From: Planctomycetota bacterium
Lineage (GTDB): Bacteria; Planctomycetota; SZUA-567; H5-PLA8
Length of the DNA: 64,000 nt
Direction: 5' to 3'
Assembly (NCBI GenBank): GCA_038227875.1
Contig: JBBRPR010000014.1
Span: 117,401-181,400, forward strand
Below, piece after piece: positions 1 through 64,000 of this stretch (within the stretch, counting starts at the first letter, position 1; every line of letters begins with the position of its first letter). A program made the position numbers and the translations under genes. The notes under the pieces were generated by a model. It saw only the letters and a list, made by a program, of their open reading frames with translations, was not told where the DNA came from and ran no database searches.

Positions 1-267
1 GCCTGCAACCTCACCAACCGTTTCCCGAACAACCACGGCGCGCCGCTGCATCTCGGCGATCCGCGCGAAATCGGCGCCGATCTCGATCATCCGATTGTCG
101 GAGAGCCCGTGAAAAACATTCCCGCTGGTGTGATGCCGGTGTTCTGGGCCTGCGGTGTGACGCCTCAGCGCGTAGCGCTGGAATCGAAACCCGACTTGAT
201 GATCACACACGCGCCGGCGCATGCGTTCGTGACCGATTTGCGCGTGGAACAATTCTGCCTTCCTTAG
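1..267 (+). CDS. DUF1445 / putative hydro-lyase (D-glutamate cyclase-like), 3' end only
   Basis: Frame 1 reads HGAPLHLGDP...PVFWACGVTPQ...ITHAPAHAFVTD, ending at TAG 265-267; these motifs are typical of DUF1445. Confidence 0.8.
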   Translation, partial: ACNLTNRFPNNHGAPLHLGDPREIGADLDHPIVGEPVKNIPAGVMPVFWACGVTPQRVALESKPDLMITHAPAHAFVTDLRVEQFCLP

Positions 268-291
268 CCTCAACCTTCCTGGAGAACTGAA

Positions 292-1338
292 ATGAAGACG
301 TTGCGTTTTGGTGTGATCGGATGCGGTTTCATGGGCGGGCTTCATGTACTGAACGCCAAGAGCATCCCTGATGTGAATGTGGTCGCCTACGCTGATGTGC
401 GGAAAGAATCGGCGGAGCAATTCCTGAAAGAGTACGGCGGCGATTATGCGACGAACGACGCAGATCGTATTTTCGCTGACAAGAACATCGACGCGGTGCT
501 GATCCAGACCGGCGAGCGCTACCATCCGGCGCTGGGCATTTCGGCGGCGAAGGCTGGCAAGCACACGTTTATGGAGAAACCGGTCGCGGTCACAGTAGAA
601 GACGCCCTGGCGCTCGAACGCGAAGTGCGCAAATCCAAGGTGAAGTACCTCGTCGGGTTGTGCAATCGGCTCGCGCCAGCAGTGAAACGCGCCAAGGAAC
701 TGCTCCCGCGACCGTGGATAACGTACGGGCAGTGCTCCGACACGGTCTCCGCGCAGGCTTGCCACAATCTCGATTTGATCGTTCACCTTTTCCACACCGC
801 GCCGCTGGTCAGCATCTACGCGGCAGGCGGATCGTACTATGAACTCGATAAGCATCTGCCCGCCGATAGTTTCATTGCGACGCTGCGTTTCGCCGACGGT
901 TCGCAGGCCTGTTACATTCAGCACGGAAAGGCCTACAACGCGCTGATGACGAAGTACTCGTTCCAGCTTTTCGGCAAGGACCGCAGTGTCTTCCTGTCGC
1001 GGCGCTTCAAGGAATGTCATCTCAGCACCAATCTGAAAGCGCCTGATTTCTCGACTGTGTTTGCGGGCCCGGATTTCACGCCGACGAATTCCGCCGAGCA
1101 CCACAAGGACGTACGCGGTCCGCACGGCTACATGGGTCACTACGATGAACTCGTCGCGCTCTGCGATGCCATCCGCAACGACACCGAGCCGCCGATGACC
1201 ATCGAACACGGCCGCCATGTGCTGCAGGTGGAGAAAGCGATCTTCGAATCAATCACGACGGGAGCGCTGGTGGACTATCCGAAGTTTTTAGCGCGCTGGG
1301 ATTCGAAACAGCCGTGCGAAACGGCGAACAAGCAGTAA
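292..1338 (+). CDS. Gfo/Idh/MocA family oxidoreductase
   Basis: GVIGCGFMG Rossmann motif and MEKP motif; GGAG RBS upstream. Confidence 0.9.
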   Translation: MKTLRFGVIGCGFMGGLHVLNAKSIPDVNVVAYADVRKESAEQFLKEYGGDYATNDADRIFADKNIDAVLIQTGERYHPALGISAAKAGKHTFMEKPVAVTVEDALALEREVRKSKVKYLVGLCNRLAPAVKRAKELLPRPWITYGQCSDTVSAQACHNLDLIVHLFHTAPLVSIYAAGGSYYELDKHLPADSFIATLRFADGSQACYIQHGKAYNALMTKYSFQLFGKDRSVFLSRRFKECHLSTNLKAPDFSTVFAGPDFTPTNSAEHHKDVRGPHGYMGHYDELVALCDAIRNDTEPPMTIEHGRHVLQVEKAIFESITTGALVDYPKFLARWDSKQPCETANKQ

Positions 1339-1363
1339 GCAGAGCCATTGGACGCAAGACCAC

Positions 1364-1402
1364 GCTGAGGCGGCCGCTGTAGGGCCGCCTCAGCTATTTT
1401 AT
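1364..1402. terminator. Intrinsic terminator hairpin between convergent genes
   Basis: GCTGAGGCGGCC-N7-GGCCGCCTCAGC followed by TATTTTAT. Confidence 0.7.
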
Positions 1403-1403
1403 T

Positions 1404-2150
1404 TCAGCGCCGAATATCCGTTACCTTTGCAATATTTTCTCCAACTTCCCCACTCACCAGAAACACCGGCCCAAAGTGGTTCGCGACATCGACGCGTGTG
1501 GTCTTTGCGTTGGCGTAGCGCATGGTATATCCGGCGCGGCGGCGCTCGCTGAAATTCGCGTCGCTGCCATGCAGGATGTACGAGTCGTGAATTGAAATCT
1601 CGCCCGCCGCCAACTCCACCGGGACGGCCAGCTTTTCGAGCTCCGGTGAGACTTCGACTTTCAGGTTGAAGACGTCGTCGCCTTTTTCGTAGACGATGGC
1701 CATTTCGGGAAAGCCCTGCTGCGAGGACGGAATGACATTCATGCAGCCGTTGCCCGTGTCGGCGTTGTCGATGGCCAGCCAGACCGTGACGATGTCGGTG
1801 CCTTTCACCGAGGTCCACGTCGGCCGATCCTGATGCCACGCAACCTTCTTGCCTTCGCGCGCCGGTTTGACGATCAGGTGCGACATGATCAGCACGAGAT
1901 CGTTGCCCAGCACAGACCTCACCGCATCGAGCACCTTCGGATGTCGGCAGAGCTCCAGCCAGTACAGGCTTTTTACGTGCGGTTCGGTGAGGTACTCCGG
2001 GCGCACGTCCTTGTTCTCGGCCATGAGCTTGTCGAGCTCGGCGCGCGCATGCGCGATTTCGTCATTCGACAAGGTCTGATCGAAGACGCAGTAACCTTCC
2101 GTACTGAACTGCCTGGGGTTGGTATTGAGCCGGCCGGTCGTGACGTTCAT
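1404..2150 (-). CDS. Phytanoyl-CoA dioxygenase (PhyH) family Fe(II)/2OG dioxygenase
   Basis: WHQD and HGS..N.S.RRR motifs; start moved to MNVTT (ATG at 2150) behind an AAGGAG RBS. Confidence 0.85.
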   Translation of the reverse strand: MNVTTGRLNTNPRQFSTEGYCVFDQTLSNDEIAHARAELDKLMAENKDVRPEYLTEPHVKSLYWLELCRHPKVLDAVRSVLGNDLVLIMSHLIVKPAREGKKVAWHQDRPTWTSVKGTDIVTVWLAIDNADTGNGCMNVIPSSQQGFPEMAIVYEKGDDVFNLKVEVSPELEKLAVPVELAAGEISIHDSYILHGSDANFSERRRAGYTMRYANAKTTRVDVANHFGPVFLVSGEVGENIAKVTDIRR

Positions 2151-2238
2151 TTCAGCATTCTCCTTTGAAGGGTGCACCATACTGCACCAGTAAAAGGCTA
2201 AAGCGACGGAATCGGGATTCAATATCTTTCTGGTGGAA

Positions 2239-3270
2239 TTATTTTGAGGTCGATTGACGGATGCGCAGCACAGGCGCGATGGTCGCGCGCTCAGGTGGGC
2301 CCTTCGGATTCGCGACCCGACGACGCAACATGCTCAGGAGTTCCTCGGCCGTCTGCTCAAAGGAATACAGCACCGACGTTGTGGGCACGACCATCTCGTT
2401 GGGATCAACACTGTCGTCGAATCCGGCGACGGCGATGTCTTTCGGCACACGCAGACCCGCTTCAGCCAGCGCGCGCTGTCCGCCCATGGCCATGTAGTCG
2501 TTGAAGTAAAAAATCGCGCGAGGCCGCTGTCCATTCGACAGCAACGCCTTCGTCGCCTCGTAACCTCCCCGATACGAATTGGGACCGATGGGCATCCAGG
2601 CCTTCTGCGGCCTGACTCCGGCGCGCTTAAGTATCTCCAAATATCCCGCGAGGCGCTCGTCCCTCGCGTCGTGGCTGATACCCACATATGCCACCGCCGG
2701 CCCAAAGCGTTCCACGAGATGCCCGACCACCTGGCGCGCGCCGCTAAGCACATCCGCGCAGACAAAATCGCAGTCCGCCTCGCCCGCTCCAAAGGCTGCG
2801 ACGGCAAGGTTCAGTTTGCGAATCGCTGCGGGCATCGAGTTGCCTTGCATGACCAACCCCTGAGCGCCACGCGCTACGAGCGACTTGGCGAACGCCAATG
2901 AAACGCTTCCGTTGTCTTCGGGGGTATGCAGCATCAGCGAGATGCCGTCGCGCGCCGCCGCGCGCTCGATGGCCCGGACGCTTTTCGAGAAGTACGGGTT
3001 TTCCAGTTGGGAGACGCTCAGTCCCACCAGCGTCAGCGCGGCTGTCGGCTTCGTTCGCGAAACGAATGTGCCTTTGCCTTTCACGCGCGTGAGCAGACCT
3101 TCGTTAACGAGCGACGCCACGGCCTTATTGGCGGTCTTGAAGTTGACGCTGTAGCGCTGGGAGAGTTCGCGTTCGCCGGGCACTTTTCCGGTGAAGCGGC
3201 GGGCCTGGATGTCGCGGCGCAGACTTTCCGCGACTTGTTTATAGAGGGGTTCGTCGACCTTGAATTGCAT
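2239..3270 (-). CDS. GntR-HTH / LacI-type sugar-binding hybrid regulator (AraR-like)
   Basis: N-terminal PLYKQV...PGERELSQRY...GKGTFV; C-terminal NDYMAMG and VAGFDD periplasmic-binding fold. Confidence 0.9.
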   Translation of the reverse strand: MQFKVDEPLYKQVAESLRRDIQARRFTGKVPGERELSQRYSVNFKTANKAVASLVNEGLLTRVKGKGTFVSRTKPTAALTLVGLSVSQLENPYFSKSVRAIERAAARDGISLMLHTPEDNGSVSLAFAKSLVARGAQGLVMQGNSMPAAIRKLNLAVAAFGAGEADCDFVCADVLSGARQVVGHLVERFGPAVAYVGISHDARDERLAGYLEILKRAGVRPQKAWMPIGPNSYRGGYEATKALLSNGQRPRAIFYFNDYMAMGGQRALAEAGLRVPKDIAVAGFDDSVDPNEMVVPTTSVLYSFEQTAEELLSMLRRRVANPKGPPERATIAPVLRIRQSTSK

Positions 3271-3306
3271 GCCGTCTTGTAGCGCGCCGGCACGCGGCGG
3301 GCAACG

Positions 3307-4419
3307 TCACGCGTCGATTTCGCCGGGCAGCAGACCCAGCGGCAACGGCTTGGGTTTGACGCAGGTCGTCGCCAGTTCGATGTACTTCTTCTGCTCGGAT
3401 GCTTCCAGCAGCGAGGCCATGGCGTCGAGCACGTGGACACTGAGCTCGTCGCTGGCGCGGTGCGGGCGGTTGGAAACGATTGCCTGCGCCATATCGGCCA
3501 GGCCCAGTCCGCGCGAATTCTCTGCGTAGCCGTGCGTCAGCGGAACTTCCGACCAGTCCTTCGCGCCCTCTCGCTTGATGCGCACGGGTCCGCCGAACGT
3601 ATTGGGATCCGGTACGCTCATCGAGCCGGCCGTACCGTAGATTTCAATGCGCGGGAGCTCCGCGGCCCAGACATCGAAGCTCATCATGATCGTCGCGATC
3701 GCGCCGGTCTTGAATTCGAGCGTGCCGGCCACGTGCGTCGGCGTATTGACCTTGATCTTCGTGCCGTACTTCGGCTGGCTGGTGATCGTCCGTTCCGGAA
3801 AAGTCGCCCGCGCGGAACACGAGACGCGCTGAATCGGTCCGATCAGGAAGGCGAGGGCAGTCAGGTAATACGGTCCCATGTCGAAGAGCGGACCGGCCCC
3901 CTGCTGGTAAACGAACGTCGCGTCGGGATGCCAATTTTCGGGACCGTGCGAAGCCATGAACGCCGTAGCGCCGATCGGTTCGCCGATCCAACCGTCGTCG
4001 ATCAATTTTCGGCAGGTCTGCAAACCAGCGCCAAGGAACGTGTCGGGCGCGCAGCCGACGCGGAGGTTTTTGCTTTTCGCAAACTTCACGACTTTCTGCC
4101 CATCGGCGCGGTTGATCGCCAGCGGTTTCTCGCCGTAGACGTGTTTGCCGGCCTCCAGTCCCTGCAGCGAGACTTCGGCGTGCGCTTGCGGAATGGTGAG
4201 GTTCACGAGGATTTCCACGTCGGATGCGGTGAGCAGTTCGGCTACCGAGCAGGCGCGCGGAATCTTGAATTCGGCCGCGCGGGCTTTGGCGCGTTCCAGA
4301 TCGATGTCCGCGCACGCGACGATCTCGAGATTGCGGAATTTCTGCCCCGATTGCAAGTAGACGGCACTGATGTTGCCGCAGCCAATGACTCCAACTTTCG
4401 TCCGGCGTGGTGCGCTCAT
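3307..4419 (-). CDS. Gfo/Idh/MocA family oxidoreductase
   Basis: GVIGCGNIS, YGEKP, DMGPYY; paralog of 60645..61745. Confidence 0.9.
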   Translation of the reverse strand: MSAPRRTKVGVIGCGNISAVYLQSGQKFRNLEIVACADIDLERAKARAAEFKIPRACSVAELLTASDVEILVNLTIPQAHAEVSLQGLEAGKHVYGEKPLAINRADGQKVVKFAKSKNLRVGCAPDTFLGAGLQTCRKLIDDGWIGEPIGATAFMASHGPENWHPDATFVYQQGAGPLFDMGPYYLTALAFLIGPIQRVSCSARATFPERTITSQPKYGTKIKVNTPTHVAGTLEFKTGAIATIMMSFDVWAAELPRIEIYGTAGSMSVPDPNTFGGPVRIKREGAKDWSEVPLTHGYAENSRGLGLADMAQAIVSNRPHRASDELSVHVLDAMASLLEASEQKKYIELATTCVKPKPLPLGLLPGEIDA

Positions 4420-4440
4420 GAGCTCTCCAGGATTCGATTG

Positions 4441-5232
4441 TTACCAGGACGGAATGGGCTTCTGCAGGGGATTTTCGATCCACAAGAACTGGCCGTTGAT
4501 TGCTTTGGACTCCTCGCTGATCAGCTTCAGGACCAGGTCCGACGCTTTGTTCGGGTCGTCGCCGCCGGTCTGCTCGACCCACTTCACCCAGTTCATGCAG
4601 CCTTTGCCGTTGTCGCCCTGTTCCTGCGCCATGTCGCGCATGTCGGCCCACATCGCGGTTTTCACTTCGCCGGGATGGATGACATTGGCGGTGACGTTTG
4701 TGTCTTTCAGTTCGGCGGCGAGATGGCGTGTAAAATGATTCAGCGCCACTTTGCTTGTCGCGTACGCGCTGTTCATCGGGCCAGGAACATGAAGCGCCGC
4801 GGCGGAACTGAAATTGATGATGCGGCCCCACTTCTGGTTGATCATTTCGCCTACGAACGCGCGGCAGGTCAGGTACGGGCCGATCGTGTTGACCATGATC
4901 GTCTCGATCCACTCTTTAGGGTCGGTATCTTTGAACATCTGCAGCGGTCCGAACATGCCGGCGGCGTTGACCAGAATATTCGGCGCGCCGACTTCAGCGA
5001 CAATCTTGCCCTGGAGTTTGGCGACCTGATCCACATCCGCGACGTTGGCGCTGAATGGCGTCGAAATACCGCCGGCCTTCTTGATTTGCTCGGCCGTTTC
5101 GATCAGCGCTTTTTCAGTCCGCGCGACCAGCACGACGTGCGCCCCTTGCTTGGCCAGCGCCAGCGCCACGGTCTGTCCCAACCCGCGGCTGGATCCGGTG
5201 ATCAGCGCGATTTTGCCGCTCAGTGTTCCCAT
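4441..5232 (-). CDS. Short-chain dehydrogenase/reductase
   Basis: TGSSRGLG, NAAG and YATSK (YxxxK). Confidence 0.9.
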   Translation of the reverse strand: MGTLSGKIALITGSSRGLGQTVALALAKQGAHVVLVARTEKALIETAEQIKKAGGISTPFSANVADVDQVAKLQGKIVAEVGAPNILVNAAGMFGPLQMFKDTDPKEWIETIMVNTIGPYLTCRAFVGEMINQKWGRIINFSSAAALHVPGPMNSAYATSKVALNHFTRHLAAELKDTNVTANVIHPGEVKTAMWADMRDMAQEQGDNGKGCMNWVKWVEQTGGDDPNKASDLVLKLISEESKAINGQFLWIENPLQKPIPSW

Positions 5233-5334
5233 TGTTTTCTGCTCCTCTAAAATCTGGTGAGGTTCAATTATGACGCATCAACCGTTCGGACCCAATAGCC
5301 GCGATGGTCATTCGCATGTGTTATTTGATGTGGC

Positions 5335-5847
5335 TCACGAATGAGACGTTCCCGATTGTCGCTGCTGCCGGAGGTATAAAATCAGATCCGTGATCTCCGG
5401 CGTCTGCCCGAGCTGCCGGAGCAGCGTCGCGACCTGGCCGCGATGATACGTCGAATGATTGGCGACGTGGAGCATCATTCCGCCGAGCTGCTGCGTCGAA
5501 ACTTCGCCCTTCAGGCTCGTGATCGTCTGATCCGCCTGAAGCGATTCCGTTGTCTGCGCGGCGACGAACGCTTGCAGCTCTTTTGCCAGTTCCACCCAGC
5601 GCGTGTGGAGCGAGCCAGGCGTCGGGAAGTCGGCGGAATTCCAGAGTTGCGGCTTGGCGTTGTCCCGCCAGCGCGAGAGCCACAGCCACTGCGCGGAGAT
5701 CGTGTGCACGGCCGTGTCCCGGATGGACGTGTGGCTGCTGCTCAGCGCGCGCGTCCACTGCTCGTCATTCAGGCGCGTGAGCGCCGCGAACATCCGCGTG
5801 TCAGCCCACTGCGTGTAGGCGTACATCAGCTGCACTGTGGAAAGCAT
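5335..5847 (-). CDS. DinB/YfiT family protein
   Basis: SIRDTAVH and HVANHSTYHRGQ metal-binding histidines. Confidence 0.85.
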   Translation of the reverse strand: MLSTVQLMYAYTQWADTRMFAALTRLNDEQWTRALSSSHTSIRDTAVHTISAQWLWLSRWRDNAKPQLWNSADFPTPGSLHTRWVELAKELQAFVAAQTTESLQADQTITSLKGEVSTQQLGGMMLHVANHSTYHRGQVATLLRQLGQTPEITDLILYLRQQRQSGTSHS

Positions 5848-5958
5848 GGTTTCTCCTCATTGCTAATGACGACGTTTTCAGGCGCGGATTTTTTGGCAGT
5901 TTCCAGCGTGCTTGCGCGACTTGTCTTTGTGGAAAACCCCGGAATACTCAGCGCCACT

Positions 5959-7563
5959 ATGTGGAAACCTAAATCCTTACTGGCGGTCCTTATTCTGTCG
6001 CAGGCGTTTACGCTGACAGCCGCGGACGCCGACAAGCCAAAGTTGTTCGCGATGCCGGCCATGCCGCCGTTGGGCGCGAACAAGTGGTCGGCCGCGCCGG
6101 TCGTGGTGCCGCTGACGGTCGCCACCGATGCGGAGCTTCCCAAGACGGTGCCGGCTGCCGAGGCCGTGACGCTCAATGGCGAATTGCCGCTGCTTGATCC
6201 CAAAGGAAAACCGATCGTTGTGCGCCGCGACAAGGACGGCGGCGGCGTCGAGACCGGGCTGGGCATCGATTCCGGCGGACTGAACAATTTCTTCGTCAAG
6301 GTTCCCGCCTCCGACAAGCAGGGTCGCGTGATCACGTTCGATGTGCCGCGCGGCCCCGATCCGGCCACGCAGCGCGCGCGGACCGATCACTATCCGCTCC
6401 GGATTTTCGCCGCCGATGGCAACTGGTTTTATCAGCGATCCGGCGGGCTCAAAGGAACGTTTCTCACGCAGCCGGTCTTCGTGATCGATGCCAATACCAA
6501 CGGCCGTTTTGATGACATCGGCGTGGATCTGATCGTCATTGGCAAGGCCGATCCCGTTCCGCTCAGCGCCACCCTGACGCTCAATAATGTTGCCTATGCA
6601 GTGAAGCTCGACGCTGGCGGCGGCGGTCCGCTGACGTTCACGCCGGTGACCTATCCCGAGCCTCTGGCGAAAGGCATCGCCCATTTGAACGAGTGGCGTG
6701 AGCACCTCGGGCTGCCGCCGGTCAAGCTGCATGACGAGATGTGCCGCTGGGCCTCGAATCACGCGAACTTCCTGATCAAGAACAACGTCATGGGATTGGG
6801 CGAAGATCCGGCCATGCCGGGATACTCCAAGGAAGGGGCGTGGTGTGGCGGGCATTCGTGCGTCGTCGCCGGGCCCGCGGACCTGATCCTGGGCATCGAT
6901 GAGCTCACCGATTCGGTCTTTCATCGCATTCTCCTGCTCTCGCCGTACCTGACCGTCACGGGCATGGCGTGGGCACCGGCTGATCCAAACCAGAACGGCA
7001 GCGTTCCCGAGACCGTGATCGACGTGGGCACTACGGGTGACACGAGCATCGACTGGCTGCAGCCGATTGCCTGTCCGTACGATGGGCAGCTGAATGTAAA
7101 GCCGATGTGGAGCGGCCTGGAAAATCCCGGCCCGATTCAAGGCGCGCCGCCGCCGGGCGGTGTGGGTTTTCCAATCACGCTGACGTTTCCGTCCTACAAG
7201 GCTACCAAGACGTTTTCGTTGCGCGTGGAAGGCGGGCCCGATACCGACATGCCCAAGGACGTCATGAGCGAACTGCATGAGGACGGCAACGCGGCAATGA
7301 TTGAATGCTGGGTCAGCGATCCGCAGCATCCGGCTCAGCCAGCGGTCTTCGGCGACAACCTCGCCTCGGTGACGATTACTCCCAAGGAACCGCTGAAGCC
7401 CGACACCGTTTACAGTGTCACCGTGAATTGTTCTTGGCGCGGGAAGCCATTCAAGAAACAGTGGCGCTTTTCCACCGGCGCCGCAGCCCTGGTGCCTCCG
7501 GTGAAGCCTGACGCACAACCCGTCTACCGGCGCAACGGGCTGCCACCCGTTCCCAATCGTTAG
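5959..7563 (+). CDS. Secreted CAP (SCP-like) domain protein with C-terminal Ig-like domain
   Basis: Signal peptide MWKPKSLLAVLIL..; LNEWREHLGLPPV...ASNHANFL...HRILLL (CAP); PKEPLKPDTVYSV...WRFST (Ig-like). Confidence 0.7.
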   Translation: MWKPKSLLAVLILSQAFTLTAADADKPKLFAMPAMPPLGANKWSAAPVVVPLTVATDAELPKTVPAAEAVTLNGELPLLDPKGKPIVVRRDKDGGGVETGLGIDSGGLNNFFVKVPASDKQGRVITFDVPRGPDPATQRARTDHYPLRIFAADGNWFYQRSGGLKGTFLTQPVFVIDANTNGRFDDIGVDLIVIGKADPVPLSATLTLNNVAYAVKLDAGGGGPLTFTPVTYPEPLAKGIAHLNEWREHLGLPPVKLHDEMCRWASNHANFLIKNNVMGLGEDPAMPGYSKEGAWCGGHSCVVAGPADLILGIDELTDSVFHRILLLSPYLTVTGMAWAPADPNQNGSVPETVIDVGTTGDTSIDWLQPIACPYDGQLNVKPMWSGLENPGPIQGAPPPGGVGFPITLTFPSYKATKTFSLRVEGGPDTDMPKDVMSELHEDGNAAMIECWVSDPQHPAQPAVFGDNLASVTITPKEPLKPDTVYSVTVNCSWRGKPFKKQWRFSTGAAALVPPVKPDAQPVYRRNGLPPVPNR

Positions 7564-7567
7564 GGCG

Positions 7568-8995
7568 CTAAGCTCCGCGCATCACTTCAACCTGCTTCAG
7601 CGCAAACGTCAGATCCTCTACCAGCGCCGTCGCGTCGGGATGGCGGCGCGCCGGATCTTTCGCCAGGCAGGTGTCGACAATGGAGGCTGTCGCGCTGGAG
7701 ACGTCCGGCCGGAATTTTCCCACGGGCGGGTGCGGCCTGTTGATGGTCTCGACGAAAATGTCGAATGGCGAGTCCGCCACGAACGGCAGCCGTCCGCAGA
7801 GCAGCAAATAGAGCGTCGCGCCGAAGCCGAAGATGTCCGCCGGTTTTCCGGCGCGGCGAGCGTCATGGATCTGCTCCGGCGCCATGAACCCGATCGTCCC
7901 CAGCGTCATGTTGCTCCCAGTCAAGCCTTCGCCGCCCTGCATTTCGTGCTTGGCCACGCCCAGGTCCGTGAGCTTCGCGCCGGAATAGCTCAGATCCAGA
8001 TGATCGGGCGTGTAGGGCACGAGGATGTTCTCGGGCTTGATGTCGCGATGGACGATGCCGCTTTCGTGCGCCTTGGCCAGTCCTTTCGCCGCCGACAGGC
8101 ACAACCGCAGCGCGTTCAGTTCGCTCAGGCCGATCTGGCCGTTTTGAATTTCCTGGATCAGGCAGGTGGTCGCGGACATGCCGTCGATGTACTCCATCAC
8201 CAGGTAGAGCAGCGAACCTTCCTGATCGATGTCGTAGACCTGGACGAGATGCGGCGAGTGAATCTGCGAGGCAATCTGCGCTTCGCGGTAAAAGCGCTCG
8301 GCCATGTTCATGTCGTCGCGGAAGAGCGCAGTGGAGACGACTTTCACCGCGACCTGGATTTTCGTGCGCGGATTATACCCGCGGTAGACCACGCCCATGC
8401 CGCCCTGGCCGATGCGCTGCAGCAGGATCACCTTGCCCAGCGTCGGCAGGGGGCGCCCGCGCTGCAGCACGCGCGCGGAGCCAATCAGCAGCGGATCGAA
8501 GGAGATCTCCGGCGTCTTGGGCATCAATTCCAGCGGCACATCCTGGTGTTCAAAGACCGGCGGGTCGTTCTTGGATACCGCGGCGACCAGCGTCGGACGT
8601 TCCGACGTTTGCGGCCGGGGCCGGAACGAGAGAATGCGTTCGGCCGCGTCGATGCGGCTTTTCAGTTCATCCAAAGCCACAGGTTTGCTTAAGAAAACGT
8701 CGGCCCCGGCGTCGATGCCGAGGATCAGATCCTGCGTTTCCTTCTTGCTGGTGAGCAGAATAATGTACACGTACTGCGACTTGGCGCTTTCGCGGATTTT
8801 GCGGCAGACATCCGGTCCATCCAGCCCCGGCATCATCCAATCCAGGATCACCAGCGCCGGTGGATCGTCGGACTGCAGAATCTTCAGCGCTTCCAGGCCG
8901 TCGCCGACGCTCGCCACGTCGTGCCCGCGCCGCGTCAGCGCGGTTTTCAGTACCAGCTGCGAGGTGGGATCGTCGTCGGCGACCAGGATTCTCAT
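7568..8995 (-). CDS. Response-regulator receiver fused to Hanks-type Ser/Thr kinase
   Basis: REC: ILVADDD, LDWMMP, FLSKP; kinase: GQGGMGVVY, VAVK, HRDIKPEN, DLG, APE; start overlaps upstream stop (ATGA). Confidence 0.9.
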   Translation of the reverse strand: MRILVADDDPTSQLVLKTALTRRGHDVASVGDGLEALKILQSDDPPALVILDWMMPGLDGPDVCRKIRESAKSQYVYIILLTSKKETQDLILGIDAGADVFLSKPVALDELKSRIDAAERILSFRPRPQTSERPTLVAAVSKNDPPVFEHQDVPLELMPKTPEISFDPLLIGSARVLQRGRPLPTLGKVILLQRIGQGGMGVVYRGYNPRTKIQVAVKVVSTALFRDDMNMAERFYREAQIASQIHSPHLVQVYDIDQEGSLLYLVMEYIDGMSATTCLIQEIQNGQIGLSELNALRLCLSAAKGLAKAHESGIVHRDIKPENILVPYTPDHLDLSYSGAKLTDLGVAKHEMQGGEGLTGSNMTLGTIGFMAPEQIHDARRAGKPADIFGFGATLYLLLCGRLPFVADSPFDIFVETINRPHPPVGKFRPDVSSATASIVDTCLAKDPARRHPDATALVEDLTFALKQVEVMRGA

Positions 8996-11900
8996 GCGGC
9001 GGGATCCTGCGCCAGCTTCAGCAACTCGGTGCGCAGCGCGGCGAGTTCCGTCTCCAGCTCCGCCGTGAGCGTTGCCGCCTGCTTCACATCGTTGTCGCGG
9101 CAGGCCGTCTCAAGGTGATAGGCCATCTGCCGCAGCCGCTCGCCGCCGACATTGCCCGACGCGCCTTTGATTGAATGCGCACAACGCTCGGCCGTCGACG
9201 TGTTGCCCGCGATCAGTGCGTCCTTCATGTTGGCGATGCGCTTGGGGACGTCGTCGAGGAAGACCTTGATCACCTCTTTCAGCAGCGCCCCGTCGCCGCC
9301 GACAATGCGCATGGCCGCGTCCAGATCGAAGACCGGCGCCGGAGTCTCCTGGGTTGTTTCGGCGGCAACAGTGGGTGTCGAGGACTTGGAATGCCGGCGG
9401 GGCAGGGCAGGGCGCCCCGCGGAGCGCGCAAGAATGTCGGCCAGCTGGGCCAGGCGCACCGGCTTGGCCAGGTAGTCGTCCATGCCGGCTTCCAGGCAGC
9501 GTTCGCGGTCGCCTTTCATCGCGTTGGCCGTCATCGCGACGATCGGTATCGGCGGCCGGCCCGAACTCTTCTCCAGTCGGCGGATTTCACGCGTCGCCGT
9601 GTAGCCATCCATCACCGGCATCTGGCAATCCATCAACACCACGTCAAAGGCTTCCGTGCGCACCGCATCCAGCGCTTCGCAGCCGTCGACGGAAATCGAG
9701 CAGGCACAGTTCAGTCGCTTGAGCATGCCCACCGCGACGGCGCGGTTGACGTCATTGTCTTCGACCAGCAGCACGCGCAGATTCAGCGCAGGGACATCGT
9801 TTTCGTCGCTCACGGCATCCTGTTCTCCCGACGAGTGGTGCGCGCCGCCTTCAAACGCGACGCGCCAGGCCGATTGCAGCGCGTCGAAGAGTTCCGACTG
9901 CCGCACGGGCTTGTGGAGCATCTCGACAATGCCGCTGGCGCGCAGCTGCTGCGGCGTGAAGGTTTCGCCCACGGACGAGAGCATCACCAGCACGGTCTTG
10001 GCGATCTTTGGATCGGCCTTGATCTTCTGCGCCAGCGTCTCGCCGTTCATGTTCGGCATCTGGTAATCCAGCAGCGCCACGGCGTATTCTTCGCCGGCCT
10101 CCGCCGCGCGGCGCAGTTCCTCCAGCGCCGCCTGGCCATGTTCGACCGCCTTTACCGGCACCTGCCAGACGGAAAGCTGTTCCTGCACCACCATGCGGTT
10201 GACGGCATTGTCGTCGACCACCAGGCAGCGCGCACGCAGGGCGTACTGGGTCATCGTGGTGACGGAGAGTTCCTCCTTCTTCTCGCTTTCAGGCAGCGGC
10301 ACTTCCAGGGTAAAGACGGTGCCCTTGCCGATGACGCTGGACACCGACAGCGTCCCGCCCATCATTTCCACGAGATTCTTCGAGATCGCCAGGCCCAGTC
10401 CGGTGCCGCCAAACTGCCGCGTCGTCGACGAGTCGGCCTGCGAGAATTTCTGGAACAGGCGCGAGCGGTATTCGTCGCTGATCCCGATGCCCGTGTCTTC
10501 CACAGTCATGTGCATCACCGCGCGTCCATTGACCCGCTCGTGGCAGGCGACGGAAATCAGCACGTGCCCTTCCTGCGTGAACTTCACCGCGTTGCTGGCC
10601 AGGTTCGAAAGAATCTGCCGCATGCGCACCGGATCGCCGATGAACGTCTTTGGCGCGCCGGGCGCGTAACGCACAATCAGCTCCAGCTTCTTCTCCGACG
10701 CGCGTGCGGCGATCAGCATCCCGCTCTCTTCCACGATCGTCTGCAGGTTGAAGTGGATGGCCTCAAGCGTCAATTTGCCCGCATCGATTTTCGAGAGGTC
10801 GAGGATGTCGTTGAGGATCGTCAGCAGCGATTCGGCCGAGTTGCGAATGGTGACGGCGTATTCGCGCTCGCGGCCCGTGAGCCGGGTGCTGATCAGCAAT
10901 TCGGACATGCCGATCACGCCATTGAGCGGCGTGCGGATTTCGTGGCTCATGTTGGCCAGGAATTCCGATTTAAGCCGCGCCGACTCCATTGCCATGTCGC
11001 GGGCCGACGAGAGCGTGCGTTCGGCGCGCTTGCGGTCGGTGATGTCGGTGAAGGCGACCACCGCGCCAATCACCACGCCCTCGCGGCGCACCGGACAGGA
11101 GCGGTATTCCACGGGAAAACTGGACTTGTCCGCGCGCCAGAACACCTCATCGTTCACGACCACTTCCTCGCCGCGTGTGAACGCCTGATAAATCTTGCAT
11201 TCTTCCACCGGAAACGGCCGACCGTCTTCGTACTGGTAATGAATGAGCTCGTGCATGTTCTTGCCATGAAGCTGTTCGACGGTCAGGTAGCCCAGCGTTT
11301 TGGCGCAGGCGGGATTGGCGAAGGTGCATTTTCCATCCATGTCGATGCCGTAGATGCCTTCGCTGACCGAATTGAGCAGCAGGCGCAGGCGTTCTTCGCT
11401 GAAGCGGTAGTCGGCTTCGGCCTTGCGCCGCGCCTTGCTGTCGCGCTTGAGAGCCACCATGGCGACGATCAGCACGATCATGGATACGCCCGTGGCGACC
11501 GTGATCATGATCACCGCAACGTACGCCGTGTGCTCTTCGCTTTCCGTTCGCGCTTTGAGCAGGTCCTGTTCCTCCAGCTTTGCCGCTTGAAGTTGATCGA
11601 GGACGCTTCCCAGCAGCTGGCTGGAGGGTGCGTTGACCGTGCCGGCGAGCGTGGAATGGACGGAATCCAGGAATCGCGCCACGTGTTTTTCGAGCACATT
11701 CACGTTGGCTTGCTGGTGCTCGTTGTCGCTGGTCATCGAGCGCAGCTTGGAAATGGAATCGTTGACTTTCGTTTTCGCCTGCTCAATTTCGTCGCCGAAT
11801 TTCTTGTCGTACGACAGCTTGTAACCGCGCTCGCTGCTTTCGATGCCCTTGGTCAGAAAACGGACCCGCTCGATCTCCGCGATGACCTCATAAGTATGCG

Positions 11901-12054
11901 CGACCCGCTTGCCCGATTCGATCAGCGTCGTCGCGCTGGAATAGCGGAACACGCCGACGATACCCAGGATAATCAGCGCCAGGATGAAAGCGATATTGGC
12001 TTTGGTTTCAGTGCTGAAAGACACAGAGAGGTCTCGCGTTAATATAGGGGACAT
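8992..12054 (-). CDS. Hybrid sensor histidine kinase (CHASE3-PAS-HisKA-HATPase-REC-REC-HPt)
   Basis: Two TM helices flank CHASE3 (VAHTYEV..ERGY); FLANMSHEIRTP, GGTGLGL, LDYQMP, MDCQMP, AHSIKGAS. Confidence 0.92.
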   Translation of the reverse strand: MSPILTRDLSVSFSTETKANIAFILALIILGIVGVFRYSSATTLIESGKRVAHTYEVIAEIERVRFLTKGIESSERGYKLSYDKKFGDEIEQAKTKVNDSISKLRSMTSDNEHQQANVNVLEKHVARFLDSVHSTLAGTVNAPSSQLLGSVLDQLQAAKLEEQDLLKARTESEEHTAYVAVIMITVATGVSMIVLIVAMVALKRDSKARRKAEADYRFSEERLRLLLNSVSEGIYGIDMDGKCTFANPACAKTLGYLTVEQLHGKNMHELIHYQYEDGRPFPVEECKIYQAFTRGEEVVVNDEVFWRADKSSFPVEYRSCPVRREGVVIGAVVAFTDITDRKRAERTLSSARDMAMESARLKSEFLANMSHEIRTPLNGVIGMSELLISTRLTGREREYAVTIRNSAESLLTILNDILDLSKIDAGKLTLEAIHFNLQTIVEESGMLIAARASEKKLELIVRYAPGAPKTFIGDPVRMRQILSNLASNAVKFTQEGHVLISVACHERVNGRAVMHMTVEDTGIGISDEYRSRLFQKFSQADSSTTRQFGGTGLGLAISKNLVEMMGGTLSVSSVIGKGTVFTLEVPLPESEKKEELSVTTMTQYALRARCLVVDDNAVNRMVVQEQLSVWQVPVKAVEHGQAALEELRRAAEAGEEYAVALLDYQMPNMNGETLAQKIKADPKIAKTVLVMLSSVGETFTPQQLRASGIVEMLHKPVRQSELFDALQSAWRVAFEGGAHHSSGEQDAVSDENDVPALNLRVLLVEDNDVNRAVAVGMLKRLNCACSISVDGCEALDAVRTEAFDVVLMDCQMPVMDGYTATREIRRLEKSSGRPPIPIVAMTANAMKGDRERCLEAGMDDYLAKPVRLAQLADILARSAGRPALPRRHSKSSTPTVAAETTQETPAPVFDLDAAMRIVGGDGALLKEVIKVFLDDVPKRIANMKDALIAGNTSTAERCAHSIKGASGNVGGERLRQMAYHLETACRDNDVKQAATLTAELETELAALRTELLKLAQDPAA

Positions 12055-12272
12055 CGATCCAGCCGGGTCAGCCTACGTCCGACCCACTACACGGTACAGT
12101 GTGGAGCTCACTGCTCGACCTGAAATTTTACCAAAATTGATAAAATGCGACAGAGCCAGTGCAATTATTCATAGCTGCACACGGTGCGTGCACGAGCGGG
12201 AACAGTCCCCCGTGGCGCCGAACAAAGGGCTCCAACCATGCGCAGCACCGGAGTCGTTAGTAGTCCAAGCGG

Positions 12273-12390
12273 CTCGCACCCGAGTCCCTCCGTCATGCGC
12301 CCCCATTTTCTTGCCCCAGATCTCCGCCTGCGAAAAGCGCGCGGGTGCCACTGGTTCGGCAGCCGTTCGCCGAACCAGTGCCGTCCTTGC
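12273..12390. repeat. About 115-bp dispersed repeat, copy 1, ending in a GTGCCACTGG hairpin
   Basis: Near-identical to 12654..12765; hairpin CACTGGTTCGGC-AGCCGTTC-GCCGAACCAGTG. Confidence 0.85.
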
Positions 12391-12653
12391 CTATGCCATC
12401 CGCCCTAGCTCCCGCCACCTCGACCGCTCACGTCACTACCACTTTCGACGACATCGGCGCCAGCGGTTTTCAAACGCATGCCCCGCGCGCTGACTCAACG
12501 ATGCGTCAGCGCATTTTGATTGCAGCTGCCGTTCAAGCCGTTGCTTGCCACCCACCTTCAGGTGGTGGTCCGGTCTCCTTAATGATCTTATGAGCCGGCT
12601 TCAGCCGGCTTTCTGAAGTTGCTTGAAAACATTGAACCAAGAGAAGAAGGCGT

Positions 12654-12765
12654 CTCGCTCCCGAGTCCCTCCGTTATGCGCCCCCATTTTCTTGCCCCAG
12701 ATCTCCGCCTGCGAAAAGCGCGCGCGTGCCACTGGTGGAGCCGTTCCCACCAGTGCCTTCCTTGC
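12654..12765. repeat. About 115-bp dispersed repeat, copy 2
   Basis: Shares CCGAGTCCCTCCGT.ATGCGCCCCCATTTTCTTGCCCCAGATCTCCGCCTGCGAAAAGCGCGCG with copy 1; hairpin CACTGGTGG-AGCCGTTC-CCACCAGTG. Confidence 0.85.
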
Positions 12766-12827
12766 TTGCTTGGTTCGAAAAGCAGATAAGAAAGAAGACT
12801 TCTGAATCCAGACGCTCGCGTTACCCT

Positions 12828-12911
12828 CGGCCTGAAAGGCCGACCGTCAATAGCCAAGGGCGGCAGCCCTTGGTCCGCTCCAGGCGGATGATCCGCGCCC
12901 TGAAAGGGCGC
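12828..12911. repeat. REP-like palindrome cluster
   Basis: Hairpins CGGCCTGAAAGGCCG, CCAAGGGC-GGCA-GCCCTTGG and CGCCCTGAAAGGGCG. Confidence 0.6.
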
Positions 12912-13086
12912 CCGATTTCTTAGCACCTTGTGAACATTAATGGATGCAGCGAGTCACAATGATTGACTCGAAGATCTAACAACTGTACTTCGAGTTACCT
13001 GAAATGATGATGGGGATATTTCAAAGAGTCAGGATAGTTTAGAAGATTGCGGACGGGCTTTCTGAAGAGTAGTAGACAAGCGATTC

Positions 13087-14193
13087 ATGGACAAACACAG
13101 GCAGCTATTTGAACAAGCAGTGGCCGCACAGGAAGCCGGTAAGCTACTACTGGCTGGCGAACTCTTTCAAAAATGCCTGGCGCTCGATGAAACGTTCTCC
13201 AACGGATGGCTACGCTACGCTTCCGTATTGATGTGCCAAAAGAAATGGACTGAGGCCATTAACGCGGTAACGCATGTCCTTTCAGATAAATCGAAGAATC
13301 GAAGGGCAATTGCTCTTTCCACAATGGGGCAATGTTATCTAAAGCAAGAGTTGTGGAGCAAGGCCGAAGTAGCCTTTCGCAAGTCGCTGGCGATAAAGCC
13401 CAAATCCACTACGTGGGTCTTTCATGGCTTCACTCTTTCGGAACTTGGCCGTGATGACGAAGCAATCGAAAGCTACAAAAATGCGCTCGAATTGCAGCCG
13501 GAATTCGACGAAGCCCATTACAACCTCGGATGTTGTTTTGGACTGAGGAGAGAGCACGAAAAAGCAATTTTTCATTTCCGCCGCGCAATTGCCGCCGACC
13601 CTAAGTACGCCAGAGCCTACGCGGAATTGGGCTGGGCCTTAGCTCAGGACCTTTCCAACAACGACAATCTCAATGAAGCGTGTGAGGTTCTGGAAAAGTC
13701 AGTAGAATTGGACCGGTGCTATGGCTGGTCTCGGATTTATCTGGCTTTTGTTTATGAAGGGTTTGGCGAATTCAATGCCGCAGGCGAGCAGTACCAGACC
13801 GCGCTCAAGATTTGGCCGGATTGGGAATTGGCACATTCGTTATATGGACAGTTATTGGCGAATGAATTGAACGACAGGCAAGGCGCAAAGACTCATTTAA
13901 AGACGGCCATTGCTCTGGACCCGGATTATGCTGACGCCTTGTACCATTTGGGTGGGAATCTGTTGAATTGGAACAAGAGAATCGAAGGGGAGCGTTACCT
14001 GCGGCGTGCTGCTTTGCTTGGCCACAAAAAAGCCAGGAAGATCCTGGACGGTCTAGGGCCTTATGTTCCAAAAGATGATAGAAATCGATCATGCTCGAAT
14101 TGCGGCGCGGTTTTAATCCAACGAGCGGAATGGTGGTGCCAGGAATGCGGGTTCGACCGGCGAGCGCAGAAGTTGCCAAAACAGCCAAAATGA
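13087..14193 (+). CDS. TPR-repeat protein with C-terminal zinc ribbon
   Basis: Several TPRs (AHYNLG, EAIESYKNALELQP, DPDYADALYHLG); CSNC-x10-CQEC at the C-terminus. Confidence 0.85.
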   Translation: MDKHRQLFEQAVAAQEAGKLLLAGELFQKCLALDETFSNGWLRYASVLMCQKKWTEAINAVTHVLSDKSKNRRAIALSTMGQCYLKQELWSKAEVAFRKSLAIKPKSTTWVFHGFTLSELGRDDEAIESYKNALELQPEFDEAHYNLGCCFGLRREHEKAIFHFRRAIAADPKYARAYAELGWALAQDLSNNDNLNEACEVLEKSVELDRCYGWSRIYLAFVYEGFGEFNAAGEQYQTALKIWPDWELAHSLYGQLLANELNDRQGAKTHLKTAIALDPDYADALYHLGGNLLNWNKRIEGERYLRRAALLGHKKARKILDGLGPYVPKDDRNRSCSNCGAVLIQRAEWWCQECGFDRRAQKLPKQPK

Positions 14194-14251
14194 CTTGCTG
14201 TGTGTTTCTGTTTGTTACGGCGTATACTGATACCGTCGAAGAGGAAATCAC

Positions 14252-14935
14252 ATGCTCATTCTGCCACCATCTGATGATTCGCCAGCGACGCGTGTCTCGC
14301 CTTTTGTGGAGAAAAGTGAAAAGGTTCAATTTAATCCGAAAACTATAATCCTCCCTGGATTGGTGCTATTCGCCGTGATGCTTGGCGCGATTGTCTGGTA
14401 TTTTCTTTCCTATCGACCAGCGAAACTTGCGGCGGATGAATTGTTCGAATTGGAACATGAAGCTCCCCAACTCCTGAATTTCAAGCGGTACGACGCCGAA
14501 ATCCGCGCAGGGAACCCGTATGCGGTCACGCTGTTTGTAACCATGAATCTCGCCGAATTCAAATGGCCGGCCTCATCGGAACAGATCAAGTTCGAGCCCG
14601 CGTTTAAAAAGGTTAAAGGGAGCGGTCAGATTTCCATTCGTATGCCCATAAATCGACCCTCCAAGTTGGACTTTTCCACGCTGTGCTTTAACAGTTCGAT
14701 GTTGTTTGCAGACCTCCAGCAGCGTGTTGCGATTGATCAGGCGGAATTGTTCTTCACGCAGGGCGAAAACAGCGTGACGTTTCCGGTGCCCATGGCTGAA
14801 GCAAAGAAAATGTTCGAGGAATCCCAGACCGGGCCGGTCGCAGTCGAGACGATCAAGAAGTTTCAAATCGCTTCGAATTTTGATGTCATCTGGACACAGG
14901 TAAAGGCTATGAATTCAAAACAGGTTGAAAAGTGA
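14252..14935 (+). CDS. Hypothetical single-pass membrane protein
   Basis: GAGGA RBS; one hydrophobic helix (IILPGLVLFAVMLGAIVWYFL); no family recognised. Confidence 0.6.
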   Translation: MLILPPSDDSPATRVSPFVEKSEKVQFNPKTIILPGLVLFAVMLGAIVWYFLSYRPAKLAADELFELEHEAPQLLNFKRYDAEIRAGNPYAVTLFVTMNLAEFKWPASSEQIKFEPAFKKVKGSGQISIRMPINRPSKLDFSTLCFNSSMLFADLQQRVAIDQAELFFTQGENSVTFPVPMAEAKKMFEESQTGPVAVETIKKFQIASNFDVIWTQVKAMNSKQVEK

Positions 14936-14987
14936 AGCCGGCCAGGTGACAACAGTCCTCGTTTCTATATGGAGGAGACCGAAAATA

Positions 14988-15569
14988 TTATCCCGGCGCC
15001 TTCTCCCCTGCCGATTCCGAATTCCACTCAAACAACTTAAACACGAGACAGATAATCAATCCGCTGGTTGCAAGGTCCACGGCAAGCGCAAAGTAGTCAT
15101 ATTCATTGGCAACAAATCCCCATGAATACGAGCGTCGCAACTGATAAACCCGAACGGCGTGAGCCACCGGCCATCCATAGTTCACCCACGCACCTGTCAC
15201 ACTACGATTCGAATAATTTAAATAAACGATCCCCGCGGTTGCGATGACTATGCCAATCCAAGTTAAGGGTCGAGTTCGTGCAAGGCGCGCTTTAGCCGAT
15301 TTAAAATAGTTCTGACCCGCAGACCGGTTGAGCCACGTCGACAGTTTGTACACAAAAAATAGAATCAAGAACGCCGAGAGTACATTGACGATTGCAAATA
15401 GAATGGTCCCCCAAATTCCCTGTTTTACAAATCCGGCGGGCCAACCATATTCTCCACGTACATTATCGAGAACGAGATTCTTCATCAAAAGCCATGCTGC
15501 GACCAGGACCAGCAACACCGCCGTCGATAAATGAAAGCGAAACCACTGGCGCTTGGGCGTGTCGGTCAT
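14988..15569 (-). CDS. Small membrane protein with RFHLST and YGWP motifs
   Basis: About four TM helices; internal duplication with YGWP twice; similar to 32431..32973. Confidence 0.65.
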   Translation of the reverse strand: MTDTPKRQWFRFHLSTAVLLVLVAAWLLMKNLVLDNVRGEYGWPAGFVKQGIWGTILFAIVNVLSAFLILFFVYKLSTWLNRSAGQNYFKSAKARLARTRPLTWIGIVIATAGIVYLNYSNRSVTGAWVNYGWPVAHAVRVYQLRRSYSWGFVANEYDYFALAVDLATSGLIICLVFKLFEWNSESAGEKAPG

Positions 15570-15750
15570 GTTGGCTCTCTATCTCGCCCCAGGCTCCCAG
15601 CCCAATGGGTCTCCCGCCAGACTACGGATTCCCAGGGCTCCTCGTTCATCGGAATTGAGCATCACGGCGTCAAACGAGTGTGATGGCGGGTGGCACCGAT
15701 GACTCCAATACCATCACAATAATGCGCCGCTCTCGTTATGTCCCGGCCGT

Positions 15751-15790
15751 TGGGTGCCATGCGTCTGAGGCCGTTTTCAGACGCATGCCC
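15751..15790. repeat. GGGTGCCA-type REP-like hairpin
   Basis: GGGTGC-CATGCGTCTGA-GGCCGTTT-TCAGACGCATG-CCC. Confidence 0.65.
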
Positions 15791-15814
15791 TGCGCGTGGA
15801 ATCCACACAGCCGA

Positions 15815-16063
15815 TCACGGCATTTCCTCCGGCCGCGGAGGACGTACACGCGAAACGGAGTTTTGCGTGCACGCCCCGAACTTCAAATAATTGGTTTGTC
15901 CTTCTTTCAGCGAGATCCCATTGGCACCATCCGGATCATCCGGGTTATCCGTCTGCCAGAAATCAATCTCCCAGAAGCAAATGGGACAAATGTAATACTC
16001 TTGAAATGGACCAATCTTGTGCCTGCAGCACGGACAGGTATCAACGTCCTCGGGCTTTACCAT
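15815..16063 (-). CDS. CPCC family cysteine-rich protein
   Basis: CPCC...ICPICFWE.D...GANGISL.E...NY..FGAC signature. Confidence 0.85.
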   Translation of the reverse strand: MVKPEDVDTCPCCRHKIGPFQEYYICPICFWEIDFWQTDNPDDPDGANGISLKEGQTNYLKFGACTQNSVSRVRPPRPEEMP

Positions 16064-16095
16064 CAGATAGATGCTTTCTTCTAAAATTAGACGGC

Positions 16096-16595
16096 TCAGG
16101 ACGTCAATATCTCATCAATGAGCCCATACTCTATAGCCTCGTCCGGCTTAAATGTGATCTCGTCCGCCATATCCGCTCCAGCGTTTGTCCGGTGTCTTTC
16201 GCCAGCAACCCGGCGATGAGCATATTCAGTGCGTTTATCTCGTCGCGCTGAATTTCGGAATCCGATTTACCCCAGCAACTGGAAATACTCAGCCTGGAGG
16301 ACGGCAAGCCGTACCGAAATCCACCTTCGCCGTGAGCAACGATCACAGCAGCCATGGCGTGAGACGGTCCAATTGCATACGTATGAACCGGGCACTTCAA
16401 CTCATCCATTACAGAAACAATGGCCAAGCTCGCATTGACTGCGCCGCCCTGCGATGTCACATATAGGCTGGCCGGCTCCCGTGAATCGCGCGATTGCAAA
16501 AGCAGAAGCTTCGCGATGACCTCGCTGGCCGCCGCGTCGTCAATCGGCCCGACGACCGCTACGATGCGATCTTTTAGCAGCCGCTCCAGAATCAT
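16096..16595 (-). pseudogene. Catalytically dead ClpP/ClpR-like protein, frameshifted near the C-terminus
   Basis: RLLKDRIV, IAKLLLL, SQGG, TGQTLERI; the ClpP-like tail EAIEYGLIDEIL continues in another frame to TGA at 16096-16098. Confidence 0.75.
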
Positions 16596-16809
16596 CTTGG
16601 ACTGTTCGATCGGAGTTCTCCTTCCGCGCGTCCGGGTGCTGTCTTACCTATCACGTCAAAGCATGGCAACACATTTCCGTTATGCTCAACGCGATATAGG
16701 AAATTGGGCGTTCCAGATTCCCCAAGTCTGCGCTGCTAAGTGCAGAAGCAATGGACCGATGTCATCCGTCGGTGCTACGATAGTCCTTTCAATCTCGAGC
16801 GCGCAGCCT

Positions 16810-17265
16810 ATGTCCAGCGATCACAATAACCCCGAGCAAATGTGGAGCGTTGAGGAACTCATCGCAAACATGAAAGACGTTTCCGATGACCCGGGCTCGC
16901 GAGCATTGTTCGCGCGCGCATTGGGAGAACGCGGCGCCGAGGCGGCTTCGGCAGTCACCGCACTGATTGAAGTGTTATCTGAAAACGATTCTTCCCTCCA
17001 AATGGAAGCAGCCGACGCCCTCGGAAAAATGGGCAGCGCCGCTTTGAGCGCTATTCCGAGCCTGCAGCAGCTCGAAACCACCGCTTCATCGCAAGGTGTT
17101 CGCAACGCCGCTCATGAAGCGATCCTCGCACTGACGGACCCAGCCGAATATCAACATCTTCAGGGACGCCGTCAAAGGTCGGCGCTGGTTCTGCTCCTAG
17201 TCTGCGCCGGCGTCGTCGCACTGCTTGCAGTGGGAATCTGGCTGATCGTACGCAGGTATCTGTAG
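16810..17265 (+). CDS. HEAT-repeat protein with C-terminal TM anchor
   Basis: RALFARALG, AVTALIEVL, AADALGKMG; hydrophobic C-terminus; start uncertain. Confidence 0.7.
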   Translation: MSSDHNNPEQMWSVEELIANMKDVSDDPGSRALFARALGERGAEAASAVTALIEVLSENDSSLQMEAADALGKMGSAALSAIPSLQQLETTASSQGVRNAAHEAILALTDPAEYQHLQGRRQRSALVLLLVCAGVVALLAVGIWLIVRRYL

Positions 17266-17690
17266 TCGCTCCACGCTCGACTCGCTCCGACCGTGGGTGA
17301 AGAATCTCAGCCCAAACCCCAGCTCTCAATTCCCATCCTTGGCGTGGGGCATTTGTGTAACGAGTGTCGGTGGCCTCGGTGACGTCGCTCTACCGTACGG
17401 CTCTGGTCTTGCTCCGGCCATTGGGTGCCGTGCGTCCAAGGCCGTTTTGCGCCCCCATTTTAGGAGCATCCGGCATTAGTCCGACGATCCCTTCCATAAA
17501 GATTCCTTTCCGTTCGTGCCGTTCTTTGCGATCCTTGCGGCTTTGCGTCTTTGCCAGAAAGTTGTGCGTCGTACGGCCGGACACGCTATGCCAGAAGCCT
17601 GCACAACTCCCCGCCGGGCGCCCCAGCATGGCGATCACGGGATGCTCCCGTTCACTTCATCGCGTAGCACGAAAACACCGTCGAGTAGCA

Positions 17691-17810
17691 ATCGCTCATT
17701 TACGCTCATTCCTGCTCATTCACGCTCATTTTGAATCATTCCTGCTCAAACACGCTCATTTCAGCTCATTTGCTATCATTCGCTCTCAAACCTGCTCAAA
17801 TTAGCTCATT
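17691..17810. repeat. Tandem array of twelve 10-bp units (consensus NNNGCTCATT)
   Basis: atcgctcatt tacgctcatt cctgctcatt cacgctcatt ttgaatcatt cctgctcaaa cacgctcatt tcagctcatt tgctatcatt cgctctcaaa cctgctcaaa ttagctcatt. Confidence 0.9.
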
Positions 17811-18011
17811 CGCCAGATTTCCCTTGATTTTCGGGATCAATCACCGCTTATATATAAGGACACTTTCCGCATACCGAAGCTCTCTGCGCCTCACCCCGGC
17901 CAAGGAAATGAAAATGGGCAATGCGAGACGAAATACGAAATTCTCATAACTCCTTATAAGTCGAAAAATACTTAACTTTTACACACATAATTCCAAGATT
18001 TTACTTGACTT

Positions 18012-18039
18012 TTGCATTCCTCGATCGCATAGATATAGT
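18012..18039 (+). promoter_or_regulatory. Putative sigma70 promoter
   Basis: TTGCAT-N16-TATAGT within an AT-rich tract. Confidence 0.45.
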
Positions 18040-18549
18040 AGGAAAATCACAAACTCCGCTACCTCCGCGCTCAACTCGCTCAGAACACCCAAACCCGTCC
18101 CGCTCCGCCAGACTATAGACCGAACCCATCCCAAGGAGGCCGCCCTGTAAACCACGATCGCGCTTCAGCCACTGCACGCCCGCTGTCGCGGCGCGAACGT
18201 CAGTTCAGCCCGCGACGGTGATCCGTCCACTGGAAAGGAAAGGAATGGAAAATGGAAAACGATCCGGGCCTGCCCCGAGCAAGCCTGTCGCAGGCCGAAG
18301 GCCTGCGTCGGGCGCGTCGAGGGGGTACAACAGCGCTGTTGTACGGGAAATTGAAACGGACTCGAAGCGTGTAACATTCTGTCACATTTCGTCACATTTA
18401 CCTATGAACCCCGTGTGGTACCCCAACCGCGATTTCGACCTCAATGTTACATCCGGACGCGATGCCGAGCTGAACGCGCGACCTGCCGTTCAATGGAAAA
18501 TGGCCCCGCTGCATTGAACCTCACGCGGCCTTATGCTAAAAAGGAAAAT

Positions 18550-18975
18550 ATGACAGCACCCAACAGACGCCACCGCATTCTCATCGCCAAACCCGGCCTC
18601 GACGGCCACGACCGCGGCGCCAAAGTCGTCGTCAAGGCGCTCTCCGAAGCCGGCTACGAAATCATCTACATCGGCCTCCATCAGGAACCGGAAGCCATCG
18701 TCGAAGCCGCTCTGCAGGAAGACGTCGAAGTCGTCGGGCTCTCCGTCCTCTCCGGCGCGCACATGACGCTCTTTCCGGCGGTCATCGACCTGCTGCGCAA
18801 GAACAACATGGGCGACGTCCTGGTCTTCGGCGGGGGCATCATTCCGCAACGCGATGTCGAAGCGCTGAAGGCCGCCGGCGTGGCGATGCTCTTTACGCCC
18901 GGCACCGACACCCGCGCGATCGTGGCTTATCTGGACGAGTACTTCGCAAAGAAGGATGCGACGCCGGCGGCGTAG
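18550..18975 (+). CDS. Acyl-CoA mutase cobalamin-binding small subunit (MCM C-terminal / IcmB-like)
   Basis: [13 protein letters not shown] (DxHxxG), [21 protein letters not shown]. Confidence 0.9.
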
Positions 18976-19143
18976 GCTGTTTTAGACGTGCCAGTCGTGG
19001 CCCAATGCGCGACGCTTACTCCTCACCCCCGTCTCTCCTTCGACAGACTCAGGATCGCTCGGCCCTCTCCCTCAAAGCGGAGAGGGAACATCGGCTCTCC
19101 ACACGGAGACAGCGGTACAGGCAACAACGGGAGTTGGAACGAC

Positions 19144-20001
19144 ATGGCGGACATCAAATCGGTGGCGGTGATTGGCGCGGGGACCATGGGGTCCGGGATC
19201 GCGCAGGTGGCGGCGACGGGCGGGCTCTCCGTTACGCTCATTGACGTCTTGCCCGAAGCGCTGGCCAAAGGCGTGGCGCGCATCCAGGAATCGCTCGCCC
19301 GGGTCGTCAAGAAAGGCACGCTCTCCGAAGCCGACAGCCAGTTGGCTCAGCGGCGGATCTCCAGCTCCAGCGAACTCAACGACGCCAAGAGCGCCGACCT
19401 GGTGGTCGAAGCGATCTTCGAAGACGAAGCCGTCAAGCGCGCGACCTGGCAGAAACTCGATGGCATCTGCCGCCCCGACGCGATTTTGGCCTCGAACACC
19501 TCGAGCATCTCCATCACGAAGCTGGCGGCGGTGGTCCAGAATCCCGAGCGCTTCATCGGCATGCACTTCTTCAATCCGGTTCCGGTGATGAAGCTGGTCG
19601 AAGTCATCCGCGGCAACCGCACCACCGACGCGACCTGCGCGGCGGTCGTGGAACTCTCCAAGCGCCTGGGCAAGACGCCGATCGAAGTCAACGACTTCCC
19701 CGGCTTCGTCTCCAACCGCGTGCTGATGCCGCTGATCAACGAGGCGATCTTCGCCGTCTTCGAAGGCGTAGCCAAGCCTGAAGCCATCGACGAGATCTTC
19801 AAGCTCGGCATGGCGCACCCCATGGGCCCGCTGCAGCTGGCCGATTTCATCGGACTGGACGTCTGCCTGAACATCATGGAAGTCCTGCAGCGCGGCTTCG
19901 GCGACCCCAAGTACCGCCCCTGCCCCCTGCTGCGCCAGATGGTCGCATCCGGGAAACTCGGCCGAAAGAGCGGCACCGGTTTTTACGCCTATACGAAGTG
20001 A
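19144..20001 (+). CDS. hbd: 3-hydroxybutyryl-CoA dehydrogenase
   Basis: GAGTMGSGIAQ, ASNTSS, GMHFFNPVP, PGFVSNR, HPMGPL, GRKSG. Confidence 0.88.
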   Translation: MADIKSVAVIGAGTMGSGIAQVAATGGLSVTLIDVLPEALAKGVARIQESLARVVKKGTLSEADSQLAQRRISSSSELNDAKSADLVVEAIFEDEAVKRATWQKLDGICRPDAILASNTSSISITKLAAVVQNPERFIGMHFFNPVPVMKLVEVIRGNRTTDATCAAVVELSKRLGKTPIEVNDFPGFVSNRVLMPLINEAIFAVFEGVAKPEAIDEIFKLGMAHPMGPLQLADFIGLDVCLNIMEVLQRGFGDPKYRPCPLLRQMVASGKLGRKSGTGFYAYTK

Positions 20002-20024
20002 AGGATATCAACTAACCGACAGGT

Positions 20025-20054
20025 CCAAGAGCCAAGAGCCAAGAGCCAGGAGCC
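20025..20054. repeat. Heptamer tandem repeat (CCAAGAG, about four copies)
   Basis: ccaagag ccaagag ccaagag ccaggag cc; the last unit supplies the RBS for the next gene. Confidence 0.75.
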
Positions 20055-20060
20055 ATCCCC

Positions 20061-20834
20061 ATGCCCAACGGACTTCGAATCGAACGTGACGGCGACGTAG
20101 CCTCAATCGTGTTTGCGCGCGAGAAGGGGATCAACGTGCTCTCCTCCTGGCTGCTCAACGAACTCGACGCGGCGTGGACGGAGGCGACGCAGGGTTCGAC
20201 GCGCGTCTGCATCCTGCGCGGCGAAGGCAAGGCCTTCATGGCTGGTGCGGACATCAAGGAGATGTCGGCGCTGGACGGCAAATCAGCGCGCGAGTTCGCC
20301 GCACTCGGCCAGCGCGTCTTCGATAAGATCGAACACTCGCCGGTGGTCAGCATCGCGGCGATTCACGGCGCGGCCCTCGGCGGAGGCTGCGAACTGGCGC
20401 TGGCCTGCGACATTCGGCTGGGCTCCACGGGCATGCTGATCGGCCAGCCGGAAGTGAATCTCGGCCTGGTCCCAGGCTTCGGAGGCTCCCAACGCCTGCC
20501 CCGCGTGGTCGGCACCGGCTGGGCGCTGCGGATGATCCTGACCGGCGAGACCTTCAACGAGACCTCGGCTCATCAGGCCGGCTTGATCACTGAGTACGTC
20601 GACCCGGCGGCGCTGGTGGCTCATGCCCAGAAGCTGGCGCAGACGATTCTCAGTCGTGGGCCGAAGGCCGTTCAGATTGCAAAACGCCTCACGCGTCTAG
20701 CCTTTGATTTGCGCCAAGATGCGGGTCTCGAGACAGAACGCGACGCCTTTGGAGAGACGTTCGAGACCGGCGAAGCCCGGGAAGGGATGCAGGCATTCAT
20801 TGAGAAGCGTGCACCTAAGTTCAAGCACGAATGA
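20061..20834 (+). CDS. crt: Enoyl-CoA hydratase (crotonase)
   Basis: [39 protein letters not shown]. Confidence 0.85.
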
Positions 20835-20875
20835 ATGTTATGTGATTTGTGATAGTCTCGGTGTAAAGCGGGGTA

Positions 20876-20903
20876 TTGACTTCCGAGATCTTCCCGCTAC
20901 GTT
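20876..20903 (+). promoter_or_regulatory. sigma70 promoter of the riboswitch leader
   Basis: TTGACT-N16-TACGTT just before the riboswitch 5' end. Confidence 0.6.
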
Positions 20904-20909
20904 CACATG

Positions 20910-21105
20910 TGCAGCCGAAAGCATTCTGAATACAGCACCCGCAGTGAACCTGCGGCTTCAGAGTGTTGCGGAGGACCCAACTTCCCTCGTACGGAGCCGA
21001 CTTCGGCACCTTAAGAGGGATGGGGCTCAGAACGGTGGGCAACCATCGCTTCAGGTCACTTCCATGACCTCGCCCGACAGCTAACTTCGCAGGCAATTGG
21101 AAGGG
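20910..21105 (+). ncRNA. c-di-AMP (ydaO/yuaA) riboswitch
   Basis: GCCGAA...TGCGGAGGACCCA...TGGGG...CCCGACAGCTAACTTCGCAGGC...GGAAG follows the ydaO consensus; lies upstream of a KimA/YdaO homolog. Confidence 0.85.
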
Positions 21106-21282
21106 CAATCCTCTTAGTCCACCTCATCACAGGTGGATTCAAGGTTACCCTACACTAAATCGTATTAGGAAACGGTTAAATTAATGCCTGGCGGCATTAA
21201 GAGCCCGTTAACGGCGTGATCACGCCCCATGGCTTTGTGGGTCGTGCAAGGCTGCGAAGTGCAGCAAAAGGATGAGTTCGCA

Positions 21283-23319
21283 ATGTTCGCAAAGTTGAAA
21301 TTGTTGCTGGTGGGCAAGCCCAAGGACATCGACGACCCGGAGCTATTCCACAGTTTGACGCTGATCGCCTTCCTGGCGTGGGTCGGACTGGGCGCAGACG
21401 GGTTGAGCTCCTCGGCCTACGGTCCCGAAGAAGCCTTCAAAGCGCTCAATGGGCATTGGTATCTGTCCATCTTTCTGGCCGCGGCCGTGGCGATGACGGT
21501 GTTCATCATCTCGCTGGCGTATACGGGGATCATCGAACACTTCCCGTCCGGCGGCGGCGGTTACGTGGTCGCGACCAAACTGCTGGGTGAGAAATTCGGC
21601 CTGATCTCCGGCTCGGCACTGCTGATCGATTACATCCTGACGATTACGACCTCGATCGCTTCCGGCATGGAAGCCATCTTCAGTTCACTCCCGTCGCAGG
21701 AATTCGATCTCTTCGGCCATCACTTCAACCTGACCGGCTGGCATGTGCCGATGGAAGTCGGCGCGATCGTGGTGCTGATCATCCTCAATCTGCGCGGGCT
21801 CAAAGAGTCCATCAACGTCCTTGTGCCCATCTTCCTGCTCTTCCTGGCCACGCACATCATTCTTCTCGGCTCAGCCTTCTTCCAGAAGGCCGGCGAGATT
21901 CCGCAGGCGGTGCATGCCGTTTCGCACGATATCCACCAAGGCCTGTCCAGTCCGGAGCTGGGTTTCATCGGCATGTTCCTGATCTTCGTCCATGCGTATT
22001 CGATGGGCGCCGGTACGTTCACGGGAATTGAAGCCGTTTCCAACGGTCTGCAGATCATGCGCGAACCCCGAGTGAAAACCGGCAAGCGCACCATGATCTA
22101 CATGGCCATCTCGCTGGCCATCTGCGCCGGCGGCATTTTGCTCGCCTACCTGATGTACCACGTGGGCGACGCGGCGGCGCTTCCCGAGAACAAGGACATG
22201 ACTTTCAACGCCATTCTGTTGAAAGAGATGACCAGTGGCTGGAGCTTCGGGCGCTGGTTCATGGTGATTACGCTTGTGGCCGAAGCCGCGCTGCTGACGG
22301 TCGCGGCGCAGACGGGCTTCATCGACGGCCCGCGCGTCATGGCCAACATGGGTCTGGATTCCTGGCTGCCGCACCGCTTCAGCTCGCTCTCCGAACGTCT
22401 GACCATGCACTACGGCATCCTGTTGATGGGCGTGTTGTCCATCGGCGCGCTGCTGGTCACAGGCGGCAGCGTCGCGATGCTGGTGACGATGTACTCGATC
22501 AACGTGTTCATCACGTTCTCGCTCTCTACTTTCGGCATGTGCAAGTTCTACTTCTCAGAACGGAAGAAGCGCAATCACTGGAAGAAGGGCTTCTCCATTC
22601 AGCTCGTGGCGTTCGTGCTCTGCTTCACGATCCTGTGCGTCAACATCGTGGTGAAGTTCTGGCTCGGCGCGTGGATGACGCTGGTCGTCACCTCGCTCCT
22701 GATCGGAATGTGCATCGCCATTCACAGTTATTACAAGAAAGTCTACGCCAACCTCGGCCTGCTCTCCGTCGACGTTGAGATTCCGCCGATCACCGAGACT
22801 CCGCCCGCGAAGTTGGATATCAAGAAGTCCACGGCGGTGCTGCTCGTCGGCGGCTACGGTGGATTGGGTGTCCACGCGCTGGCGCAGGTGATCCGGCTCT
22901 TCCCCGATCATTTCAAACAAATCGTCTTCGTCTCCGTCGGCATCATCGACTCCGGCAACTTCAAAGGCGCCGAAGAATCCGAACGCCTCAAGCAGCAGAC
23001 CGAAGAAAATCTGCAGAAGTACGAAGCGCTGGCTCGCCGTTTCGGTCTGGCCGCCGACAGCATGATGATGATCGGGCAGGACCCGGTCGCCGGCATCGAA
23101 GAACTCTGCGTCGAAGTCGCGTTGCGCTACCCGAAGTCCACGTACTTCGCCGGACAGCTGGTCTTCCAGCGCGATGCGTGGTACCAGCGGTTGCTCCACA
23201 ATGAAACCGCGTTCGCCGTGCAGCGCCGCCTGCAGTGGCAGGGCCTCCCGATGGTCGTGCTGCCCGTGCGCGTTTGGGGCAAAAAGAAGAAAGCGCGAAC
23301 GACGGGAATCGATATCTAA
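21283..23319 (+). CDS. kimA: APC family KimA/YdaO-like potassium transporter
   Basis: ADGLSSSAYGPEE, PSGGGGY, ALLIDYILT, TGIEAVSNG; about 12 TM helices plus a cytoplasmic tail. Confidence 0.8.
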   Translation: MFAKLKLLLVGKPKDIDDPELFHSLTLIAFLAWVGLGADGLSSSAYGPEEAFKALNGHWYLSIFLAAAVAMTVFIISLAYTGIIEHFPSGGGGYVVATKLLGEKFGLISGSALLIDYILTITTSIASGMEAIFSSLPSQEFDLFGHHFNLTGWHVPMEVGAIVVLIILNLRGLKESINVLVPIFLLFLATHIILLGSAFFQKAGEIPQAVHAVSHDIHQGLSSPELGFIGMFLIFVHAYSMGAGTFTGIEAVSNGLQIMREPRVKTGKRTMIYMAISLAICAGGILLAYLMYHVGDAAALPENKDMTFNAILLKEMTSGWSFGRWFMVITLVAEAALLTVAAQTGFIDGPRVMANMGLDSWLPHRFSSLSERLTMHYGILLMGVLSIGALLVTGGSVAMLVTMYSINVFITFSLSTFGMCKFYFSERKKRNHWKKGFSIQLVAFVLCFTILCVNIVVKFWLGAWMTLVVTSLLIGMCIAIHSYYKKVYANLGLLSVDVEIPPITETPPAKLDIKKSTAVLLVGGYGGLGVHALAQVIRLFPDHFKQIVFVSVGIIDSGNFKGAEESERLKQQTEENLQKYEALARRFGLAADSMMMIGQDPVAGIEELCVEVALRYPKSTYFAGQLVFQRDAWYQRLLHNETAFAVQRRLQWQGLPMVVLPVRVWGKKKKARTTGIDI

Positions 23320-23397
23320 GGACTAGCAGGCGTCCCGCCTGCAACGTTTGTGCAACTTGGATCTTCCCAAACTTGCCCGTTGCTTCTCACGGGCCAG

Positions 23398-23493
23398 CAG
23401 CCCGTTGATAAAACTCCGCCTGCGCCGCGAAACGCCTTTACTGCCAGGCGTTTCACGGAGAAAATTGGCGGAATTAGCCTTTTCAACGGGCTG
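23398..23493. mobile_element. 96-bp MITE-like element with terminal inverted repeats and 4-bp target duplication
   Basis: CCAG|CAGCCCGTTGA...TCAACGGGCTG|CCAG; internal hairpin GAAACGCCT-N8-AGGCGTTTC. Confidence 0.7.
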
Positions 23494-23564
23494 CCAGGGA
23501 CAAGAATGCTGATGTAGTCCGCTCTTTGGAACGTCCAACCAAGTAGGGACGCGGGAGTCGGTGG

Positions 23565-25445
23565 ATGAATTCAGCGCGGCAAAGCATTCTCTGGACGGCG
23601 GGGCTGTTGTTGAGCCTTGGGGTTGTTCATGCCGAAGACCTGGTCCGCACCGTGGAATTCCGCGACGGCACGGTGTTGACGGTGACGCTCCCCGACGCGA
23701 ACGTCAGTGCGACGCTGCGTGAAGATGGAGCGGTCAAGCCCGCGCAACTCAAGCTCTCGGACCTGTCGGAACTCGCCTTCGCCAAAAAGCCGCAGTTGGA
23801 TGAAGGCAAGCGCTTCGCCGCGCTGATCGAAGACCTCGGCAACGACGACTTCACTGTCCGCGAGAACGCCGAACGTGACCTGCGCGCAGCCGGTACGAAT
23901 GCGCGTGCTGATCTCGACGCCGCGAGCACCCAGGAGCTCGACCCGGAAACCAAGGCGCGCGTGGTTCGCCTGCGCTCCTATCTGCCGCCCCCTTCGGAGC
24001 TCGAAACCGCCGGCGGTTACTTCGATCCCGTCACATTCACTGCCACCCACAAGAAAGTCCAGGCCGACACCGCCGGCTTGTCGCTGATCGGAACTTACCA
24101 GGGCCATGCCGTGAAACTCGACCGCACGACCGTCGCCAAACTGCGCCTGCCCGCCGCTACGGTAGCCGAAGCGCCACCGCCGACCGGCCCGGTCACCACC
24201 CGGATCGCCGAAGATGGGCCGGAAGCATTCGGCAAGGACACCACCCGCATCGATTTCGAGACCGCGCCCGACGGCACGGCGCTGACGGCCGGCATGGACA
24301 TTGGCCAGACGTTCGTGCCGAAGGGATTCACGCTCGCGACGTCATATGAAGACTCGTTCGTTTCCGTGAACAACTACAACGTCCGCGGCCCGAGTGGGGG
24401 AAACTCCTGCGCCACGCACAACCCGCTCTGGAACGGCGTCGTCACCATCCGCTTCTGCGTGCCCGGTCAGCCGAAGGTTCCCGCCGGAGTCACGCGCGTC
24501 GGATTGTGGATCGCCGAAGTCGCGCCCGACGGCACAGCGCTGGAGGCCTACGATTCCCGTGGCCAGCGCATCGCGGAAATCAAGGTCGTCAAGCAGGGCA
24601 ACGATTTTCTGGGCGTCAGGAGCTCCGTGCCGATCGCGTATGTCAAGATTGTTCCCAACATGGCCATCGATCCCAACTACACATTCGATGATCTCGTCTA
24701 CGATACGCCGCGCCCCTTCACGTTTGTGCCGCACGAGAAGTTGTTCACGATTCAGACCCGGCAGGGTAACAAGATCCTGGCGAAGAGCACGACCGTCTCG
24801 GTCACCACCAGCAAGCTTCACAGCACGGATCTGGCCGTGGGCATCGAGACGCTCGACTTGCCGCTGGCCGATGTCGCCACCGTGCTCACGCCGATGAGCA
24901 ACTGGAAAGTCCAGCCGCTGGTCAAAGGCTGCTGGTTGAAGTTGCGCGACGGCTCGGTGCTCCATGCCGGTTTGGAAGACGGCCCCGTCTGTACGCGGCT
25001 ACCGCTGAAGGTCTCGCCGCAGACAGTTTCGGCGATGTGGGGCGACGCTGGCGAATTCGTCGAGCTGCCGCCAAAGGTCGCGATTCCGGAAGGCGGTGGC
25101 GTTTACGTCGACAAGAAAGGCTCGCTGGCCTTCACCGCATGGAAATTCGGCAAGCAGTTCATCGACGAGCCGCACTTCCATCCCGAAGGCGACCCCGATC
25201 AACGCTGGAGCCTGGTGCGCTACGAGACCGCGGCGACGACCTGGTTTTCGCCCGATCCTGTGATCGCGGCCACTTCCGGCCGCATCCTGTTGCTAACGGG
25301 AGAAACCTTCGTCCTCGGCACCGATTCCACGACCGGCTTCACGCTCGAAGCGTGGACGGAGGCTGAACTGATCGTGAAACACGGCACGGATCTGGTCCGC
25401 ATCCCGGTGGGGGAGATTTTGTCGGTCACGTTGCCGACGAAGTAG
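23565..25445 (+). CDS. Secreted hypothetical protein (single HEAT-like motif plus beta-rich domains)
   Basis: Signal peptide ending VHA; LIEDLGNDDFTVRENAERDL; repeated L.DG.VL-type motifs. Confidence 0.65.
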   Translation: MNSARQSILWTAGLLLSLGVVHAEDLVRTVEFRDGTVLTVTLPDANVSATLREDGAVKPAQLKLSDLSELAFAKKPQLDEGKRFAALIEDLGNDDFTVRENAERDLRAAGTNARADLDAASTQELDPETKARVVRLRSYLPPPSELETAGGYFDPVTFTATHKKVQADTAGLSLIGTYQGHAVKLDRTTVAKLRLPAATVAEAPPPTGPVTTRIAEDGPEAFGKDTTRIDFETAPDGTALTAGMDIGQTFVPKGFTLATSYEDSFVSVNNYNVRGPSGGNSCATHNPLWNGVVTIRFCVPGQPKVPAGVTRVGLWIAEVAPDGTALEAYDSRGQRIAEIKVVKQGNDFLGVRSSVPIAYVKIVPNMAIDPNYTFDDLVYDTPRPFTFVPHEKLFTIQTRQGNKILAKSTTVSVTTSKLHSTDLAVGIETLDLPLADVATVLTPMSNWKVQPLVKGCWLKLRDGSVLHAGLEDGPVCTRLPLKVSPQTVSAMWGDAGEFVELPPKVAIPEGGGVYVDKKGSLAFTAWKFGKQFIDEPHFHPEGDPDQRWSLVRYETAATTWFSPDPVIAATSGRILLLTGETFVLGTDSTTGFTLEAWTEAELIVKHGTDLVRIPVGEILSVTLPTK

Positions 25446-25616
25446 CGACTGGTAACCAGGACTGTCAATGGTTGTCCGGCTCGCTTCGAGGTCATATAAG
25501 CTTCGGCAGGGGGGACGTCTGTCCTGGAGCTTCTTGTTGCTAACGCAACCCGGCCCGAGGGGTCGGGCCACCCTGCGAAAATTTCGTCGTCTGACTTATT
25601 AGGATGCTCAATCCCT

Positions 25617-25650
25617 AAAAAAGAACTCGCCGCAAAACGCGGCGAGTTCT
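25617..25650 (-). terminator. Intrinsic terminator
   Basis: AGAACTCGCCGC-AAAAC-GCGGCGAGTTCT with an A-tract on the left (U-tract on the minus strand). Confidence 0.75.
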
Positions 25651-25693
25651 GACTGCTTTCCGTTCTGGCCCCTGGCCCCTGGCTCCTGCCGTT

Positions 25694-26704
25694 CTACAGC
25701 TCCGCGATCGTGACTTCGCGCTTTTCTTTGGCGCTCTTGACGGCGGCGAAGACCATGCCCATCGACTTCAGATTGTCTTCGGCGTTGCACTCCGGCTGGC
25801 GGTCTTCCTTCAACGCGCTGATGAATTCGGCCAGCAGCGCTTTCGGACCTCCGGTGCGTTCGTTGTTGTCGGTCGGCAGCTTTTCGCGCACCTTTTTATC
25901 CGTGCGGTGGGACTGCGTATGATAAAGGTCGAAGCCTTCCCACGTAATGGTGCCCTTCGGTCCTTCGAAGCGCCATTCGCCGTTGTGGCCGGCGGGTACG
26001 TGGCCGACGGTGCAGCCGACGCCGCGGTGTGTGCCGATCACGCCGTTGGTGAAACGGAAGAGGATCAACTGACACGCATCGCCCTGGTGCCAGCCCCACG
26101 GCAGATTCCACGTGATCGCTTGCGCGCTCAGCGGATCGAGACCCAGCGTGTAGCGCATCATGTCGAAGTGGTGGATGCCCATGTCGGTGAGAAACATGAA
26201 CGGCTGCGTGACGTAATGCGAGCCCGGAAGATCGGCCCACGGCACGTAGAGCGAAACGTCCAATTGCCCGACGGTGCCGATGATGCCTTCTTTAAGCAGC
26301 CGGTTGGTCGTGCGCGGCAGACCGGCGAAGCGATAATTCTGCGTGATCATGTGCTTCACGCCCGCGCGCTTGCCGGCGGCGACTACGCGCTTAGCGGCCG
26401 CGTAATCGTCGCTCAGCGGTTTCTCGCCGAGGACATGGAGCTTGTTTTCAAACGCCGTCATCGCGACGCGTTCGTGAACGGCCGGTGGCGTGACGTCGAC
26501 GATGAAGTCCGCCTTCGTCGCCTTGATCGCGGCGCTCAGGTCGTCGTAGAGCTGTTCCTTCTTGACGCCCAGCTCGCCGATCGCGCGCTTCTTGTTGTTC
26601 TCACCGGGCTCCACGCATGCAACGACTTCAACATCCGGATTTTCGCGGCAGTCCTTGAGCCAGCCGGCGCCACGACCACCCAGACCTACGATGATTGCTT
26701 TCAT
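25694..26704 (-). CDS. Gfo/Idh/MocA family oxidoreductase
   Basis: IVGLGGRG, LGEKP, QNYRF, DMGIHHFD. Confidence 0.9.
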   Translation of the reverse strand: MKAIIVGLGGRGAGWLKDCRENPDVEVVACVEPGENNKKRAIGELGVKKEQLYDDLSAAIKATKADFIVDVTPPAVHERVAMTAFENKLHVLGEKPLSDDYAAAKRVVAAGKRAGVKHMITQNYRFAGLPRTTNRLLKEGIIGTVGQLDVSLYVPWADLPGSHYVTQPFMFLTDMGIHHFDMMRYTLGLDPLSAQAITWNLPWGWHQGDACQLILFRFTNGVIGTHRGVGCTVGHVPAGHNGEWRFEGPKGTITWEGFDLYHTQSHRTDKKVREKLPTDNNERTGGPKALLAEFISALKEDRQPECNAEDNLKSMGMVFAAVKSAKEKREVTIAEL

Positions 26705-26731
26705 TTAGTTTGCTCCTTTAGAGGAAATGAT

Positions 26732-26883
26732 GGTGCCACTGGTGTGGATGAATCAGAGCGAAGCGAAGATTCATCCTTACCAGTGCCTTGGCCGGACAGA
26801 CTGTCGAACAACAATTCCACTGCGATCACACTGGTAAGGCCAAGTCTTCACTTGCGTTCAGACTTGTCCGTACCAGTGGCACC
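26732..26883. repeat. Inverted pair of GGTGCCACTGG REP-like hairpins (REPIN/BIME-like)
   Basis: 26732-26787 GGTGCCACTGGT...ACCAGTGCC; 26829-26883 has the same layout on the minus strand. Confidence 0.75.
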
Positions 26884-26887
26884 AGGA

Positions 26888-27715
26888 CTAAAAGTCGTCG
26901 CACGCGCGGTACGCGTCGATCACAGCCCGTTCGCCGTCCTTGCCCGGTCGGCTGTTGCCGTGTTCCATGCCCATCGGCAGCGTGCAGCCCTTGGCGTGGA
27001 TGTGTTTGAAGACGTTACGGTAGTTGATTTCGCCGGTCGTCGGTTCCTTGCGGCCCGGTGTGTCGCCGCACTGGAAGTAACCGATCTCGCTGTAGCAGGC
27101 ATCGACGTTGGGAATGAGATTGCCTTCGGTGATCTGCTGGTGGAAGAGGTCGCAGAGAATCTTGGCGCTGGGATGATTGACGGCTTTGCTGATCAAGTAC
27201 GCCTGCGGCATTTCGGCGAGGAAGACGCGCGGATGGCTGGAGAGGCGGTTGAGCGGCTCGAAGACCATGATCAGGCCGGACTTTTCGCAGATCTCGCAGC
27301 AGCGCTTGATCAGGTCGATGCAGTTCACGGTCTGGTAATCCCACGCGAGCTTCAGATCAAAGAGGCCCGGGACGACCGTGCACCACTTCGCGTTGACGCG
27401 CTTGGCGATCTCGACGGCGTTGCGCACATCGGCGAGGACCTTTTCGCGCAGTGCGGCGTCGGTGCCGGCGAAGGTCACGTGCTCGAAACTGGCGGCGGCC
27501 ACGAAGACGCCCATGGTCAGATTCAGTCGCGACATTTCGCGCGCAACCTTCTCCTGCGTCGCCACGTCGCGGCCGGGCATGCCATTGTCTTCAATCGCCG
27601 TGAACCCTTCGTCGGCGATGAATTTGATCTGATCGATCAGGTCCGGACCGGCGTGGTGCTGGAACATGCCGAAGTGCGGCGCGTATTGCAGTTTGAACGA
27701 GCGGGACGAACCCAT
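26888..27715 (-). CDS. Hydroxypyruvate isomerase-like TIM-barrel protein
   Basis: EPLN, DLFHQQITEGN, D.PGRKEPTTGEINY, GMEH. Confidence 0.85.
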   Translation of the reverse strand: MGSSRSFKLQYAPHFGMFQHHAGPDLIDQIKFIADEGFTAIEDNGMPGRDVATQEKVAREMSRLNLTMGVFVAAASFEHVTFAGTDAALREKVLADVRNAVEIAKRVNAKWCTVVPGLFDLKLAWDYQTVNCIDLIKRCCEICEKSGLIMVFEPLNRLSSHPRVFLAEMPQAYLISKAVNHPSAKILCDLFHQQITEGNLIPNVDACYSEIGYFQCGDTPGRKEPTTGEINYRNVFKHIHAKGCTLPMGMEHGNSRPGKDGERAVIDAYRACDDF

Positions 27716-27854
27716 AATGCGTGATCTCCTGTGGTCGGCCGAATCTATCGTGATTGAGGATGTATCCCCAAAATGTGATTCCCATGCTTATATACCCGCT
27801 GTTTACTGAGAAAGATGTATGCAATAGTGTGATATAGAGTTTACAATTTGTGAT

Positions 27855-28691
27855 ATGGCTACGCAGAGTCCTCCGACAACATTGAATGAATTGTGGCGCA
27901 TTCGTTCGTTTGGCTTGCATCAACGCGTCGATCCCAAGGGCAAGCCGTGGTGGTTCCACAACAATGAACGCTCGCCCTATGGCGTGATGATTCTGCAGTA
28001 CACCGTCAGCGGCAAGATGGTCTACCGTGACGCGCACGGAGAAGTGGAGGTGACACCCGGCCACGCCGCGCTCTTCGCGTTCGACGAGGAAAGCGAATAC
28101 GGCATCCGCCGCGAATTTCCGGAGACGCTTTCGACGCAGCATTTCGTACTGGAGGGCGCGGGACTGGTGGCGCACGGCAATGCGATCCGGCGTCAGTTCG
28201 GTTCGGTCTTCAATCTCGGGGAGGACAACCCGATTCTGCAGCACCTGCGGGAACTCTGCGGCCGCCCCGCGCCGCGCAGCACCGCAGAAGTGAGTCTGGC
28301 CGCCGCGGAGGTCTACAGCGTCTTCATGCGCCTCTACACCTTCCTGGACGAACGCCATTCCAGCGAGAAGCGGCCCGTGGAGCGCGCGATCGACGAGTTG
28401 CAGCGCCACGCCATTGGCAGTCTTTCTCTAAAGGAAGTCGCGCTGCGCCACGGCTGTTCGCGCGAGCACCTCACGCGCGTGTTCTCGGAACGGCTGGGCA
28501 CGTCCCCGGCGCGATTTTTGAAGCGCGCCAAGCTCATCCGCGCGCTGGAACTGCTCCGCGAAACCCGTCTCCCGGTTCAGCGCATCGCCGAGCAGTGTGG
28601 GTTCGCGTCGAAGCACACGCTGGCGCGCTGGGTGCGGGTCGAGACCGGCGCGACGCCGGGTGGGTATCGGGGGCGGGAGGCCAAAGGTTGA
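27855..28691 (+). CDS. AraC family transcriptional regulator
   Basis: C-terminal double HTH: SLKEVA...SREHLTRVF...IAEQCGF. Confidence 0.9.
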   Translation: MATQSPPTTLNELWRIRSFGLHQRVDPKGKPWWFHNNERSPYGVMILQYTVSGKMVYRDAHGEVEVTPGHAALFAFDEESEYGIRREFPETLSTQHFVLEGAGLVAHGNAIRRQFGSVFNLGEDNPILQHLRELCGRPAPRSTAEVSLAAAEVYSVFMRLYTFLDERHSSEKRPVERAIDELQRHAIGSLSLKEVALRHGCSREHLTRVFSERLGTSPARFLKRAKLIRALELLRETRLPVQRIAEQCGFASKHTLARWVRVETGATPGGYRGREAKG

Positions 28692-28832
28692 GTACCCGAA
28701 AAAATCGAGCTTATGACGAAAGGCATTTATGTCAGGAAGGATGCGCGGGACTCACGCGCCGTCCAAGTAGTATTCGCAAATCGCGCGAAACATTGCATAC
28801 TTAAGGCTGGAATACGCACGGAGAAACGATTC

Positions 28833-29360
28833 ATGTCGGGTGAGACAGGCGCGGACAAAGGCGCTGAAAAGGAAGAGTCTTTCGAAGTTCTGCTGGCGCG
28901 GCTGGAGTCGATTGTCAGCCAGCTCGAAGGTGGCGCGCGGCCGCTCGACGAAAGTCTGGCGCTCTATGAAAGCGGTGTCGCGGCGCTGAAGCGCTGCCAC
29001 ACGGTGCTCGACAAGGCCGACAAACGCATTCGCCTGTTGTTGCAGGACGGGCAGGGCAATCCGCAGTTGCGCGACGCGGAGATTCCCAATCGCGGTGCGG
29101 AGAAAGAGAAGGGGAGTTCGCGCCGAGCAGCGGCGCCGGTCTCTGTGACACCTTCCGAGACAGTGGATGAAGATGCGGAAGACGACCCTGGACCTGCGCG
29201 CGAAGTGCAGAAGAAAGTTGAGAATTCTGAAGATCAACGTGTTGACTCAGAGGCTGACAGCCAGCACAATTCCCCGACTTCTGTGAAAACGAAACCGAAG
29301 CCGAAGCCGGGCCAGAGCGGTAATAAAGCTGGAGGATTGTTATTTGGCAGCGCGCAATAA
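28833..29360 (+). CDS. xseB: Exodeoxyribonuclease VII small subunit with long C-terminal tail
   Basis: SFE..LARLESIVSQLE....LDESLALYESG; conserved xseB-ispA-dxs order. Confidence 0.9.
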   Translation: MSGETGADKGAEKEESFEVLLARLESIVSQLEGGARPLDESLALYESGVAALKRCHTVLDKADKRIRLLLQDGQGNPQLRDAEIPNRGAEKEKGSSRRAAAPVSVTPSETVDEDAEDDPGPAREVQKKVENSEDQRVDSEADSQHNSPTSVKTKPKPKPGQSGNKAGGLLFGSAQ

Positions 29361-30288
29361 GTCGACAGGTCCGGAGCTGACCACCGCTTCCCGGGCGTCG
29401 GCCGATTACGCCGGAACCGCGAAGGCGTTTCTGGAAGAGTGTCGGACGTACATCGACAAGAAGCTCGACGAGGTGCTCCCCGCCGAGTCGGTACAGCCCA
29501 CGACCTTGCACAAGGCCATGCGGTACTCGGTCCGAGCCGGCGGCAAGCGCCTGCGCCCGGCGCTGGTTTTCGCCGCGGCCGAATGCGTCGGCGGATCCCG
29601 CGAAGACGCCACGCCGGCCGCCTGTGCCGTCGAGATGATCCATACCTACTCCCTGATCCACGACGACCTGCCGGCGATGGACGACGACGACCTTCGCCGC
29701 GGTCTGCCGACCTGCCACAAAGTCTTCGGCGAAGCCATGGCCATCCTGGCTGGCGACGCCCTCTTGACGTACTCCTTTGAAGTGCTGACGGCCACAAAAC
29801 ACACAGCATCTATCGCAGGAATCGTCAGAGCCATCGCCCGCGGCGTCGGTACACAGGGTATGGTGGGCGGTCAGGTGCTGGATATAGAAGGGGAAGGCAA
29901 GCCGCCGACGCTGGCTTCTGTCTGTGCGATTCATTCCTGGAAGACCGCGGCGCTGATCACGGCGTGCTGCGAAGCGGGCGCGCTGGCCGGCGAAGCTACC
30001 CAAACAGAATACGAACATCTTACTGAATACGGTCGAAACATTGGGCTGGCTTTTCAAATCGTCGACGATATACTCGACATCACCGCCACACCAGAAGAGT
30101 TAGGAAAAACACCGGGCAAAGATGCACGAGTAGGCAAGGCGACGTACCCCGCTGTGATGGGGCAGGAAAAGGCCCAGCAGGAGGCGACTCGGCTGGCGAA
30201 TCAAGCGTTCGAAGCGCTGGAGATTTTTGGACCCCGCGCCAGCAAGTTGGAAGCTTTGGGACGGTTTGTGATCGAACGCAGTTCGTAA
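29344..30288 (+). CDS. ispA: Farnesyl/geranylgeranyl diphosphate synthase
   Basis: GGKRLRP, SLIHDDLPAMDDDDLRRG, GQVLD, FQIVDDILD; TTG start behind GGAGG. Confidence 0.92.
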   Translation: MAARNKSTGPELTTASRASADYAGTAKAFLEECRTYIDKKLDEVLPAESVQPTTLHKAMRYSVRAGGKRLRPALVFAAAECVGGSREDATPAACAVEMIHTYSLIHDDLPAMDDDDLRRGLPTCHKVFGEAMAILAGDALLTYSFEVLTATKHTASIAGIVRAIARGVGTQGMVGGQVLDIEGEGKPPTLASVCAIHSWKTAALITACCEAGALAGEATQTEYEHLTEYGRNIGLAFQIVDDILDITATPEELGKTPGKDARVGKATYPAVMGQEKAQQEATRLANQAFEALEIFGPRASKLEALGRFVIERSS

Positions 30289-30364
30289 ATCGGGCAACCT
30301 TAACGATCTGTTCGCAATCAGGCTACACGTTTGCTTAACAGCTTTAGAGGAGAGAGTTTTTTAA

Positions 30365-32377
30365 ATGAGTGATCCTACTGCCTTGACGAGCACAGGTGCA
30401 TCGGCGGACCATCTCTTGAAACCTTTGGAAGATGCCGCGCACAAAGCTGGAGCCGCAGTCGGTGCGGAACGGCCGCTCATTAACTGCCCGATCGCCCGCC
30501 CCTTCCTGAGGAACATCTCGGGTCCGGCGGACATGAAGCGCATCCCGACGGAATACCTCCCCGAACTCGCCTCCGAAATCCGCGAGAAGATCAATTCGAC
30601 GGTGCAGGTGACCGGCGGACATCTCTCGTCGAATCTCGGCGTGACCGAACTGACCATCGCGCTCCACAAGGTGTTCGACTTCAATGTCGACCGCCTGGTG
30701 TTTGACGTCGGCCATCAGGTCTACCCGCATAAGCTGCTCACCGGCCGCGTCGATCAGTTCCACACGCTGCGCCAGAAGGAAGGCATCTCCGGCTATCCCA
30801 ACCCGGCCGAGAGCCACTATGACCTCTTCATGACCGCTCACGCCGGTTGCGCCGTCAGCTCGACGCTGGGCCTGGCCGTTGGCGACCACATGCAGGGCAT
30901 ACAGTCGCAGTGCATCGCCGTCTGCGGCGACGGCGCATTGACCGCCGGTCTGGTTTTTGAAGCCATGAACAACGCCGGTTGGCTCAAGGAAGACATGCTG
31001 GTCATCCTCAACGACAATGAACATTCGATCAGCCCGATCACCGGAGCGCTCTCGGCGACCTGCGCCAACCTGCGCGCCAATCACTTCATCCGCAACGCGA
31101 AGGCGAAGGGCAAGGAACTGCTCGAGAAGATTCCGTACGTCGGCAAGGACGTGGAACGCTTCGCCGAACAGGCGATGGATGCCGTCAGCCGCGCCGCTCA
31201 CGCGCCCGGCTCGATCTTCCTCGACCTGGGCTTCCGCTACTACGGTCCCGTCGACGGCCACGACATTGAAGGCCTGATCCGCTGGCTGACGGAAATGAAG
31301 ACCGTCAAGGGCCCCAAGCTGCTCCACATCGTCACCAAGAAGGGCAACGGACTGCCGTGGGCCGAGAAGGACGCGGTCACTTGGCACGGTGCCAAGCCTT
31401 ACGAAGTTCAGGGCGAAGAAGCGCGCATCAAGAAGGCCGCCGCGCCGACTCCGCCGTCGTACACGAAGGTGATCAGCGACGCGATCGTCAAGCAGGCGAA
31501 GAACGACGAGAAGGTCGTCGCGATTACCGCCGCGATGCGCGAAGGCACCGAACTGCTGAACTTCCAGAAGACGTTCCCGAAGCGCTATTTCGACGTCGGC
31601 ATCTGCGAACAGCACGCGGTGACGTTCGCCGCCGCGCTGGCCAAGACGGGCATTCATCCGATCGCCTGCATTTACTCCAGCTTCCTCCAGCGCGGCATCG
31701 ACCAGTTGATGCATGACGTCTCGCTGCAGGACGGACTGCCGGTGGTCTTCTGCATCGATCGCGCTGGCGTTGTCGGCGACGACGGCCCGACGCACGGCGG
31801 TGTCTTCGACCTCGCGTACATGCGGGCGTTCCCGTTCTTCGTGCTGATGGCCCCCAAGGATCAGATCGAAGCCGAAGCGATGGTCGATTGGGCCGTCAAG
31901 GCGCGCAAGCCAGTGGCGATCCGCTACCCCCGCGACAACGTTCCTGCCGCGCCGCTCACGCCGGTCTTCAAGCCGATCGAACTGGGCAAGGGCGAAGTCA
32001 TTCGCCGTGGCGAAAAGACTGCGTTGCTGGCCTACGGTGCGATGGTCGTCCACGCGCTGGAAGCCGCCGACAAGATCGAGAAGCAGACCGGCCAGAAGGT
32101 AACCGTGGCCAACGCGCGCTTCTGCAAGCCCTTCGATGAAGCGTTGCTGGCCGACATGATCGACAACCACGACCGCGTGTTCACGCTGGAAGATCATCAG
32201 CTGATCAACGGTTTCGGTTCCGCCGCGCTAGAAACGGCGGGGGATCTGGGCCTCGACACCCGCAAGATCAAGCGCCTGGGCATCGGCGACCACTACGTCC
32301 AGCACGGGCCGCGCAAGTGGCAGCTGGGCAAGTGCGGGCTGGACGCGGATGGGATTGTGAAGTCGGTCTTGAAGTAA
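30365..32377 (+). CDS. dxs: 1-deoxy-D-xylulose-5-phosphate synthase
   Basis: GGHLSSNLG, DVGHQ.YPHK, GDGALT...NDN, DVGICEQHA, YSSFLQR, DRAG...DGPTH. Confidence 0.95.
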   Translation: MSDPTALTSTGASADHLLKPLEDAAHKAGAAVGAERPLINCPIARPFLRNISGPADMKRIPTEYLPELASEIREKINSTVQVTGGHLSSNLGVTELTIALHKVFDFNVDRLVFDVGHQVYPHKLLTGRVDQFHTLRQKEGISGYPNPAESHYDLFMTAHAGCAVSSTLGLAVGDHMQGIQSQCIAVCGDGALTAGLVFEAMNNAGWLKEDMLVILNDNEHSISPITGALSATCANLRANHFIRNAKAKGKELLEKIPYVGKDVERFAEQAMDAVSRAAHAPGSIFLDLGFRYYGPVDGHDIEGLIRWLTEMKTVKGPKLLHIVTKKGNGLPWAEKDAVTWHGAKPYEVQGEEARIKKAAAPTPPSYTKVISDAIVKQAKNDEKVVAITAAMREGTELLNFQKTFPKRYFDVGICEQHAVTFAAALAKTGIHPIACIYSSFLQRGIDQLMHDVSLQDGLPVVFCIDRAGVVGDDGPTHGGVFDLAYMRAFPFFVLMAPKDQIEAEAMVDWAVKARKPVAIRYPRDNVPAAPLTPVFKPIELGKGEVIRRGEKTALLAYGAMVVHALEAADKIEKQTGQKVTVANARFCKPFDEALLADMIDNHDRVFTLEDHQLINGFGSAALETAGDLGLDTRKIKRLGIGDHYVQHGPRKWQLGKCGLDADGIVKSVLK

Positions 32378-32419
32378 CCAGTTGGCAGTCGGCAGTAGCA
32401 GTCGAATCCAAGTTTCAGG

Positions 32420-32448
32420 AAAGAGCGCCCTTAAGGGGCGCTCTTTTC
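32420..32448. terminator. Bidirectional terminator
   Basis: AAAGAGCGCCC-TTAAG-GGGCGCTCTTTTC. Confidence 0.75.
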
Positions 32449-32973
32449 GTTGAGTCGGGCTTCGCGCTTTCGAATACGCCACTCGCAAAATAGCGCAACT
32501 AGAGCGACAACTGATACTGCAAGCAGTATGTCCCAAACTAAAAACGCGATGTCAATCATGGGTGGGCGGTGCAGAACGCTCTGAGCCAGTTCGTCCTTCA
32601 GCACGATTTTTATTTCTTCGTTATCGCTCGAAGCGAGTTCCTTGTGAAACGCAAACGGCCACCCATATGCCTTGATGGGAAAGATAAAATCACGATTGTT
32701 CGGATCGGGATACCGGTTGACTACGCGTTGCATGTCAGAGTGCTGCACGAGATTCAATCCCATGAATGCCGACGCCAATACCGATAAAATAATCACTGTG
32801 CTTAGATGCAGTTTTCCGTGGCAGGATCGGAGCGCTATCTCAACAAGTAAACCCGTTCCAATTGGAGGGCCAATCACGAGTAGCACGAGCGCGCCCGGTA
32901 AAAACAACGGAGCAAGCGAGAATGCAAGGAGTCCAACGATGATACATGAAATTATTCGCGCGATTTTTCCCAT
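32431..32973 (-). CDS. Small membrane protein with LHLST and YGWP motifs
   Basis: KLHLSTVIIL..MGLNL...AYGWPF; several TM helices; AT-richer codon use. Confidence 0.65.
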   Translation of the reverse strand: MGKIARIISCIIVGLLAFSLAPLFLPGALVLLVIGPPIGTGLLVEIALRSCHGKLHLSTVIILSVLASAFMGLNLVQHSDMQRVVNRYPDPNNRDFIFPIKAYGWPFAFHKELASSDNEEIKIVLKDELAQSVLHRPPMIDIAFLVWDILLAVSVVALVALFCEWRIRKREARLNEKSAP

Positions 32974-33325
32974 CGTTCACACCGCATACGGACCATTAGT
33001 AAATTCGATGATAAGACTATCACGATAAAATGCATCACTTTCACGGAATACAAATCGCCTTATACGGAACTTTACCTGCGATTCCCCCGCGTCGCCTTGG
33101 TCGCGGTCCGCTGCGGACTGCCGGGCACCCTGTTGAACGGACGCGGGGGGATCACTATTTAATCGCAGTGTGTAATTTGAGTTGGGTTCCGCTGACGCGG
33201 TATTTCCAAAAATTCACGCCACTTTTTGCGGCAAATCGGCTTTCCCCGGATCAGCTTGGGTGGAAAGGGGTTGAACTATGCCGAGCGCCGAAGTATGCCA
33301 GACCCTCACGCCGCGGGAGGAACTC

Positions 33326-36300
33326 GTGATCGCCACACCCGGTCCCGATACCAGTGACGATGCCACCCTGCTGCGCCGGTACGCCACCGCGGGAGATTCC
33401 GCCGCGGCCGAAGAACTCCTCCGCCGCCACCTCGATTTCCTCTACCGTACCGCTCTGCGCTGGCACGGCCGCGCGCCGGATGCCGACGACGCCGTGCAGA
33501 CGGCGTTGCTGAATGTGCTGCAGCAGGCGCGCCAATTTCGCGGGCAGGGCTCTGTGCGTTCGTGGCTGCTGACCGTTCTTCTGAACGTGCTCCGGCGTCA
33601 GGCCCGGGATACGCAATCGCAGCGCGCTCGGGAGGAGCAGATGGCCGCCACGCGTGAGAGTACGACGGCGCTGAAGGATGACTCCGAACTCGCCCAGGCC
33701 GCCGTGCTCAGCGTCAACGGACTGCCGCAGCATTACCGATTACCGCTGAGCCTCCACTTCCTCGAACAGATGTCGATGCGCGAAGTCGCCGCGGCGCTCG
33801 ACATCCCCGAGAAGACCGTGCGCAGCCAGATCGACCGCGGCCTGGAGCTCGTCCGTCAGTCGCTTGCAGCCACGGGTTATGCCGTCGCGTTGCCCGCGCT
33901 TCCAGCTGTGTTCGCCGCCGCCCATTTGGCGCCGGCGCCGCTGGCGCTCTCGGCAACGGTCCACGCGCTCGTACTGAACGCGACTGCCAAAGGTGCTGCG
34001 ACCGCCGGCGCGCTGGCCGGTTCAAAGAGCGCCGGGGCGGGCGTGTTCGCGCTCAAGGCTGGCATTCCGACGCTGCTGGCGATCGGCGCACTCACTGCTG
34101 CGCTGCATTTCTCCAACGCCGTGATGCCGACGTTGCCTGTTACGAAGGGCGACGCGCCAGCGCCGGTCGTCGCCGCTCCAACCGTTACGACCAGTGCGGA
34201 TGTGCCCGCCGATCTCGCGGGAAAGCTGGCGATGAAGGTCGATGTCAACTTCTACCGCGACTATCCGATCGAAGTGCTGCAATACCTGCGGAGTCAGACG
34301 GGCCTGCCTTACGCCATGGCGGATGCCGCGCAGCAAGCGGGGACGCTCCACCTGAAGCAAACCAGCATCAGCGTGCGCGATGTACTCGACAAAATGGCGG
34401 CAGCGTGCGGATTGGAAGTAGAGGTTGCTCACGGCCGCGTGCTGCTCTGGAAAAAGGCTGACGAAGACATACTGAAACTTTTCCATGGGCGTTTGAAAGA
34501 TTCCGACCGCTGGGTTCGCGCCAGGACGGCTTGGGAACTCTCGTCGCTCGGCGACAAACGGGTTCCTGGATTGTTGCTGCAAGCCTGCGCAGATAAGGAT
34601 GTCGGAGTGACGCTATGGGCGGCGCGCGGCTTGAATAAATTTCTAAACGTATTGCCTTATGTTGACGGCGACCGGGCGCCCGCGGTGGCGGCGGCGAAGC
34701 GCCTGTGCACGTTGAAATCGTGGGATCTCCGTTTTGAATTGCTGGGCGCGTTGAGCACGCCGGAAGCAACGGCGGCGCTGATTGGGTACAGCGAAAGCCT
34801 GGATCCGTCAGTACGCAGTAGAGGCATCAGCGGGCTGGCCAGAGACCGCCAACCTCAGGCACTGGAGTATCTGCTGGGGAAAACAGTGCTCGTTGCGGAC
34901 GTTGAGCCCTCGGACTCCGTGTTGCCGTGGGAAGCGTTGGAGGCAGTGCTGGCCGATGCGCTGGGCCAGTCGGAAGATCCGCGGGCGATCGACGCGTTAT
35001 TGACCTTTACACGGAAACCTCGCGCCAGGGAAGTTGACCAGAACCGGGTGGGACACGCGGTCGCGGCACTGGCGCGATTCAATACTCCGCAGGCCTGCGC
35101 GCGAGTGGCGGAGTTGCTCAAGAATCCGGAAATATTCACCTGCATGTTTCCCAGCAAGCATTTGCAGTCCATGGATCCAGCAGTGTTGAACGTGTGTTTT
35201 ACCTACCTTCATGACCCCGATGAAAACAAGGCGCGCATCGCACGTTGGACGCTGGGCGCCGCGCGCGACCCGCGTGCACTGGATGCGATGGTTACGGAGG
35301 CCAATGATCGTTCGAACATCAACGCGAGATGGGTTGATGAGATTGCTGCGTCTCGCGATCCCCGCGGCGAGGAATTGGTCGTCAAGCACTATGAGGAGAG
35401 TAAGAGCAATCCGGACGAAGCGAACTACCAGGGAAGTCCCGGCTTGCTCCTGCTGGCGACGCGCAATCCCAAAAAAATTGATCGATTGATCGCCGACATG
35501 AAGGATGAACGCAAAGACCTGCCGGCTCGTCTGGCGGCGGCGTCCACGCTTACGTTTGCCACTCAGCGTACCCCGGAGCAGGAGTCTGATATTCTCGCCT
35601 GGATCGGCAGCGCAGATCGAAAATTCAGGTGCGCAATGGTTCTGCATGGCCATGGGCTGTGGAGCAACGACGCGCGTTGGACTGCCTTACTGGAGGAACT
35701 GAAACAAGATTCGGACCCGAAAGTGCGCGACGCGGTGGCCGGTGATATGCATCGCCGTGAAGATCCTGCGGCGATGAAAGCGACCATTGAAACGTTGCGC
35801 AACGGCGACGCGGAATCTCGACGCCAGATTCTCGACGTAAATGCGCAGGAGGGCGAGCTTGTGCGCAGCGGCGAGCCGCTGATCGCAGACGCCATGGCTC
35901 AGTTGCTGACGAATGAGGATCGCGATACGCAGGCAGCAGCGGCCTGCGCGCTGGGCGTGATCCACGATGCGCGAGCGCCTGTGCCGCTGCTGGCGCAGCT
36001 GGCTTTGACGCCTGCACCGGATCAAGGATTCGCCCGCATTACGTATGACGGACAATGTACGCCGCGCGCGGCCCTGTTGATTTTGGCCACCAACGGCAAC
36101 GCTGACGCCGCACGCGCGCTTCATAAACTCGTACGCGTTCCGGAACTCGATTCGGACTTTTTAGACAACATGGTCAAATCCCACGAGCCTGTCCTGGTAA
36201 AAACAGTTGCCGACGTAGCGCTCGATGCCACCGTACCATCGCTGCTTCGGTTGACTGCAGTAATGGCGGTCTACTCTTACGGCACAGATGCCGCAACGAG

Positions 36301-37018
36301 GTCCATGATGGCCCAGTTGATGCGCGATCAGCTGAGCGATCCGGAGACGGACCCCAAGGCGCGCGTTTCCATCCTGAGCGTGCTCGTGCGCACCGGCGAA
36401 GCAAAGGATCTCGACCTCGTCTTCGAACAGATGCGTCAGATAACTGTTGAGAGAAGCAGCGACGTCGGAGATCTGGCGTATGCCCGTCCCAAAGATGTTA
36501 ATGGATTCGTGCAACACTTGGTGAAATTCATTGGCGACAGCACCATCAATCTAAATTTACGTTCAGAGGCTGCCGGAGCGCTGCTGAAATTCCGCGATCG
36601 CCATGAAGCGGAAATGGAGAAATTTACGCCCGGACCCGCCGAGTTGCTGATTCAGCTCTCGTCGGTCGGAGCAGTCTCTGACATGACGCGCCAGCGCCGA
36701 TGGAATGCGCTGATGGAAACCAAGGACCCCGTCGCACTGGAATTTGTGCGTCGCACGTTGAAGTCGGGTGAATTTCATGATCGGATGATAATTGCCGGCT
36801 GGCTGGCGTTATCAAAAGGCGACCACGAATCTGTCAGCGTGCTGATCGAACTTTTGAAGGATAGCGATGCAAAGAACGCCTCGGTGGCAGCCGCCTCGGT
36901 TGAAAATTGTGCCAAGCAGACCGTCGTCTCGGATGCCGATCAAAAACGCCTGACCGAAGCACTTGCCGCGTATAGGAAGACACTGCCCAATCCATTCGAG
37001 CAAAAGGAAGGGTTTTAA
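33326..37018 (+). CDS. ECF sigma factor fused through a TM segment to STN-like and HEAT-repeat domains
   Basis: sigma2 DADDAVQ...RSWL; sigma4 SMREVAAALDIPEKTVRSQIDRG; GTG start behind GGAGG; many HEAT-like repeats. Confidence 0.85.
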   Translation: MIATPGPDTSDDATLLRRYATAGDSAAAEELLRRHLDFLYRTALRWHGRAPDADDAVQTALLNVLQQARQFRGQGSVRSWLLTVLLNVLRRQARDTQSQRAREEQMAATRESTTALKDDSELAQAAVLSVNGLPQHYRLPLSLHFLEQMSMREVAAALDIPEKTVRSQIDRGLELVRQSLAATGYAVALPALPAVFAAAHLAPAPLALSATVHALVLNATAKGAATAGALAGSKSAGAGVFALKAGIPTLLAIGALTAALHFSNAVMPTLPVTKGDAPAPVVAAPTVTTSADVPADLAGKLAMKVDVNFYRDYPIEVLQYLRSQTGLPYAMADAAQQAGTLHLKQTSISVRDVLDKMAAACGLEVEVAHGRVLLWKKADEDILKLFHGRLKDSDRWVRARTAWELSSLGDKRVPGLLLQACADKDVGVTLWAARGLNKFLNVLPYVDGDRAPAVAAAKRLCTLKSWDLRFELLGALSTPEATAALIGYSESLDPSVRSRGISGLARDRQPQALEYLLGKTVLVADVEPSDSVLPWEALEAVLADALGQSEDPRAIDALLTFTRKPRAREVDQNRVGHAVAALARFNTPQACARVAELLKNPEIFTCMFPSKHLQSMDPAVLNVCFTYLHDPDENKARIARWTLGAARDPRALDAMVTEANDRSNINARWVDEIAASRDPRGEELVVKHYEESKSNPDEANYQGSPGLLLLATRNPKKIDRLIADMKDERKDLPARLAAASTLTFATQRTPEQESDILAWIGSADRKFRCAMVLHGHGLWSNDARWTALLEELKQDSDPKVRDAVAGDMHRREDPAAMKATIETLRNGDAESRRQILDVNAQEGELVRSGEPLIADAMAQLLTNEDRDTQAAAACALGVIHDARAPVPLLAQLALTPAPDQGFARITYDGQCTPRAALLILATNGNADAARALHKLVRVPELDSDFLDNMVKSHEPVLVKTVADVALDATVPSLLRLTAVMAVYSYGTDAATRSMMAQLMRDQLSDPETDPKARVSILSVLVRTGEAKDLDLVFEQMRQITVERSSDVGDLAYARPKDVNGFVQHLVKFIGDSTINLNLRSEAAGALLKFRDRHEAEMEKFTPGPAELLIQLSSVGAVSDMTRQRRWNALMETKDPVALEFVRRTLKSGEFHDRMIIAGWLALSKGDHESVSVLIELLKDSDAKNASVAAASVENCAKQTVVSDADQKRLTEALAAYRKTLPNPFEQKEGF

Positions 37019-37052
37019 ACAATCGCACAACTTATTTCTGAAAAATGAAGGC

Positions 37053-37101
37053 TTGACGCAGTCGTTTCGCACTGTAATATCCGTTTCGTACAGTGAAACG
37101 G
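37053..37101 (+). promoter_or_regulatory. sigma70 promoter plus palindromic IclR-type operator
   Basis: TTGACG-N16-TAATAT followed directly by CCGTTTC-N7-GAAACGG. Confidence 0.65.
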
Positions 37102-37107
37102 TGCTAA

Positions 37108-37869
37108 ATGGCGATCGCGGTCCTCGAAAAGTCTTTTTCCGTCCTCGAAGCGCTTTCGCGCGCTGAAGGGCCCACGCCGCTGGCGGAGCTTGCGGCGCAG
37201 ACCAGGCTGCCCAAGCCCACGATCTACCGCATTCTTAAGACACTCCTGGCGCTCGGCTACGTTGGCCAGGAACGTTCGCTGGCCGGATACTTTCTGACCT
37301 CGCGCATGGCCAACCTCGGCCAGCCTGACGCCTTCGGCGCACTGCGCGAACGCGCGCGGCCGATCATGGAAGAACTGCTCGAACGCTTCAACGAGACGGT
37401 CAACCTCGGCGTGCTGGAAAGCGTTTTCGTTCGCTACATCGAGGTGCTTGAAACGTCGCAGTCATTACGCCAGGTCGTCGCACCACGCTCGCGCGACGCG
37501 TTTTATTCCACGGCCATCGGCCGCGCGCTCGTGGCGTTCCTGCCGGAGACGGAACGCGAACGACTCTTGCGCTCGGTTGAACTAAAAGCGCTGACACCCA
37601 AAACGATCACCGATCGCCACGCGCTGCGCACGGAGCTCGATGACACGCTCAAGCGCGGCTGGTCGCGCGAACAAGGCGAGAACGATCTCGGTGTGATCTG
37701 CTTCGGGGCACCGCTGCTCGATCAGGGCCGCCCCGTCGCGGCGATCAGCATCACCATCCCCACTATTCGCGTCACGACGGAGGTGCGCAAGAACGTCGTC
37801 GCGGCGCTCCGTGCGATTCATAGTGAAGTTGCCCGAGAAAAGGAGCTCCTGCATGGCCGTCCTGGCTGA
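37108..37869 (+). CDS. IclR family transcriptional regulator
   Basis: LPKPTIYRILKTL HTH; ETVNLG, STAIGRAL, AAISIT. Confidence 0.9.
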   Translation: MAIAVLEKSFSVLEALSRAEGPTPLAELAAQTRLPKPTIYRILKTLLALGYVGQERSLAGYFLTSRMANLGQPDAFGALRERARPIMEELLERFNETVNLGVLESVFVRYIEVLETSQSLRQVVAPRSRDAFYSTAIGRALVAFLPETERERLLRSVELKALTPKTITDRHALRTELDDTLKRGWSREQGENDLGVICFGAPLLDQGRPVAAISITIPTIRVTTEVRKNVVAALRAIHSEVAREKELLHGRPG

Positions 37870-39184
37870 AACCTCCAGCGCAATTCTGGAACGCAACCGC
37901 GAAGTCATTCCCGGCGGCGTCGTCTCGCTCAACCGCTGCATCGATCCGGTCCGCTCGTTCGTCAGAGCGAAGGGTGCGTACCTTTATGACGCGGAAGGAC
38001 GCCGCTACATCGACTACCACGCGGCGTTCTCGCCGTACCTGCTTGGCCACTGTGATGCCGACGTCGACGGCGCGGTGATCGAATCGATTCAGAGCGGCCA
38101 GTCGCTGATGGGCGCCGGCCCGACGACGTGGGAAGGCGAACTGGCGCGCCTGCTGGTTGAATGCGTGCCGACGCTCGACAAAGTTCAGATCACCAACACC
38201 GGTTCCGAAGCCACGTTCTACGCAATCCGCCTGGCGCGCGCGGCGACCGGGCGCGACGGCGTGGTAGTGATGCAGGGCGGCTACAACGGCTGGCACAACG
38301 ACGTCGCGTTCAATCTGCAGGATCCGGCCGCGGCGATGCGCGAAGATCCAATCAGTGGTGAGCTTCCACTGCGTCCTATCTCCGCAGGCATTCCCGCTAG
38401 TGTGCGCGGCGACGTGCATGCTGTTCACTACAACGATCTGCCGGCCGTCGAATCTGTCTTCAAAACCGGGTTGATCGCAGCGATTATTCTCGAACCGGTG
38501 CTGCAGAACATCGGCATCGTCAAACCGCAGCCGGGGTATTTGCAAGGCTTGCGCGAACTCTGCGACCGCCACGGCGTCGTCCTGATTTTCGATGAAGTGA
38601 AAACCGGCTTCCGCCACGCGCTCGGCGGCTATCAGTCGCTTTGCGGCGTGAGGCCGGACTTGAGCAGCTTCGGCAAGGCCGTCGCCAACGGCTACCCGCT
38701 CGGCGTGATCGGCGGCAAGCGCGAGTACATGGACTACTTCACGCATAGCGATCCGAAAAAGAAAGCGATGATTGGGGGCACGTATAACGCCCACCCCGTG
38801 CCAGTCGCGGCCGCGATCGCGACGCTGAAAAAGCTGCGCGACGGCGCGCACACCATTTATCCGGGCCTGGAGCGCCTCGGCGCGCGCATGGAGGAAGGTC
38901 TGCGCCGCCTGTTCGCGCAGCATCGCATCACCGCGACCGTCGCGCGGCAAGGCTCGGCGTTCACGGCTTACTTCATGGACCACGCGCCACGCGATTGGCG
39001 CGACATTGCCGAGCACCATAATTTTGACTTCGACCTGAAGTACCGCAAGGCGCTGATCGAACAGGGCGTCTTCCATTTCCCCGGCGCGACCAAGCAGGGC
39101 AGCCTCTCGACGGCGCACACGGAAGGCGATGTCGACGAAACACTGGTGATCACCGACCGCGTGTTGCGCGGGCTGAAGGCCTGA
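37853..39184 (+). CDS. Class III PLP aminotransferase (GSAM-like)
   Basis: KGAYLYDAEG..YID, NTGSEAT, FDEVKTGFR, FGKAVANG, GGTYNAHP. Confidence 0.85.
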   Translation: MAVLAETSSAILERNREVIPGGVVSLNRCIDPVRSFVRAKGAYLYDAEGRRYIDYHAAFSPYLLGHCDADVDGAVIESIQSGQSLMGAGPTTWEGELARLLVECVPTLDKVQITNTGSEATFYAIRLARAATGRDGVVVMQGGYNGWHNDVAFNLQDPAAAMREDPISGELPLRPISAGIPASVRGDVHAVHYNDLPAVESVFKTGLIAAIILEPVLQNIGIVKPQPGYLQGLRELCDRHGVVLIFDEVKTGFRHALGGYQSLCGVRPDLSSFGKAVANGYPLGVIGGKREYMDYFTHSDPKKKAMIGGTYNAHPVPVAAAIATLKKLRDGAHTIYPGLERLGARMEEGLRRLFAQHRITATVARQGSAFTAYFMDHAPRDWRDIAEHHNFDFDLKYRKALIEQGVFHFPGATKQGSLSTAHTEGDVDETLVITDRVLRGLKA

Positions 39185-39204
39185 TTCTCTTTCGAGGACG
39201 AGCG

Positions 39205-39981
39205 ATGCTGCTAAAGAATCAGACGGCGATTATCAGCGGCGGATTGGGCGACATCGGCCGCGCCATCGCGCGCATGTTGGCGACCAACGGCGCCAACATC
39301 GCGCTCGGAGACCTGCTCCCGGTGGACAAAGCCGCGCAGTTTCTGCTCGAACTGGAACGATTGCCGTCCGGCGTAAAAGCGCGCTACGACCGTGTGGATG
39401 TCTGCGACGCATCGGCCGTCACTGCGTGGGTCGAAAGTGCGTCCTCGGCGCTGGGTACGCCGACGCTGGTCGTGCCGAACGCTGCGAAGGTGACGCTCAA
39501 GACGATGCTTGAGGTCACGCCTGCCGAATGGGAATCGGAACTGCGCGTCAATCTGACCGGCGCGTTTCATCTGGCACAGGCGGCGGCGCGGAAACTGGTC
39601 GCGGCGAAGCTGCCGGGCCGGATTGTCTTTATCGGAAGTTGGGCCGCGCACGCGCCGCACCGTCCGCTGCCGGCTTACTCTGTGACAAAAGCCGGACTGC
39701 GCATGCTGATGCGCTGCATGGCGCTGGATCTCGCGGAGCAGAAGATTCTGGTCAACGAAGTTGCGCCCGGCTACGTCGACGCGGGCTTGAGCGGCCGATT
39801 TTTCGAGGCCGACAGCGCAGTGCGCGACGCGGCGCGAGCCCGCGTGCCGATCCAGGAATTGATCTCCGCCGAAGATGTCGCGCGCGAAGTGCTGCATCTC
39901 TGCGACCCGGCATGCCGGCATCAGACCGGCAACGTGGTCGTGATGGACGGTGGACTGTCGTTGGTCAGCAAGGCAAATTGA
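39205..39981 (+). CDS. Short-chain dehydrogenase/reductase
   Basis: SGGLGDIG, YSVTK, VAPG, DGG. Confidence 0.88.
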   Translation: MLLKNQTAIISGGLGDIGRAIARMLATNGANIALGDLLPVDKAAQFLLELERLPSGVKARYDRVDVCDASAVTAWVESASSALGTPTLVVPNAAKVTLKTMLEVTPAEWESELRVNLTGAFHLAQAAARKLVAAKLPGRIVFIGSWAAHAPHRPLPAYSVTKAGLRMLMRCMALDLAEQKILVNEVAPGYVDAGLSGRFFEADSAVRDAARARVPIQELISAEDVAREVLHLCDPACRHQTGNVVVMDGGLSLVSKAN

Positions 39982-39998
39982 CAAAGAAAGGCACGGTT

Positions 39999-41384
39999 AT
40001 GAACAGTTCGAGAGCGCCATTTTATCATCCGGGATTCTCCGGTCACATCGGCGTGGCGCGGACGGACATTACGCCGCCCATTGGCATCTACGCGCGTAAC
40101 TGGGGCGCGGCGAAGCACGACGCGGCCGAATCCATTAACCGCCCGCTGACCTTGACGGCGCTGACGCTCCAGACGTCGCCTGACGCGCAGCCGCTGGTCC
40201 TGGTCGCGGCCGACATGGGCTGGTGGCGCGATTCAGCGGAAGCCTCCGTGCGTGAACCGATTCTTGACGCGCTGAAAATTGGGCGCGAACGCTTTATCTT
40301 CAATCTTTCGCACACGCATTCCGCGCCGGTGCTTTCGCCCGGGGTCACCAATGCGGCAGGAGTTCAATTCAGCGAAGCCTACCTGCAGCGCATCCGCGAC
40401 GCGGCGCTCGAAGCCGTGCGCGGAGCCTTGCGCTCGGCACGTCCGGCGACGCTGGAGTGGGCCACCGGTCGCTGCGATCTGGCGCGCAACCGCGATCTGC
40501 CCGAACCGGAGAAGAAGCGCATCGTCTGCGGCTACAATCCGGGCTCCGACGCCGATGACACGCTGCTGATCGGCCGTGTCACGAGCATGATCGACGGACG
40601 CGAGCGCATCCTCGCGACGCTCGTCAACTACGCCTGCCATCCCGTCACGCTGGCCTGGGAAAACCGCGCGATCTCGCCGGACTTCGTCGGCGCGATGCGC
40701 GAAATCATCGAAGGCCGCACTGAAGCGCCGTGCCTCTTCCTGCAAGGCGCGTCGGGCGAACTGGCGCCGGCCGAAGAATACACCGGCGACACGCAGGTCG
40801 CCGATCGCCATGGCCGCCGCCTGGGTTTTGCCGCGCTTTCCGTGATCGAAGGCATGTTGCCAAGCGCGGCGGAACTCGCATATGGCGGAGTCGTCGAATC
40901 CGGTGCGCCGCTGGCGGTCTGGACGCGTCGCCCGCATACGCTCAATACCACACTGGGGGCGATGCGCGCGACGACGGCATACGCAATCAAGAAGGACTAT
41001 CCGCCCGCCGCGGAAATCGAGCAGCAACTGGCCGCATGTTCCGATCGTGTGATGTCCGAACGGATGCGGCGCAAGCTCGCGCTCCGACAGAAACTCGGCG
41101 ACGGCGCGACGGCCGAAAGCGCTCTCTGGGCGTGGCGCATCGGCGATGTCTTCATGCTCGGCGTGCCGAACGAAGCGTACTCGCTGCTGCAGACCGAACT
41201 CCGCCGCCGCCTCGCGCCGCGAATGGTGGCCGTGATGAATCTCGTCAACGGGAGTACCGCTTACCTGCCTCCCGCCACTCTTTATGATACGGATATTTAT
41301 CAAGTCTGGCAGACGCCGTTTGACCGTGGCTGTCTGGAGCAGACCATTGAACTGGGTGCGCGCTGCGTAGAGGAGCTTTCATGA
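39999..41384 (+). CDS. Neutral/alkaline ceramidase-like amidohydrolase
   Basis: [36 protein letters not shown]. Confidence 0.8.
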
Positions 41385-42559
41385 AAATCACCAAGGTCGA
41401 AACGCTCGTTTGTAACGCGCGGATGCGCAACTGGATCTTCGTCAAAGTCGTGACCGACCAGCCCGGACTCTTCGGCTGGGGCGAGGCGACGCTCGAATGG
41501 CATACGCGCTCAGTCGTCGGCGCGGTCGAAGACATTTCGCAGCTGCTCGTCGGCGAAGACCCGACGCGGATCGAGCACCTCTGGCAGATGATGTACCGCC
41601 AGCATTTCTGGCACGGCAACGGCATTGTGCGCGGCACGGCGATCAGCGGCATCGACATCGCACTGTGGGACATTCTCGGAAAAATTCATGGCGTGCCGAT
41701 TCATAAATTGATGGGCGGCCCCGTGCGCGATTACATCCGCACGTACTGCCATCTCGGCGGCGGCAAAATGGAGGATTTTTACAACACGCCCGTCGACAAC
41801 GCGCGCCGCTTCGGGGAGCTTGCCGCCGAAGCCGTCGAGAACGGATACACCGCATTCAAGTCGATGGCTGTGCCCGAAACCGCGCCGATCGAAGGCCTCA
41901 AGCCGATTAAGGCCGCGGAAGCATCCGTCCGCGCGATGCGCGACGCGGTCGGCGACGGCATCGACATCATGGTCGATTGTCACGCGCGCCCCTCACCGCG
42001 CATGGGCCTGCGTTTCGCCAAGGCGCTCGAACCGTACGGGCTCTATTTTTTCGAGGAGCCCTGCTGGCCGGAGACGCTCGACGACATCGCCGCCGTGCAG
42101 CGCGCAGTCTCGACGCCCATCGCAACCGGCGAACGTCTCGTCACGCAACACGCGTTCCGCGAATTGTTTGAAAAACGCGCGTGCAGCATCATCCAGCCGG
42201 ACATCACCCACTGCGGCGGCTTAACGGAAGTCCGGCGTATCGCCGCGATGGCCGAAGCCTATCGCATCGCGCTCGCGCCGCATAACCCGCAGGGACCCGT
42301 GAGCACGGCCGCGTCGCTGGAATTGGGCTTCGCTACACCGTCGTACATCATTTGTGAATCGGTTCACCTCGATGTCCCGTGGCGCCAGGATGTTGTTACC
42401 GAAGGCTTCACCGTCGAGAAAAAGGGTCGGATCGTGCGCCCCGGAAACCGGCCAGGCCTGGGCATCGAAATCAACGAGGCGGAAGTCCGCAAGCATCCGT
42501 TCCAGCAGGAAGTCCTGCAGCGCAGTTTCTACGCGGATGGCAGTGTCGGCGACTGGTGA
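41381..42559 (+). CDS. dgoD: Galactonate dehydratase-like enolase-superfamily enzyme
   Basis: [40 protein letters not shown]. Confidence 0.75.
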
Positions 42560-42688
42560 GACTCTGCTCTCCATAGGAATAAGTGACGTTATCCCCGCCC
42601 GGCGCACGAGGAAGTGTTGCAATTGGGAGTGACACACATTACGTTGGCAGTCACTTTCTTGCGTGCGACCGACCTACAAGGGGGCATA

Positions 42689-44596
42689 ATGACACTTCGC
42701 GTGTGTGGGCTGCTTTCGGTACTCCTCTTCGCAGCGGCGATCGGATCTGCACGCGCAGAAACACTTGAAATGAAGGACGGCTCGAAAGTTGTCGGCACGG
42801 TTGTTGAAGAAACCGATTCGGCGATCACATTAAAGGTCAAGTTCGGCACGATCATCTATCAGAAGAGCGAAATTAAAAATATCGATAAGGAAGGCGTTGT
42901 CCCCGCTCCGCCTGCAAAGGTGGCTGCGAAAAAGGAGCCACCTGCTCCTGCCGCTCCGGCGACGCCGCCGACCCCTGCCGTACCGCCGAAGGAAAAAGTG
43001 GAGTCCAAGCCCAAAACGGAAGTCGCGGCTCCAGCCAAACCAAAACCGGAGGAGGCGCCCCCGGCAGCGCCCAAGCCAAAAGAGTCCGATCCATTTGCTT
43101 CCACGCCGAAGCCGAAGCCGCAGCCGCAGCCGCGATCGAATCCTGACCCTTCGACGGAAGTCTCATCCGCGCCGCGCTCGAGCGGAGAAGGCGAACTGCG
43201 CGATGTCGTTGTGCTGAAGGCCGGCGGCGAGCAGCGTGGATTTCTCGTTTCCGAATCGGACACCGAGGTCGTATTCGACGTGGTCATGAGCGGTAAGAGC
43301 GTGGCGAAGACGATGCTGTCCCGGACCACCTTTCACCGCGGTGAAGTTGATTCCATCAAGAAGCTCACCGATGAACAGCGCGCCGCCGCGCTGAAGGATC
43401 TGAACAACGCCGCGAAAGAGGAAAAGCGGGACAAGGCTGCAGCACAGAACATCGAGATCGAGCCGTACAGCTGGCAGCTCAAGAACGACCCGAGCAAGTC
43501 TGTGCAGGTGAAGCGCGTCCAACTCACCCACTTCTCCATTGAATCCGACATTGAAGACGACGATCTGCTGCGCAAGCTCGCCTACCGGCTCGACAAGGTC
43601 TTCAATGCGTATCAGCAGTATTTCGGCGTGGACCGCAACGATGCCGTAAAAGTGCGCGTGATGATTTTCAAATCGATGGAGGAATTCTACGCCTCCAACG
43701 GCACCGGCATGCTGAATCCCGCGTTTTATAGCCCCCTCGACAGGCAAGTCCTGGCGGGATGCGATGTCAAAAAATACGAAATGCAGATTGCCGAAATCCG
43801 GGAGCGCCACAAAAAGCTCGAAATCGAACTCCACGATTGGAAGATCCGTGTTGAAGAAGCCCGCGCGGACGTGCGTGCCCAGGTCTCCAAAGCTTATGAC
43901 CAGGTCAATGCGGGAGGAAAGGGCGCCACGGCGGCCGGGCAGGCGGCGATGGAGAACATCAAGCAGCAGGAACGCGAATGGATGCTGGACGTGGGTGCGA
44001 AGGAAAAGCACGTCAACGAAATCCAGGACCTGATCTTCCAGTGCAACCGGCACAACGACGTCGTATTTGGCGAAGTGACCCAGCAGATGCTGTCGACCAT
44101 GTACCACGAGGGATTCCACGCGTTTCTGCACAACTTCCTGTTCGAATCGGAAGAAGCCCTGACCGTGCCGCGTTGGCTCAACGAGGGACTGGCGCAGTAT
44201 TTCGAAGCAGCGCGCCTGGAGAATGGGCACTTTATCCTTGGGCAGGACGTGCGCGAAAAGATGGCGATCCTGCGAAAATTCCGCAACGCCGAATCGCTCC
44301 TTCCGCTCGAAAAGCTCGTCTCCGGCGGCGCGGCCGACTACCAGGTTCATGAAATCGCCAATCTGGAACGCTCGACCAAGAACTACCTGCAGGCGTGGCT
44401 GCTGACCAGCGTGCTGGGCGACAAGGGCCGTTTGAAAAAGGAAATTCTGCAGGCCTACGTGACGGCAATGAAGAATAAGCCGGCACTGGAAGCCCTGCCG
44501 GTGCTCACGGGTATTCCCAACGATCAGCTCGAACAGGCGATGGAAGACAAGTTGAAGCCGGGATTCCAGGCCTCGCCGGAGCCGGAAAAGAAGTAG
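42689..44596 (+). CDS. Secreted DUF1570 / zincin-like protein with Pro-rich linker and coiled coil
   Basis: Signal peptide; HEGFH...PRWLNEGLAQYFE; AFYSP. Confidence 0.75.
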   Translation: MTLRVCGLLSVLLFAAAIGSARAETLEMKDGSKVVGTVVEETDSAITLKVKFGTIIYQKSEIKNIDKEGVVPAPPAKVAAKKEPPAPAAPATPPTPAVPPKEKVESKPKTEVAAPAKPKPEEAPPAAPKPKESDPFASTPKPKPQPQPRSNPDPSTEVSSAPRSSGEGELRDVVVLKAGGEQRGFLVSESDTEVVFDVVMSGKSVAKTMLSRTTFHRGEVDSIKKLTDEQRAAALKDLNNAAKEEKRDKAAAQNIEIEPYSWQLKNDPSKSVQVKRVQLTHFSIESDIEDDDLLRKLAYRLDKVFNAYQQYFGVDRNDAVKVRVMIFKSMEEFYASNGTGMLNPAFYSPLDRQVLAGCDVKKYEMQIAEIRERHKKLEIELHDWKIRVEEARADVRAQVSKAYDQVNAGGKGATAAGQAAMENIKQQEREWMLDVGAKEKHVNEIQDLIFQCNRHNDVVFGEVTQQMLSTMYHEGFHAFLHNFLFESEEALTVPRWLNEGLAQYFEAARLENGHFILGQDVREKMAILRKFRNAESLLPLEKLVSGGAADYQVHEIANLERSTKNYLQAWLLTSVLGDKGRLKKEILQAYVTAMKNKPALEALPVLTGIPNDQLEQAMEDKLKPGFQASPEPEKK

Positions 44597-44742
44597 TTCG
44601 GCTCCCGGGTATGCCCATTTTGATCGTCGGAAAGTTTTTATAGTGGTTGCAGCTGCACGCATATTTTTCAAAATTTGCACAGATTCTTAAATCCATTCAC
44701 CCACCTGCCCAGTAATAGCTTCACGGTTCCTGGAGTACGGCA

Positions 44743-45327
44743 TTGAAGACCGATGAAGAACTATTCTTAAGCGGCGGGGATACGGCCATGACCGAACTCG
44801 TGGGGCGTTATGAACGCCCATTATTTCGATTTCTGCTCCACCTGACCAATGATGCGCAACTGGCTGAGGACGTCTTTCAGGAAAGTTTCCTGCGGCTCCA
44901 TCGCTCGCGATCGACCTACCGGTCCGATCAGGCGCTCAAACCGTACCTCTACCGTATTGCGCTGAATGCGCTGCGCGATCAGCGCTCCCGGCAGCGGCCG
45001 TCGGTACCGCTGGAGACGGCGGCGCTGCAATCGCAAACGAATCCGGCTCTGCGCGCCTCCGGGCCCCGGCCGGACGATGCGTACGAGACTTCTGAAACGC
45101 AACGCCACATCCGCGCGGCGCTGGTGGCACTGCCGGAGAGCGAGCGCGAAGTCGTCGTGCTTCGCGTCTTCGAAGATCTGAGTTTTCCTGAGATTGCCCG
45201 CATTGTCGACATTCCCATTCCGACCGCCAAGTCTCGCATGCTGTACGCGCTCCGCCGCATGAAGCCGGCCCTGGAGCGCTACCTGAGCGGCGCGTCGAAC
45301 ATTTCTGCAAAGGATCTTGCGCTATGA
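44743..45327 (+). CDS. ECF RNA polymerase sigma factor
   Basis: LAEDVFQESF, LYRIA.N, LPESEREVV.L, IPIPTAKSRM; TTG start behind GGAG. Confidence 0.9.
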   Translation: MKTDEELFLSGGDTAMTELVGRYERPLFRFLLHLTNDAQLAEDVFQESFLRLHRSRSTYRSDQALKPYLYRIALNALRDQRSRQRPSVPLETAALQSQTNPALRASGPRPDDAYETSETQRHIRAALVALPESEREVVVLRVFEDLSFPEIARIVDIPIPTAKSRMLYALRRMKPALERYLSGASNISAKDLAL

Positions 45328-48300
45328 ACGAAGAAATGATTCCACCTGAACCCACGTCCGAGAATGAGCGTCGCCGCGAGACGATGTTGGCGTATTACCT
45401 TGGCGCGCTGGAACCCGAGCAGGAAGCGCTGATTCGCGGGCGTATCGAGACCAGCCCCGAATGGCAGGCCGCGCGTCTGGAAGCCAAGACGATGCTCAAC
45501 GGCCTCAAGCGCGACGCGCACGCCGGCACCGCGCCGGCGACGCTAGCCGAACGGACGCTGGAATCGTTGCGCAACGACGGCAAGCCACGCGCGGCCGAAA
45601 CTGCGGCGAAAGCCACTGTCTCACGCGCGGCCGTCAAACGGGATCGCGTCGCAGCGCCGGTCGCCTCGCCGCTGTTTACGAAAACGGTCCGCGTTTTCGC
45701 GGCGCTGTTCGTGGTGAGCTTGATCACGCTCGGAATTCTCGCCTGGAGCAACGCGGCGAGTTCCGTGTCGGCGCCGGCAATTTACTGGCGCACGGAGAGC
45801 GAATTGGCGTCTGGTGGGCCGTTTGCGCCGTCGCTGCAGATTCGCGATGCGGCCAGCGGTGTGCCGGCGTCAGCGTCCGTAACGGCGCAGCTTTACGACG
45901 AACGGGACAAAAGCAAAGTAATCCCCATCGGCACGGCATCGACCGATGAGACGGGGACTCTTGCCGCGACGAACTGGCGCGTGCCGGCAGTTCCCGCGGG
46001 AAAGTACATTCTGCAGATCTTGGCGCGATCGGGCCTGGGCACGGAACTCGACCGCGTCGAACACCCGGTCACCATTGCCGCCTCCAATCGCCTGGCGCTC
46101 GCACCGGATCGTACCCAGGCGCGGCCGGGCGAGACGCTTCACGTCCGCGCACTGGCCTTGTCGTCGGCCGGCCAGACGCCGGTCCGCAACACGCCGATTA
46201 CGTTCGACATTCTCGATCCGCGCGGCAACCGCATCAATCGTGTCGAAACGCGCACGTCTAATTTCGGACTCGCCTGGGCGGAATTCCGGCTCGACACCGC
46301 CGCTCCGGAAGGCGCGTACAAACTCACGGCAATCTCGGAAGGGCTCGCGGCCGAGCGCGAAGTGAACGTGAAGCAGTACGCGCTGCCGGCGTACCAGACT
46401 GTGATCGCCCCTGCGAAAGCGTGGTTCAAGAAGAATGAGACGATCAACGGCACGCTCGACGTCCACACATTTGACGGCCAGCGCATCTCCGATGCCACGA
46501 GCGATCTGACGCTAACCACCGCGACAGGCCAGGTCGTGAGCCAGCAGCATTTGAATCCCGCGCAAGACGGCCGCGCTGCGTTTTCGTTGCCGTGGAGCAG
46601 CAGCGATGACAGCGATCGCTTCGCGCTGATCCTGCATTCCAAAGTCACCGATGGCGGCGGCCGCGTCGTTGAATGCAAGAAGCCGATTTCCATCGCAGGC
46701 GGTGAACTGGTGCTCAGTGCGATTCCCGAAGCGCGGGAACTGGTGCCTGGCGTCGCCAACCGCGTTTACCTTCTCGCGCGCAGCCCGGATGGGCGTGGCA
46801 TGACGTCGCACCTGATCGTCCATCGCGGCGCCGAAGTCCAGGAGCTCGATACCGACGCGGCCGGTGTGGCGGCGCTGACAGTGGAAAATCCCGAGCGGCC
46901 GGCGGAGGTGATCGAGATCACCGACCGCGCGACCGGCGTCTCGAGGCGCGTGTCACTGCCCATTCGCGCCGAGAAAGACGGACGCCTGCTGCTGCGCACC
47001 GATCGCGCGATTGCTCAGGGCGGCCAGACGCTGACGGCCACGCTGCTCTGCGGCGGCGCGACGCCCACTTCCAATGGCGTGGCGCTGGTCTCCCTGCGCA
47101 AGGGTGGCAGCACGGTCTTCAGTAAAGGCGTGAAACTCAGCGGGGTATCGACGTCTGTGCAATTCCAAATTCCCGAAGGCAGCGCGGGGTTGTATTCGCT
47201 CGACACCGTGATGACCGTGGGGGCTGATGCGTGGACGGATCGCCGTTCGTTGCTCGTGACCAACAGCAGCAACGTGCGCGTGGTCGCGTCGGCCGATCGC
47301 GCGTCGTACAAGCCGGGTCAGCGCGCGCGCTTGAATTTCAACGTCACCGATGCGTCGGGCAAAGGCTTGGCGAGCGCCGTCTCGGTGCTCGCGGTTGACG
47401 AAGCGCTGCTAACGCTGACCGGCGAGAACCCCGGCCTGGCGCAGGCGCTGCTGAGCGACGAATCCGGCGCGCTGTCGCAGCCGGATTTGCCGCTGGACGT
47501 CCGCGACTTCGGCCCCGCGCAAGGCGATTCGCCGGCAGCGCTCGCGGCGCTGGCGCATGTCGCGCCGAAGTTGCCATCACCGAATTCTGAGCGTAACGAT
47601 TCAGAAGAATTCATCGATCACTCCGCGGCAAAACTGGAGATGGTACGCCACGAGAGAAAGCAAACGAACGACCTGCTGAAACAATGCGCGTGGGCACTCG
47701 GCGGTGTCAGTGCCGTGTTCGTATTCACGCTGCTTCTCATTTGGGAACTGAGCACCAACATATCTTTTCGGCCGCGAAACCTCGCACTCACCGGAAACTT
47801 TATCGGCTGGGTCACGGCAATTACCTTGGTTGCCGCACTGGGAATTCTGCTCGTCGCTCCGTTCCACAGACCCGGCTTGTTTGTCACTTTAATGGCCGCC
47901 AGTCTGGTCGTGTCCCACGCCGTGCTGATCTGGCATGGAATTGCCCTTACCCCCAATGCGTCGGCGCTGAAGGTCATTACCGTCACGGTGCTATCCGACT
48001 GCTACCTGCTGGCCGCGGCCTGCCTCGCGGCACAATCGCGCAACCAGGACGGAGAGGTGCTTCTTTTCATTCTCTTTGGCGCCCTGCCAGTCGTCATCGC
48101 GCAATTGACGCAATCAGTACCGGGGAACCTGGTCCGTATCGGCATAGCGTGTGCCGGACTCTTCTTCTTCGCTGCGTTAATTCTTCCAACGCTGGGCCGG
48201 GCGCGGGAGAAAGCCGCGGCTAACGGCCGCGGATTTGTAGTGGCTGCGAAAGCGGAGGCCTTTGAGGAAGAGACTGCACTGTTATCCAGTCGTCCTCTTC

Positions 48301-50393
48301 TCATATCGTACTCTCACACATCGGCCCCTCATGTACGCTGGAACTTCCCCGAGACGATGATCTTCGCTCCCGAGATTATCACCGACGAAAACGGCAACGC
48401 GTCGTTCGAGCTCGGTGTCGCCGATTCGCTCACCCGCTGGCGCGTGCAGACGGATGCCGTCGCACAGTCCGGCGGCGTCGCGCAGACGCAGTCGCAGCTC
48501 ATCGTCACGCAACCGTTCTCCGTCGATCTGATTCTCCCCGCCAGCGTCACGGCCGGCGACGTCCTGCGCGTGCCGGCGGTCGTCAGCAATCACACCGGGA
48601 CCGCACAGCGTGTCGACCTGGCATTCGATGTCACCGGAGCGGTGAGCACCGATGGACTGACGCGAGAACTGATGGTCGGACCCGATGCCTCCGCGGCGGC
48701 GGAGTTCACGATCCGCTTTACATCATCAGGAACGGCGCGGTTCCGCGTCACGGCCCGGCCGCAGAATGCGCCCGCTGAAGATCAGGACGCCATTGAGCGG
48801 ACGCTGACGGTGATTCCCGACGGCGAAGCGGTCGCGTTCTCGGCCTCGGGCCCGATCGCCGAAAACGGCACCCTCGAGCTTGAAGTGCCCGACAACGCAA
48901 TCCCCGGCACCGTGCGCGCGACTCTCAACCTCCATCGCGGTCCGCTGACGCAGATGATCGAGGGCCTCGACTCGATGCTTCAGGAACCGCACGGCTGCTT
49001 CGAGCAGACGTCGTCGAGCACCTATCCGAACATCATGATCCTGCGCTACCTGAAAGCCCATGAAGTCAACAACCCGCAGGCGCTGGCGCGCGCGAAACAA
49101 TTTATCGAGCAGGGTTATCAGCGATTGCTGACGTTCGAAGTCAACGGCCCCAGCGGCAGCTTCTCGCTGTTCGGGCAGGCGCCGGCGAGCACCTGGCTGA
49201 CGGCCTATGGACTGCAGGAATTCAACGACATGTCGGCGGTCTTCCCGGTCGATCCGGCGCTGCTGGAACGGATGCGCGGATACCTGATCGGAAAGATGCG
49301 CAACGATGGCTCGTTCGATGTCGACGAATACCACGGACATGAGGCGAGCGATCGCGGGCTGGCGGCGACGGCGTATGTCGTCCACGCGCTCGGCGCATTT
49401 GCGCCCGCGGAGAGCATCCGCTACCTCGCCAATCACCGCGACGAAATCCGCGGCGATCCGTATCTCTGCGCGCTCTGCGCCAATGCGCTGTTGCAGTCCG
49501 ATCGCGCGACGGCCAGCCAGCTCGCGTCCAATCTGCCGCGCCTATTTGAGCTCACCCCCGACGGCAAGCAGGCGACGCTGCCCGCGAAATCGACGCTCGC
49601 CTGGGGCTACGGCCGCACCGCGTCGACGGAAGCCTCGGCACTCGGAGCGCTCGCCTTGCTGCAGACCGGACAGGAGATCGACGCGGCTCAGAAACTCCTC
49701 GCCGGATTGCAAGGGCGCGGCGCGTGGTCGTCCACGCACGCCACGGTGCTCGCGTTGAAAGCGCTGGAATGCGCCGCGAGCCGCACGCAGCAGAGTGGTG
49801 CGCTGCGGATCGTCGCAGAACTCAACGGCGACGCGCTGCCGGTCATCGACCTGAAGGCCGAAGAGACCGGGCTTCCCGTCTCGATCCCGCTGACGCTGCC
49901 GAAAGGAAAATCGAAGCTGCGCGTGCAGGTCAGCGGCGGCGCGCTGGTCGCGCGCGTGACCGGCAGCGCGTGGGTGCCGTGGCAACAGCACGCTCCGAAA
50001 TCTTCGCTATCCAGTCCGTTCTCCGCACTCACCACGTACGACGTGATGAACGTCGCGAAAAATCAGAGTGTGCTCGGCACGCTGAACCTGACTGTGAAAG
50101 GCCGCCGCGCCGAAGTGCCGATGATCGAATGGGGCCTGGCCGCCGGTTTCCAGCCCAACAGCACCGATCTCGATGCGCTCAAAACGCGCGGAGTGATCAC
50201 GCGCTGGGAACTCTCGGGGCGCAGCCTCCACCTTTATCTGCCGGATCTGAACGAGGGCAGCAAGACGCTGCTGTCGGTGCGCTTCACGCCGACCGCCGGC
50301 GGCACGCTGACCGCGCAGCCGGGCCGCGTGTACGAGTACTACAGCCCCGCGGACGCGGCTTCGATTCAGCCGGTGAAGTTCGACGTGAAATAA
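45324..50393 (+). CDS. Anti-sigma-like N-terminus fused to membrane-embedded alpha-2-macroglobulin (thioester protein)
   Basis: LAYYLGALEPE anti-sigma-like helix; TM; DR...RPGET, AVDEALL, VRWNFPET, GCFEQ thioester, GYQRLL, STWLTAY, VYEYY. Confidence 0.85.
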   Translation: MNEEMIPPEPTSENERRRETMLAYYLGALEPEQEALIRGRIETSPEWQAARLEAKTMLNGLKRDAHAGTAPATLAERTLESLRNDGKPRAAETAAKATVSRAAVKRDRVAAPVASPLFTKTVRVFAALFVVSLITLGILAWSNAASSVSAPAIYWRTESELASGGPFAPSLQIRDAASGVPASASVTAQLYDERDKSKVIPIGTASTDETGTLAATNWRVPAVPAGKYILQILARSGLGTELDRVEHPVTIAASNRLALAPDRTQARPGETLHVRALALSSAGQTPVRNTPITFDILDPRGNRINRVETRTSNFGLAWAEFRLDTAAPEGAYKLTAISEGLAAEREVNVKQYALPAYQTVIAPAKAWFKKNETINGTLDVHTFDGQRISDATSDLTLTTATGQVVSQQHLNPAQDGRAAFSLPWSSSDDSDRFALILHSKVTDGGGRVVECKKPISIAGGELVLSAIPEARELVPGVANRVYLLARSPDGRGMTSHLIVHRGAEVQELDTDAAGVAALTVENPERPAEVIEITDRATGVSRRVSLPIRAEKDGRLLLRTDRAIAQGGQTLTATLLCGGATPTSNGVALVSLRKGGSTVFSKGVKLSGVSTSVQFQIPEGSAGLYSLDTVMTVGADAWTDRRSLLVTNSSNVRVVASADRASYKPGQRARLNFNVTDASGKGLASAVSVLAVDEALLTLTGENPGLAQALLSDESGALSQPDLPLDVRDFGPAQGDSPAALAALAHVAPKLPSPNSERNDSEEFIDHSAAKLEMVRHERKQTNDLLKQCAWALGGVSAVFVFTLLLIWELSTNISFRPRNLALTGNFIGWVTAITLVAALGILLVAPFHRPGLFVTLMAASLVVSHAVLIWHGIALTPNASALKVITVTVLSDCYLLAAACLAAQSRNQDGEVLLFILFGALPVVIAQLTQSVPGNLVRIGIACAGLFFFAALILPTLGRAREKAAANGRGFVVAAKAEAFEEETALLSSRPLLISYSHTSAPHVRWNFPETMIFAPEIITDENGNASFELGVADSLTRWRVQTDAVAQSGGVAQTQSQLIVTQPFSVDLILPASVTAGDVLRVPAVVSNHTGTAQRVDLAFDVTGAVSTDGLTRELMVGPDASAAAEFTIRFTSSGTARFRVTARPQNAPAEDQDAIERTLTVIPDGEAVAFSASGPIAENGTLELEVPDNAIPGTVRATLNLHRGPLTQMIEGLDSMLQEPHGCFEQTSSSTYPNIMILRYLKAHEVNNPQALARAKQFIEQGYQRLLTFEVNGPSGSFSLFGQAPASTWLTAYGLQEFNDMSAVFPVDPALLERMRGYLIGKMRNDGSFDVDEYHGHEASDRGLAATAYVVHALGAFAPAESIRYLANHRDEIRGDPYLCALCANALLQSDRATASQLASNLPRLFELTPDGKQATLPAKSTLAWGYGRTASTEASALGALALLQTGQEIDAAQKLLAGLQGRGAWSSTHATVLALKALECAASRTQQSGALRIVAELNGDALPVIDLKAEETGLPVSIPLTLPKGKSKLRVQVSGGALVARVTGSAWVPWQQHAPKSSLSSPFSALTTYDVMNVAKNQSVLGTLNLTVKGRRAEVPMIEWGLAAGFQPNSTDLDALKTRGVITRWELSGRSLHLYLPDLNEGSKTLLSVRFTPTAGGTLTAQPGRVYEYYSPADAASIQPVKFDVK

Positions 50394-50408
50394 ATGGCGA
50401 CGGTCTTG

Positions 50409-51278
50409 TTAAAGCGACGTGGGATGCCGCTGGCGCTTCCGAAGCAGGATGTCGCAGAGCACGATCAACGGAAGCGACCAGGCCAGCAGTGCCGCGGCGA
50501 GACCAGTGTTTTCGTGTTCGTATTCGAGCGAGTTGGAACGCAGCGCGGGCGGAAGGATATCGGGGTACGCGACTTGTTTGCCGGTGACGCCCAGCCATTC
50601 GCCGTAGGTGAGCGGACTGTGGACCAGGTCGAACAGTCCCGGCGTCTGATGAATGCCAGCGTTGCTTTCCACGTACCACGCGGCGCAGACGGCGGTCGGC
50701 GGACTGAGTTTCATCACGCCGTCGGCGACGACTTCTGCGCGGTGGGCGCCGTCGGTTTGCGACGACTGTTCGCAGCCGCGGATTACGCCGCGTGTCCAGA
50801 AGAGCGTCGTGATCAGGGCGCTCATGAAAAGCAGTAGCAGCTGGCGTGCGATCAGCTCTCGGGGAAAAAGGATCGTCGTGAGCAGCGCGTGCAGCGCGGT
50901 CGCCAGCGCAGCCTGCGCCGTAAACAGGACGGCCAACGCCACAAACGTGCGCGCCGGTTCGGCGTGAACGGGCGCCACGGCCATGCCGGCGAACGCGGCG
51001 GTGCCGAGCAGTTCGGCTTGTCCCCAGGCGGTCAGCCACGGCAGGCGGCGTGCGAATTGCTCACGACCGGGCAGCAGCGCCAGCAGCACGGCGAGCCCCG
51101 CGAAGTCGACGGCAAGCGATCCGGCGATGAGATGGTACGAGCGCAGCGGCGCGCCGGTGTTGTAGATGCGTGCGAAGATGTAGTCGATACTGACGCCGAA
51201 TAGAAACGCGGCTCCGACGCCCAAGGCCATCCACCCATTGAATAGCGGATGGCGGCGGGCGCTGGTGGTTTCAGTCAA
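50409..51278 (-). CDS. Hypothetical multi-pass membrane protein
   Basis: About six hydrophobic segments; TTG start; follows the YdjY gene. Confidence 0.6.
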   Translation of the reverse strand: MTETTSARRHPLFNGWMALGVGAAFLFGVSIDYIFARIYNTGAPLRSYHLIAGSLAVDFAGLAVLLALLPGREQFARRLPWLTAWGQAELLGTAAFAGMAVAPVHAEPARTFVALAVLFTAQAALATALHALLTTILFPRELIARQLLLLFMSALITTLFWTRGVIRGCEQSSQTDGAHRAEVVADGVMKLSPPTAVCAAWYVESNAGIHQTPGLFDLVHSPLTYGEWLGVTGKQVAYPDILPPALRSNSLEYEHENTGLAAALLAWSLPLIVLCDILLRKRQRHPTSL

Positions 51279-51298
51279 GGTAAGTCTTTCCCGTAGGA

Positions 51299-52414
51299 CT
51301 ACTTTTTTGGCGCCCAGTCGGTTTTGATGCCTTCGCCCTTGTGGTCGCCGGTGTCGGTCAGGTCGGCATCGGTCAGCAGCGGGCCGGTGTAGGGTTCGAA
51401 GATCAGTTTGCAGGGCGTGTGGCGTTTGGGAACGCAGCGCCAGTTGACGGCGTAACCGTTGGCGTGGAGCGGATTGATGTTGCGGGTGTTGAGCGGTGAA
51501 TTGAGAATCGCGATCGGGTCGAGACGGACGGCGGCGATCGACTTCTCGAAATCGGCGATGAAAATCATCTTGCCCGTCTGCGGGTCCTTATCGAACTTGG
51601 AGCCGGTGAAGGCAAACGGCACCCGCTTCATCTCACGCTCGGTCTGGAGGTTGAAGGCGAAGAATTCGACGGGCACGCGGACCAGGCGCTTGTTGGGGTT
51701 GGGCTTTTCGTCGGGCTTGGTTTCAGGCTTCGGATCCAGCGGCTGAGGCTCGCCGGCCTTCGCTTCCGGCACCGGCTCGCCGGTTTTTTCGTTGGGCGTT
51801 TCCCACTCGAATTCCACCGACATCAGCACGCCGGCGTCCTTGGGCAGAGTGACGGCGCCCTGGTCGTCCAGTTCTCCGGCGTAGACATACTCGCAGGCCA
51901 GCAACGCGTAACAGAGATCGTGGGGCCGGGCGTCGATGGCGATGACCGTCTCATGCAGCTTGGCGTTGGGGCCCTTGCTGACGACGAGGTACTCGAGCGG
52001 GCCTTGTTCGAGCGCGAATTCAGCGCTGAGGACAATTAGCTTGTTCTTGGGGCGCGTTTCGGGATTCGGGTCGATCAGGATCGTCTTGTCGCCTTCGATG
52101 TTCTTCTCTTTGTCGGACCCAAACGGTGCCAGCTTGGACGTGTCGAGGGGCTTCAATTGTGTCGTGTTGATCAGGATGTTGCCGAGCAGTCGGCGCACGA
52201 TGACCAACTGGCGCTCGTCCATTTTTTTATCGAGTTCGATCTTCTTGAGATCAGGTTCGGCGGCTGCGCCGAGCTTTAACAGTTCCGCGATGGCTGTGGC
52301 GCGCTTTTTGTCATCGGTGAGATCGTCGACCAGAGCACTGACGTCCGCGGCAAAGGTGCACCGGAGGGAGAGGATTGCCACTAGTAGGGGTAGTACGCGG
52401 CGCACGATTTTCAC
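51299..52414 (-). CDS. Secreted YdjY-domain protein
   Basis: LEYLVV....K.HETVI...P..L..ALL, FAFTGS.F; GTG start behind GGAGG; signal peptide. Confidence 0.65.
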   Translation of the reverse strand: MKIVRRVLPLLVAILSLRCTFAADVSALVDDLTDDKKRATAIAELLKLGAAAEPDLKKIELDKKMDERQLVIVRRLLGNILINTTQLKPLDTSKLAPFGSDKEKNIEGDKTILIDPNPETRPKNKLIVLSAEFALEQGPLEYLVVSKGPNAKLHETVIAIDARPHDLCYALLACEYVYAGELDDQGAVTLPKDAGVLMSVEFEWETPNEKTGEPVPEAKAGEPQPLDPKPETKPDEKPNPNKRLVRVPVEFFAFNLQTEREMKRVPFAFTGSKFDKDPQTGKMIFIADFEKSIAAVRLDPIAILNSPLNTRNINPLHANGYAVNWRCVPKRHTPCKLIFEPYTGPLLTDADLTDTGDHKGEGIKTDWAPKK

Positions 52415-52574
52415 GACGGAATCCTCCGTGTACACTTACACGTCACTGAGTGTCTGTTTGTCGTTCACCTGCGACCATGCTAGGCTATGAGTCTACTAGG
52501 CACACTATCCAGATGCACTTCTTGTGCCCGGATTTTAATGTCTTCTCTCAAGCAGCCGAGTCATAGAGCAGCGC

Positions 52575-53801
52575 ATGGACCCAGTTCCACCCGAACCGCC
52601 GCCATCGGAGCGACCGCCTGAGCCGCCCATCGGACCTGCTCCATCTGAGGTGTCTCCGCCCCCTTCCACCGGGGTCAATCCTGCTCAGGGTGACAGTGCA
52701 GTTCCTGCATCGGTTCCTGACGTCCCGATTGAAGTTCGCCCTCCGCTCGCGCCGCCTCCCACGCTGAGTTCCCAGTACGAACAGTGGCTGTTGAGCAACC
52801 TTGCGCCTCTTGGGGTAATCGTGGTGGCGCTGGCGATGATGCTGGCACTCGGACCGTTGCTTGTGAAGCCCACGACTATTCGGCCGGTGGTTCCGGATTC
52901 GCCCGTGACGCCGCTTTTTCCAGGCATGGAAAAACCGATGCGCGTGACGTGGCCGAACCTCGGTGTGATCTGCCTGGTCGGGCTGGTGCTGATGTATATT
53001 TTTACGCCCGACGCACGGCGCTGGTTCAAGCAGTACACGCCGCGGCCGCTGCCGGCGTTGAAGATCCTGGATCTGCTGGCGCTATTGGCTTCGTCGCGGG
53101 CGGTGGCGTTGCTGCTGGTAGTGATCGCGCAACGCGCCAAAATTCCACTACTGGCGGCGGGAAGTGAGAAAGCGATTCTCGCCGCGGAGATGATCCTCGG
53201 CGATGCCATTTTTCTGGCCGTGGTCTTTCTGGCGATCTGGCTGGCGCGACAGCGCGTGGGCGGGCCGCATGGTTCGATGGGCGTGTGGCCGTTCTGGAAA
53301 CTGGTGAACACGGAACGTTCGGTGCTCAACGACATCGTGCTGGGCGCGGCCTGTTATCCCGTGTTCTTTTTACTTGGGAATCTTTTCTTCGTGCCGCTGG
53401 GCCACGAACTGGCGGAGTACTTCGGCTACAACCCCAAACCGCACCCGCTCTTGTTGGCGCTGCGGGAACAACTGCAGCCGTGGGAGTTGGTTGTGTTTGT
53501 GCTGTCCGCCACGATTGGTGCGGCGTTCTTCGAAGAACTCATTTTCCGCGGTGTGCTCTACAACGGCCTGCGCCGCTACGTCGGCCCGTGGCTTGGCGGG
53601 GCCGCCGCGGCGCTGGTGTTCGCGACGCTGCATCCGGTGGGCGACTGGCTGGGCATTTTCTTTCTGGGCATGATGCTGACGTGGCTCTACGACAAGACCG
53701 GGCGGCTGGTCTCGAGCATGACGCTGCACTTCATCAACAATTCGGTGGCGGTGATTGCGACGTTGAGCTTGGAATATTTGCAGCGCTATCTGAAGAAATG
53801 A
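52575..53801 (+). CDS. CPBP (Abi/CAAX) intramembrane glutamic endopeptidase
   Basis: FFEELIFRG, FATLH, HFINN motifs; Pro-rich N-terminus. Confidence 0.9.
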   Translation: MDPVPPEPPPSERPPEPPIGPAPSEVSPPPSTGVNPAQGDSAVPASVPDVPIEVRPPLAPPPTLSSQYEQWLLSNLAPLGVIVVALAMMLALGPLLVKPTTIRPVVPDSPVTPLFPGMEKPMRVTWPNLGVICLVGLVLMYIFTPDARRWFKQYTPRPLPALKILDLLALLASSRAVALLLVVIAQRAKIPLLAAGSEKAILAAEMILGDAIFLAVVFLAIWLARQRVGGPHGSMGVWPFWKLVNTERSVLNDIVLGAACYPVFFLLGNLFFVPLGHELAEYFGYNPKPHPLLLALREQLQPWELVVFVLSATIGAAFFEELIFRGVLYNGLRRYVGPWLGGAAAALVFATLHPVGDWLGIFFLGMMLTWLYDKTGRLVSSMTLHFINNSVAVIATLSLEYLQRYLKK

Positions 53802-54061
53802 CGGGCGAATTTAACCCAACCTCCAGGCAAATTTGCCTGAACCACTACTAATAGTAGTGTTGTACCTGTAGGACCCGGGGACCAATTGGTCCCCGGGGAA
53901 AACAAGCGTCTTAGCCCAAAAACAGTCCCAGCGCGTGCTTTTTTGAATTCGCCTCGCCCGACTGTGCGGGTCGCAAATGCGCCGAACTGCGCTTTGGCAA
54001 CCGACCGCGTTCATGGTAGTCTGAATGCACTTTGCAGTTCCAATTTCGACATGAGGATCAC

Positions 54062-55720
54062 ATGGCCAGTCACGAAGAAGAAGTAAAACGTACCCGCATC
54101 ATCCCCGACATTAATGCTTTGGCCGCAATGCCCTTCGAGAAGATTCCGAAGGATGAGTTTGCGCGCCTGAAGTGGGTGGGCTTTTACAAGCAGCGCCAGG
54201 CGCCGTACTTCATGGTGCGCGTCAAGATTTCCGGGGGATTGATTTCCCTTGATCAACTCGCTGCCGTCTCGCGCATGGCGCTGACGCTCGGCAACGGCAT
54301 CGATCATCTGACCACGCGCCAGGACATTGAACTCCACAACGTCCTGATCAGCACTGCGCCGGATCTGCTGGCCCAGCTGAAGGCCGTCGGCCTGACCACG
54401 CGCGGCGCGTGCGGCGACACGGTCCGCAACATTGTCGGCGTGCCGTGCGCGGGCGTCTGCCAGCACGAGGTGTACAACGTTGAACCGCTGCGCAAGCACC
54501 TCTACGATCACTTCATCACCGATGACACTGTGTTGAATCTGCCGCGCAAATTCAAGATCGCGCTCTCGGGTTGTCTGCGCCACCAGGGGCAGTATTCGAT
54601 CAACGACATCGGTCTGTTCCCGTCGAAGAATGCCGCGCGCGTCGCGGCCGAAGGCCCGGGCTTTGAATTCTGGGTCGGCGGTGGGCTGGGGGCTCAGCCA
54701 CTCCTCGCGCAGAAATTGTTGGACTACATTCCTGCGGCGGAAGTGCCCGCGGCCTGCGCGGCGACCGTTGAGACTTATCGCCTGTACGGCAACCGCGACA
54801 GCCGCACGACCGCGCGCCTGAAGTTCGTGCTCAAGAAATGGGGCCTGGAAAAGTACAAGCAGGTCTGGCAGGAACATTTCCAGGAAGCGCTGGAAAAGCT
54901 CGGCCGCGTCCAGTTCGATCTGAAGCCGCAGGCGACGGAAGTGTGGCAGGCCAACGTGCCGGCACCTTTCTATAAGCAGAAGAAGACCGGCCAGTACGGC
55001 GTTGAAGTGATGGTGCCGCTGGGCGATCCGCGCGCGGAAGACGTGCTCTCGCTGGTGAACTTCTGCCGCAAGCACAACGCTCAGGTCCGCATCACGCAGA
55101 CGCAGAATTTCCACATTCAGAATCTCTCCGAAGCGGCAGCGAAGGAAGTCAAGCCGCTGGTGGAATACTACGGCTGGACGCTGCAGGACACCGACCGCGC
55201 GCCGAATGTGGTTGCGTGCGTGGGCATGGACGAATGCGTCAAGGCGGTCTTCTACACCAAGCAACCGGCCAAGGTTGTAACGCAGAAGATCTACTCCGAT
55301 GTCCGTGGCGTGCCGAAGGGGCTGACGATCCACTTCTCTGGCTGCCCGAACAACTGCGGCCAGAACAGCTCGGCGGCGATCGGCTTCATGGGCGCAACGC
55401 GACCGGGCGGCTGGCAGAAGATCGGCGTGTTTTCGCTGTACCTTGGCGGCACGCTGGAAGGCAGCGGGCACGTCGGCAAGATGGTCGCGGCCGGAATCAA
55501 CCCCGACAGTCTGCCGCGGGTGATCGACGGCCTGGTCAATGCGTACTACGAAGACCGCAAGATCGACGCGGCATCCGAGAAGAGCAGCGGCGAGGATTTC
55601 TCAGTCTGGGCGCGCACACTGCCGAAGGAACGGCTGGTGAAGGTGTTGAAAGATGCGGACTCCGGCGCCGTGGGCACAGGCAATGCCACCGCGGCCGCAC
55701 CGGCTGCAGCGGGTAATTAA
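54062..55720 (+). CDS. Ferredoxin-type nitrite/sulfite reductase (siroheme, 4Fe-4S)
   Basis: TTRQDI, ACGDTVRN, NLPRKFK, ACVGMDEC and SGCPNNCG. Confidence 0.88.
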   Translation: MASHEEEVKRTRIIPDINALAAMPFEKIPKDEFARLKWVGFYKQRQAPYFMVRVKISGGLISLDQLAAVSRMALTLGNGIDHLTTRQDIELHNVLISTAPDLLAQLKAVGLTTRGACGDTVRNIVGVPCAGVCQHEVYNVEPLRKHLYDHFITDDTVLNLPRKFKIALSGCLRHQGQYSINDIGLFPSKNAARVAAEGPGFEFWVGGGLGAQPLLAQKLLDYIPAAEVPAACAATVETYRLYGNRDSRTTARLKFVLKKWGLEKYKQVWQEHFQEALEKLGRVQFDLKPQATEVWQANVPAPFYKQKKTGQYGVEVMVPLGDPRAEDVLSLVNFCRKHNAQVRITQTQNFHIQNLSEAAAKEVKPLVEYYGWTLQDTDRAPNVVACVGMDECVKAVFYTKQPAKVVTQKIYSDVRGVPKGLTIHFSGCPNNCGQNSSAAIGFMGATRPGGWQKIGVFSLYLGGTLEGSGHVGKMVAAGINPDSLPRVIDGLVNAYYEDRKIDAASEKSSGEDFSVWARTLPKERLVKVLKDADSGAVGTGNATAAAPAAAGN

Positions 55721-55792
55721 ATTCTGTGAAAGAGTGGTGCGGGCCGCTGTGCCCGCACCCATTTTTTACTCCGTCTTATCTGCGCGGGCCGT

Positions 55793-56647
55793 ATGATCAG
55801 CGCCACAGACAAGCCCTGGAATTCCGCGACCACCCTCTATATCGCCCGCAAGCTCAATGAACTCGCTGACGCCACGCCCGGCCGGAAACTCGACGTGCTC
55901 GACTTGGGCTGCGGCGAGGGGATGGTCATGGCGCAGTTGGTCGAATACGGCTATGCGCTGCACGGGTACGATCTCTCGGAACGCAAAGAGGTCTTGAAGA
56001 CGCGGCTCGGCGCGCATTTTGGCGATACGTTCGAAGACCGCATCCGAATCGCGCCGGACGAGCGCACGATTCCATTTCCCAACGCGTCGTTCGATGTGAT
56101 CTACGCCAACCAGGTGTTCGAGCACGTGAAGTTTCTCGACTGCGTCTACGCGGAATGCGCGCGCGTGTTGCGGCCCGGCGGTGTGGTGATCACGCTGTTT
56201 CCGCTCGCGACGTACCCGGTGGAACTGCACGCCAGAATTCCGTTCGCGCACTGGCTGCCGCCGGGGCGCGTGCGCATTGCGTACCTGCAGTGTTTTTATG
56301 CGCTGGGGTTGCGGCCGCGCTGGAAGGATCTCTCCGCGCACGAAACGGCCGTGCATTGGGATGAAACGCTGCGAAAAATTTGCTACTATCGCTTCATGAA
56401 CGAAATTCAGGAACTGTCCGAATACTATTTCGAAGGCTGGCAGTTCGATACTCATGCGTACATCCGCGCCAAGATCGATCTGATGGCCGCGAACCCCAGC
56501 GCGATGCGGCGGAAGGCCGGGGCGCTGCTGGAAGCGTGCGAAGGCAGCGTGCTCGATTACCTGATCACGCATTTTTTCGGCGCGGTGCTGGTGCTGAAAT
56601 CCCCGAGAGCCAAGCCGCAGACGCATGAATTCCCCCACGCTCACTGA
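55793..56647 (+). CDS. Class I SAM-dependent methyltransferase
   Basis: VLDLGCGEG, PFPNASFDVI, VFEHV, RVLRPGG. Confidence 0.88.
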   Translation: MISATDKPWNSATTLYIARKLNELADATPGRKLDVLDLGCGEGMVMAQLVEYGYALHGYDLSERKEVLKTRLGAHFGDTFEDRIRIAPDERTIPFPNASFDVIYANQVFEHVKFLDCVYAECARVLRPGGVVITLFPLATYPVELHARIPFAHWLPPGRVRIAYLQCFYALGLRPRWKDLSAHETAVHWDETLRKICYYRFMNEIQELSEYYFEGWQFDTHAYIRAKIDLMAANPSAMRRKAGALLEACEGSVLDYLITHFFGAVLVLKSPRAKPQTHEFPHAH

Positions 56648-57521
56648 CTACACCCAGCGCGTGCCCGCCGCCGGTGCGCTGCGCGGCGGAACGCGCCAGC
56701 CTGAAAAACCGCTGCTGAGCATCGTCACCGCTGTCCTCAACCGCAAAGAATCGCTGCAGCGCACGATCGACAGCGTCGCCGGGCAATCGTTCCGCAACGT
56801 GGAGCACGTGATTGTCGACGGGGGATCGACCGATGGCACGCTGGACGTGATCCGCGCTAACGAGAAACGCATCGCATTCTGGAGCAGCGAACCAGACAGC
56901 GGCATCTTCGACGCGATGAACCGGGGTGTGGCGGCGAGTCGGGGCCAGTACATTGCAATCTTGAATTCCGACGATTTCTACGCGCCGGAAGCGCTGGAGA
57001 GCGTCGCCGCGACCATCGCTGCCACGAACTGCGATGTGGCGTACGGCGACTACATGTTTAGGGTGCAGGATATCGGCATGGAGAAAGCGATCTCCGCCAG
57101 TACCGAGCTTCATCTCGGCATGACGATTGGCCACGCGATTTTCATTGCGCGGAGCGTGTACGAGCGGCTGGGATTGTATGACACCCGGTTTCGTTACTCC
57201 GCCGACCTGGATTTCGCGCTGCGCATGCTCCACAACGGGGTGAAGTTCGCGAAGGTGCTCGACGGCCGCGTGCTGCAGTACTTCAGCAGCGGCGGTGCGG
57301 CGGAGTTGCATCTGTGGAGCGCCACCCGCGAAGCCACTTCGATCGTCCGCGCCCATGCCGGGTTTTATCATGGCAGCGTTTACGGATTAAAAGGGCTGAA
57401 GCGCGTCTTTTTACGTGGCGCGCAGAACCTCAACCGCCGGATCTTCGGCGAGCCATCGTATTTGCGCGCGAAGGAACGGTACTATGCGGCGGCGGGATAT
57501 CGAAAGACGAATCGCTCGTGA
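56625..57521 (+). CDS. GT2 family glycosyltransferase
   Basis: IVDGGSTDGT, EPDSGIFDAMN, LNSDD, YSADLDF. Confidence 0.9.
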   Translation: MNSPTLTDYTQRVPAAGALRGGTRQPEKPLLSIVTAVLNRKESLQRTIDSVAGQSFRNVEHVIVDGGSTDGTLDVIRANEKRIAFWSSEPDSGIFDAMNRGVAASRGQYIAILNSDDFYAPEALESVAATIAATNCDVAYGDYMFRVQDIGMEKAISASTELHLGMTIGHAIFIARSVYERLGLYDTRFRYSADLDFALRMLHNGVKFAKVLDGRVLQYFSSGGAAELHLWSATREATSIVRAHAGFYHGSVYGLKGLKRVFLRGAQNLNRRIFGEPSYLRAKERYYAAAGYRKTNRS

Positions 57522-57553
57522 CGTCCGGCGCCCGTCTCAACGTCATGCTTCAT

Positions 57554-60334
57554 TTACTTGTCCAACTTTGCCTTTAGTGACTCGAGCTTTTCCCGGAGCT
57601 TTGGCAGTTCGGCCTTGTCCTTTTGAAAGGCGGGGTCCTTTTCGAGGATGTCGATACATTTTTTGATGTTGCCGCTCTTTTCCCAATTTTCGATTTCTTT
57701 AAACAGCCGGTTTTCGGTGTTGTTCAATTCTTCGGCGCGGGTGGCGGCGTCGATGCATTTCTGCCAGAGCACCTTGGCTTGTGCGGCGGTCTTGGTCTTG
57801 GAGAGCACCGGGTCGTTGATGATCTTCACTTCCAGCACCGACTTGGCCACGGTGTAGATCTTGTTGTCGAACATCGTCTGCGCTTTGGCCAGCAGCCGGC
57901 CGGCTTCTTCTTCGTTTTTGGCGGCGTCCCCTTCGTTGGTGACGGACTTGATGGTGGCGAGGTAGCCGTCGAGTTCGGGAAGATGCTCGCTGCCGGTCCA
58001 CGTGGCTTTGTGCCGGTCGACGCACTTCTTGGCTGCGTCGGCGGCATCGGTGTTCTTCATTTCTTTGAGCGTCTGGAGCATGCGTTCGATTTCTTCCTTC
58101 GACTCACGCCAGCCATCGTCGAGCTTGTGCTGGGCGTCGGCGACGTCTTCCTTGGCCTGCGGGAAGCGATCGCCGAACTTATCGCGCAGCGTCTTCATCT
58201 TCGCTTCAGCATCGCCCCACTGCTTGTTGGTGAGCGATTTTTTCAGCGCGTTGGAAGCGTCCTGCATGGCGTTCTTCTGGCCGGTGCTTTCCGGCGCGAA
58301 GGAGAAGGCCAGCTCGCTGGCGAACTTGATGGTGACCTGGCACCGGCTGCCCTGATGCTTGATGTCGACTTCGGCGCCGTTGGGCAGCGCCAGATCCAGC
58401 TGCGGTGTCTTGCCGAAGTTGAAGAGTACTTCGCGCACGCCGGTGAAATTCTTGTTTTCCGTCGAACCGATGCGTTCGGAATTGTCAGCTTTGCTGACTT
58501 CAATTTCTCCTGAAGCGATCTTGCCTACGAGTGAGAAGACGATCTGCGGCGAGCAGCCGCTGTCGGCTCCGGCATTGACCACGGCGCGCAAATCCACTCC
58601 GGCCGCGCCGGGACTGGCTTCCATCTTGTATTCACGCAGCTGCTGGAGCGCGAAGTCAGTAATGCCGCCGGCGAAGGAGACTTTGTCGCCGTCGCGCGTG
58701 GAGCTGGCGTTAAAGGCCGTGCTGACGTCGGAGTAGAGCGAGCCGTCGGCGTTGACCAGCATCAGCGTGCCGTCTTCGAGGACCAGATTGCCGTTGGCCA
58801 GGCCGGTGAAATTGCCTTTCGAACCTTCGAAGGCGATCGTCACGCCGCCGAATGAGACCGTGGGCGACGACGCGGGATTGTCCTTGCTGATTTTAAGGTC
58901 GAGCGAATCGAACGACGCTTTGCCTTCGGTGCCCTGGACAAAGACGCCGACGCAGGCCTTGGTGGACCAGGGCGGGGGAGTGAGCTTCGTGCGCTTATCG
59001 GCCCACGGTTGGGTGTTCTGCAATACGACGGGGTATTCGCTGAAGGTTCGTTCGCCGCCAATCCAACGGACGTACATACCGAAAAGACCGTCGCCTTCGT
59101 TCTTCATGGAGGCGCTGTAATCGTAGACTTTCGACGGATCGACGTTGAAGACTTCCCGAGTTTCAAGAATAGTTGCTTTCGACGGCGACCGCGCGCCTGC
59201 CTTGCCGATCTGAACGCCGTACTTGCCCTGACCGGCGGGCCACTGCGCGTCTGCGACGACTTCGACGCGAATGTTCGGCGCGGCTTTCTTGGGCGTGAAT
59301 TCGCGCGGGATTCCCTGCTCGTCGGGGCCGAGTTCAAAATCGCCATTGGGCACGCCGGTCTTGGTTGATACCGCGGTGTCCGTCGGAGGCGGCAGTGGAG
59401 GCGGTTTGACGGGCGGTTTCAAAATCGCAGCGAGCGCCAGTCCGCCGAGCAGCACGACAGCGGCAGCAACGATTACGAGCTTCTTGCTGCCCCCACCGCC
59501 ACTGCCTCCACCCATGGTCGCGGGCTTGCCGGGATTGGCGAGGACTTCTTCGAGCTTCTGCGGATCGAGCGCGACAGTGCCGAAGAGCGCTTCGTCTTCC
59601 ACGGGCTTGCCGAGATTATCGAATTCCAGCAGCGTCTTGCCGACGCGGATCTGCATACCCACGGAGAGCGGCGTTTTGATGATCTTTTCGAAATCGTTCT
59701 TGTTCTTCATCTTCACGCGCGTGCCGTTGGTCGAGCCCAGGTCGGTCAGCACGTAGCCGATGGGTTCGCGGCCGATCTCGGCGTGATAATTCGATGCCGC
59801 GTCGTCGATGATCTGGATCGTGTTGCTGTTGTGCCGGCCGATAGTCAGCGCGTCGACGCCCAGTTCGTAGACTTTGCCTGGAGTCTTGCCTTCGAGCATC
59901 TTCAGGACGTACTTCGGGGCGTCCTTGTCTTCTTCCTCCGCGACGGCCACGGGAACTTTGACGTCCTTGGGCTTTACGGCATCCATCTCGACGGTTTCGC
60001 CGCCGCTGAAATCTTCGGGCACTTCGGCCTTGGGCTGGGGCGCGGAGGCGTCTTCAAACGTGAAAGTGGTCTTGCCGACGCTGAGTTTATCGCCGGGTTT
60101 CAGCGCGATGGTGCCAGCGATCTTGGTGCCGTTGAGCTTGGTGCCGTTAGTTGAGCCTAGGTCGACGACAACGAAGACACCGTTCTGCTTTTCCACGCGG
60201 AAATGCTGCCGGCTGCCTTTTTCGTCGGTAATCTGGATGGTGTTGGACGAGGCGCGCCCGATCGATGTGACATCGTCGATCAGTTCGTGCAGCCGCTCTT
60301 TTCCGTTTTCGTCGCGGATCTTCAACTTCGCCAT
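57554..60334 (-). CDS. Tandem FHA - TM - CBM-like - helical domain protein
   Basis: Two FHA domains (IGR..N.IQI....S..H, DLGSTNGT); TM LVIVAAAVVLLGG; VPNGDFE CBM4/9-like start. Confidence 0.8.
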   Translation of the reverse strand: MAKLKIRDENGKERLHELIDDVTSIGRASSNTIQITDEKGSRQHFRVEKQNGVFVVVDLGSTNGTKLNGTKIAGTIALKPGDKLSVGKTTFTFEDASAPQPKAEVPEDFSGGETVEMDAVKPKDVKVPVAVAEEEDKDAPKYVLKMLEGKTPGKVYELGVDALTIGRHNSNTIQIIDDAASNYHAEIGREPIGYVLTDLGSTNGTRVKMKNKNDFEKIIKTPLSVGMQIRVGKTLLEFDNLGKPVEDEALFGTVALDPQKLEEVLANPGKPATMGGGSGGGGSKKLVIVAAAVVLLGGLALAAILKPPVKPPPLPPPTDTAVSTKTGVPNGDFELGPDEQGIPREFTPKKAAPNIRVEVVADAQWPAGQGKYGVQIGKAGARSPSKATILETREVFNVDPSKVYDYSASMKNEGDGLFGMYVRWIGGERTFSEYPVVLQNTQPWADKRTKLTPPPWSTKACVGVFVQGTEGKASFDSLDLKISKDNPASSPTVSFGGVTIAFEGSKGNFTGLANGNLVLEDGTLMLVNADGSLYSDVSTAFNASSTRDGDKVSFAGGITDFALQQLREYKMEASPGAAGVDLRAVVNAGADSGCSPQIVFSLVGKIASGEIEVSKADNSERIGSTENKNFTGVREVLFNFGKTPQLDLALPNGAEVDIKHQGSRCQVTIKFASELAFSFAPESTGQKNAMQDASNALKKSLTNKQWGDAEAKMKTLRDKFGDRFPQAKEDVADAQHKLDDGWRESKEEIERMLQTLKEMKNTDAADAAKKCVDRHKATWTGSEHLPELDGYLATIKSVTNEGDAAKNEEEAGRLLAKAQTMFDNKIYTVAKSVLEVKIINDPVLSKTKTAAQAKVLWQKCIDAATRAEELNNTENRLFKEIENWEKSGNIKKCIDILEKDPAFQKDKAELPKLREKLESLKAKLDK

Positions 60335-60644
60335 GCGTCGAGTACCCAGCCAGTCACCGTTGTTGGACGCGCCACGCCAGCGAGCGTTTCAAACACTATG
60401 CGCAAAGGACACATTATATGGACGGCGGCAGTGCACGTCTCGCATTTTTTGCGTCTCGAATGTAAAAACATGCTACTACCCAGCATGAAGGTGTTCCACA
60501 TCTTTCGAAATGTAGTCAGAAATCGCGATCTTCCTGTTTCGCTAAGGGCACGAGTGCAGAATCTCAACTTTTCAAGCGTGGCGGCTCTGCTATCTCTAAA
60601 TCTGTCCTCAAACCCTGCACATCAACTGTGGAGCCTCCATTTTC

Positions 60645-61745
60645 ATGAAACGAACGAAGATCGGCGTGATCGGTTGTGGCAACATCAGCGGCGTTTATCT
60701 CCAGTCCGGCCAGCGCTTCCATAATCTGGAAGTCGTCGCCTGCGCGGATCTGGACGTTGAGCGCGCAAAGGCCAAGGCCACGGAGTTCAACATCCCAAAG
60801 GCCTGCTCGGTCAAGGAACTCTTGGCGATTCCGGAAATCGAGATCGTGATCAATCTGACCATCCCACGGACGCACGCGGAAATCGCGATCCAGACGCTGG
60901 AGGCCGGCAAGCACACCTACGGCGAAAAGCCTCTGGCCGTCACGCGCGAGGAAGGCCAGAAAGTGCTGCAACTGGCGAAGGCCAAAAATCTGCGCGTCGG
61001 CTGCGCGCCGGACACGTTCCTCGGCGGCGGCATTCAGACCTGCCGCAAGCTGATCGACGACGGCTGGATCGGCGAACCGATCGGCGCGACGGCGTTCATG
61101 ACCTGCCACGGGCACGAGAGCTGGCATCCCGATCCGGATTTCTTCTATCAGCCCGGCGCCGGTCCCATGTTCGACATGGGACCGTACTACGTCACCGCGC
61201 TGGTGAACCTGATCGGACCGATCCGCCGCATCACCAGCTCGGCGCGGGCCACGTTTGCCGAACGGACAATTGTCAGCCAGCCGAAGTACGGCCAGAAGAT
61301 CAAAGTCAACACGCCGACGCACATCGCCGGGATCATGGATTTCGCCAACGGCGCGATCGGCACGATCCTGACGAGCTTCGATGTCTGGCACGCGGAGTTG
61401 CCGCGCATCGAAATCTACGGCACGGCGGGAAGTTTAAGCGTCCCCGATCCGAATTCGTTCGGCGGACCGGTGCGCGTACGCCGCGAAGGCGGTGCGGCCT
61501 GGTCGGAAGTGGCTCTGACGCACGGTTACTTCGAAAACAGCCGCGGCCTGGGCGTTGCGGACATGGCCAGCTCGATCGTCACGCACCGCCCGCACCGCGC
61601 CAGCGGCGAGCTGGCGCTGCATGTGCTCGACGCAATGCAGTCGTTCATCGAAGCGTCAGCGGCTCAGAAGCACTTGGAATTGGCAACGACCTGCGCGAAG
61701 CCCGCGCCGTTGCCACTGGGGTTGCGCGCGGGGGAGATCGACTAA
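60645..61745 (+). CDS. Gfo/Idh/MocA family oxidoreductase
   Basis: GVIGCGNIS, YGEKP, DMGPYY; paralog of 3307..4419. Confidence 0.9.
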   Translation: MKRTKIGVIGCGNISGVYLQSGQRFHNLEVVACADLDVERAKAKATEFNIPKACSVKELLAIPEIEIVINLTIPRTHAEIAIQTLEAGKHTYGEKPLAVTREEGQKVLQLAKAKNLRVGCAPDTFLGGGIQTCRKLIDDGWIGEPIGATAFMTCHGHESWHPDPDFFYQPGAGPMFDMGPYYVTALVNLIGPIRRITSSARATFAERTIVSQPKYGQKIKVNTPTHIAGIMDFANGAIGTILTSFDVWHAELPRIEIYGTAGSLSVPDPNSFGGPVRVRREGGAAWSEVALTHGYFENSRGLGVADMASSIVTHRPHRASGELALHVLDAMQSFIEASAAQKHLELATTCAKPAPLPLGLRAGEID

Positions 61746-61750
61746 CGGAA

Positions 61751-61787
61751 AGGACTGAGGACTGAGGGCCGAGGACTGAGGACTGAG
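61751..61787. repeat. Heptamer tandem repeat (AGGACTG, about five copies)
   Basis: aggactg aggactg agggccg aggactg aggactg ag. Confidence 0.75.
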
Positions 61788-61822
61788 GTTACGGTGCTTC
61801 GCTTCGCTCGTTAGGAAGGGAA

Positions 61823-61856
61823 ACAAAAACTCCCCGCGTAAGTGGGGAGTTTTTGT
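61823..61856. terminator. Bidirectional terminator
   Basis: ACAAAAACTCCCC-N8-GGGGAGTTTTTGT between convergent genes. Confidence 0.8.
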
Positions 61857-61878
61857 AGCTCAGTCATTCCGTTCTCCG

Positions 61879-62808
61879 TTAATGCATTTCCGCTTCGCAC
61901 GATCCGATACCGGGGCGGAAGAAGTTGAACTGGACGTTGGGGTGGTCGGCGAGCAGGGACATGGGCACGGCGGAGTCGGGGAGTTTCTTGGAGATCATCA
62001 GGGTCGTCAGGCGCATGCCGAAGGGATTGTCGTGCACGCCGGCGTGCCAGATCGAGACTTTCTCGGCCTTCCACGTTTCGAACGGACCCACGGACGCGGC
62101 CTGCGTTGGCACAATGCTCACGTTTCCGCCGCCGGAGGTGCGCGCGTTCTGGATCACGGTCATTGGGTGGAGATCGACGACGCGCGTCTTCAGCTTGCGG
62201 TATTCGGCCGGAGTCGGCGGGGCGTTGCGGTAGGCTCCGCTGCGCTTCACCGGATCGTTGAACGCCCAGTGCTTGACCTCGCCCTGGCCGCCCTGCATCA
62301 CCACGCAGCGGACGGAGTCGTAGGTTTTCGTGTAAGCGGCGAGATTGCCGGAGGGGAAATGCAGCTGCGCGTCGGGGATGCGCAGCGACTTCTCGATTTT
62401 GTTGAAGCACATTTCCTTGTCGGCCTTCGCGAAGGAGAGCGGATGGGTGGTCGAGACGGGTTTGCCGTTTTCGACCCATTCGTCCATGCCCCAGAAATGC
62501 GCGTGGCGGAGATTGAGCTTTAAACTGTTGACGATGCGCGCGACCAGCGGGAGCTGCTCCGTCGGCCCGATCGGCCCGCAGATCCCTGCCGGGTTGTCCG
62601 GCGTCGACTGCTGCCAGGCTTCGATGTATTCGAGCGCTTCGGCGAGGTAGAAGTCCTCGAGCGTTTCGTAGAAAACCACCTTGAATCCCGGCCGCGACAG
62701 CTTCAGCAGATCGGCCGCCTTTAGCTTCGCCGCGTCGTTCAGGATTTTGGAATCGAGCGTTGTGTAATCCCACCAGTCGGGGGAGATCTTGCTGAGTGCG
62801 CGGGGCAT
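61879..62808 (-). CDS. Glucosamine-6-phosphate deaminase/isomerase-like (NagB fold)
   Basis: [25 protein letters not shown] resemble NagB motifs MDEY, H..SY and GIG..GHIAFNE. Confidence 0.7.
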
Positions 62809-62849
62809 CGGAGACCTTTCTTAAATGATGAACGAGGAGAATTGAAGGA

Positions 62850-63665
62850 TTAGCCCAGCGACGTCTCGTACTCCGGATCGGTCCAGCACGCCGGGCCGAG
62901 CAGTTCCGACAGCGGATCGTAATCCGCCGGACCAAAGCCGAGATGCGAATGGCGGCGCCAGCCTTCAGCGTATTCAAACTTCCCCGAAAGCGTGCCGACC
63001 TGGCGGCTCATCGCTTCCATCTCTTTCAAATACGCATCCATGCCCTGGCTGACATCGAGCCATTCTTTTTGCGACGTGTGCTGCGCGAGCATCTCTCGCT
63101 TTTTGGCGAGCACCGGCTTGATGTCGACGTATTGCCCCGAGCGCACAAGCCGCCGCAGACCGTCGCGCAAGCCGTGAGGCAGCGCGTGGTAGAGCGCGGT
63201 GTTGCCGTCCCACGGTGGTAGCGGCGGGTTGGTCGGGAAGTTTTTCATGCCTTTCGAAAACGCGCCCGTTACCAGCAGCCGGCAGGTGTTCTGGTGGTCT
63301 TCCATGTAATCCTGCGGCGAATGCGTCAGGACGATGTTCGGTTTCACGGCGCGAATCACCGACGCGACGCGCGCCAGCAATCCCGGCTCATAAAAGATGG
63401 AGAGATCGTCGGCGAGAGCCGGATGCATGGTGGCACCGGCGACGCGCGCCGCGGCTTCCGCTTCCGCCGCGCGAAGAGTGACGATTTCGGTGCGATCGTG
63501 TGATGCGGTGCCGCAGGAACCGTTGGCCAGATTCCACATATGAATGGTTGCGCCGGCGGCCTTCAGGCGCAGCAGCGTGCCGGCCATCATGAATTCGATG
63601 TCGTCGGGATGCGCGACCGCCGCGAGAACCGTAATGGATTTCGAGACTTTCGCAGCCTTCGCCAT
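62850..63665 (-). CDS. PIG-L/LmbE family N-deacetylase
   Basis: AHPDDIE, R..EA..AA, THSP.DYMEDH, H.SQ. Confidence 0.88.
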   Translation of the reverse strand: MAKAAKVSKSITVLAAVAHPDDIEFMMAGTLLRLKAAGATIHMWNLANGSCGTASHDRTEIVTLRAAEAEAAARVAGATMHPALADDLSIFYEPGLLARVASVIRAVKPNIVLTHSPQDYMEDHQNTCRLLVTGAFSKGMKNFPTNPPLPPWDGNTALYHALPHGLRDGLRRLVRSGQYVDIKPVLAKKREMLAQHTSQKEWLDVSQGMDAYLKEMEAMSRQVGTLSGKFEYAEGWRRHSHLGFGPADYDPLSELLGPACWTDPEYETSLG

Positions 63666-63881
63666 GCTTGGAACTCTCCCCTATGTGCGGTGAATCCACG
63701 GATTCTACTCCGCGCCCTTCACTGTCAACGACATCGACCACTCCGCACATCTTTCAAAAAAATACGCCGGATCGCGGAAGCTGGCGTGTAACTCTTTTAG
63801 TTCTGGTAGCTCAGTCGGGACAAAATTATGGCGAAGAATGGCGCCGCGTGCGGAATTTATTGTGTGCAAGATCGGGTAAAC

Positions 63882-63910
63882 TTGACTGATCGAACCGAAG
63901 CGGATAGTTT
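63882..63910 (+). promoter_or_regulatory. sigma70 promoter of the tRNA
   Basis: TTGACT-N17-TAGTTT, 12 nt before the tRNA. Confidence 0.6.
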
Positions 63911-63922
63911 AAGGGAACTTCA

Positions 63923-63996
63923 GGGCGCTTAGCTCAGCTGGTTAGAGCGCGTGGATCACACCCACGAGGTCAGGGGTTCGAGTCCCTTAGCGCCCA
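63923..63996 (+). tRNA. tRNA-Val (anticodon CAC)
   Basis: Acceptor GGGCGCT/AGCGCCC, D-arm GCTC/GAGC, anticodon stem CGTGG/CCACG with loop ATCACAC, T-loop TTCGAGT; CCA not encoded. Confidence 0.93.
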
Positions 63997-64000
63997 TTAT

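Follow-up and report, generated by a model that had tools for sequence, protein, structure and literature searches.

Why should the gene of an ECF sigma factor overlap that of a macroglobulin with an intact thioester motif, and how could the two products be connected across a membrane? The locus raising this question occupies positions 44743 to 50393 of the window, i.e. the whole stretch of 64,000 nucleotides of planctomycetotal DNA that was analysed here; all features given below lie on the plus strand. The first gene (44743..45327) starts with TTG, has a GGAG 7 nt 5' of this start and encodes an ECF (group 4) sigma-70 factor of 194 aa. Its product displayed Pfam domains Sigma70_r2 (residues 19-85, 55.5 bits) and Sigma70_r4_2 (residues 123-173, 45.2 bits), regions r1 and r3 not being found by Pfam, and scored 89.5 bits against the NCBIfam model sigma70-ECF TIGR02937 (cut-off 42.9). 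None of the NCBIfam equivalogs was reached, the best being PRK12513 with 139.8 bits (cut-off 206). Among ECF homologues, conservation started at a TDEELF motif and continued from there onward. The TGA stop of this gene and the ATG of the next ORF overlap as ATGA (45324-45327). Both the identity of the sigma factor and this overlap had been put forward in a preliminary description of the locus, and both were confirmed.

The second gene (45324..50393) encodes a protein of 1689 aa, here called P0002, which according to its translation, Pfam matches and relatives is an anti-sigma / thioester macroglobulin fusion. Four N-terminal helices are followed by one transmembrane (TM) helix and by the series MG2, A2M_BRD, A2M, TED and A2M_recep, an architecture common to 13 full-length or near-full-length relatives. 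Neither a signal peptide nor a lipobox was found at the N-terminus, the first 116 residues of which are polar and helical. TM helix 1, the membrane anchor, was placed by hydropathy at residues ~121-143 (45684..45752) and appeared as a helix at 118-146 in the model; a proline within it was kept in 12 of 13 family members, the protein from the window displaying Thr-Leu-Gly there. Residues ~150-700 (45771..47423) correspond to a ring MG1-MG6, modelled by AF2 as all-beta with high pLDDT and carrying Pfam matches MG2 (261-340) and A2M_BRD (557-698). Further downstream are the A2M (MG7) domain (residues 1011-1099, 48354..48620; PF00207, 63.6 bits), the thioester domain TED (residues 1210-1481, 48951..49766; TED_complement, 104.6 bits) and a C-terminal receptor-binding-type (MG8) domain (residues 1600-1679, 50121..50360; A2M_recep, 27.7 bits), all five Pfam matches being above cut-offs. 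The GCFEQ motif is intact (residues 1224-1228, nt 48993-49007) and its CFEQ part was invariant in 13 out of 13 family members. The C-terminal domain includes VYEYY, and the C-terminal stretch reads ...GRVYEYYSPADAAS...K. By domains and motif, P0002 was thus found to belong to the A2M/TEP/C3 thioester-protein superfamily, the thioester bond itself being putative. Domains of the bMG type (PF11974, PF17973 and others) were absent from its Pfam matches at E <=0.1, a pbpC-like gene was absent from the flanking ORFs scanned, and BiPBP_C was absent from the genome, which is 88% complete. The layout of the preliminary description, namely a short helical domain, a TM helix, MG and A2M domains, GCFEQ and VYEYY, with neither pbpC nor lipobox, was borne out in each of these elements; it had overlooked six further TM helices lying in the position of the bait region.

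The N-terminal part (45360..45578) displayed the features of a zinc-less class I-like anti-sigma domain. AF2 modelled helices at residues 13-26, 31-43, 45-64 and 72-85, with pLDDT of 90-95 for helices 1-3 (residues 11-60) and of ~58-66 for helix 4. The N-terminus of the window's protein had no match to Pfam zf-HC2, and the family lacked the zinc motif Hx3Cx2C, the aligned positions reading R..S..W. Homology was detected at the profile level: hhalign aligned the family N-terminus with the zf-HC2-type N-termini of ECF-linked macroglobulins over 74 columns at 89% (E 2.3e-6), and zf-HC2 was itself above cut-off in relatives L008 (53 bits), L007 (25.5) and L019 (24.0). The NCBIfam model 'putative anti-sigmaE' matched residues 18-112 at E 9e-5, far under its cut-off. 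Solved anti-sigma factors were not matched when the N-terminal profile was run against PDB sequences, a word-index search returned no shorter proteins with this domain at E <=0.001, and the ESM Atlas delivered weak sub-threshold leads (scores <=0.87), some of them with zf-HC2. Within the family, few parts are as well conserved as this N-terminus.

A complex of the ECF factor with this N-terminus was predicted with a median ipSAE of 0.74 versus 0.05 for the best of three controls, passing a mark that was attained by 116 of 157 solved complexes and by 2 of 215 mismatched pairs (counts that hold roughly for the custom alignments used). Runs agreed in at least 81% of contacts, with partner pLDDT of at least 75. 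Helices 1 and 3 were predicted to contact sigma-4 (117-181) and helix 4 sigma-2 (13-54); the pass may come from the memory that the model has of solved ECF/anti-sigma pairs, in which case it would indicate likeness rather than binding. Given the zf-HC2 profile homology, the four-helix model, the class I-type predicted interface and the linkage to ECF genes described below, the assignment of the N-terminus as the anti-sigma domain of the neighbouring ECF factor appears well supported on profiles and models.

Linkage to ECF genes proved consistent. An ECF gene was located directly upstream in 11 out of 11 close-family loci having upstream sequence. In a wider survey, 80 genome loci provided 61 complete macroglobulin ORFs. 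An ECF gene adjoined each of the 16 distant macroglobulins with an N-terminal cytoplasmic extension (upstream and in the same orientation in 15 cases, divergent in one) and none of the 45 complete macroglobulins without extension. In L006, which is one of these 45, an ECF gene lies two genes upstream and precedes a gene for a separate anti-sigma-like protein. A divergent ECF gene accompanies the zf-HC2-macroglobulin of Singulisphaera sp. Ch08 (L019), a carrier available in culture. A metagenome scan with the N-terminal profile yielded only four loci. On a midpoint-rooted FastTree phylogeny of the macroglobulins, read for topology only, anti-sigma domains appeared at four or more places and were of two types, zinc-less and zf-HC2. 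The role that the preliminary description had assigned to the N-terminus, as anti-sigma factor of the neighbouring ECF, was made to depend there on a modelled interface and on homologues linked to ECF genes, and both were encountered.

The six-TM insert (residues ~788-958, 47685..48197) was recognised by hydropathy and from AF2 helices, and sits between A2M_BRD and the A2M domain. Both AF2 models placed its helices, with low confidence, at 767-812, 820-844, 850-875, 879-904, 909-929 and 934-980. Since pLDDT in this region reached only ~55-65, any packing of TM helix 1 against the bundle is purely what we infer. The K+R counts of inner loops fitted an out-in-out topology; the flanks of the insert are rich in K and R, and the positive-inside rule was not obviously obeyed. 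The insert is kept within the close family, and TM segments in bait position were detected by hydropathy in 39 of the 61 complete relatives, with carriers in Planctomycetota, Chloroflexota, Acidobacteriota, Armatimonadota and other phyla. Of the 45 complete relatives lacking the N-terminal extension, 22 displayed a TM insert without anti-sigma domain, which argues that the primary role of the insert is not sigma signalling. A phmmer search with the insert against 1.84 billion representatives retrieved only P0002 and P0003, and an HMM of the family insert run against all fetched loci retrieved only L090 and L092; the insert can thus be assigned to no known family, and stand-alone relatives are lacking. 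Modelled alone by AF2 from a six-row alignment (pLDDT 55, pTM 0.31), it was too poor for a fold search. Residues T831, H865 and D892 were invariant in 13 close members; a catalytic role was rejected, as they are lost in L095.

Between the last TM helix and a conserved PRLRWDFPET motif lies a linker of ~45 aa (residues 959-1003, 48198..48332; pLDDT <50), the length and sequence of which varied strongly among the 13 family members, making it the candidate for the true bait. The MG6-MG7 position, where an exposed bait would be expected, is thus held by six TM helices plus this hypervariable linker. We know of no characterised macroglobulin with membrane helices in bait position, and the insert could alter the view of how a signal crosses the membrane.

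An ECF-type promoter-like motif, AAATCC-N17-GTAATA (44689..44717), is located 26 nt 5' of the ECF start, with its -35 element at 44689-44694 and its -10 element at 44712-44717, and recurs before the ECF gene at loci of the close family. The search pattern AAATCYN{16,18}GTAWTA was found exactly in the window, in L094 (and the near-identical L093) and in L090, at the same relative place 5' of the ECF gene; with one mismatch in L092 and L083; and with two mismatches in L091. It was not found in L095 and L096. A scan for sigma-70 promoters and terminators gave nothing above shuffles. In the whole genome the pattern matched three times, versus two for the reversed control, and the genes downstream of the other two matches, when checked, included no convincing target. 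None of the flanking genes was conserved among relatives' loci beyond the ECF and macroglobulin genes; the conserved unit consists only of the ECF gene and the fusion gene. As the unit comprises two genes and the motif hardly occurs outside the operon, the putative output of the sigma factor looks like its own operon and seems to be the macroglobulin itself. The system would therefore, judging from sequence, probably act as a trap that replenishes itself no less than as a general signalling system; further regulon members could be missed, the genome being 88% complete.

The reading we favour, to which we would give a probability of roughly 55 %, is that of a two-gene self-regulated module, in which an ECF factor is held by an anti-sigma factor with a thioester ectodomain and would be freed when the trap fires or is destroyed. 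The predicted topology would be a cytoplasmic four-helix anti-sigma domain, TM helix 1, periplasmic MG1-6, the six-helix bundle with its linker, and periplasmic MG7-CUB-TED(GCFEQ)-MG8. At rest, the anti-sigma domain would clamp the sigma factor between sigma-2 and sigma-4, which is supported in silico by the modelled complex. The preliminary description had proposed protease attack or the conformational switch of the thioester as the signal for release, which is kept here as a putative element. An attacking protease would cut the exposed linker, or the protein would otherwise be fired or degraded, and the macroglobulin would change shape. Neither the bait-region helices nor the large ectodomain would then shield TM helix 1, which would be cleared by intramembrane proteolysis; an RseP-type M50 protease (S2P) is present in the genome. 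The freed sigma factor would transcribe its own operon from the AAATCC-N17-GTAATA promoter, so that a spent trap would call for its replacement and the cytoplasm would be informed of protease attack. Cleavage of the bait alone leaves MG1-6 on TM helix 1, and size-gated access of S2P is thereby left unexplained. A more specific form of this scheme, in which the bait-region TM bundle packs on TM helix 1, a linker cut or thioester firing rearranges the bundle and releases the ECF factor directly, and the arrangement was assembled at least four times from different anti-sigma domains, is considered less likely than not.

The same two-gene unit and the same motif, essentially unique to the operon, would also suit a checkpoint of dosage or assembly in which proteases are not sensed: the anti-sigma domain would only tie operon expression to the amount of correctly inserted macroglobulin by 1:1 negative feedback, the sigma factor being released by generic envelope-stress proteolysis or turnover and the macroglobulin acting as a purely defensive effector. 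Macroglobulins with a TM insert work in the absence of an anti-sigma domain in the 22 of 45 complete relatives mentioned above, which is in line with this reading. However, simple feedback needs no ectodomain of 1500 aa on an anti-sigma factor, and the occurrence of anti-sigma domains of two types at no fewer than four places on the tree suggests selection for a coupling between the state of the ectodomain and transcription. We consider such a checkpoint unlikely.

A second alternative draws on the search of PDB sequences with P0002, which gave 46 matches at E <=1e-5. The best solved matches were CD109, A2M, A2ML1, TEP1 and C3/C4 (E 1e-35 to 1e-19), and the A2Ms from E. coli and Salmonella were absent among these 46. 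Foldseek aligned the MG1-6 model with the complement C3 beta chain over ~620 columns (TM-score 0.67-0.69 by target, E 1e-27). P0002 shares with CD109, A2M, A2ML1, TEP1 and C3 the same set of domains MG2, A2M_BRD, A2M, TED_complement and A2M_recep, and C3 also has a helical domain (ANA) at the position equivalent to the insert. The eukaryotic thioester proteins, unlike P0002, are secreted or GPI-anchored and have neither an anti-sigma domain nor TM helices. Together with the replacement of the classical soluble bait loop by membrane helices, the proximity to eukaryotic relatives and the likeness of the N-terminal half to the C3 beta chain would fit a sensor that, like complement, works by covalent tagging or contact, and for which reaction of the TED with surfaces or nucleophiles of competitors, prey or polymers, instead of bait proteolysis, would be the signal. 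Yet the very place where baits lie, after the last TM helix, is taken by a linker that is hypervariable and disordered, and characterised bacterial A2Ms are, to our knowledge, all protease inhibitors; such a sensor is accordingly regarded as quite improbable. That the N-terminus is a mere cytoplasmic tail, and that the ECF factor only drives transcription of the macroglobulin gene next to its own, the two proteins exerting no control on each other, would agree with the failure to reach a Pfam anti-sigma model or a solved homologue by sequence and with Atlas leads of at most 0.87, but is very hard to believe in view of the hhalign match, the helix model and ipSAE of the predicted complex, the distribution of ECF neighbours (16/16 versus 0/45) and the strong conservation of this part.

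Among known systems, the nearest parallels to the proposed trap-coupled module are class I anti-sigma factors (ASDI). According to PMC7406223, these place a three-helix bundle on sigma-4 and a fourth helix on sigma-2, the zinc motif Hx3Cx2C is missing from ~44% of them, and zinc-less pairs include RskA-SigK of M. tuberculosis and RseA-RpoE of E. coli. Like these two pairs, P0002 combines a four-helix N-terminus lacking Hx3Cx2C with a TM helix, translational coupling to the ECF gene and a predicted dual sigma interface; unlike them, its extracytoplasmic part is a thioester macroglobulin of 1500 aa, the protein would pass the membrane seven times in all, and none of the Pfam/NCBIfam anti-sigma models of these families was reached at cut-off. 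In RsiV-SigV of Bacillus subtilis, the anti-sigma factor is itself the receptor for the attacking enzyme, lysozyme. The concept proposed here is similar, in that the ectodomain would engage a hostile enzyme and regulated intramembrane proteolysis would then free the sigma factor, whereas the ectodomain of P0002 is unrelated and its putative engagement would be covalent or trap-like.

Type I bacterial A2Ms, such as E. coli ECAM/YfhM and Salmonella SaA2M, are lipoproteins that contain bMG-type domains and mostly have pbpC as neighbouring gene. P0002 is predicted to resemble them as a thioester-bearing periplasmic macroglobulin tethered to the inner membrane, but differs by the absence of lipobox, pbpC neighbour and bMG matches and by its membrane-embedded bait position. 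A further comparison is provided by MagD of Pseudomonas aeruginosa, the partners of which are separate Mag proteins. According to the abstracts of PMC5764988 and PMC3735191, MagD works with the inner membrane, represents a bacterial type set apart from the thioester-bearing Type I and, in contrast to P0002, is not described with any sigma or anti-sigma link. The resemblance of P0002 to MagD is that of a bacterial macroglobulin associated with the inner membrane.

The preliminary description had considered that the architecture might already stand in ECF classifications. Pairing of an ECF/anti-sigma system with a macroglobulin was not described in the searched literature or in the ECF classification text, including the available part of the PMC7826278 supplement; the rest of that supplement may list an ECF group that has a macroglobulin as neighbour.

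Bacteria rely on ECF/anti-sigma pairs as a major route of signalling, and the stimulus of most anti-sigma ectodomains is unknown. The protein considered here would be a new kind of anti-sigma sensor, made of a complete thioester protease trap, which offers proteases and nucleophiles as concrete candidate stimuli. Its bait-position membrane helices amount to a new macroglobulin architecture and bear on how a trap is triggered at the membrane, and the two-gene module with its own putative promoter could serve as an orthogonal protease-responsive switch. If the favoured reading is true, the A2M/C3 fold would for the first time be linked to transcriptional signalling in bacteria; in the more specific and less likely form given above, a receptor sensing proteases or attack would have been built from a fold of innate immunity.

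The pair studied here comprised an ECF-type sigma factor and a class I-like anti-sigma factor, the latter being, on well-supported grounds, a seven-pass membrane protein whose outer part is a complete thioester macroglobulin. The sigma factor gene (44743-45327, + strand) displayed a TTG start with GGAG 7 nt upstream, and its product matched Sigma70_r2 and Sigma70_r4_2 (Pfam) as well as TIGR02937 (NCBIfam, 89.5 bits, cut-off 42.9), reaching no specific NCBIfam equivalog. Its stop overlapped, as ATGA, the start of the fusion gene (45324-50393, + strand), whose 1689-aa product P0002 matched five Pfam families above cut-offs (MG2, A2M_BRD, A2M, TED_complement and A2M_recep). A GCFEQ thioester motif was encountered at residues 1224-1228 (nt 48993-49007, + strand) and VYEYY at the C-terminal end. 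P0002 lacked a signal peptide and lipobox. Scanning of flanking ORFs in the window turned up no PBP gene, and the 88%-complete source genome yielded no BiPBP_C domain. The preliminary description had listed the overlapping same-strand pair, the MG/A2M domains with intact GCFEQ and VYEYY end, and the lack of a visible pbpC and lipobox; as an observation it was confirmed as a whole.

A word-index search with P0002 gave 53 matches. Twelve Planctomycetota proteins aligned with it displayed 40-53% identity and the same whole layout, with an N-terminal motif of consensus RRExMLAFHLGAL..ALIRGRLESDPDW, a first membrane helix (TM1), a multi-TM insert and an invariant CFEQ. P0018, only 1021 aa long, displayed the N-terminal motif and no CxEQ. 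Among 401 genomes sampled from the phylum, seven (the source genome of the window included) carried the window-type N-terminus; the word-index search found it in no shorter protein. Weak window-type matches at L088 (G091:C162:11406-11852) and L086 (G294:C41:117481-117774) lay in open frames of 904 and 723 aa, both immediately preceded by an ECF gene, and may represent this kind of anti-sigma domain joined to different ectodomains. The source genome harbored four A2M-family genes in total, the other three being at G000:C73:30727-30999, C28:89811-90071 and C2:258125-258388 (open frames of 2095, 1916 and 2507 aa).

A promoter-like motif, AAATCC-N17-GTAATA (44689-44717, + strand), preceded the ECF start by 26 nt, and other loci of this close family carried it at the corresponding position. 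Scored as AAATCYN{16,18}GTAWTA, it was matched exactly in the window, L094 (and the near-identical L093) and L090, with one mismatch in L092 and L083, with two in L091 and more weakly in L084; it was not found at L095 and L096. The exact pattern occurred three times genome-wide vs two for the reversed control, and neither of the other two sites preceded a convincing gene. This is read most simply as a sigma factor acting mainly on its own operon; a rival explanation of the system as a whole is pure dosage feedback. Besides the two genes of the cassette, no conserved flanking genes were found. The upstream neighbour (42614-44596, + strand; 660 aa, DUF1570 domain at 31.7 bits) was not kept beside it elsewhere. 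A gene for a 408-aa Rce1-like (CPBP) intramembrane protease (52575-53801, + strand, 70.3 bits), 2.2 kb downstream, is probably unrelated, since the cassettes of relatives do not keep it as a neighbour. tRNA genes lay just upstream in three of seven close-family loci scanned (L092:3193-3265, Lys-CTT; L090:4887-4959, Met-CAT; L091:351-426, Arg-TCT) and none near it in the window; this proximity might be a hint of island-like mobility of the cassette.

The solved structures nearest to P0002 by sequence were all eukaryotic (CD109, A2M, A2ML1, TEP1 and C3/C4). E. coli and Salmonella A2M were not among the 46 PDB sequence matches at E <=1e-5 and no bMG-type Pfam family matched, so that P0002, in contrast to E. 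coli YfhM (ECAM), is not an ECAM-type protein. Its modelled MG1-6 half resembled the C3 beta chain, superposing over ~620 columns with a target TM-score of 0.67-0.69. A complement-like tagging sensor is a second rival explanation.

Hydropathy placed TM1 at ~121-143 and six further helices at ~788-958; the single helix described after the N-terminal domain was thus recovered, and the six others had been overlooked. They occupy the bait-region position, A2M_BRD preceding them and the conserved PRLRWDFPET motif, at the start of A2M/MG7, following. In both AF2 models this place was filled by six long helices of low confidence (pLDDT 55 when the insert was modelled by itself, ~55-67 for it in the 1-1012 model), and the P0002 insert had no Pfam match. 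An even number of passes is required if MG1-6 and MG7-TED-MG8 are to share one side of the membrane; Lys+Arg values of inner loops a-b, c-d and e-f (1.5, 1.0 and 0.8) vs b-c and d-e (0.5 and 0.4) fit this topology, the signal from the K/R-rich flanks being ambiguous. The hypervariable linker after the last helix, which differs in both length and sequence among family members and is disordered in the model, is the best candidate for a real bait.

The N-terminus received no anti-sigma call from Pfam and a weak one from NCBIfam ('putative anti-sigmaE', E 9e-5). Among distant macroglobulins, three N-termini exceeded the zf-HC2 cut-off of 22.2 bits (L008, 53; L007, 25.5; L019, 24.0) and several others scored below it. 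Profile-profile comparison related the window family to these zf-HC2-type N-termini (89% probability, E 2.3e-6, 74 columns), with R/S/W at the aligned zinc-ligand positions H/C/C. The 1-1012 AF2 model displayed helices 13-26, 31-43 and 45-64 (pLDDT 90-95) and a fourth at 72-85. As had been proposed, the N-terminus modelled with the ECF: residues 1-115 reached a median ipSAE of 0.74, where the highest of three controls gave 0.05; because ECF/anti-sigma complexes are already solved, this shows likeness rather than binding by this copy. Of 157 solved complexes, 116 attained the ipSAE mark, as did 2 of 215 mismatches, counts that are only rough, own alignments having been used. At least 81% of contacts agreed across runs (partner pLDDT >=75), helices 1 and 3 lying on sigma-4 and helix 4 on sigma-2, which matches the class I theme set out in PMC7406223. 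The in silico evidence for anti-sigma coupling is strong; the remaining rival takes the N-terminus for a non-functional tail.

Homologues were linked to ECF genes, as the preliminary description had anticipated. In the close family (L082-L088 and L090-L093; L089 begins inside the gene), an ECF gene lay immediately upstream, in the same orientation, at each of the 11 loci with upstream sequence. The distant set comprised 80 loci kept by a genome scan biased toward the query's thioester motifs, 61 of them with a complete macroglobulin ORF. An N-terminal cytoplasmic extension (first TM helix starting at residue >=83 of the longest ORF) was present in 16 of the 61, all 16 with an ECF neighbour (15 upstream and co-directional, one divergent in Singulisphaera sp. 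Ch08, L019), vs 0 of 45 extension-less ORFs; these counts describe a pattern and are no statistical test, relatives not being independent. In L049 and L060 the ECF overlapped an over-extended macroglobulin call. L006 (3226-10698) displayed an ECF, a separate 515-aa anti-sigma-like TPR protein (4-nt overlap; zf-HC2 weak, E 0.15) and a macroglobulin with signal peptide and without TM insert, and may be an unfused counterpart. In a midpoint-rooted FastTree of C-terminal halves, anti-sigma-bearing proteins fell, by topology alone, at no fewer than four separate places. Its 64 rows comprised the window, L090, L094-L097 and 58 of the 61 complete ORFs; L022, L041 and L052 were omitted for cut C-termini.

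By crude hydropathy, at least one bait-position TM segment was counted in 39 of the 61 ORFs and none in 22, with six in 17, two in 15 and four in one; odd counts (1, 3, 5, 5, 7, 9) probably reflect counting errors. Every one of the 16 anti-sigma-bearing ORFs was among the 39, two segments being counted in 14, four in one and six in one. Six-helix macroglobulins with a plain N-terminal anchor and neither anti-sigma nor ECF (L003, L005, L013, L015, L018, L030, L031, L039, L057, L059, L064, L069, L075, L078, L079 and L080) were found in MAGs of Chloroflexota, Acidobacteriota, Vulcanimicrobiota, Verrucomicrobiota and Myxococcota and look like a large undescribed membrane-bait class of their own. 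Inserts of different lineages could not be aligned to each other.

In the preferred reading, a macroglobulin cut at the linker, fired or degraded would lead to release of the sigma factor. Helix-breaking residues favour site-2 protease cleavage; TM1 displayed a conserved Pro in 12 of 13 family members and Thr-Leu-Gly there in the window. The source genome encodes an M50 site-2 protease, which would probably clear TM1; once free, the sigma factor would switch the operon on again. In the literature searched, neither anti-sigma nor ECF factors were linked in a relevant way to macroglobulins or thioester proteins, the four co-mentions being incidental. As to whether ECF classifications already describe this architecture, the main text and part of the supplement of PMC7826278 contained neither it nor any mention of macroglobulin, A2M or their Pfam accessions; the ASDI (class I anti-sigma domain) paper PMC7406223 likewise mentioned none of these. 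Titles and abstracts on bacterial A2M described no TM helices in the bait, and the membrane-embedded bait position is an additional undescribed feature of the architecture.

What the first reader, a model, noticed from the sequence alone, without database searches (positions are those of the whole stretch)
47580..48340. A2M bait region replaced by a six-TM block ending in a pilin-like LILPTLGRAREKA motif
Seen: between AVDEALL and VRWNFPET, where A2Ms have the exposed bait, there are six hydrophobic helices (AWALGGVSAVFVFTLLLIW through IGIACAGLFFFAALILPTL). An even number keeps both A2M halves on the same side of the membrane. The DNA here is visibly AT-richer than the rest of the gene. The last helix resembles the type IV pilin/DUF1559 helix LLLPAL..AREKA. 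Inference: this is an exchangeable module that could relay bait cleavage across the membrane, serve as an intramembrane protease substrate, or tie the protein to pilin machinery.
Basis: partly seen in the sequence, partly recalled or inferred. Interest (0 to 1): 0.8.

Follow-up and report, generated by a model that had tools for sequence, protein, structure and literature searches.

The report
Sigma-coupled macroglobulin with membrane-embedded bait insert
A planctomycete protease trap of the alpha-2-macroglobulin family is fused to an anti-sigma domain and carries, exactly where the protease bait sits, a conserved bundle of six membrane helices whose last helix derives from a pilin-type membrane anchor; no paper describing this build was found, and it may let the cell both trap and sense attacking proteases.

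Summary
Gene 45324..50393 (+) encodes a 1689-aa thioester (GCFEQ) alpha-2-macroglobulin. Between its bait-region domain and its A2M domain lies a 305-aa insert holding six transmembrane helices (aa 788-958), seen by hydropathy and in two AlphaFold models. It is not an assembly artefact or a one-off. The same block sits at the same site in about 15 Planctomycetota proteins and in 5 of 40 related genomes. Its length is kept (156-182 aa) but its sequence drifts (22% mean identity against 46-55% in the flanks), apart from T831, H865 and D892.

The pilin resemblance is real. The last helix aligns without gaps to this genome's own DUF1559-type pilins (13 of 15 identical at the end). Related A2Ms carry Pfam-significant DUF1559 starts at the same spot. 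No copy has a prepilin-peptidase site.

New context:
- An ECF sigma gene lies directly upstream in all loci examined.
- The N-terminus is an anti-sigma domain (modelled complex 0.73, best control 0.02).
- Disordered, hypervariable linkers still flank the block, so the bait is split, not replaced.

Best reading: a membrane staple and re-export anchor inside a protease-sensing anti-sigma/A2M. The relay function remains untested. A second sigma-coupled A2M in the same genome lacks the block.

The parts
44688..44717 (+). Promoter-like motif TAAATCC-N17-GTAATA upstream of the sigma gene (candidate ECF-type autoregulated promoter)
   Evidence: Conserved in 4 of 4 aligned orthologous upstream regions within otherwise poorly alignable DNA. 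The strict pattern occurs once in the 9.34-Mb genome. Its function is inferred.
44743..45327 (+). ECF sigma factor gene (194 aa); its stop overlaps the start of the A2M gene
   Evidence: Pfam Sigma70_r2 and r4. NCBIfam TIGR02937 sigma70-ECF scores 89.5 bits against a cut-off of 42.9. Orthologues of 53-57% identity lie directly upstream in G003, G004 and G008, a 73% partial one in G005, and a 23% identical ECF sigma in G021.
45324..50393 (+). Anti-sigma / thioester alpha-2-macroglobulin fusion gene, 1689 aa, seven predicted TM helices
45324..45578 (+). Cytoplasmic anti-sigma domain (aa 1-85; helices 13-25, 31-43, 45-64, 74-84)
   Evidence: NCBIfam anti-sigma NF052375 at 3.4e-7 and PRK13920 at 7.4e-7, both below the curated cut-offs. 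The model has pLDDT 82-87 here. It is the most conserved part of the protein (0.556). The modelled complex with the sigma scores 0.73 against a best control of 0.02.
45675..45758 (+). First transmembrane helix (aa 118-145), the anti-sigma membrane anchor
   Evidence: KD peak of 2.4, helix 118-145, mean identity 0.425.
45759..47417 (+). Periplasmic MG domains and bait-region domain (aa 146-698)
   Evidence: Pfam MG2 and A2M_BRD. Beta-rich model with pLDDT mostly above 85.
47418..47684 (+). Pre-block linker (aa 699-787): helical remnant of the bait-region domain, a short low-confidence stretch (751-760) and an amphipathic helix leading into the membrane
   Evidence: identity 0.375; length 76-149 aa among relatives.
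47685..48197 (+). Six-helix transmembrane block (aa 788-958) with conserved T831 (47814-47816), H865 (47916-47918) and D892 (47997-47999)
   Evidence: The block profile finds only this A2M family among 1.84 billion representatives.
48129..48221 (+). Last block helix plus tail (aa 936-966): pilin / DUF1559-type alpha-1 helix without a peptidase site
   Evidence: Ungapped alignment to the genome's own pilin on C29 gives 15 of 30 identical and 13 of 15 over AALILPTLGRAREKA (by eye). The motif occurs 4 times in 37,714 ORF pieces. Relatives score 16-32 bits with a pilin HMM, and DUF1559 is above the Pfam cut-off at the same site.
48198..48332 (+). Post-block linker (aa 959-1003): disordered and hypervariable, the most likely remaining bait
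   Evidence: pLDDT below 50 for 955-999. Lowest identity of all regions (0.186) and length of 45-95 aa among relatives.
48333..50390 (+). C-terminal A2M half (aa 1004-1689): A2M domain, thioester domain with GCFEQ at 48993-49007, receptor-binding-type domain
   Evidence: Pfam. GCFEQ at aa 1224 and nearly invariant in the alignment. Homology to solved A2M, CD109, TEP1 and C3 starts at aa 995-1005.

Best explanation
The gene pair is an ECF sigma factor and its membrane anti-sigma factor, and the extracytoplasmic part of the anti-sigma factor is a complete thioester-type alpha-2-macroglobulin. At the site where A2Ms carry the bait (and complement C3 its anaphylatoxin domain), the chain dips into the cytoplasmic membrane as three helical hairpins. 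Both A2M halves therefore stay outside the cytoplasm. The block is flanked by flexible linkers that remain the cleavable bait. The block is a lineage-specific enlargement of a simpler two-helix hairpin found at the same site in other planctomycete A2Ms. The returning helix of that hairpin comes from a type IV pilin / DUF1559 signal anchor that has lost its peptidase site. Most likely it does two things. First, it acts as an internal start-transfer anchor that re-launches export of the roughly 730-aa C-terminal half. Second, it staples the bait and the thioester half to the membrane, so that after bait cleavage both fragments and the covalently caught protease stay at the cell surface next to the anti-sigma helix. 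Protease attack on the exposed part is then expected to free the sigma factor, which re-induces its own operon. Shown here: the architecture, its conservation, the topology indicators, the pilin derivation, the sigma linkage and a modelled sigma/anti-sigma interface. Inferred: the re-export and staple role, protease sensing, and autoinduction.
For: Architecture. Topology: loop charge bias and an even helix count. Conservation: orthologues with six hydrophobic peaks in G003, G004, G008 and G021, and a truncated one in G005, among 40 related genomes. About 15 family proteins were found in public data. Block length is 156-182 aa. T831 is invariant, and H865 and D892 are kept in 13 of 14 rows. Not an artefact: an independently built contig of 7442 nt spans 47200-48600 with no difference and no joint, although it may come from the source sample. 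Pilin derivation. Pilin-HMM domains of 15 bits or more lie just upstream of the A2M domain in 6 of 51 relatives that have enough upstream sequence, a score that in this genome is reached almost only by pilin N-termini. Pfam DUF1559 profile starts score above the cut-off in P0037, P0039 and P0046 (29.1, 38.1 and 30.5 bits against 23.3), 13-21 aa before the A2M domain. The block profile itself picks up a canonical prepilin protein in G389 through its last-helix positions 171-207. Bait still present: 955-999 is disordered and the post-block linker is the least conserved part. Sigma linkage: an ECF sigma lies directly upstream on the same strand in the window and in G003, G008, G004 and G021, with a partial one in G005. 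Modelled complex: score 0.73, best of 3 controls 0.02. That mark was reached by 116 of 157 solved complexes and 2 of 215 mismatched pairs. The runs agree in at least 83% of contacts and the partner pLDDT is at least 74. Contacts involve both sigma region 2 (13-54) and region 4 (141-181). Sigma/anti-sigma complexes are solved, so this pass may reflect likeness. A conserved promoter-like motif is found only at this operon.
Against: No experiment and no expression data exist. The anti-sigma family hits are below the curated cut-offs. The helix counts come from a crude hydropathy scan. With the stricter setting some relatives gave odd counts (P0003 5, P0013 5, P0015 3, P0019 1), and only the laxer setting gave 6, 6, 4, 2. 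A plain anchor would not need an invariant Thr/His/Asp set inside the membrane, which hints at a more specific role. The flanks just outside the block are K/R-rich (0.20 and 0.27), which is against the positive-inside rule if taken at face value. In this copy the pilin-like stretch is only a remnant: the generic pilin HMM gives 2.7 bits, a score that 626 non-pilin domains in the genome also reach, and Pfam finds nothing in the insert. A GC3 dip over the insert is seen in G000 and G021 but not in G003, G004 or G008, and it is unexplained.
Confidence: 0.5

Rival explanations
1. Signal relay. The six helices pack against the anti-sigma helix TM1 into a seven-helix bundle. Bait cleavage or the A2M conformational switch pulls on the block, and this is passed through the membrane (via the Thr/His/Asp cluster or the short cytoplasmic loops) to release the sigma factor or to expose TM1 to a site-2 protease.
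For: T831, H865 and D892 are conserved inside an otherwise fast-drifting block. TM1 is better conserved (0.425) than the block (0.223). Every relative sampled that has an anti-sigma-like N-terminus (the family, plus P0018, P0024 and P0025) has hydrophobic helices in the bait.
Against: The same genome has a second ECF sigma + A2M pair (C28, 1865 aa) with one N-terminal TM and no TM in its bait, so sigma coupling does not need a block. A2Ms with only an N-terminal signal anchor, such as P0014 of Longilinea arvoryzae, also have six helices in the bait. Contacts between TM1 and the block could not be read from the models, and the block has only pLDDT 50-65 in the long model.
Confidence: 0.25
2. 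Pilin-machinery tie. The pilin-like last helix docks the protein to the type II secretion / type IV pilus platform or to the membrane pool of DUF1559 pilins, placing the trap at the secretion site or making it a substrate of that machinery.
For: There is real homology of the last helix to pilin alpha-1, with Pro22 in register. The glutamate at position 5 is kept in register in P0046 and P0057 (by eye). This genome has at least 79 pilin-type N-termini. Other A2Ms carry T2SS-G-like modules in the bait (P0022; P0023, by eye).
Against: None of the internal copies seen has Gly at -1 with Phe/Met at +1 (by eye). In this protein position 5 is Arg, and the tail after AREKA has lost the DUF1559 continuation. 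Extracting an internal helix from a seven-TM protein is hard to picture.
Confidence: 0.08
3. Intramembrane-protease substrate. The block, rather than the soluble linkers, is the part that is cut (by a site-2, rhomboid or CPBP-type protease), either as a membrane-level bait or as part of regulated proteolysis of the anti-sigma factor.
For: Helix-breaking Pro and Gly are frequent in the block, including the conserved VPxxT and LLPxL motifs. An Rce1-like CPBP protease gene lies 2.2 kb downstream at 52575..53801.
Against: The downstream genes, including the CPBP gene, found no match in the short flanks held for the related loci. Nothing links the conserved residues to a known cleavage motif. This is wholly speculative.
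Confidence: 0.07
4. An autonomous membrane module (channel, transporter or enzyme) that merely happens to be inserted in the A2M loop.
For: Three polar residues are conserved within the membrane. The six-helix bundle is modelled with moderate confidence.
Against: The profile search of 1.84 billion representatives found the block only inside this A2M family, apart from one marginal hit (P0030, 9.6e-4). Foldseek gave nothing at E <= 0.001, and the wide structural search gave only generic helical bundles (best Z 10.7). Sequence identity of 22% is low for an enzyme or transporter core.
Confidence: 0.07
5. Assembly chimera or a decaying one-off insertion.
For: GC and GC3 are lower over the insert.
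Against: The frame is open throughout. The same block sits at the same site in independent assemblies. An independently built contig bridges both junctions without a difference. A 173-nt contig from another sample of the same study covers 48166-48338 exactly.
Confidence: 0.01

Closest known systems
Type I bacterial alpha-2-macroglobulins (E. coli ECAM/YfhM, Salmonella Sa-A2M)
   Same: Multi-MG-domain protease trap with a bait, a CXEQ thioester and a TED domain, held at the cytoplasmic membrane facing the periplasm (PMC5764988, passages read; PMC4498604, listing and start of abstract only).
   Different: Those proteins are described as encoded with PBP1c and have a soluble bait. Their lipoprotein anchoring is recalled, not read here. 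This protein has a cytoplasmic anti-sigma domain plus a TM anchor, sits in an operon with an ECF sigma, and has six TM helices inside the bait. By sequence it is nearer to CD109, human A2M and TEP1 than to any bacterial entry listed.
Type II bacterial A2M (Pseudomonas MagD, mag operon)
   Same: Inner-membrane-associated A2M whose membrane association is provided by TM segments and which seems regulated (PMC5764988).
   Different: MagD has no thioester and no TM helix of its own. The separate protein MagB provides the membrane helix. Here the thioester is present and the membrane segments are part of the same chain.
Complement C3/C4/C5
   Same: The same family and the same insertion site. Homology to C3 resumes at query aa 1005, aligned to C3 residue 764, just after the inserted anaphylatoxin domain (the position of that domain is recalled).
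   Different: The insert there is a soluble disulphide-rich domain released by convertases. Here it is a membrane bundle.
Single-pass ECF anti-sigma factors with extracytoplasmic sensor domains (RseA, RsiW, RsiV; recalled)
   Same: An N-terminal cytoplasmic helical domain modelled between sigma regions 2 and 4, one TM helix, an outside sensor part, and co-transcription with the sigma gene.
   Different: The sensor part is a 1500-aa thioester A2M that re-enters the membrane six times. No paper joining A2M with anti-sigma or ECF was found.
Type IV pilin-like / DUF1559 (PF07596) proteins of Planctomycetota
   Same: The last block helix matches the hydrophobic alpha-1 helix with Pro22 and the LLPxLxxAREx tail.
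   Different: It is internal, not N-terminal. It has no Gly-1/Phe+1 cleavage site, position 5 is Arg, and the DUF1559 body is absent.

Membership tests
Alpha-2-macroglobulin / thioester-containing protein family | Chain of MG domains with a bait-region domain, A2M domain, TED and C-terminal receptor-binding-type domain | tested here: met
   Pfam MG2 71.4, A2M_BRD 26.4, A2M 63.6, TED 104.6 and A2M_recep 27.7 bits, all above their cut-offs. Solved relatives are CD109 at 1.2e-35 and human A2M at 4e-31.
Alpha-2-macroglobulin / thioester-containing protein family | Thioester motif CXEQ in the TED | tested here: met
   GCFEQ at aa 1224-1228. G, C, F, E and Q are nearly invariant columns in the 22-row alignment. 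Chemical reactivity was not testable.
Alpha-2-macroglobulin / thioester-containing protein family | Exposed, protease-sensitive bait between the bait-region domain and the A2M domain | tested here: inconclusive
   The site holds a six-TM block. Disordered (pLDDT below 50) and hypervariable linkers flank it. Cleavage was not testable.
Type I bacterial A2M (ECAM-like) | Operon with the peptidoglycan synthase PBP1c and an N-terminal secretion / lipoprotein signal | tested here: not met
   The neighbours are an ECF sigma, a DUF1570 protein, an enolase-superfamily protein and an Rce1-like protease, with no PBP hit. The N-terminus is a 117-aa cytoplasmic domain followed by a TM helix.
ECF anti-sigma factor (class I anti-sigma domain) | Gene adjacent to and co-oriented with an ECF sigma gene | tested here: met
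   The stop and start overlap at 45324-45327. The sigma gene is confirmed. The same arrangement holds in G003, G008, G004 and G021, with a partial sigma in G005.
ECF anti-sigma factor (class I anti-sigma domain) | N-terminal helical anti-sigma domain recognised by a family model | tested here: inconclusive
   NF052375 scores 30.5 bits (cut-off 100) and PRK13920 scores 29 bits (cut-off 225). Four helices are modelled at pLDDT 82-87. No HxxxCxxC zinc motif is present.
ECF anti-sigma factor (class I anti-sigma domain) | Binds its sigma factor across regions 2 and 4 | tested here: met
   Prediction only. Score 0.73, best of 3 controls 0.02. The mark was reached by 116 of 157 solved complexes and 2 of 215 mismatched pairs. 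At least 83% of contacts are shared between runs and the partner pLDDT is at least 74. Contacts fall in sigma 13-54 and 141-181. Like complexes are solved, so the pass may be from likeness. This is not a measurement.
Type IV pilin-like / DUF1559 N-terminus | Prepilin-peptidase site (Gly-1, Phe/Met+1) and Glu5 | tested here: not met
   In register with the genome's own pilin, the positions read Pro, Gly and Arg (output, aligned by eye).
Type IV pilin-like / DUF1559 N-terminus | Hydrophobic alpha-1 helix with Pro22 and the DUF1559 start recognised by PF07596 | tested here: inconclusive
   This copy has Pro22 and 13 of 15 identical residues, but no Pfam hit and only 2.7 bits with a generic pilin HMM. 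Relatives at the same site do pass: P0037 29.1, P0039 38.1 and P0046 30.5 bits against a cut-off of 23.3.

The most novel reading that the evidence does not exclude
The A2M is the sensor of a transcriptional alarm. Cleavage of the membrane-tethered bait triggers the macroglobulin's large conformational switch. The six-helix block, packed against the anti-sigma helix, transmits that switch across the membrane to free the ECF sigma factor. This would be a bacterial complement-like protein that both traps an attacking protease and reports the attack to the genome.
Probability: 0.25. Interest if true: 0.85.

Novelty: new variant of a known kind. Interest (0 to 1): 0.62.

Why it matters
Bacterial A2Ms are known as two types, both with a soluble bait (PMC5764988). 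This adds a third build, in which a thioester A2M is wired to an ECF sigma factor and has its bait threaded through the membrane. If the wiring works as proposed, it is a directly testable case of a cell sensing foreign proteolysis through a macroglobulin switch. It would also be a new kind of anti-sigma input domain. The finding further shows that the bait/anaphylatoxin site is an insertion hot-spot in bacteria too. It hosts 2, 4 or 6 TM helices or pseudopilin-like modules. Finally, pilin-type signal anchors have been reused as internal membrane helices, which bears on how very large periplasmic domains are re-exported after a cytoplasmic loop.

Tried and rejected
- Pfam on the insert alone at E up to 10 gave no family.
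- A word-index search with the insert found only the query itself.
- The ESM Atlas gave no usable hit.
- Foldseek against the PDB gave nothing at E <= 0.001, with a best E of 0.32.
- The wide structural search gave only generic or designed helical bundles, with best Z 10.7. That is below the level the tool itself calls meaningful for helical bundles.
- phmmer of the N-terminal 99 aa against PDB sequences gave one chance-level hit, a SCAN-domain protein at E 0.018.
- Synteny beyond the sigma gene: none of the other neighbours found a match in the related loci held.
- The sigma-70 promoter and terminator scan was at the level of the shuffles.
- The strict promoter motif was sought elsewhere in the genome to define a regulon. 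It occurs only at this operon, and looser patterns would be swamped by chance.
- DNA identity between the last helix and the genome's pilin genes is only 31 of 45, so recent gene conversion is rejected.
- No RNA holder was listed for this stretch.
- Runs X2 and X3 hold only short pieces of the flanks, with 3-4 differences each.
- Earlier-findings look-ups gave nothing relevant.
- Contacts between TM1 and the block could not be read, because model coordinates are not exposed.
- Literature: no paper joins A2M with anti-sigma or ECF, or bacterial A2M bait with transmembrane helices, or bacterial A2M with Planctomycetes. The DUF1559 search gave four genome papers, seen as a listing only.
Full report
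**What is there**

The finding lies inside one long gene, 45324..50393 on the + strand, encoding 1689 aa.
- Pfam places MG2 at 261-340, the bait-region domain at 557-698, the A2M domain at 1011-1099, the thioester domain at 1210-1481 and the receptor-binding-type domain at 1600-1679.
- The thioester motif GCFEQ is at aa 1224.
- Between the bait-region domain and the A2M domain lie 305 residues with no Pfam match even at E 10.

**Six helices**

- A hydropathy scan gives one N-terminal helix (122-140) and six further peaks of 1.97-2.44 between 788 and 954.
- AlphaFold2 on a 14-row alignment of the block alone gives six long helices (pLDDT 74.8, pTM 0.63).
- A model of aa 1-1200 gives helices 767-811, 813-843, 851-875, 881-903, 908-929 and 936-962. 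Confidence is lower there (50-65), and two stretches, 751-760 and 955-999, fall below pLDDT 50.
- Over 14 sequences, the loops after helices 1, 3 and 5 are richer in Lys and Arg (0.17, 0.13, 0.19) than those after helices 2 and 4 (0.08, 0.05). This fits an out-in...in-out path with both A2M halves outside.
- The immediate outer flanks are also basic (0.20 and 0.27), which does not fit the simple rule. The same is true of pilins.
- No dedicated topology predictor was available.

**Composition**

- GC falls to 0.583 in the block against 0.65 on either side.
- GC3 falls to 0.684 in the block and 0.533 in the following linker, against 0.775 and 0.812-0.816 in the flanks.
- So the dip is not only due to T-rich hydrophobic codons.
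- The same GC3 dip is seen in the G021 orthologue (0.684 against 0.95 and 0.93), but not in G003, G004 or G008. I have no explanation for this.

**Not an artefact, not a one-off**

- A search of 41 related genomes found orthologues that run through the insert in G003, G004, G008 and G021. G021 belongs to another family of the same class. G005 has one cut by its contig end.
- Each complete orthologue shows an N-terminal helix plus six hydrophobic peaks at the same place.
- Ordinary A2M frames of about 1400 aa in G023, G032, G014 and G017 show only an N-terminal helix or none. G017 is an unpublished genome, and only this remark rests on it.
- The protein database gave 27 hits at E <= 1e-20. P0002-P0013 and P0017 are family members, named 'alpha-2-macroglobulin family protein' or 'MG2 domain-containing protein' from Planctomycetota metagenome bins, or hypothetical.
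- A profile of the block, searched against 1.84 billion representatives, found 12 proteins at E <= 0.001. All are this A2M family, including the new P0028 and the fragment P0029, except a marginal GGDEF-EAL membrane protein at 9.6e-4.
- In 401 genomes spread over the phylum, the block profile matched 5. Four are A2M genes (G000, G004, G021, G059) and one is a pilin, discussed below.
- An independently built contig of 7442 nt from run X1 spans 47200-48600 with no difference and no joint. X1 may be the source sample, so this is not independent DNA.
- A 173-nt contig from another sample of the same study matches 48166-48338 exactly.

**How the block evolves**

Mean pairwise identity among 14 family members:

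| Region | Identity |
|---|---|
| Anti-sigma part | 0.556 |
| MG1 to bait-region domain | 0.462 |
| aa 1004-1190 | 0.547 |
| Pre-block linker | 0.375 |
| Block | 0.223 |
| Post-block linker | 0.186 |

- Block length is nevertheless kept at 156-182 aa, whereas the linkers vary (76-149 aa and 45-95 aa).
- Thr831 is invariant. His865 and Asp892 are kept in 13 of 14 rows, all except G021. The His and Asp motifs are also present in P0017 and P0028.
- The post-block linker is disordered, hypervariable and directly precedes the conserved PRLRWDFPET. It has the properties of a bait. The bait is therefore split by the block rather than replaced.

**The pilin-like helix**

- This genome has 79 pilin-type N-termini by a motif-plus-hydropathy filter.
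- The A2M's last helix aligns without gaps to the genome's own DUF1559-type pilin on contig C29. Of 30 positions 15 are identical, and 13 of 15 are identical over AALILPTLGRAREKA. Pro22 is in register, but Pro, Gly and Arg stand where the pilin has Gly-1, Phe1 and Glu5 (sequences; alignment and counts by eye).
- The motif [LIVM][LIVM]PxL[GSAQ][RK]A[RK]E occurs four times in 37,714 six-frame ORF pieces. Two are true prepilins, one is this A2M, and one is an internal pilin-like helix in an 810-aa ORF on C1.
- At the DNA level only 31 of 45 bases agree, so this is not recent gene conversion.
- A generic HMM built from the 79 N-termini gives this copy only 2.7 bits, which is not specific (626 other domains reach it).
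- The same HMM gives 20.7 bits to P0007 and 16.3 to P0028 at the same helix. It gives 31.7, 18.6, 25.8 and 22.8 bits to P0037, P0039, P0046 and P0057, immediately upstream of their A2M domains.
- In the genome background, 15 bits or more is reached by 100 domains. These are the 79 training sequences plus 21 others that look pilin-like.
- The curated Pfam DUF1559 model matches its first 34-42 positions above the cut-off in P0037, P0039 and P0046, 13-21 aa before the A2M domain.
- The block profile itself, in a whole-genome search, picked up a canonical 291-aa prepilin protein in G389 through positions 171-207 alone.
- P0028's tail resembles a different pilin class of this genome than P0007's does (by eye).
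- None of the internal copies I read has the Gly-1/Phe+1 site (by eye).
- I conclude that the returning helix is derived from a pilin-type signal anchor and that this copy keeps only a remnant.

**A recurrent site**

Among the relatives, the hydropathy scans give the following counts at the bait site:
- Six helices in P0002-P0013, P0014 (Longilinea arvoryzae), P0016 and P0020.
- Four in P0015 and P0018.
- Two in P0019, P0024 and P0025.
- None convincing in P0021, P0022, P0023, P0026 and P0027.

The even counts depend on the threshold. The stricter scan gave 5, 4, 5, 3 and 1 for P0003, P0011, P0013, P0015 and P0019.

The blocks of P0014, P0016 and P0020 were not found by the block profile, so they are either independent or too diverged to detect.

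P0022 has T2SS-G-like modules plus a CarboxypepD_reg domain in its bait. P0023 shows a similar module by eye.

Homology to solved A2M, CD109, TEP1 and C3 resumes at aa 995-1005. This is the place of the bait, and in C3 of the anaphylatoxin domain (recalled).

- The ORF 44743..45327 is an ECF sigma factor, and its stop overlaps the A2M start.
- A sigma gene lies directly upstream on the same strand in G003, G008, G004 and G021, and partly in G005. No other neighbour is shared.
- The first 159 aa hit two anti-sigma models below their cut-offs (3.4e-7 and 7.4e-7). This part is modelled as four helices and is the best conserved part of the protein.
- A modelled complex of the sigma with aa 1-115 scores 0.73, with the best of 3 controls at 0.02. 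That mark was reached by 116 of 157 solved complexes and 2 of 215 mismatched pairs. At least 83% of contacts are shared between runs, and the partner pLDDT is at least 74.
- The contacts cover sigma regions 2 and 4. Such complexes are solved, so the pass may reflect likeness. It supports binding but does not show it.
- Upstream of the sigma gene, a TAAATCC-N17-GTAATA motif is conserved in four loci. It is unique in the genome under a strict pattern, which fits an autoregulated operon.

**A useful counter-example**

The same genome has a second pair on contig C28. It is an ECF sigma (176 aa) overlapping an 1865-aa thioester A2M that has one N-terminal helix and a 110-aa bait without any TM helix. 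Sigma coupling of A2Ms is thus broader than the block, and it does not need the block.

**Mechanism**

The best-supported reading (about 0.5) is that the block is a membrane staple and re-export device within a protease-sensing anti-sigma/A2M.
- The chain leaves the periplasm at the bait and returns through a pilin-derived signal anchor, which re-starts export of the 730-aa thioester half.
- The cleavable linkers stay exposed.
- After cleavage, both fragments and the covalently caught protease remain at the membrane.
- Loss or rearrangement of the outside part frees the sigma factor, which re-induces the operon.

The architecture, conservation, pilin origin and sigma link are shown. The modelled interface supports sigma binding without showing it. 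The roles are inferred.

The main rival (0.25) is a true relay through a seven-helix bundle. It is favoured by the conserved Thr/His/Asp set and weakened by the C28 paralogue. A tie to pilin machinery, use as an intramembrane-protease substrate, and an autonomous membrane function each rate below 0.1. An artefact is excluded for practical purposes.

**Comparison with what is known**

Published bacterial A2Ms fall into two types. Type I has a thioester and is encoded with PBP1c. Type II (MagD) has no thioester, lies in the mag operon, and gets its membrane helix from MagB (PMC5764988, passages read).

This protein shares the thioester with type I but meets neither operon criterion. It adds an anti-sigma domain and an intramembrane bait insert.

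Searches for A2M with anti-sigma or ECF, for bacterial A2M bait with transmembrane helices, and for bacterial A2M with Planctomycetes found no relevant paper. I rate it a new variant of a known kind, with interest 0.62.

Noticed in passing
L021:667-6791 (G000 contig C28, outside the window): A second ECF sigma (176 aa) overlaps the start of an 1865-aa thioester A2M. That A2M has one N-terminal TM helix and a bait of about 110 aa without TM helices. So sigma-coupled A2Ms occur twice in this genome, once with the block and once without it.
   Followed up: partly
window 44688-44717: A TAAATCC-N17-GTAATA motif upstream of the sigma gene is conserved in four orthologous loci and is unique in the genome under a strict pattern. 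It is a candidate ECF-type autoregulated promoter.
   Followed up: partly
G000 contigs C1 and C18 (outside the window; six-frame ORF pieces of 810 and 1001 aa): Two paralogous large secreted-looking proteins carry an internal pilin-like helix with a DUF1559-like or PilE-like tail (28.0 and 22.9 bits with the pilin HMM) at aa 648-694 and 824-870. Neither has a prepilin cleavage motif. Pilin-type anchors seem to be reused internally in other proteins of this organism.
   Followed up: no
P0022 (aa ~720-1266) and P0023 (aa ~700-1049): These related A2Ms have no TM helices in the bait. Instead they carry T2SS-G (pseudopilin)-like modules plus a CarboxypepD_reg domain at the same site.
   Followed up: partly
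P0039 (840 aa, 41.5-kb contig), P0046 (926 aa, 1.13-Mb contig), P0045, P0058: These half-size A2M proteins on long contigs start at or near the bait, some of them inside the DUF1559-like stretch. They may be split genes, frameshifts or miscalled starts. Their gene context could not be read.
   Followed up: no
window 47685-48332; L016 (G021 orthologue): GC3 dips over the insert in this genome (0.684, and 0.533 in the linker) and in G021 (0.684 against 0.93-0.95). It does not dip in G003, G004 or G008. This is unexplained.
   Followed up: partly
P0014 (Longilinea arvoryzae), P0016, P0020: These A2Ms have only an N-terminal signal anchor yet also carry six hydrophobic helices at the bait site. 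One is from a named Longilinea species. The blocks are not detectably related to this one.
   Followed up: partly
window 52575-53801 (+) and 42614-44596 (+): An Rce1-like CPBP intramembrane protease gene lies 2.2 kb downstream, and a DUF1570 protein gene lies directly upstream of the sigma gene. Neither found a match in the flanks held for related loci.
   Followed up: partly
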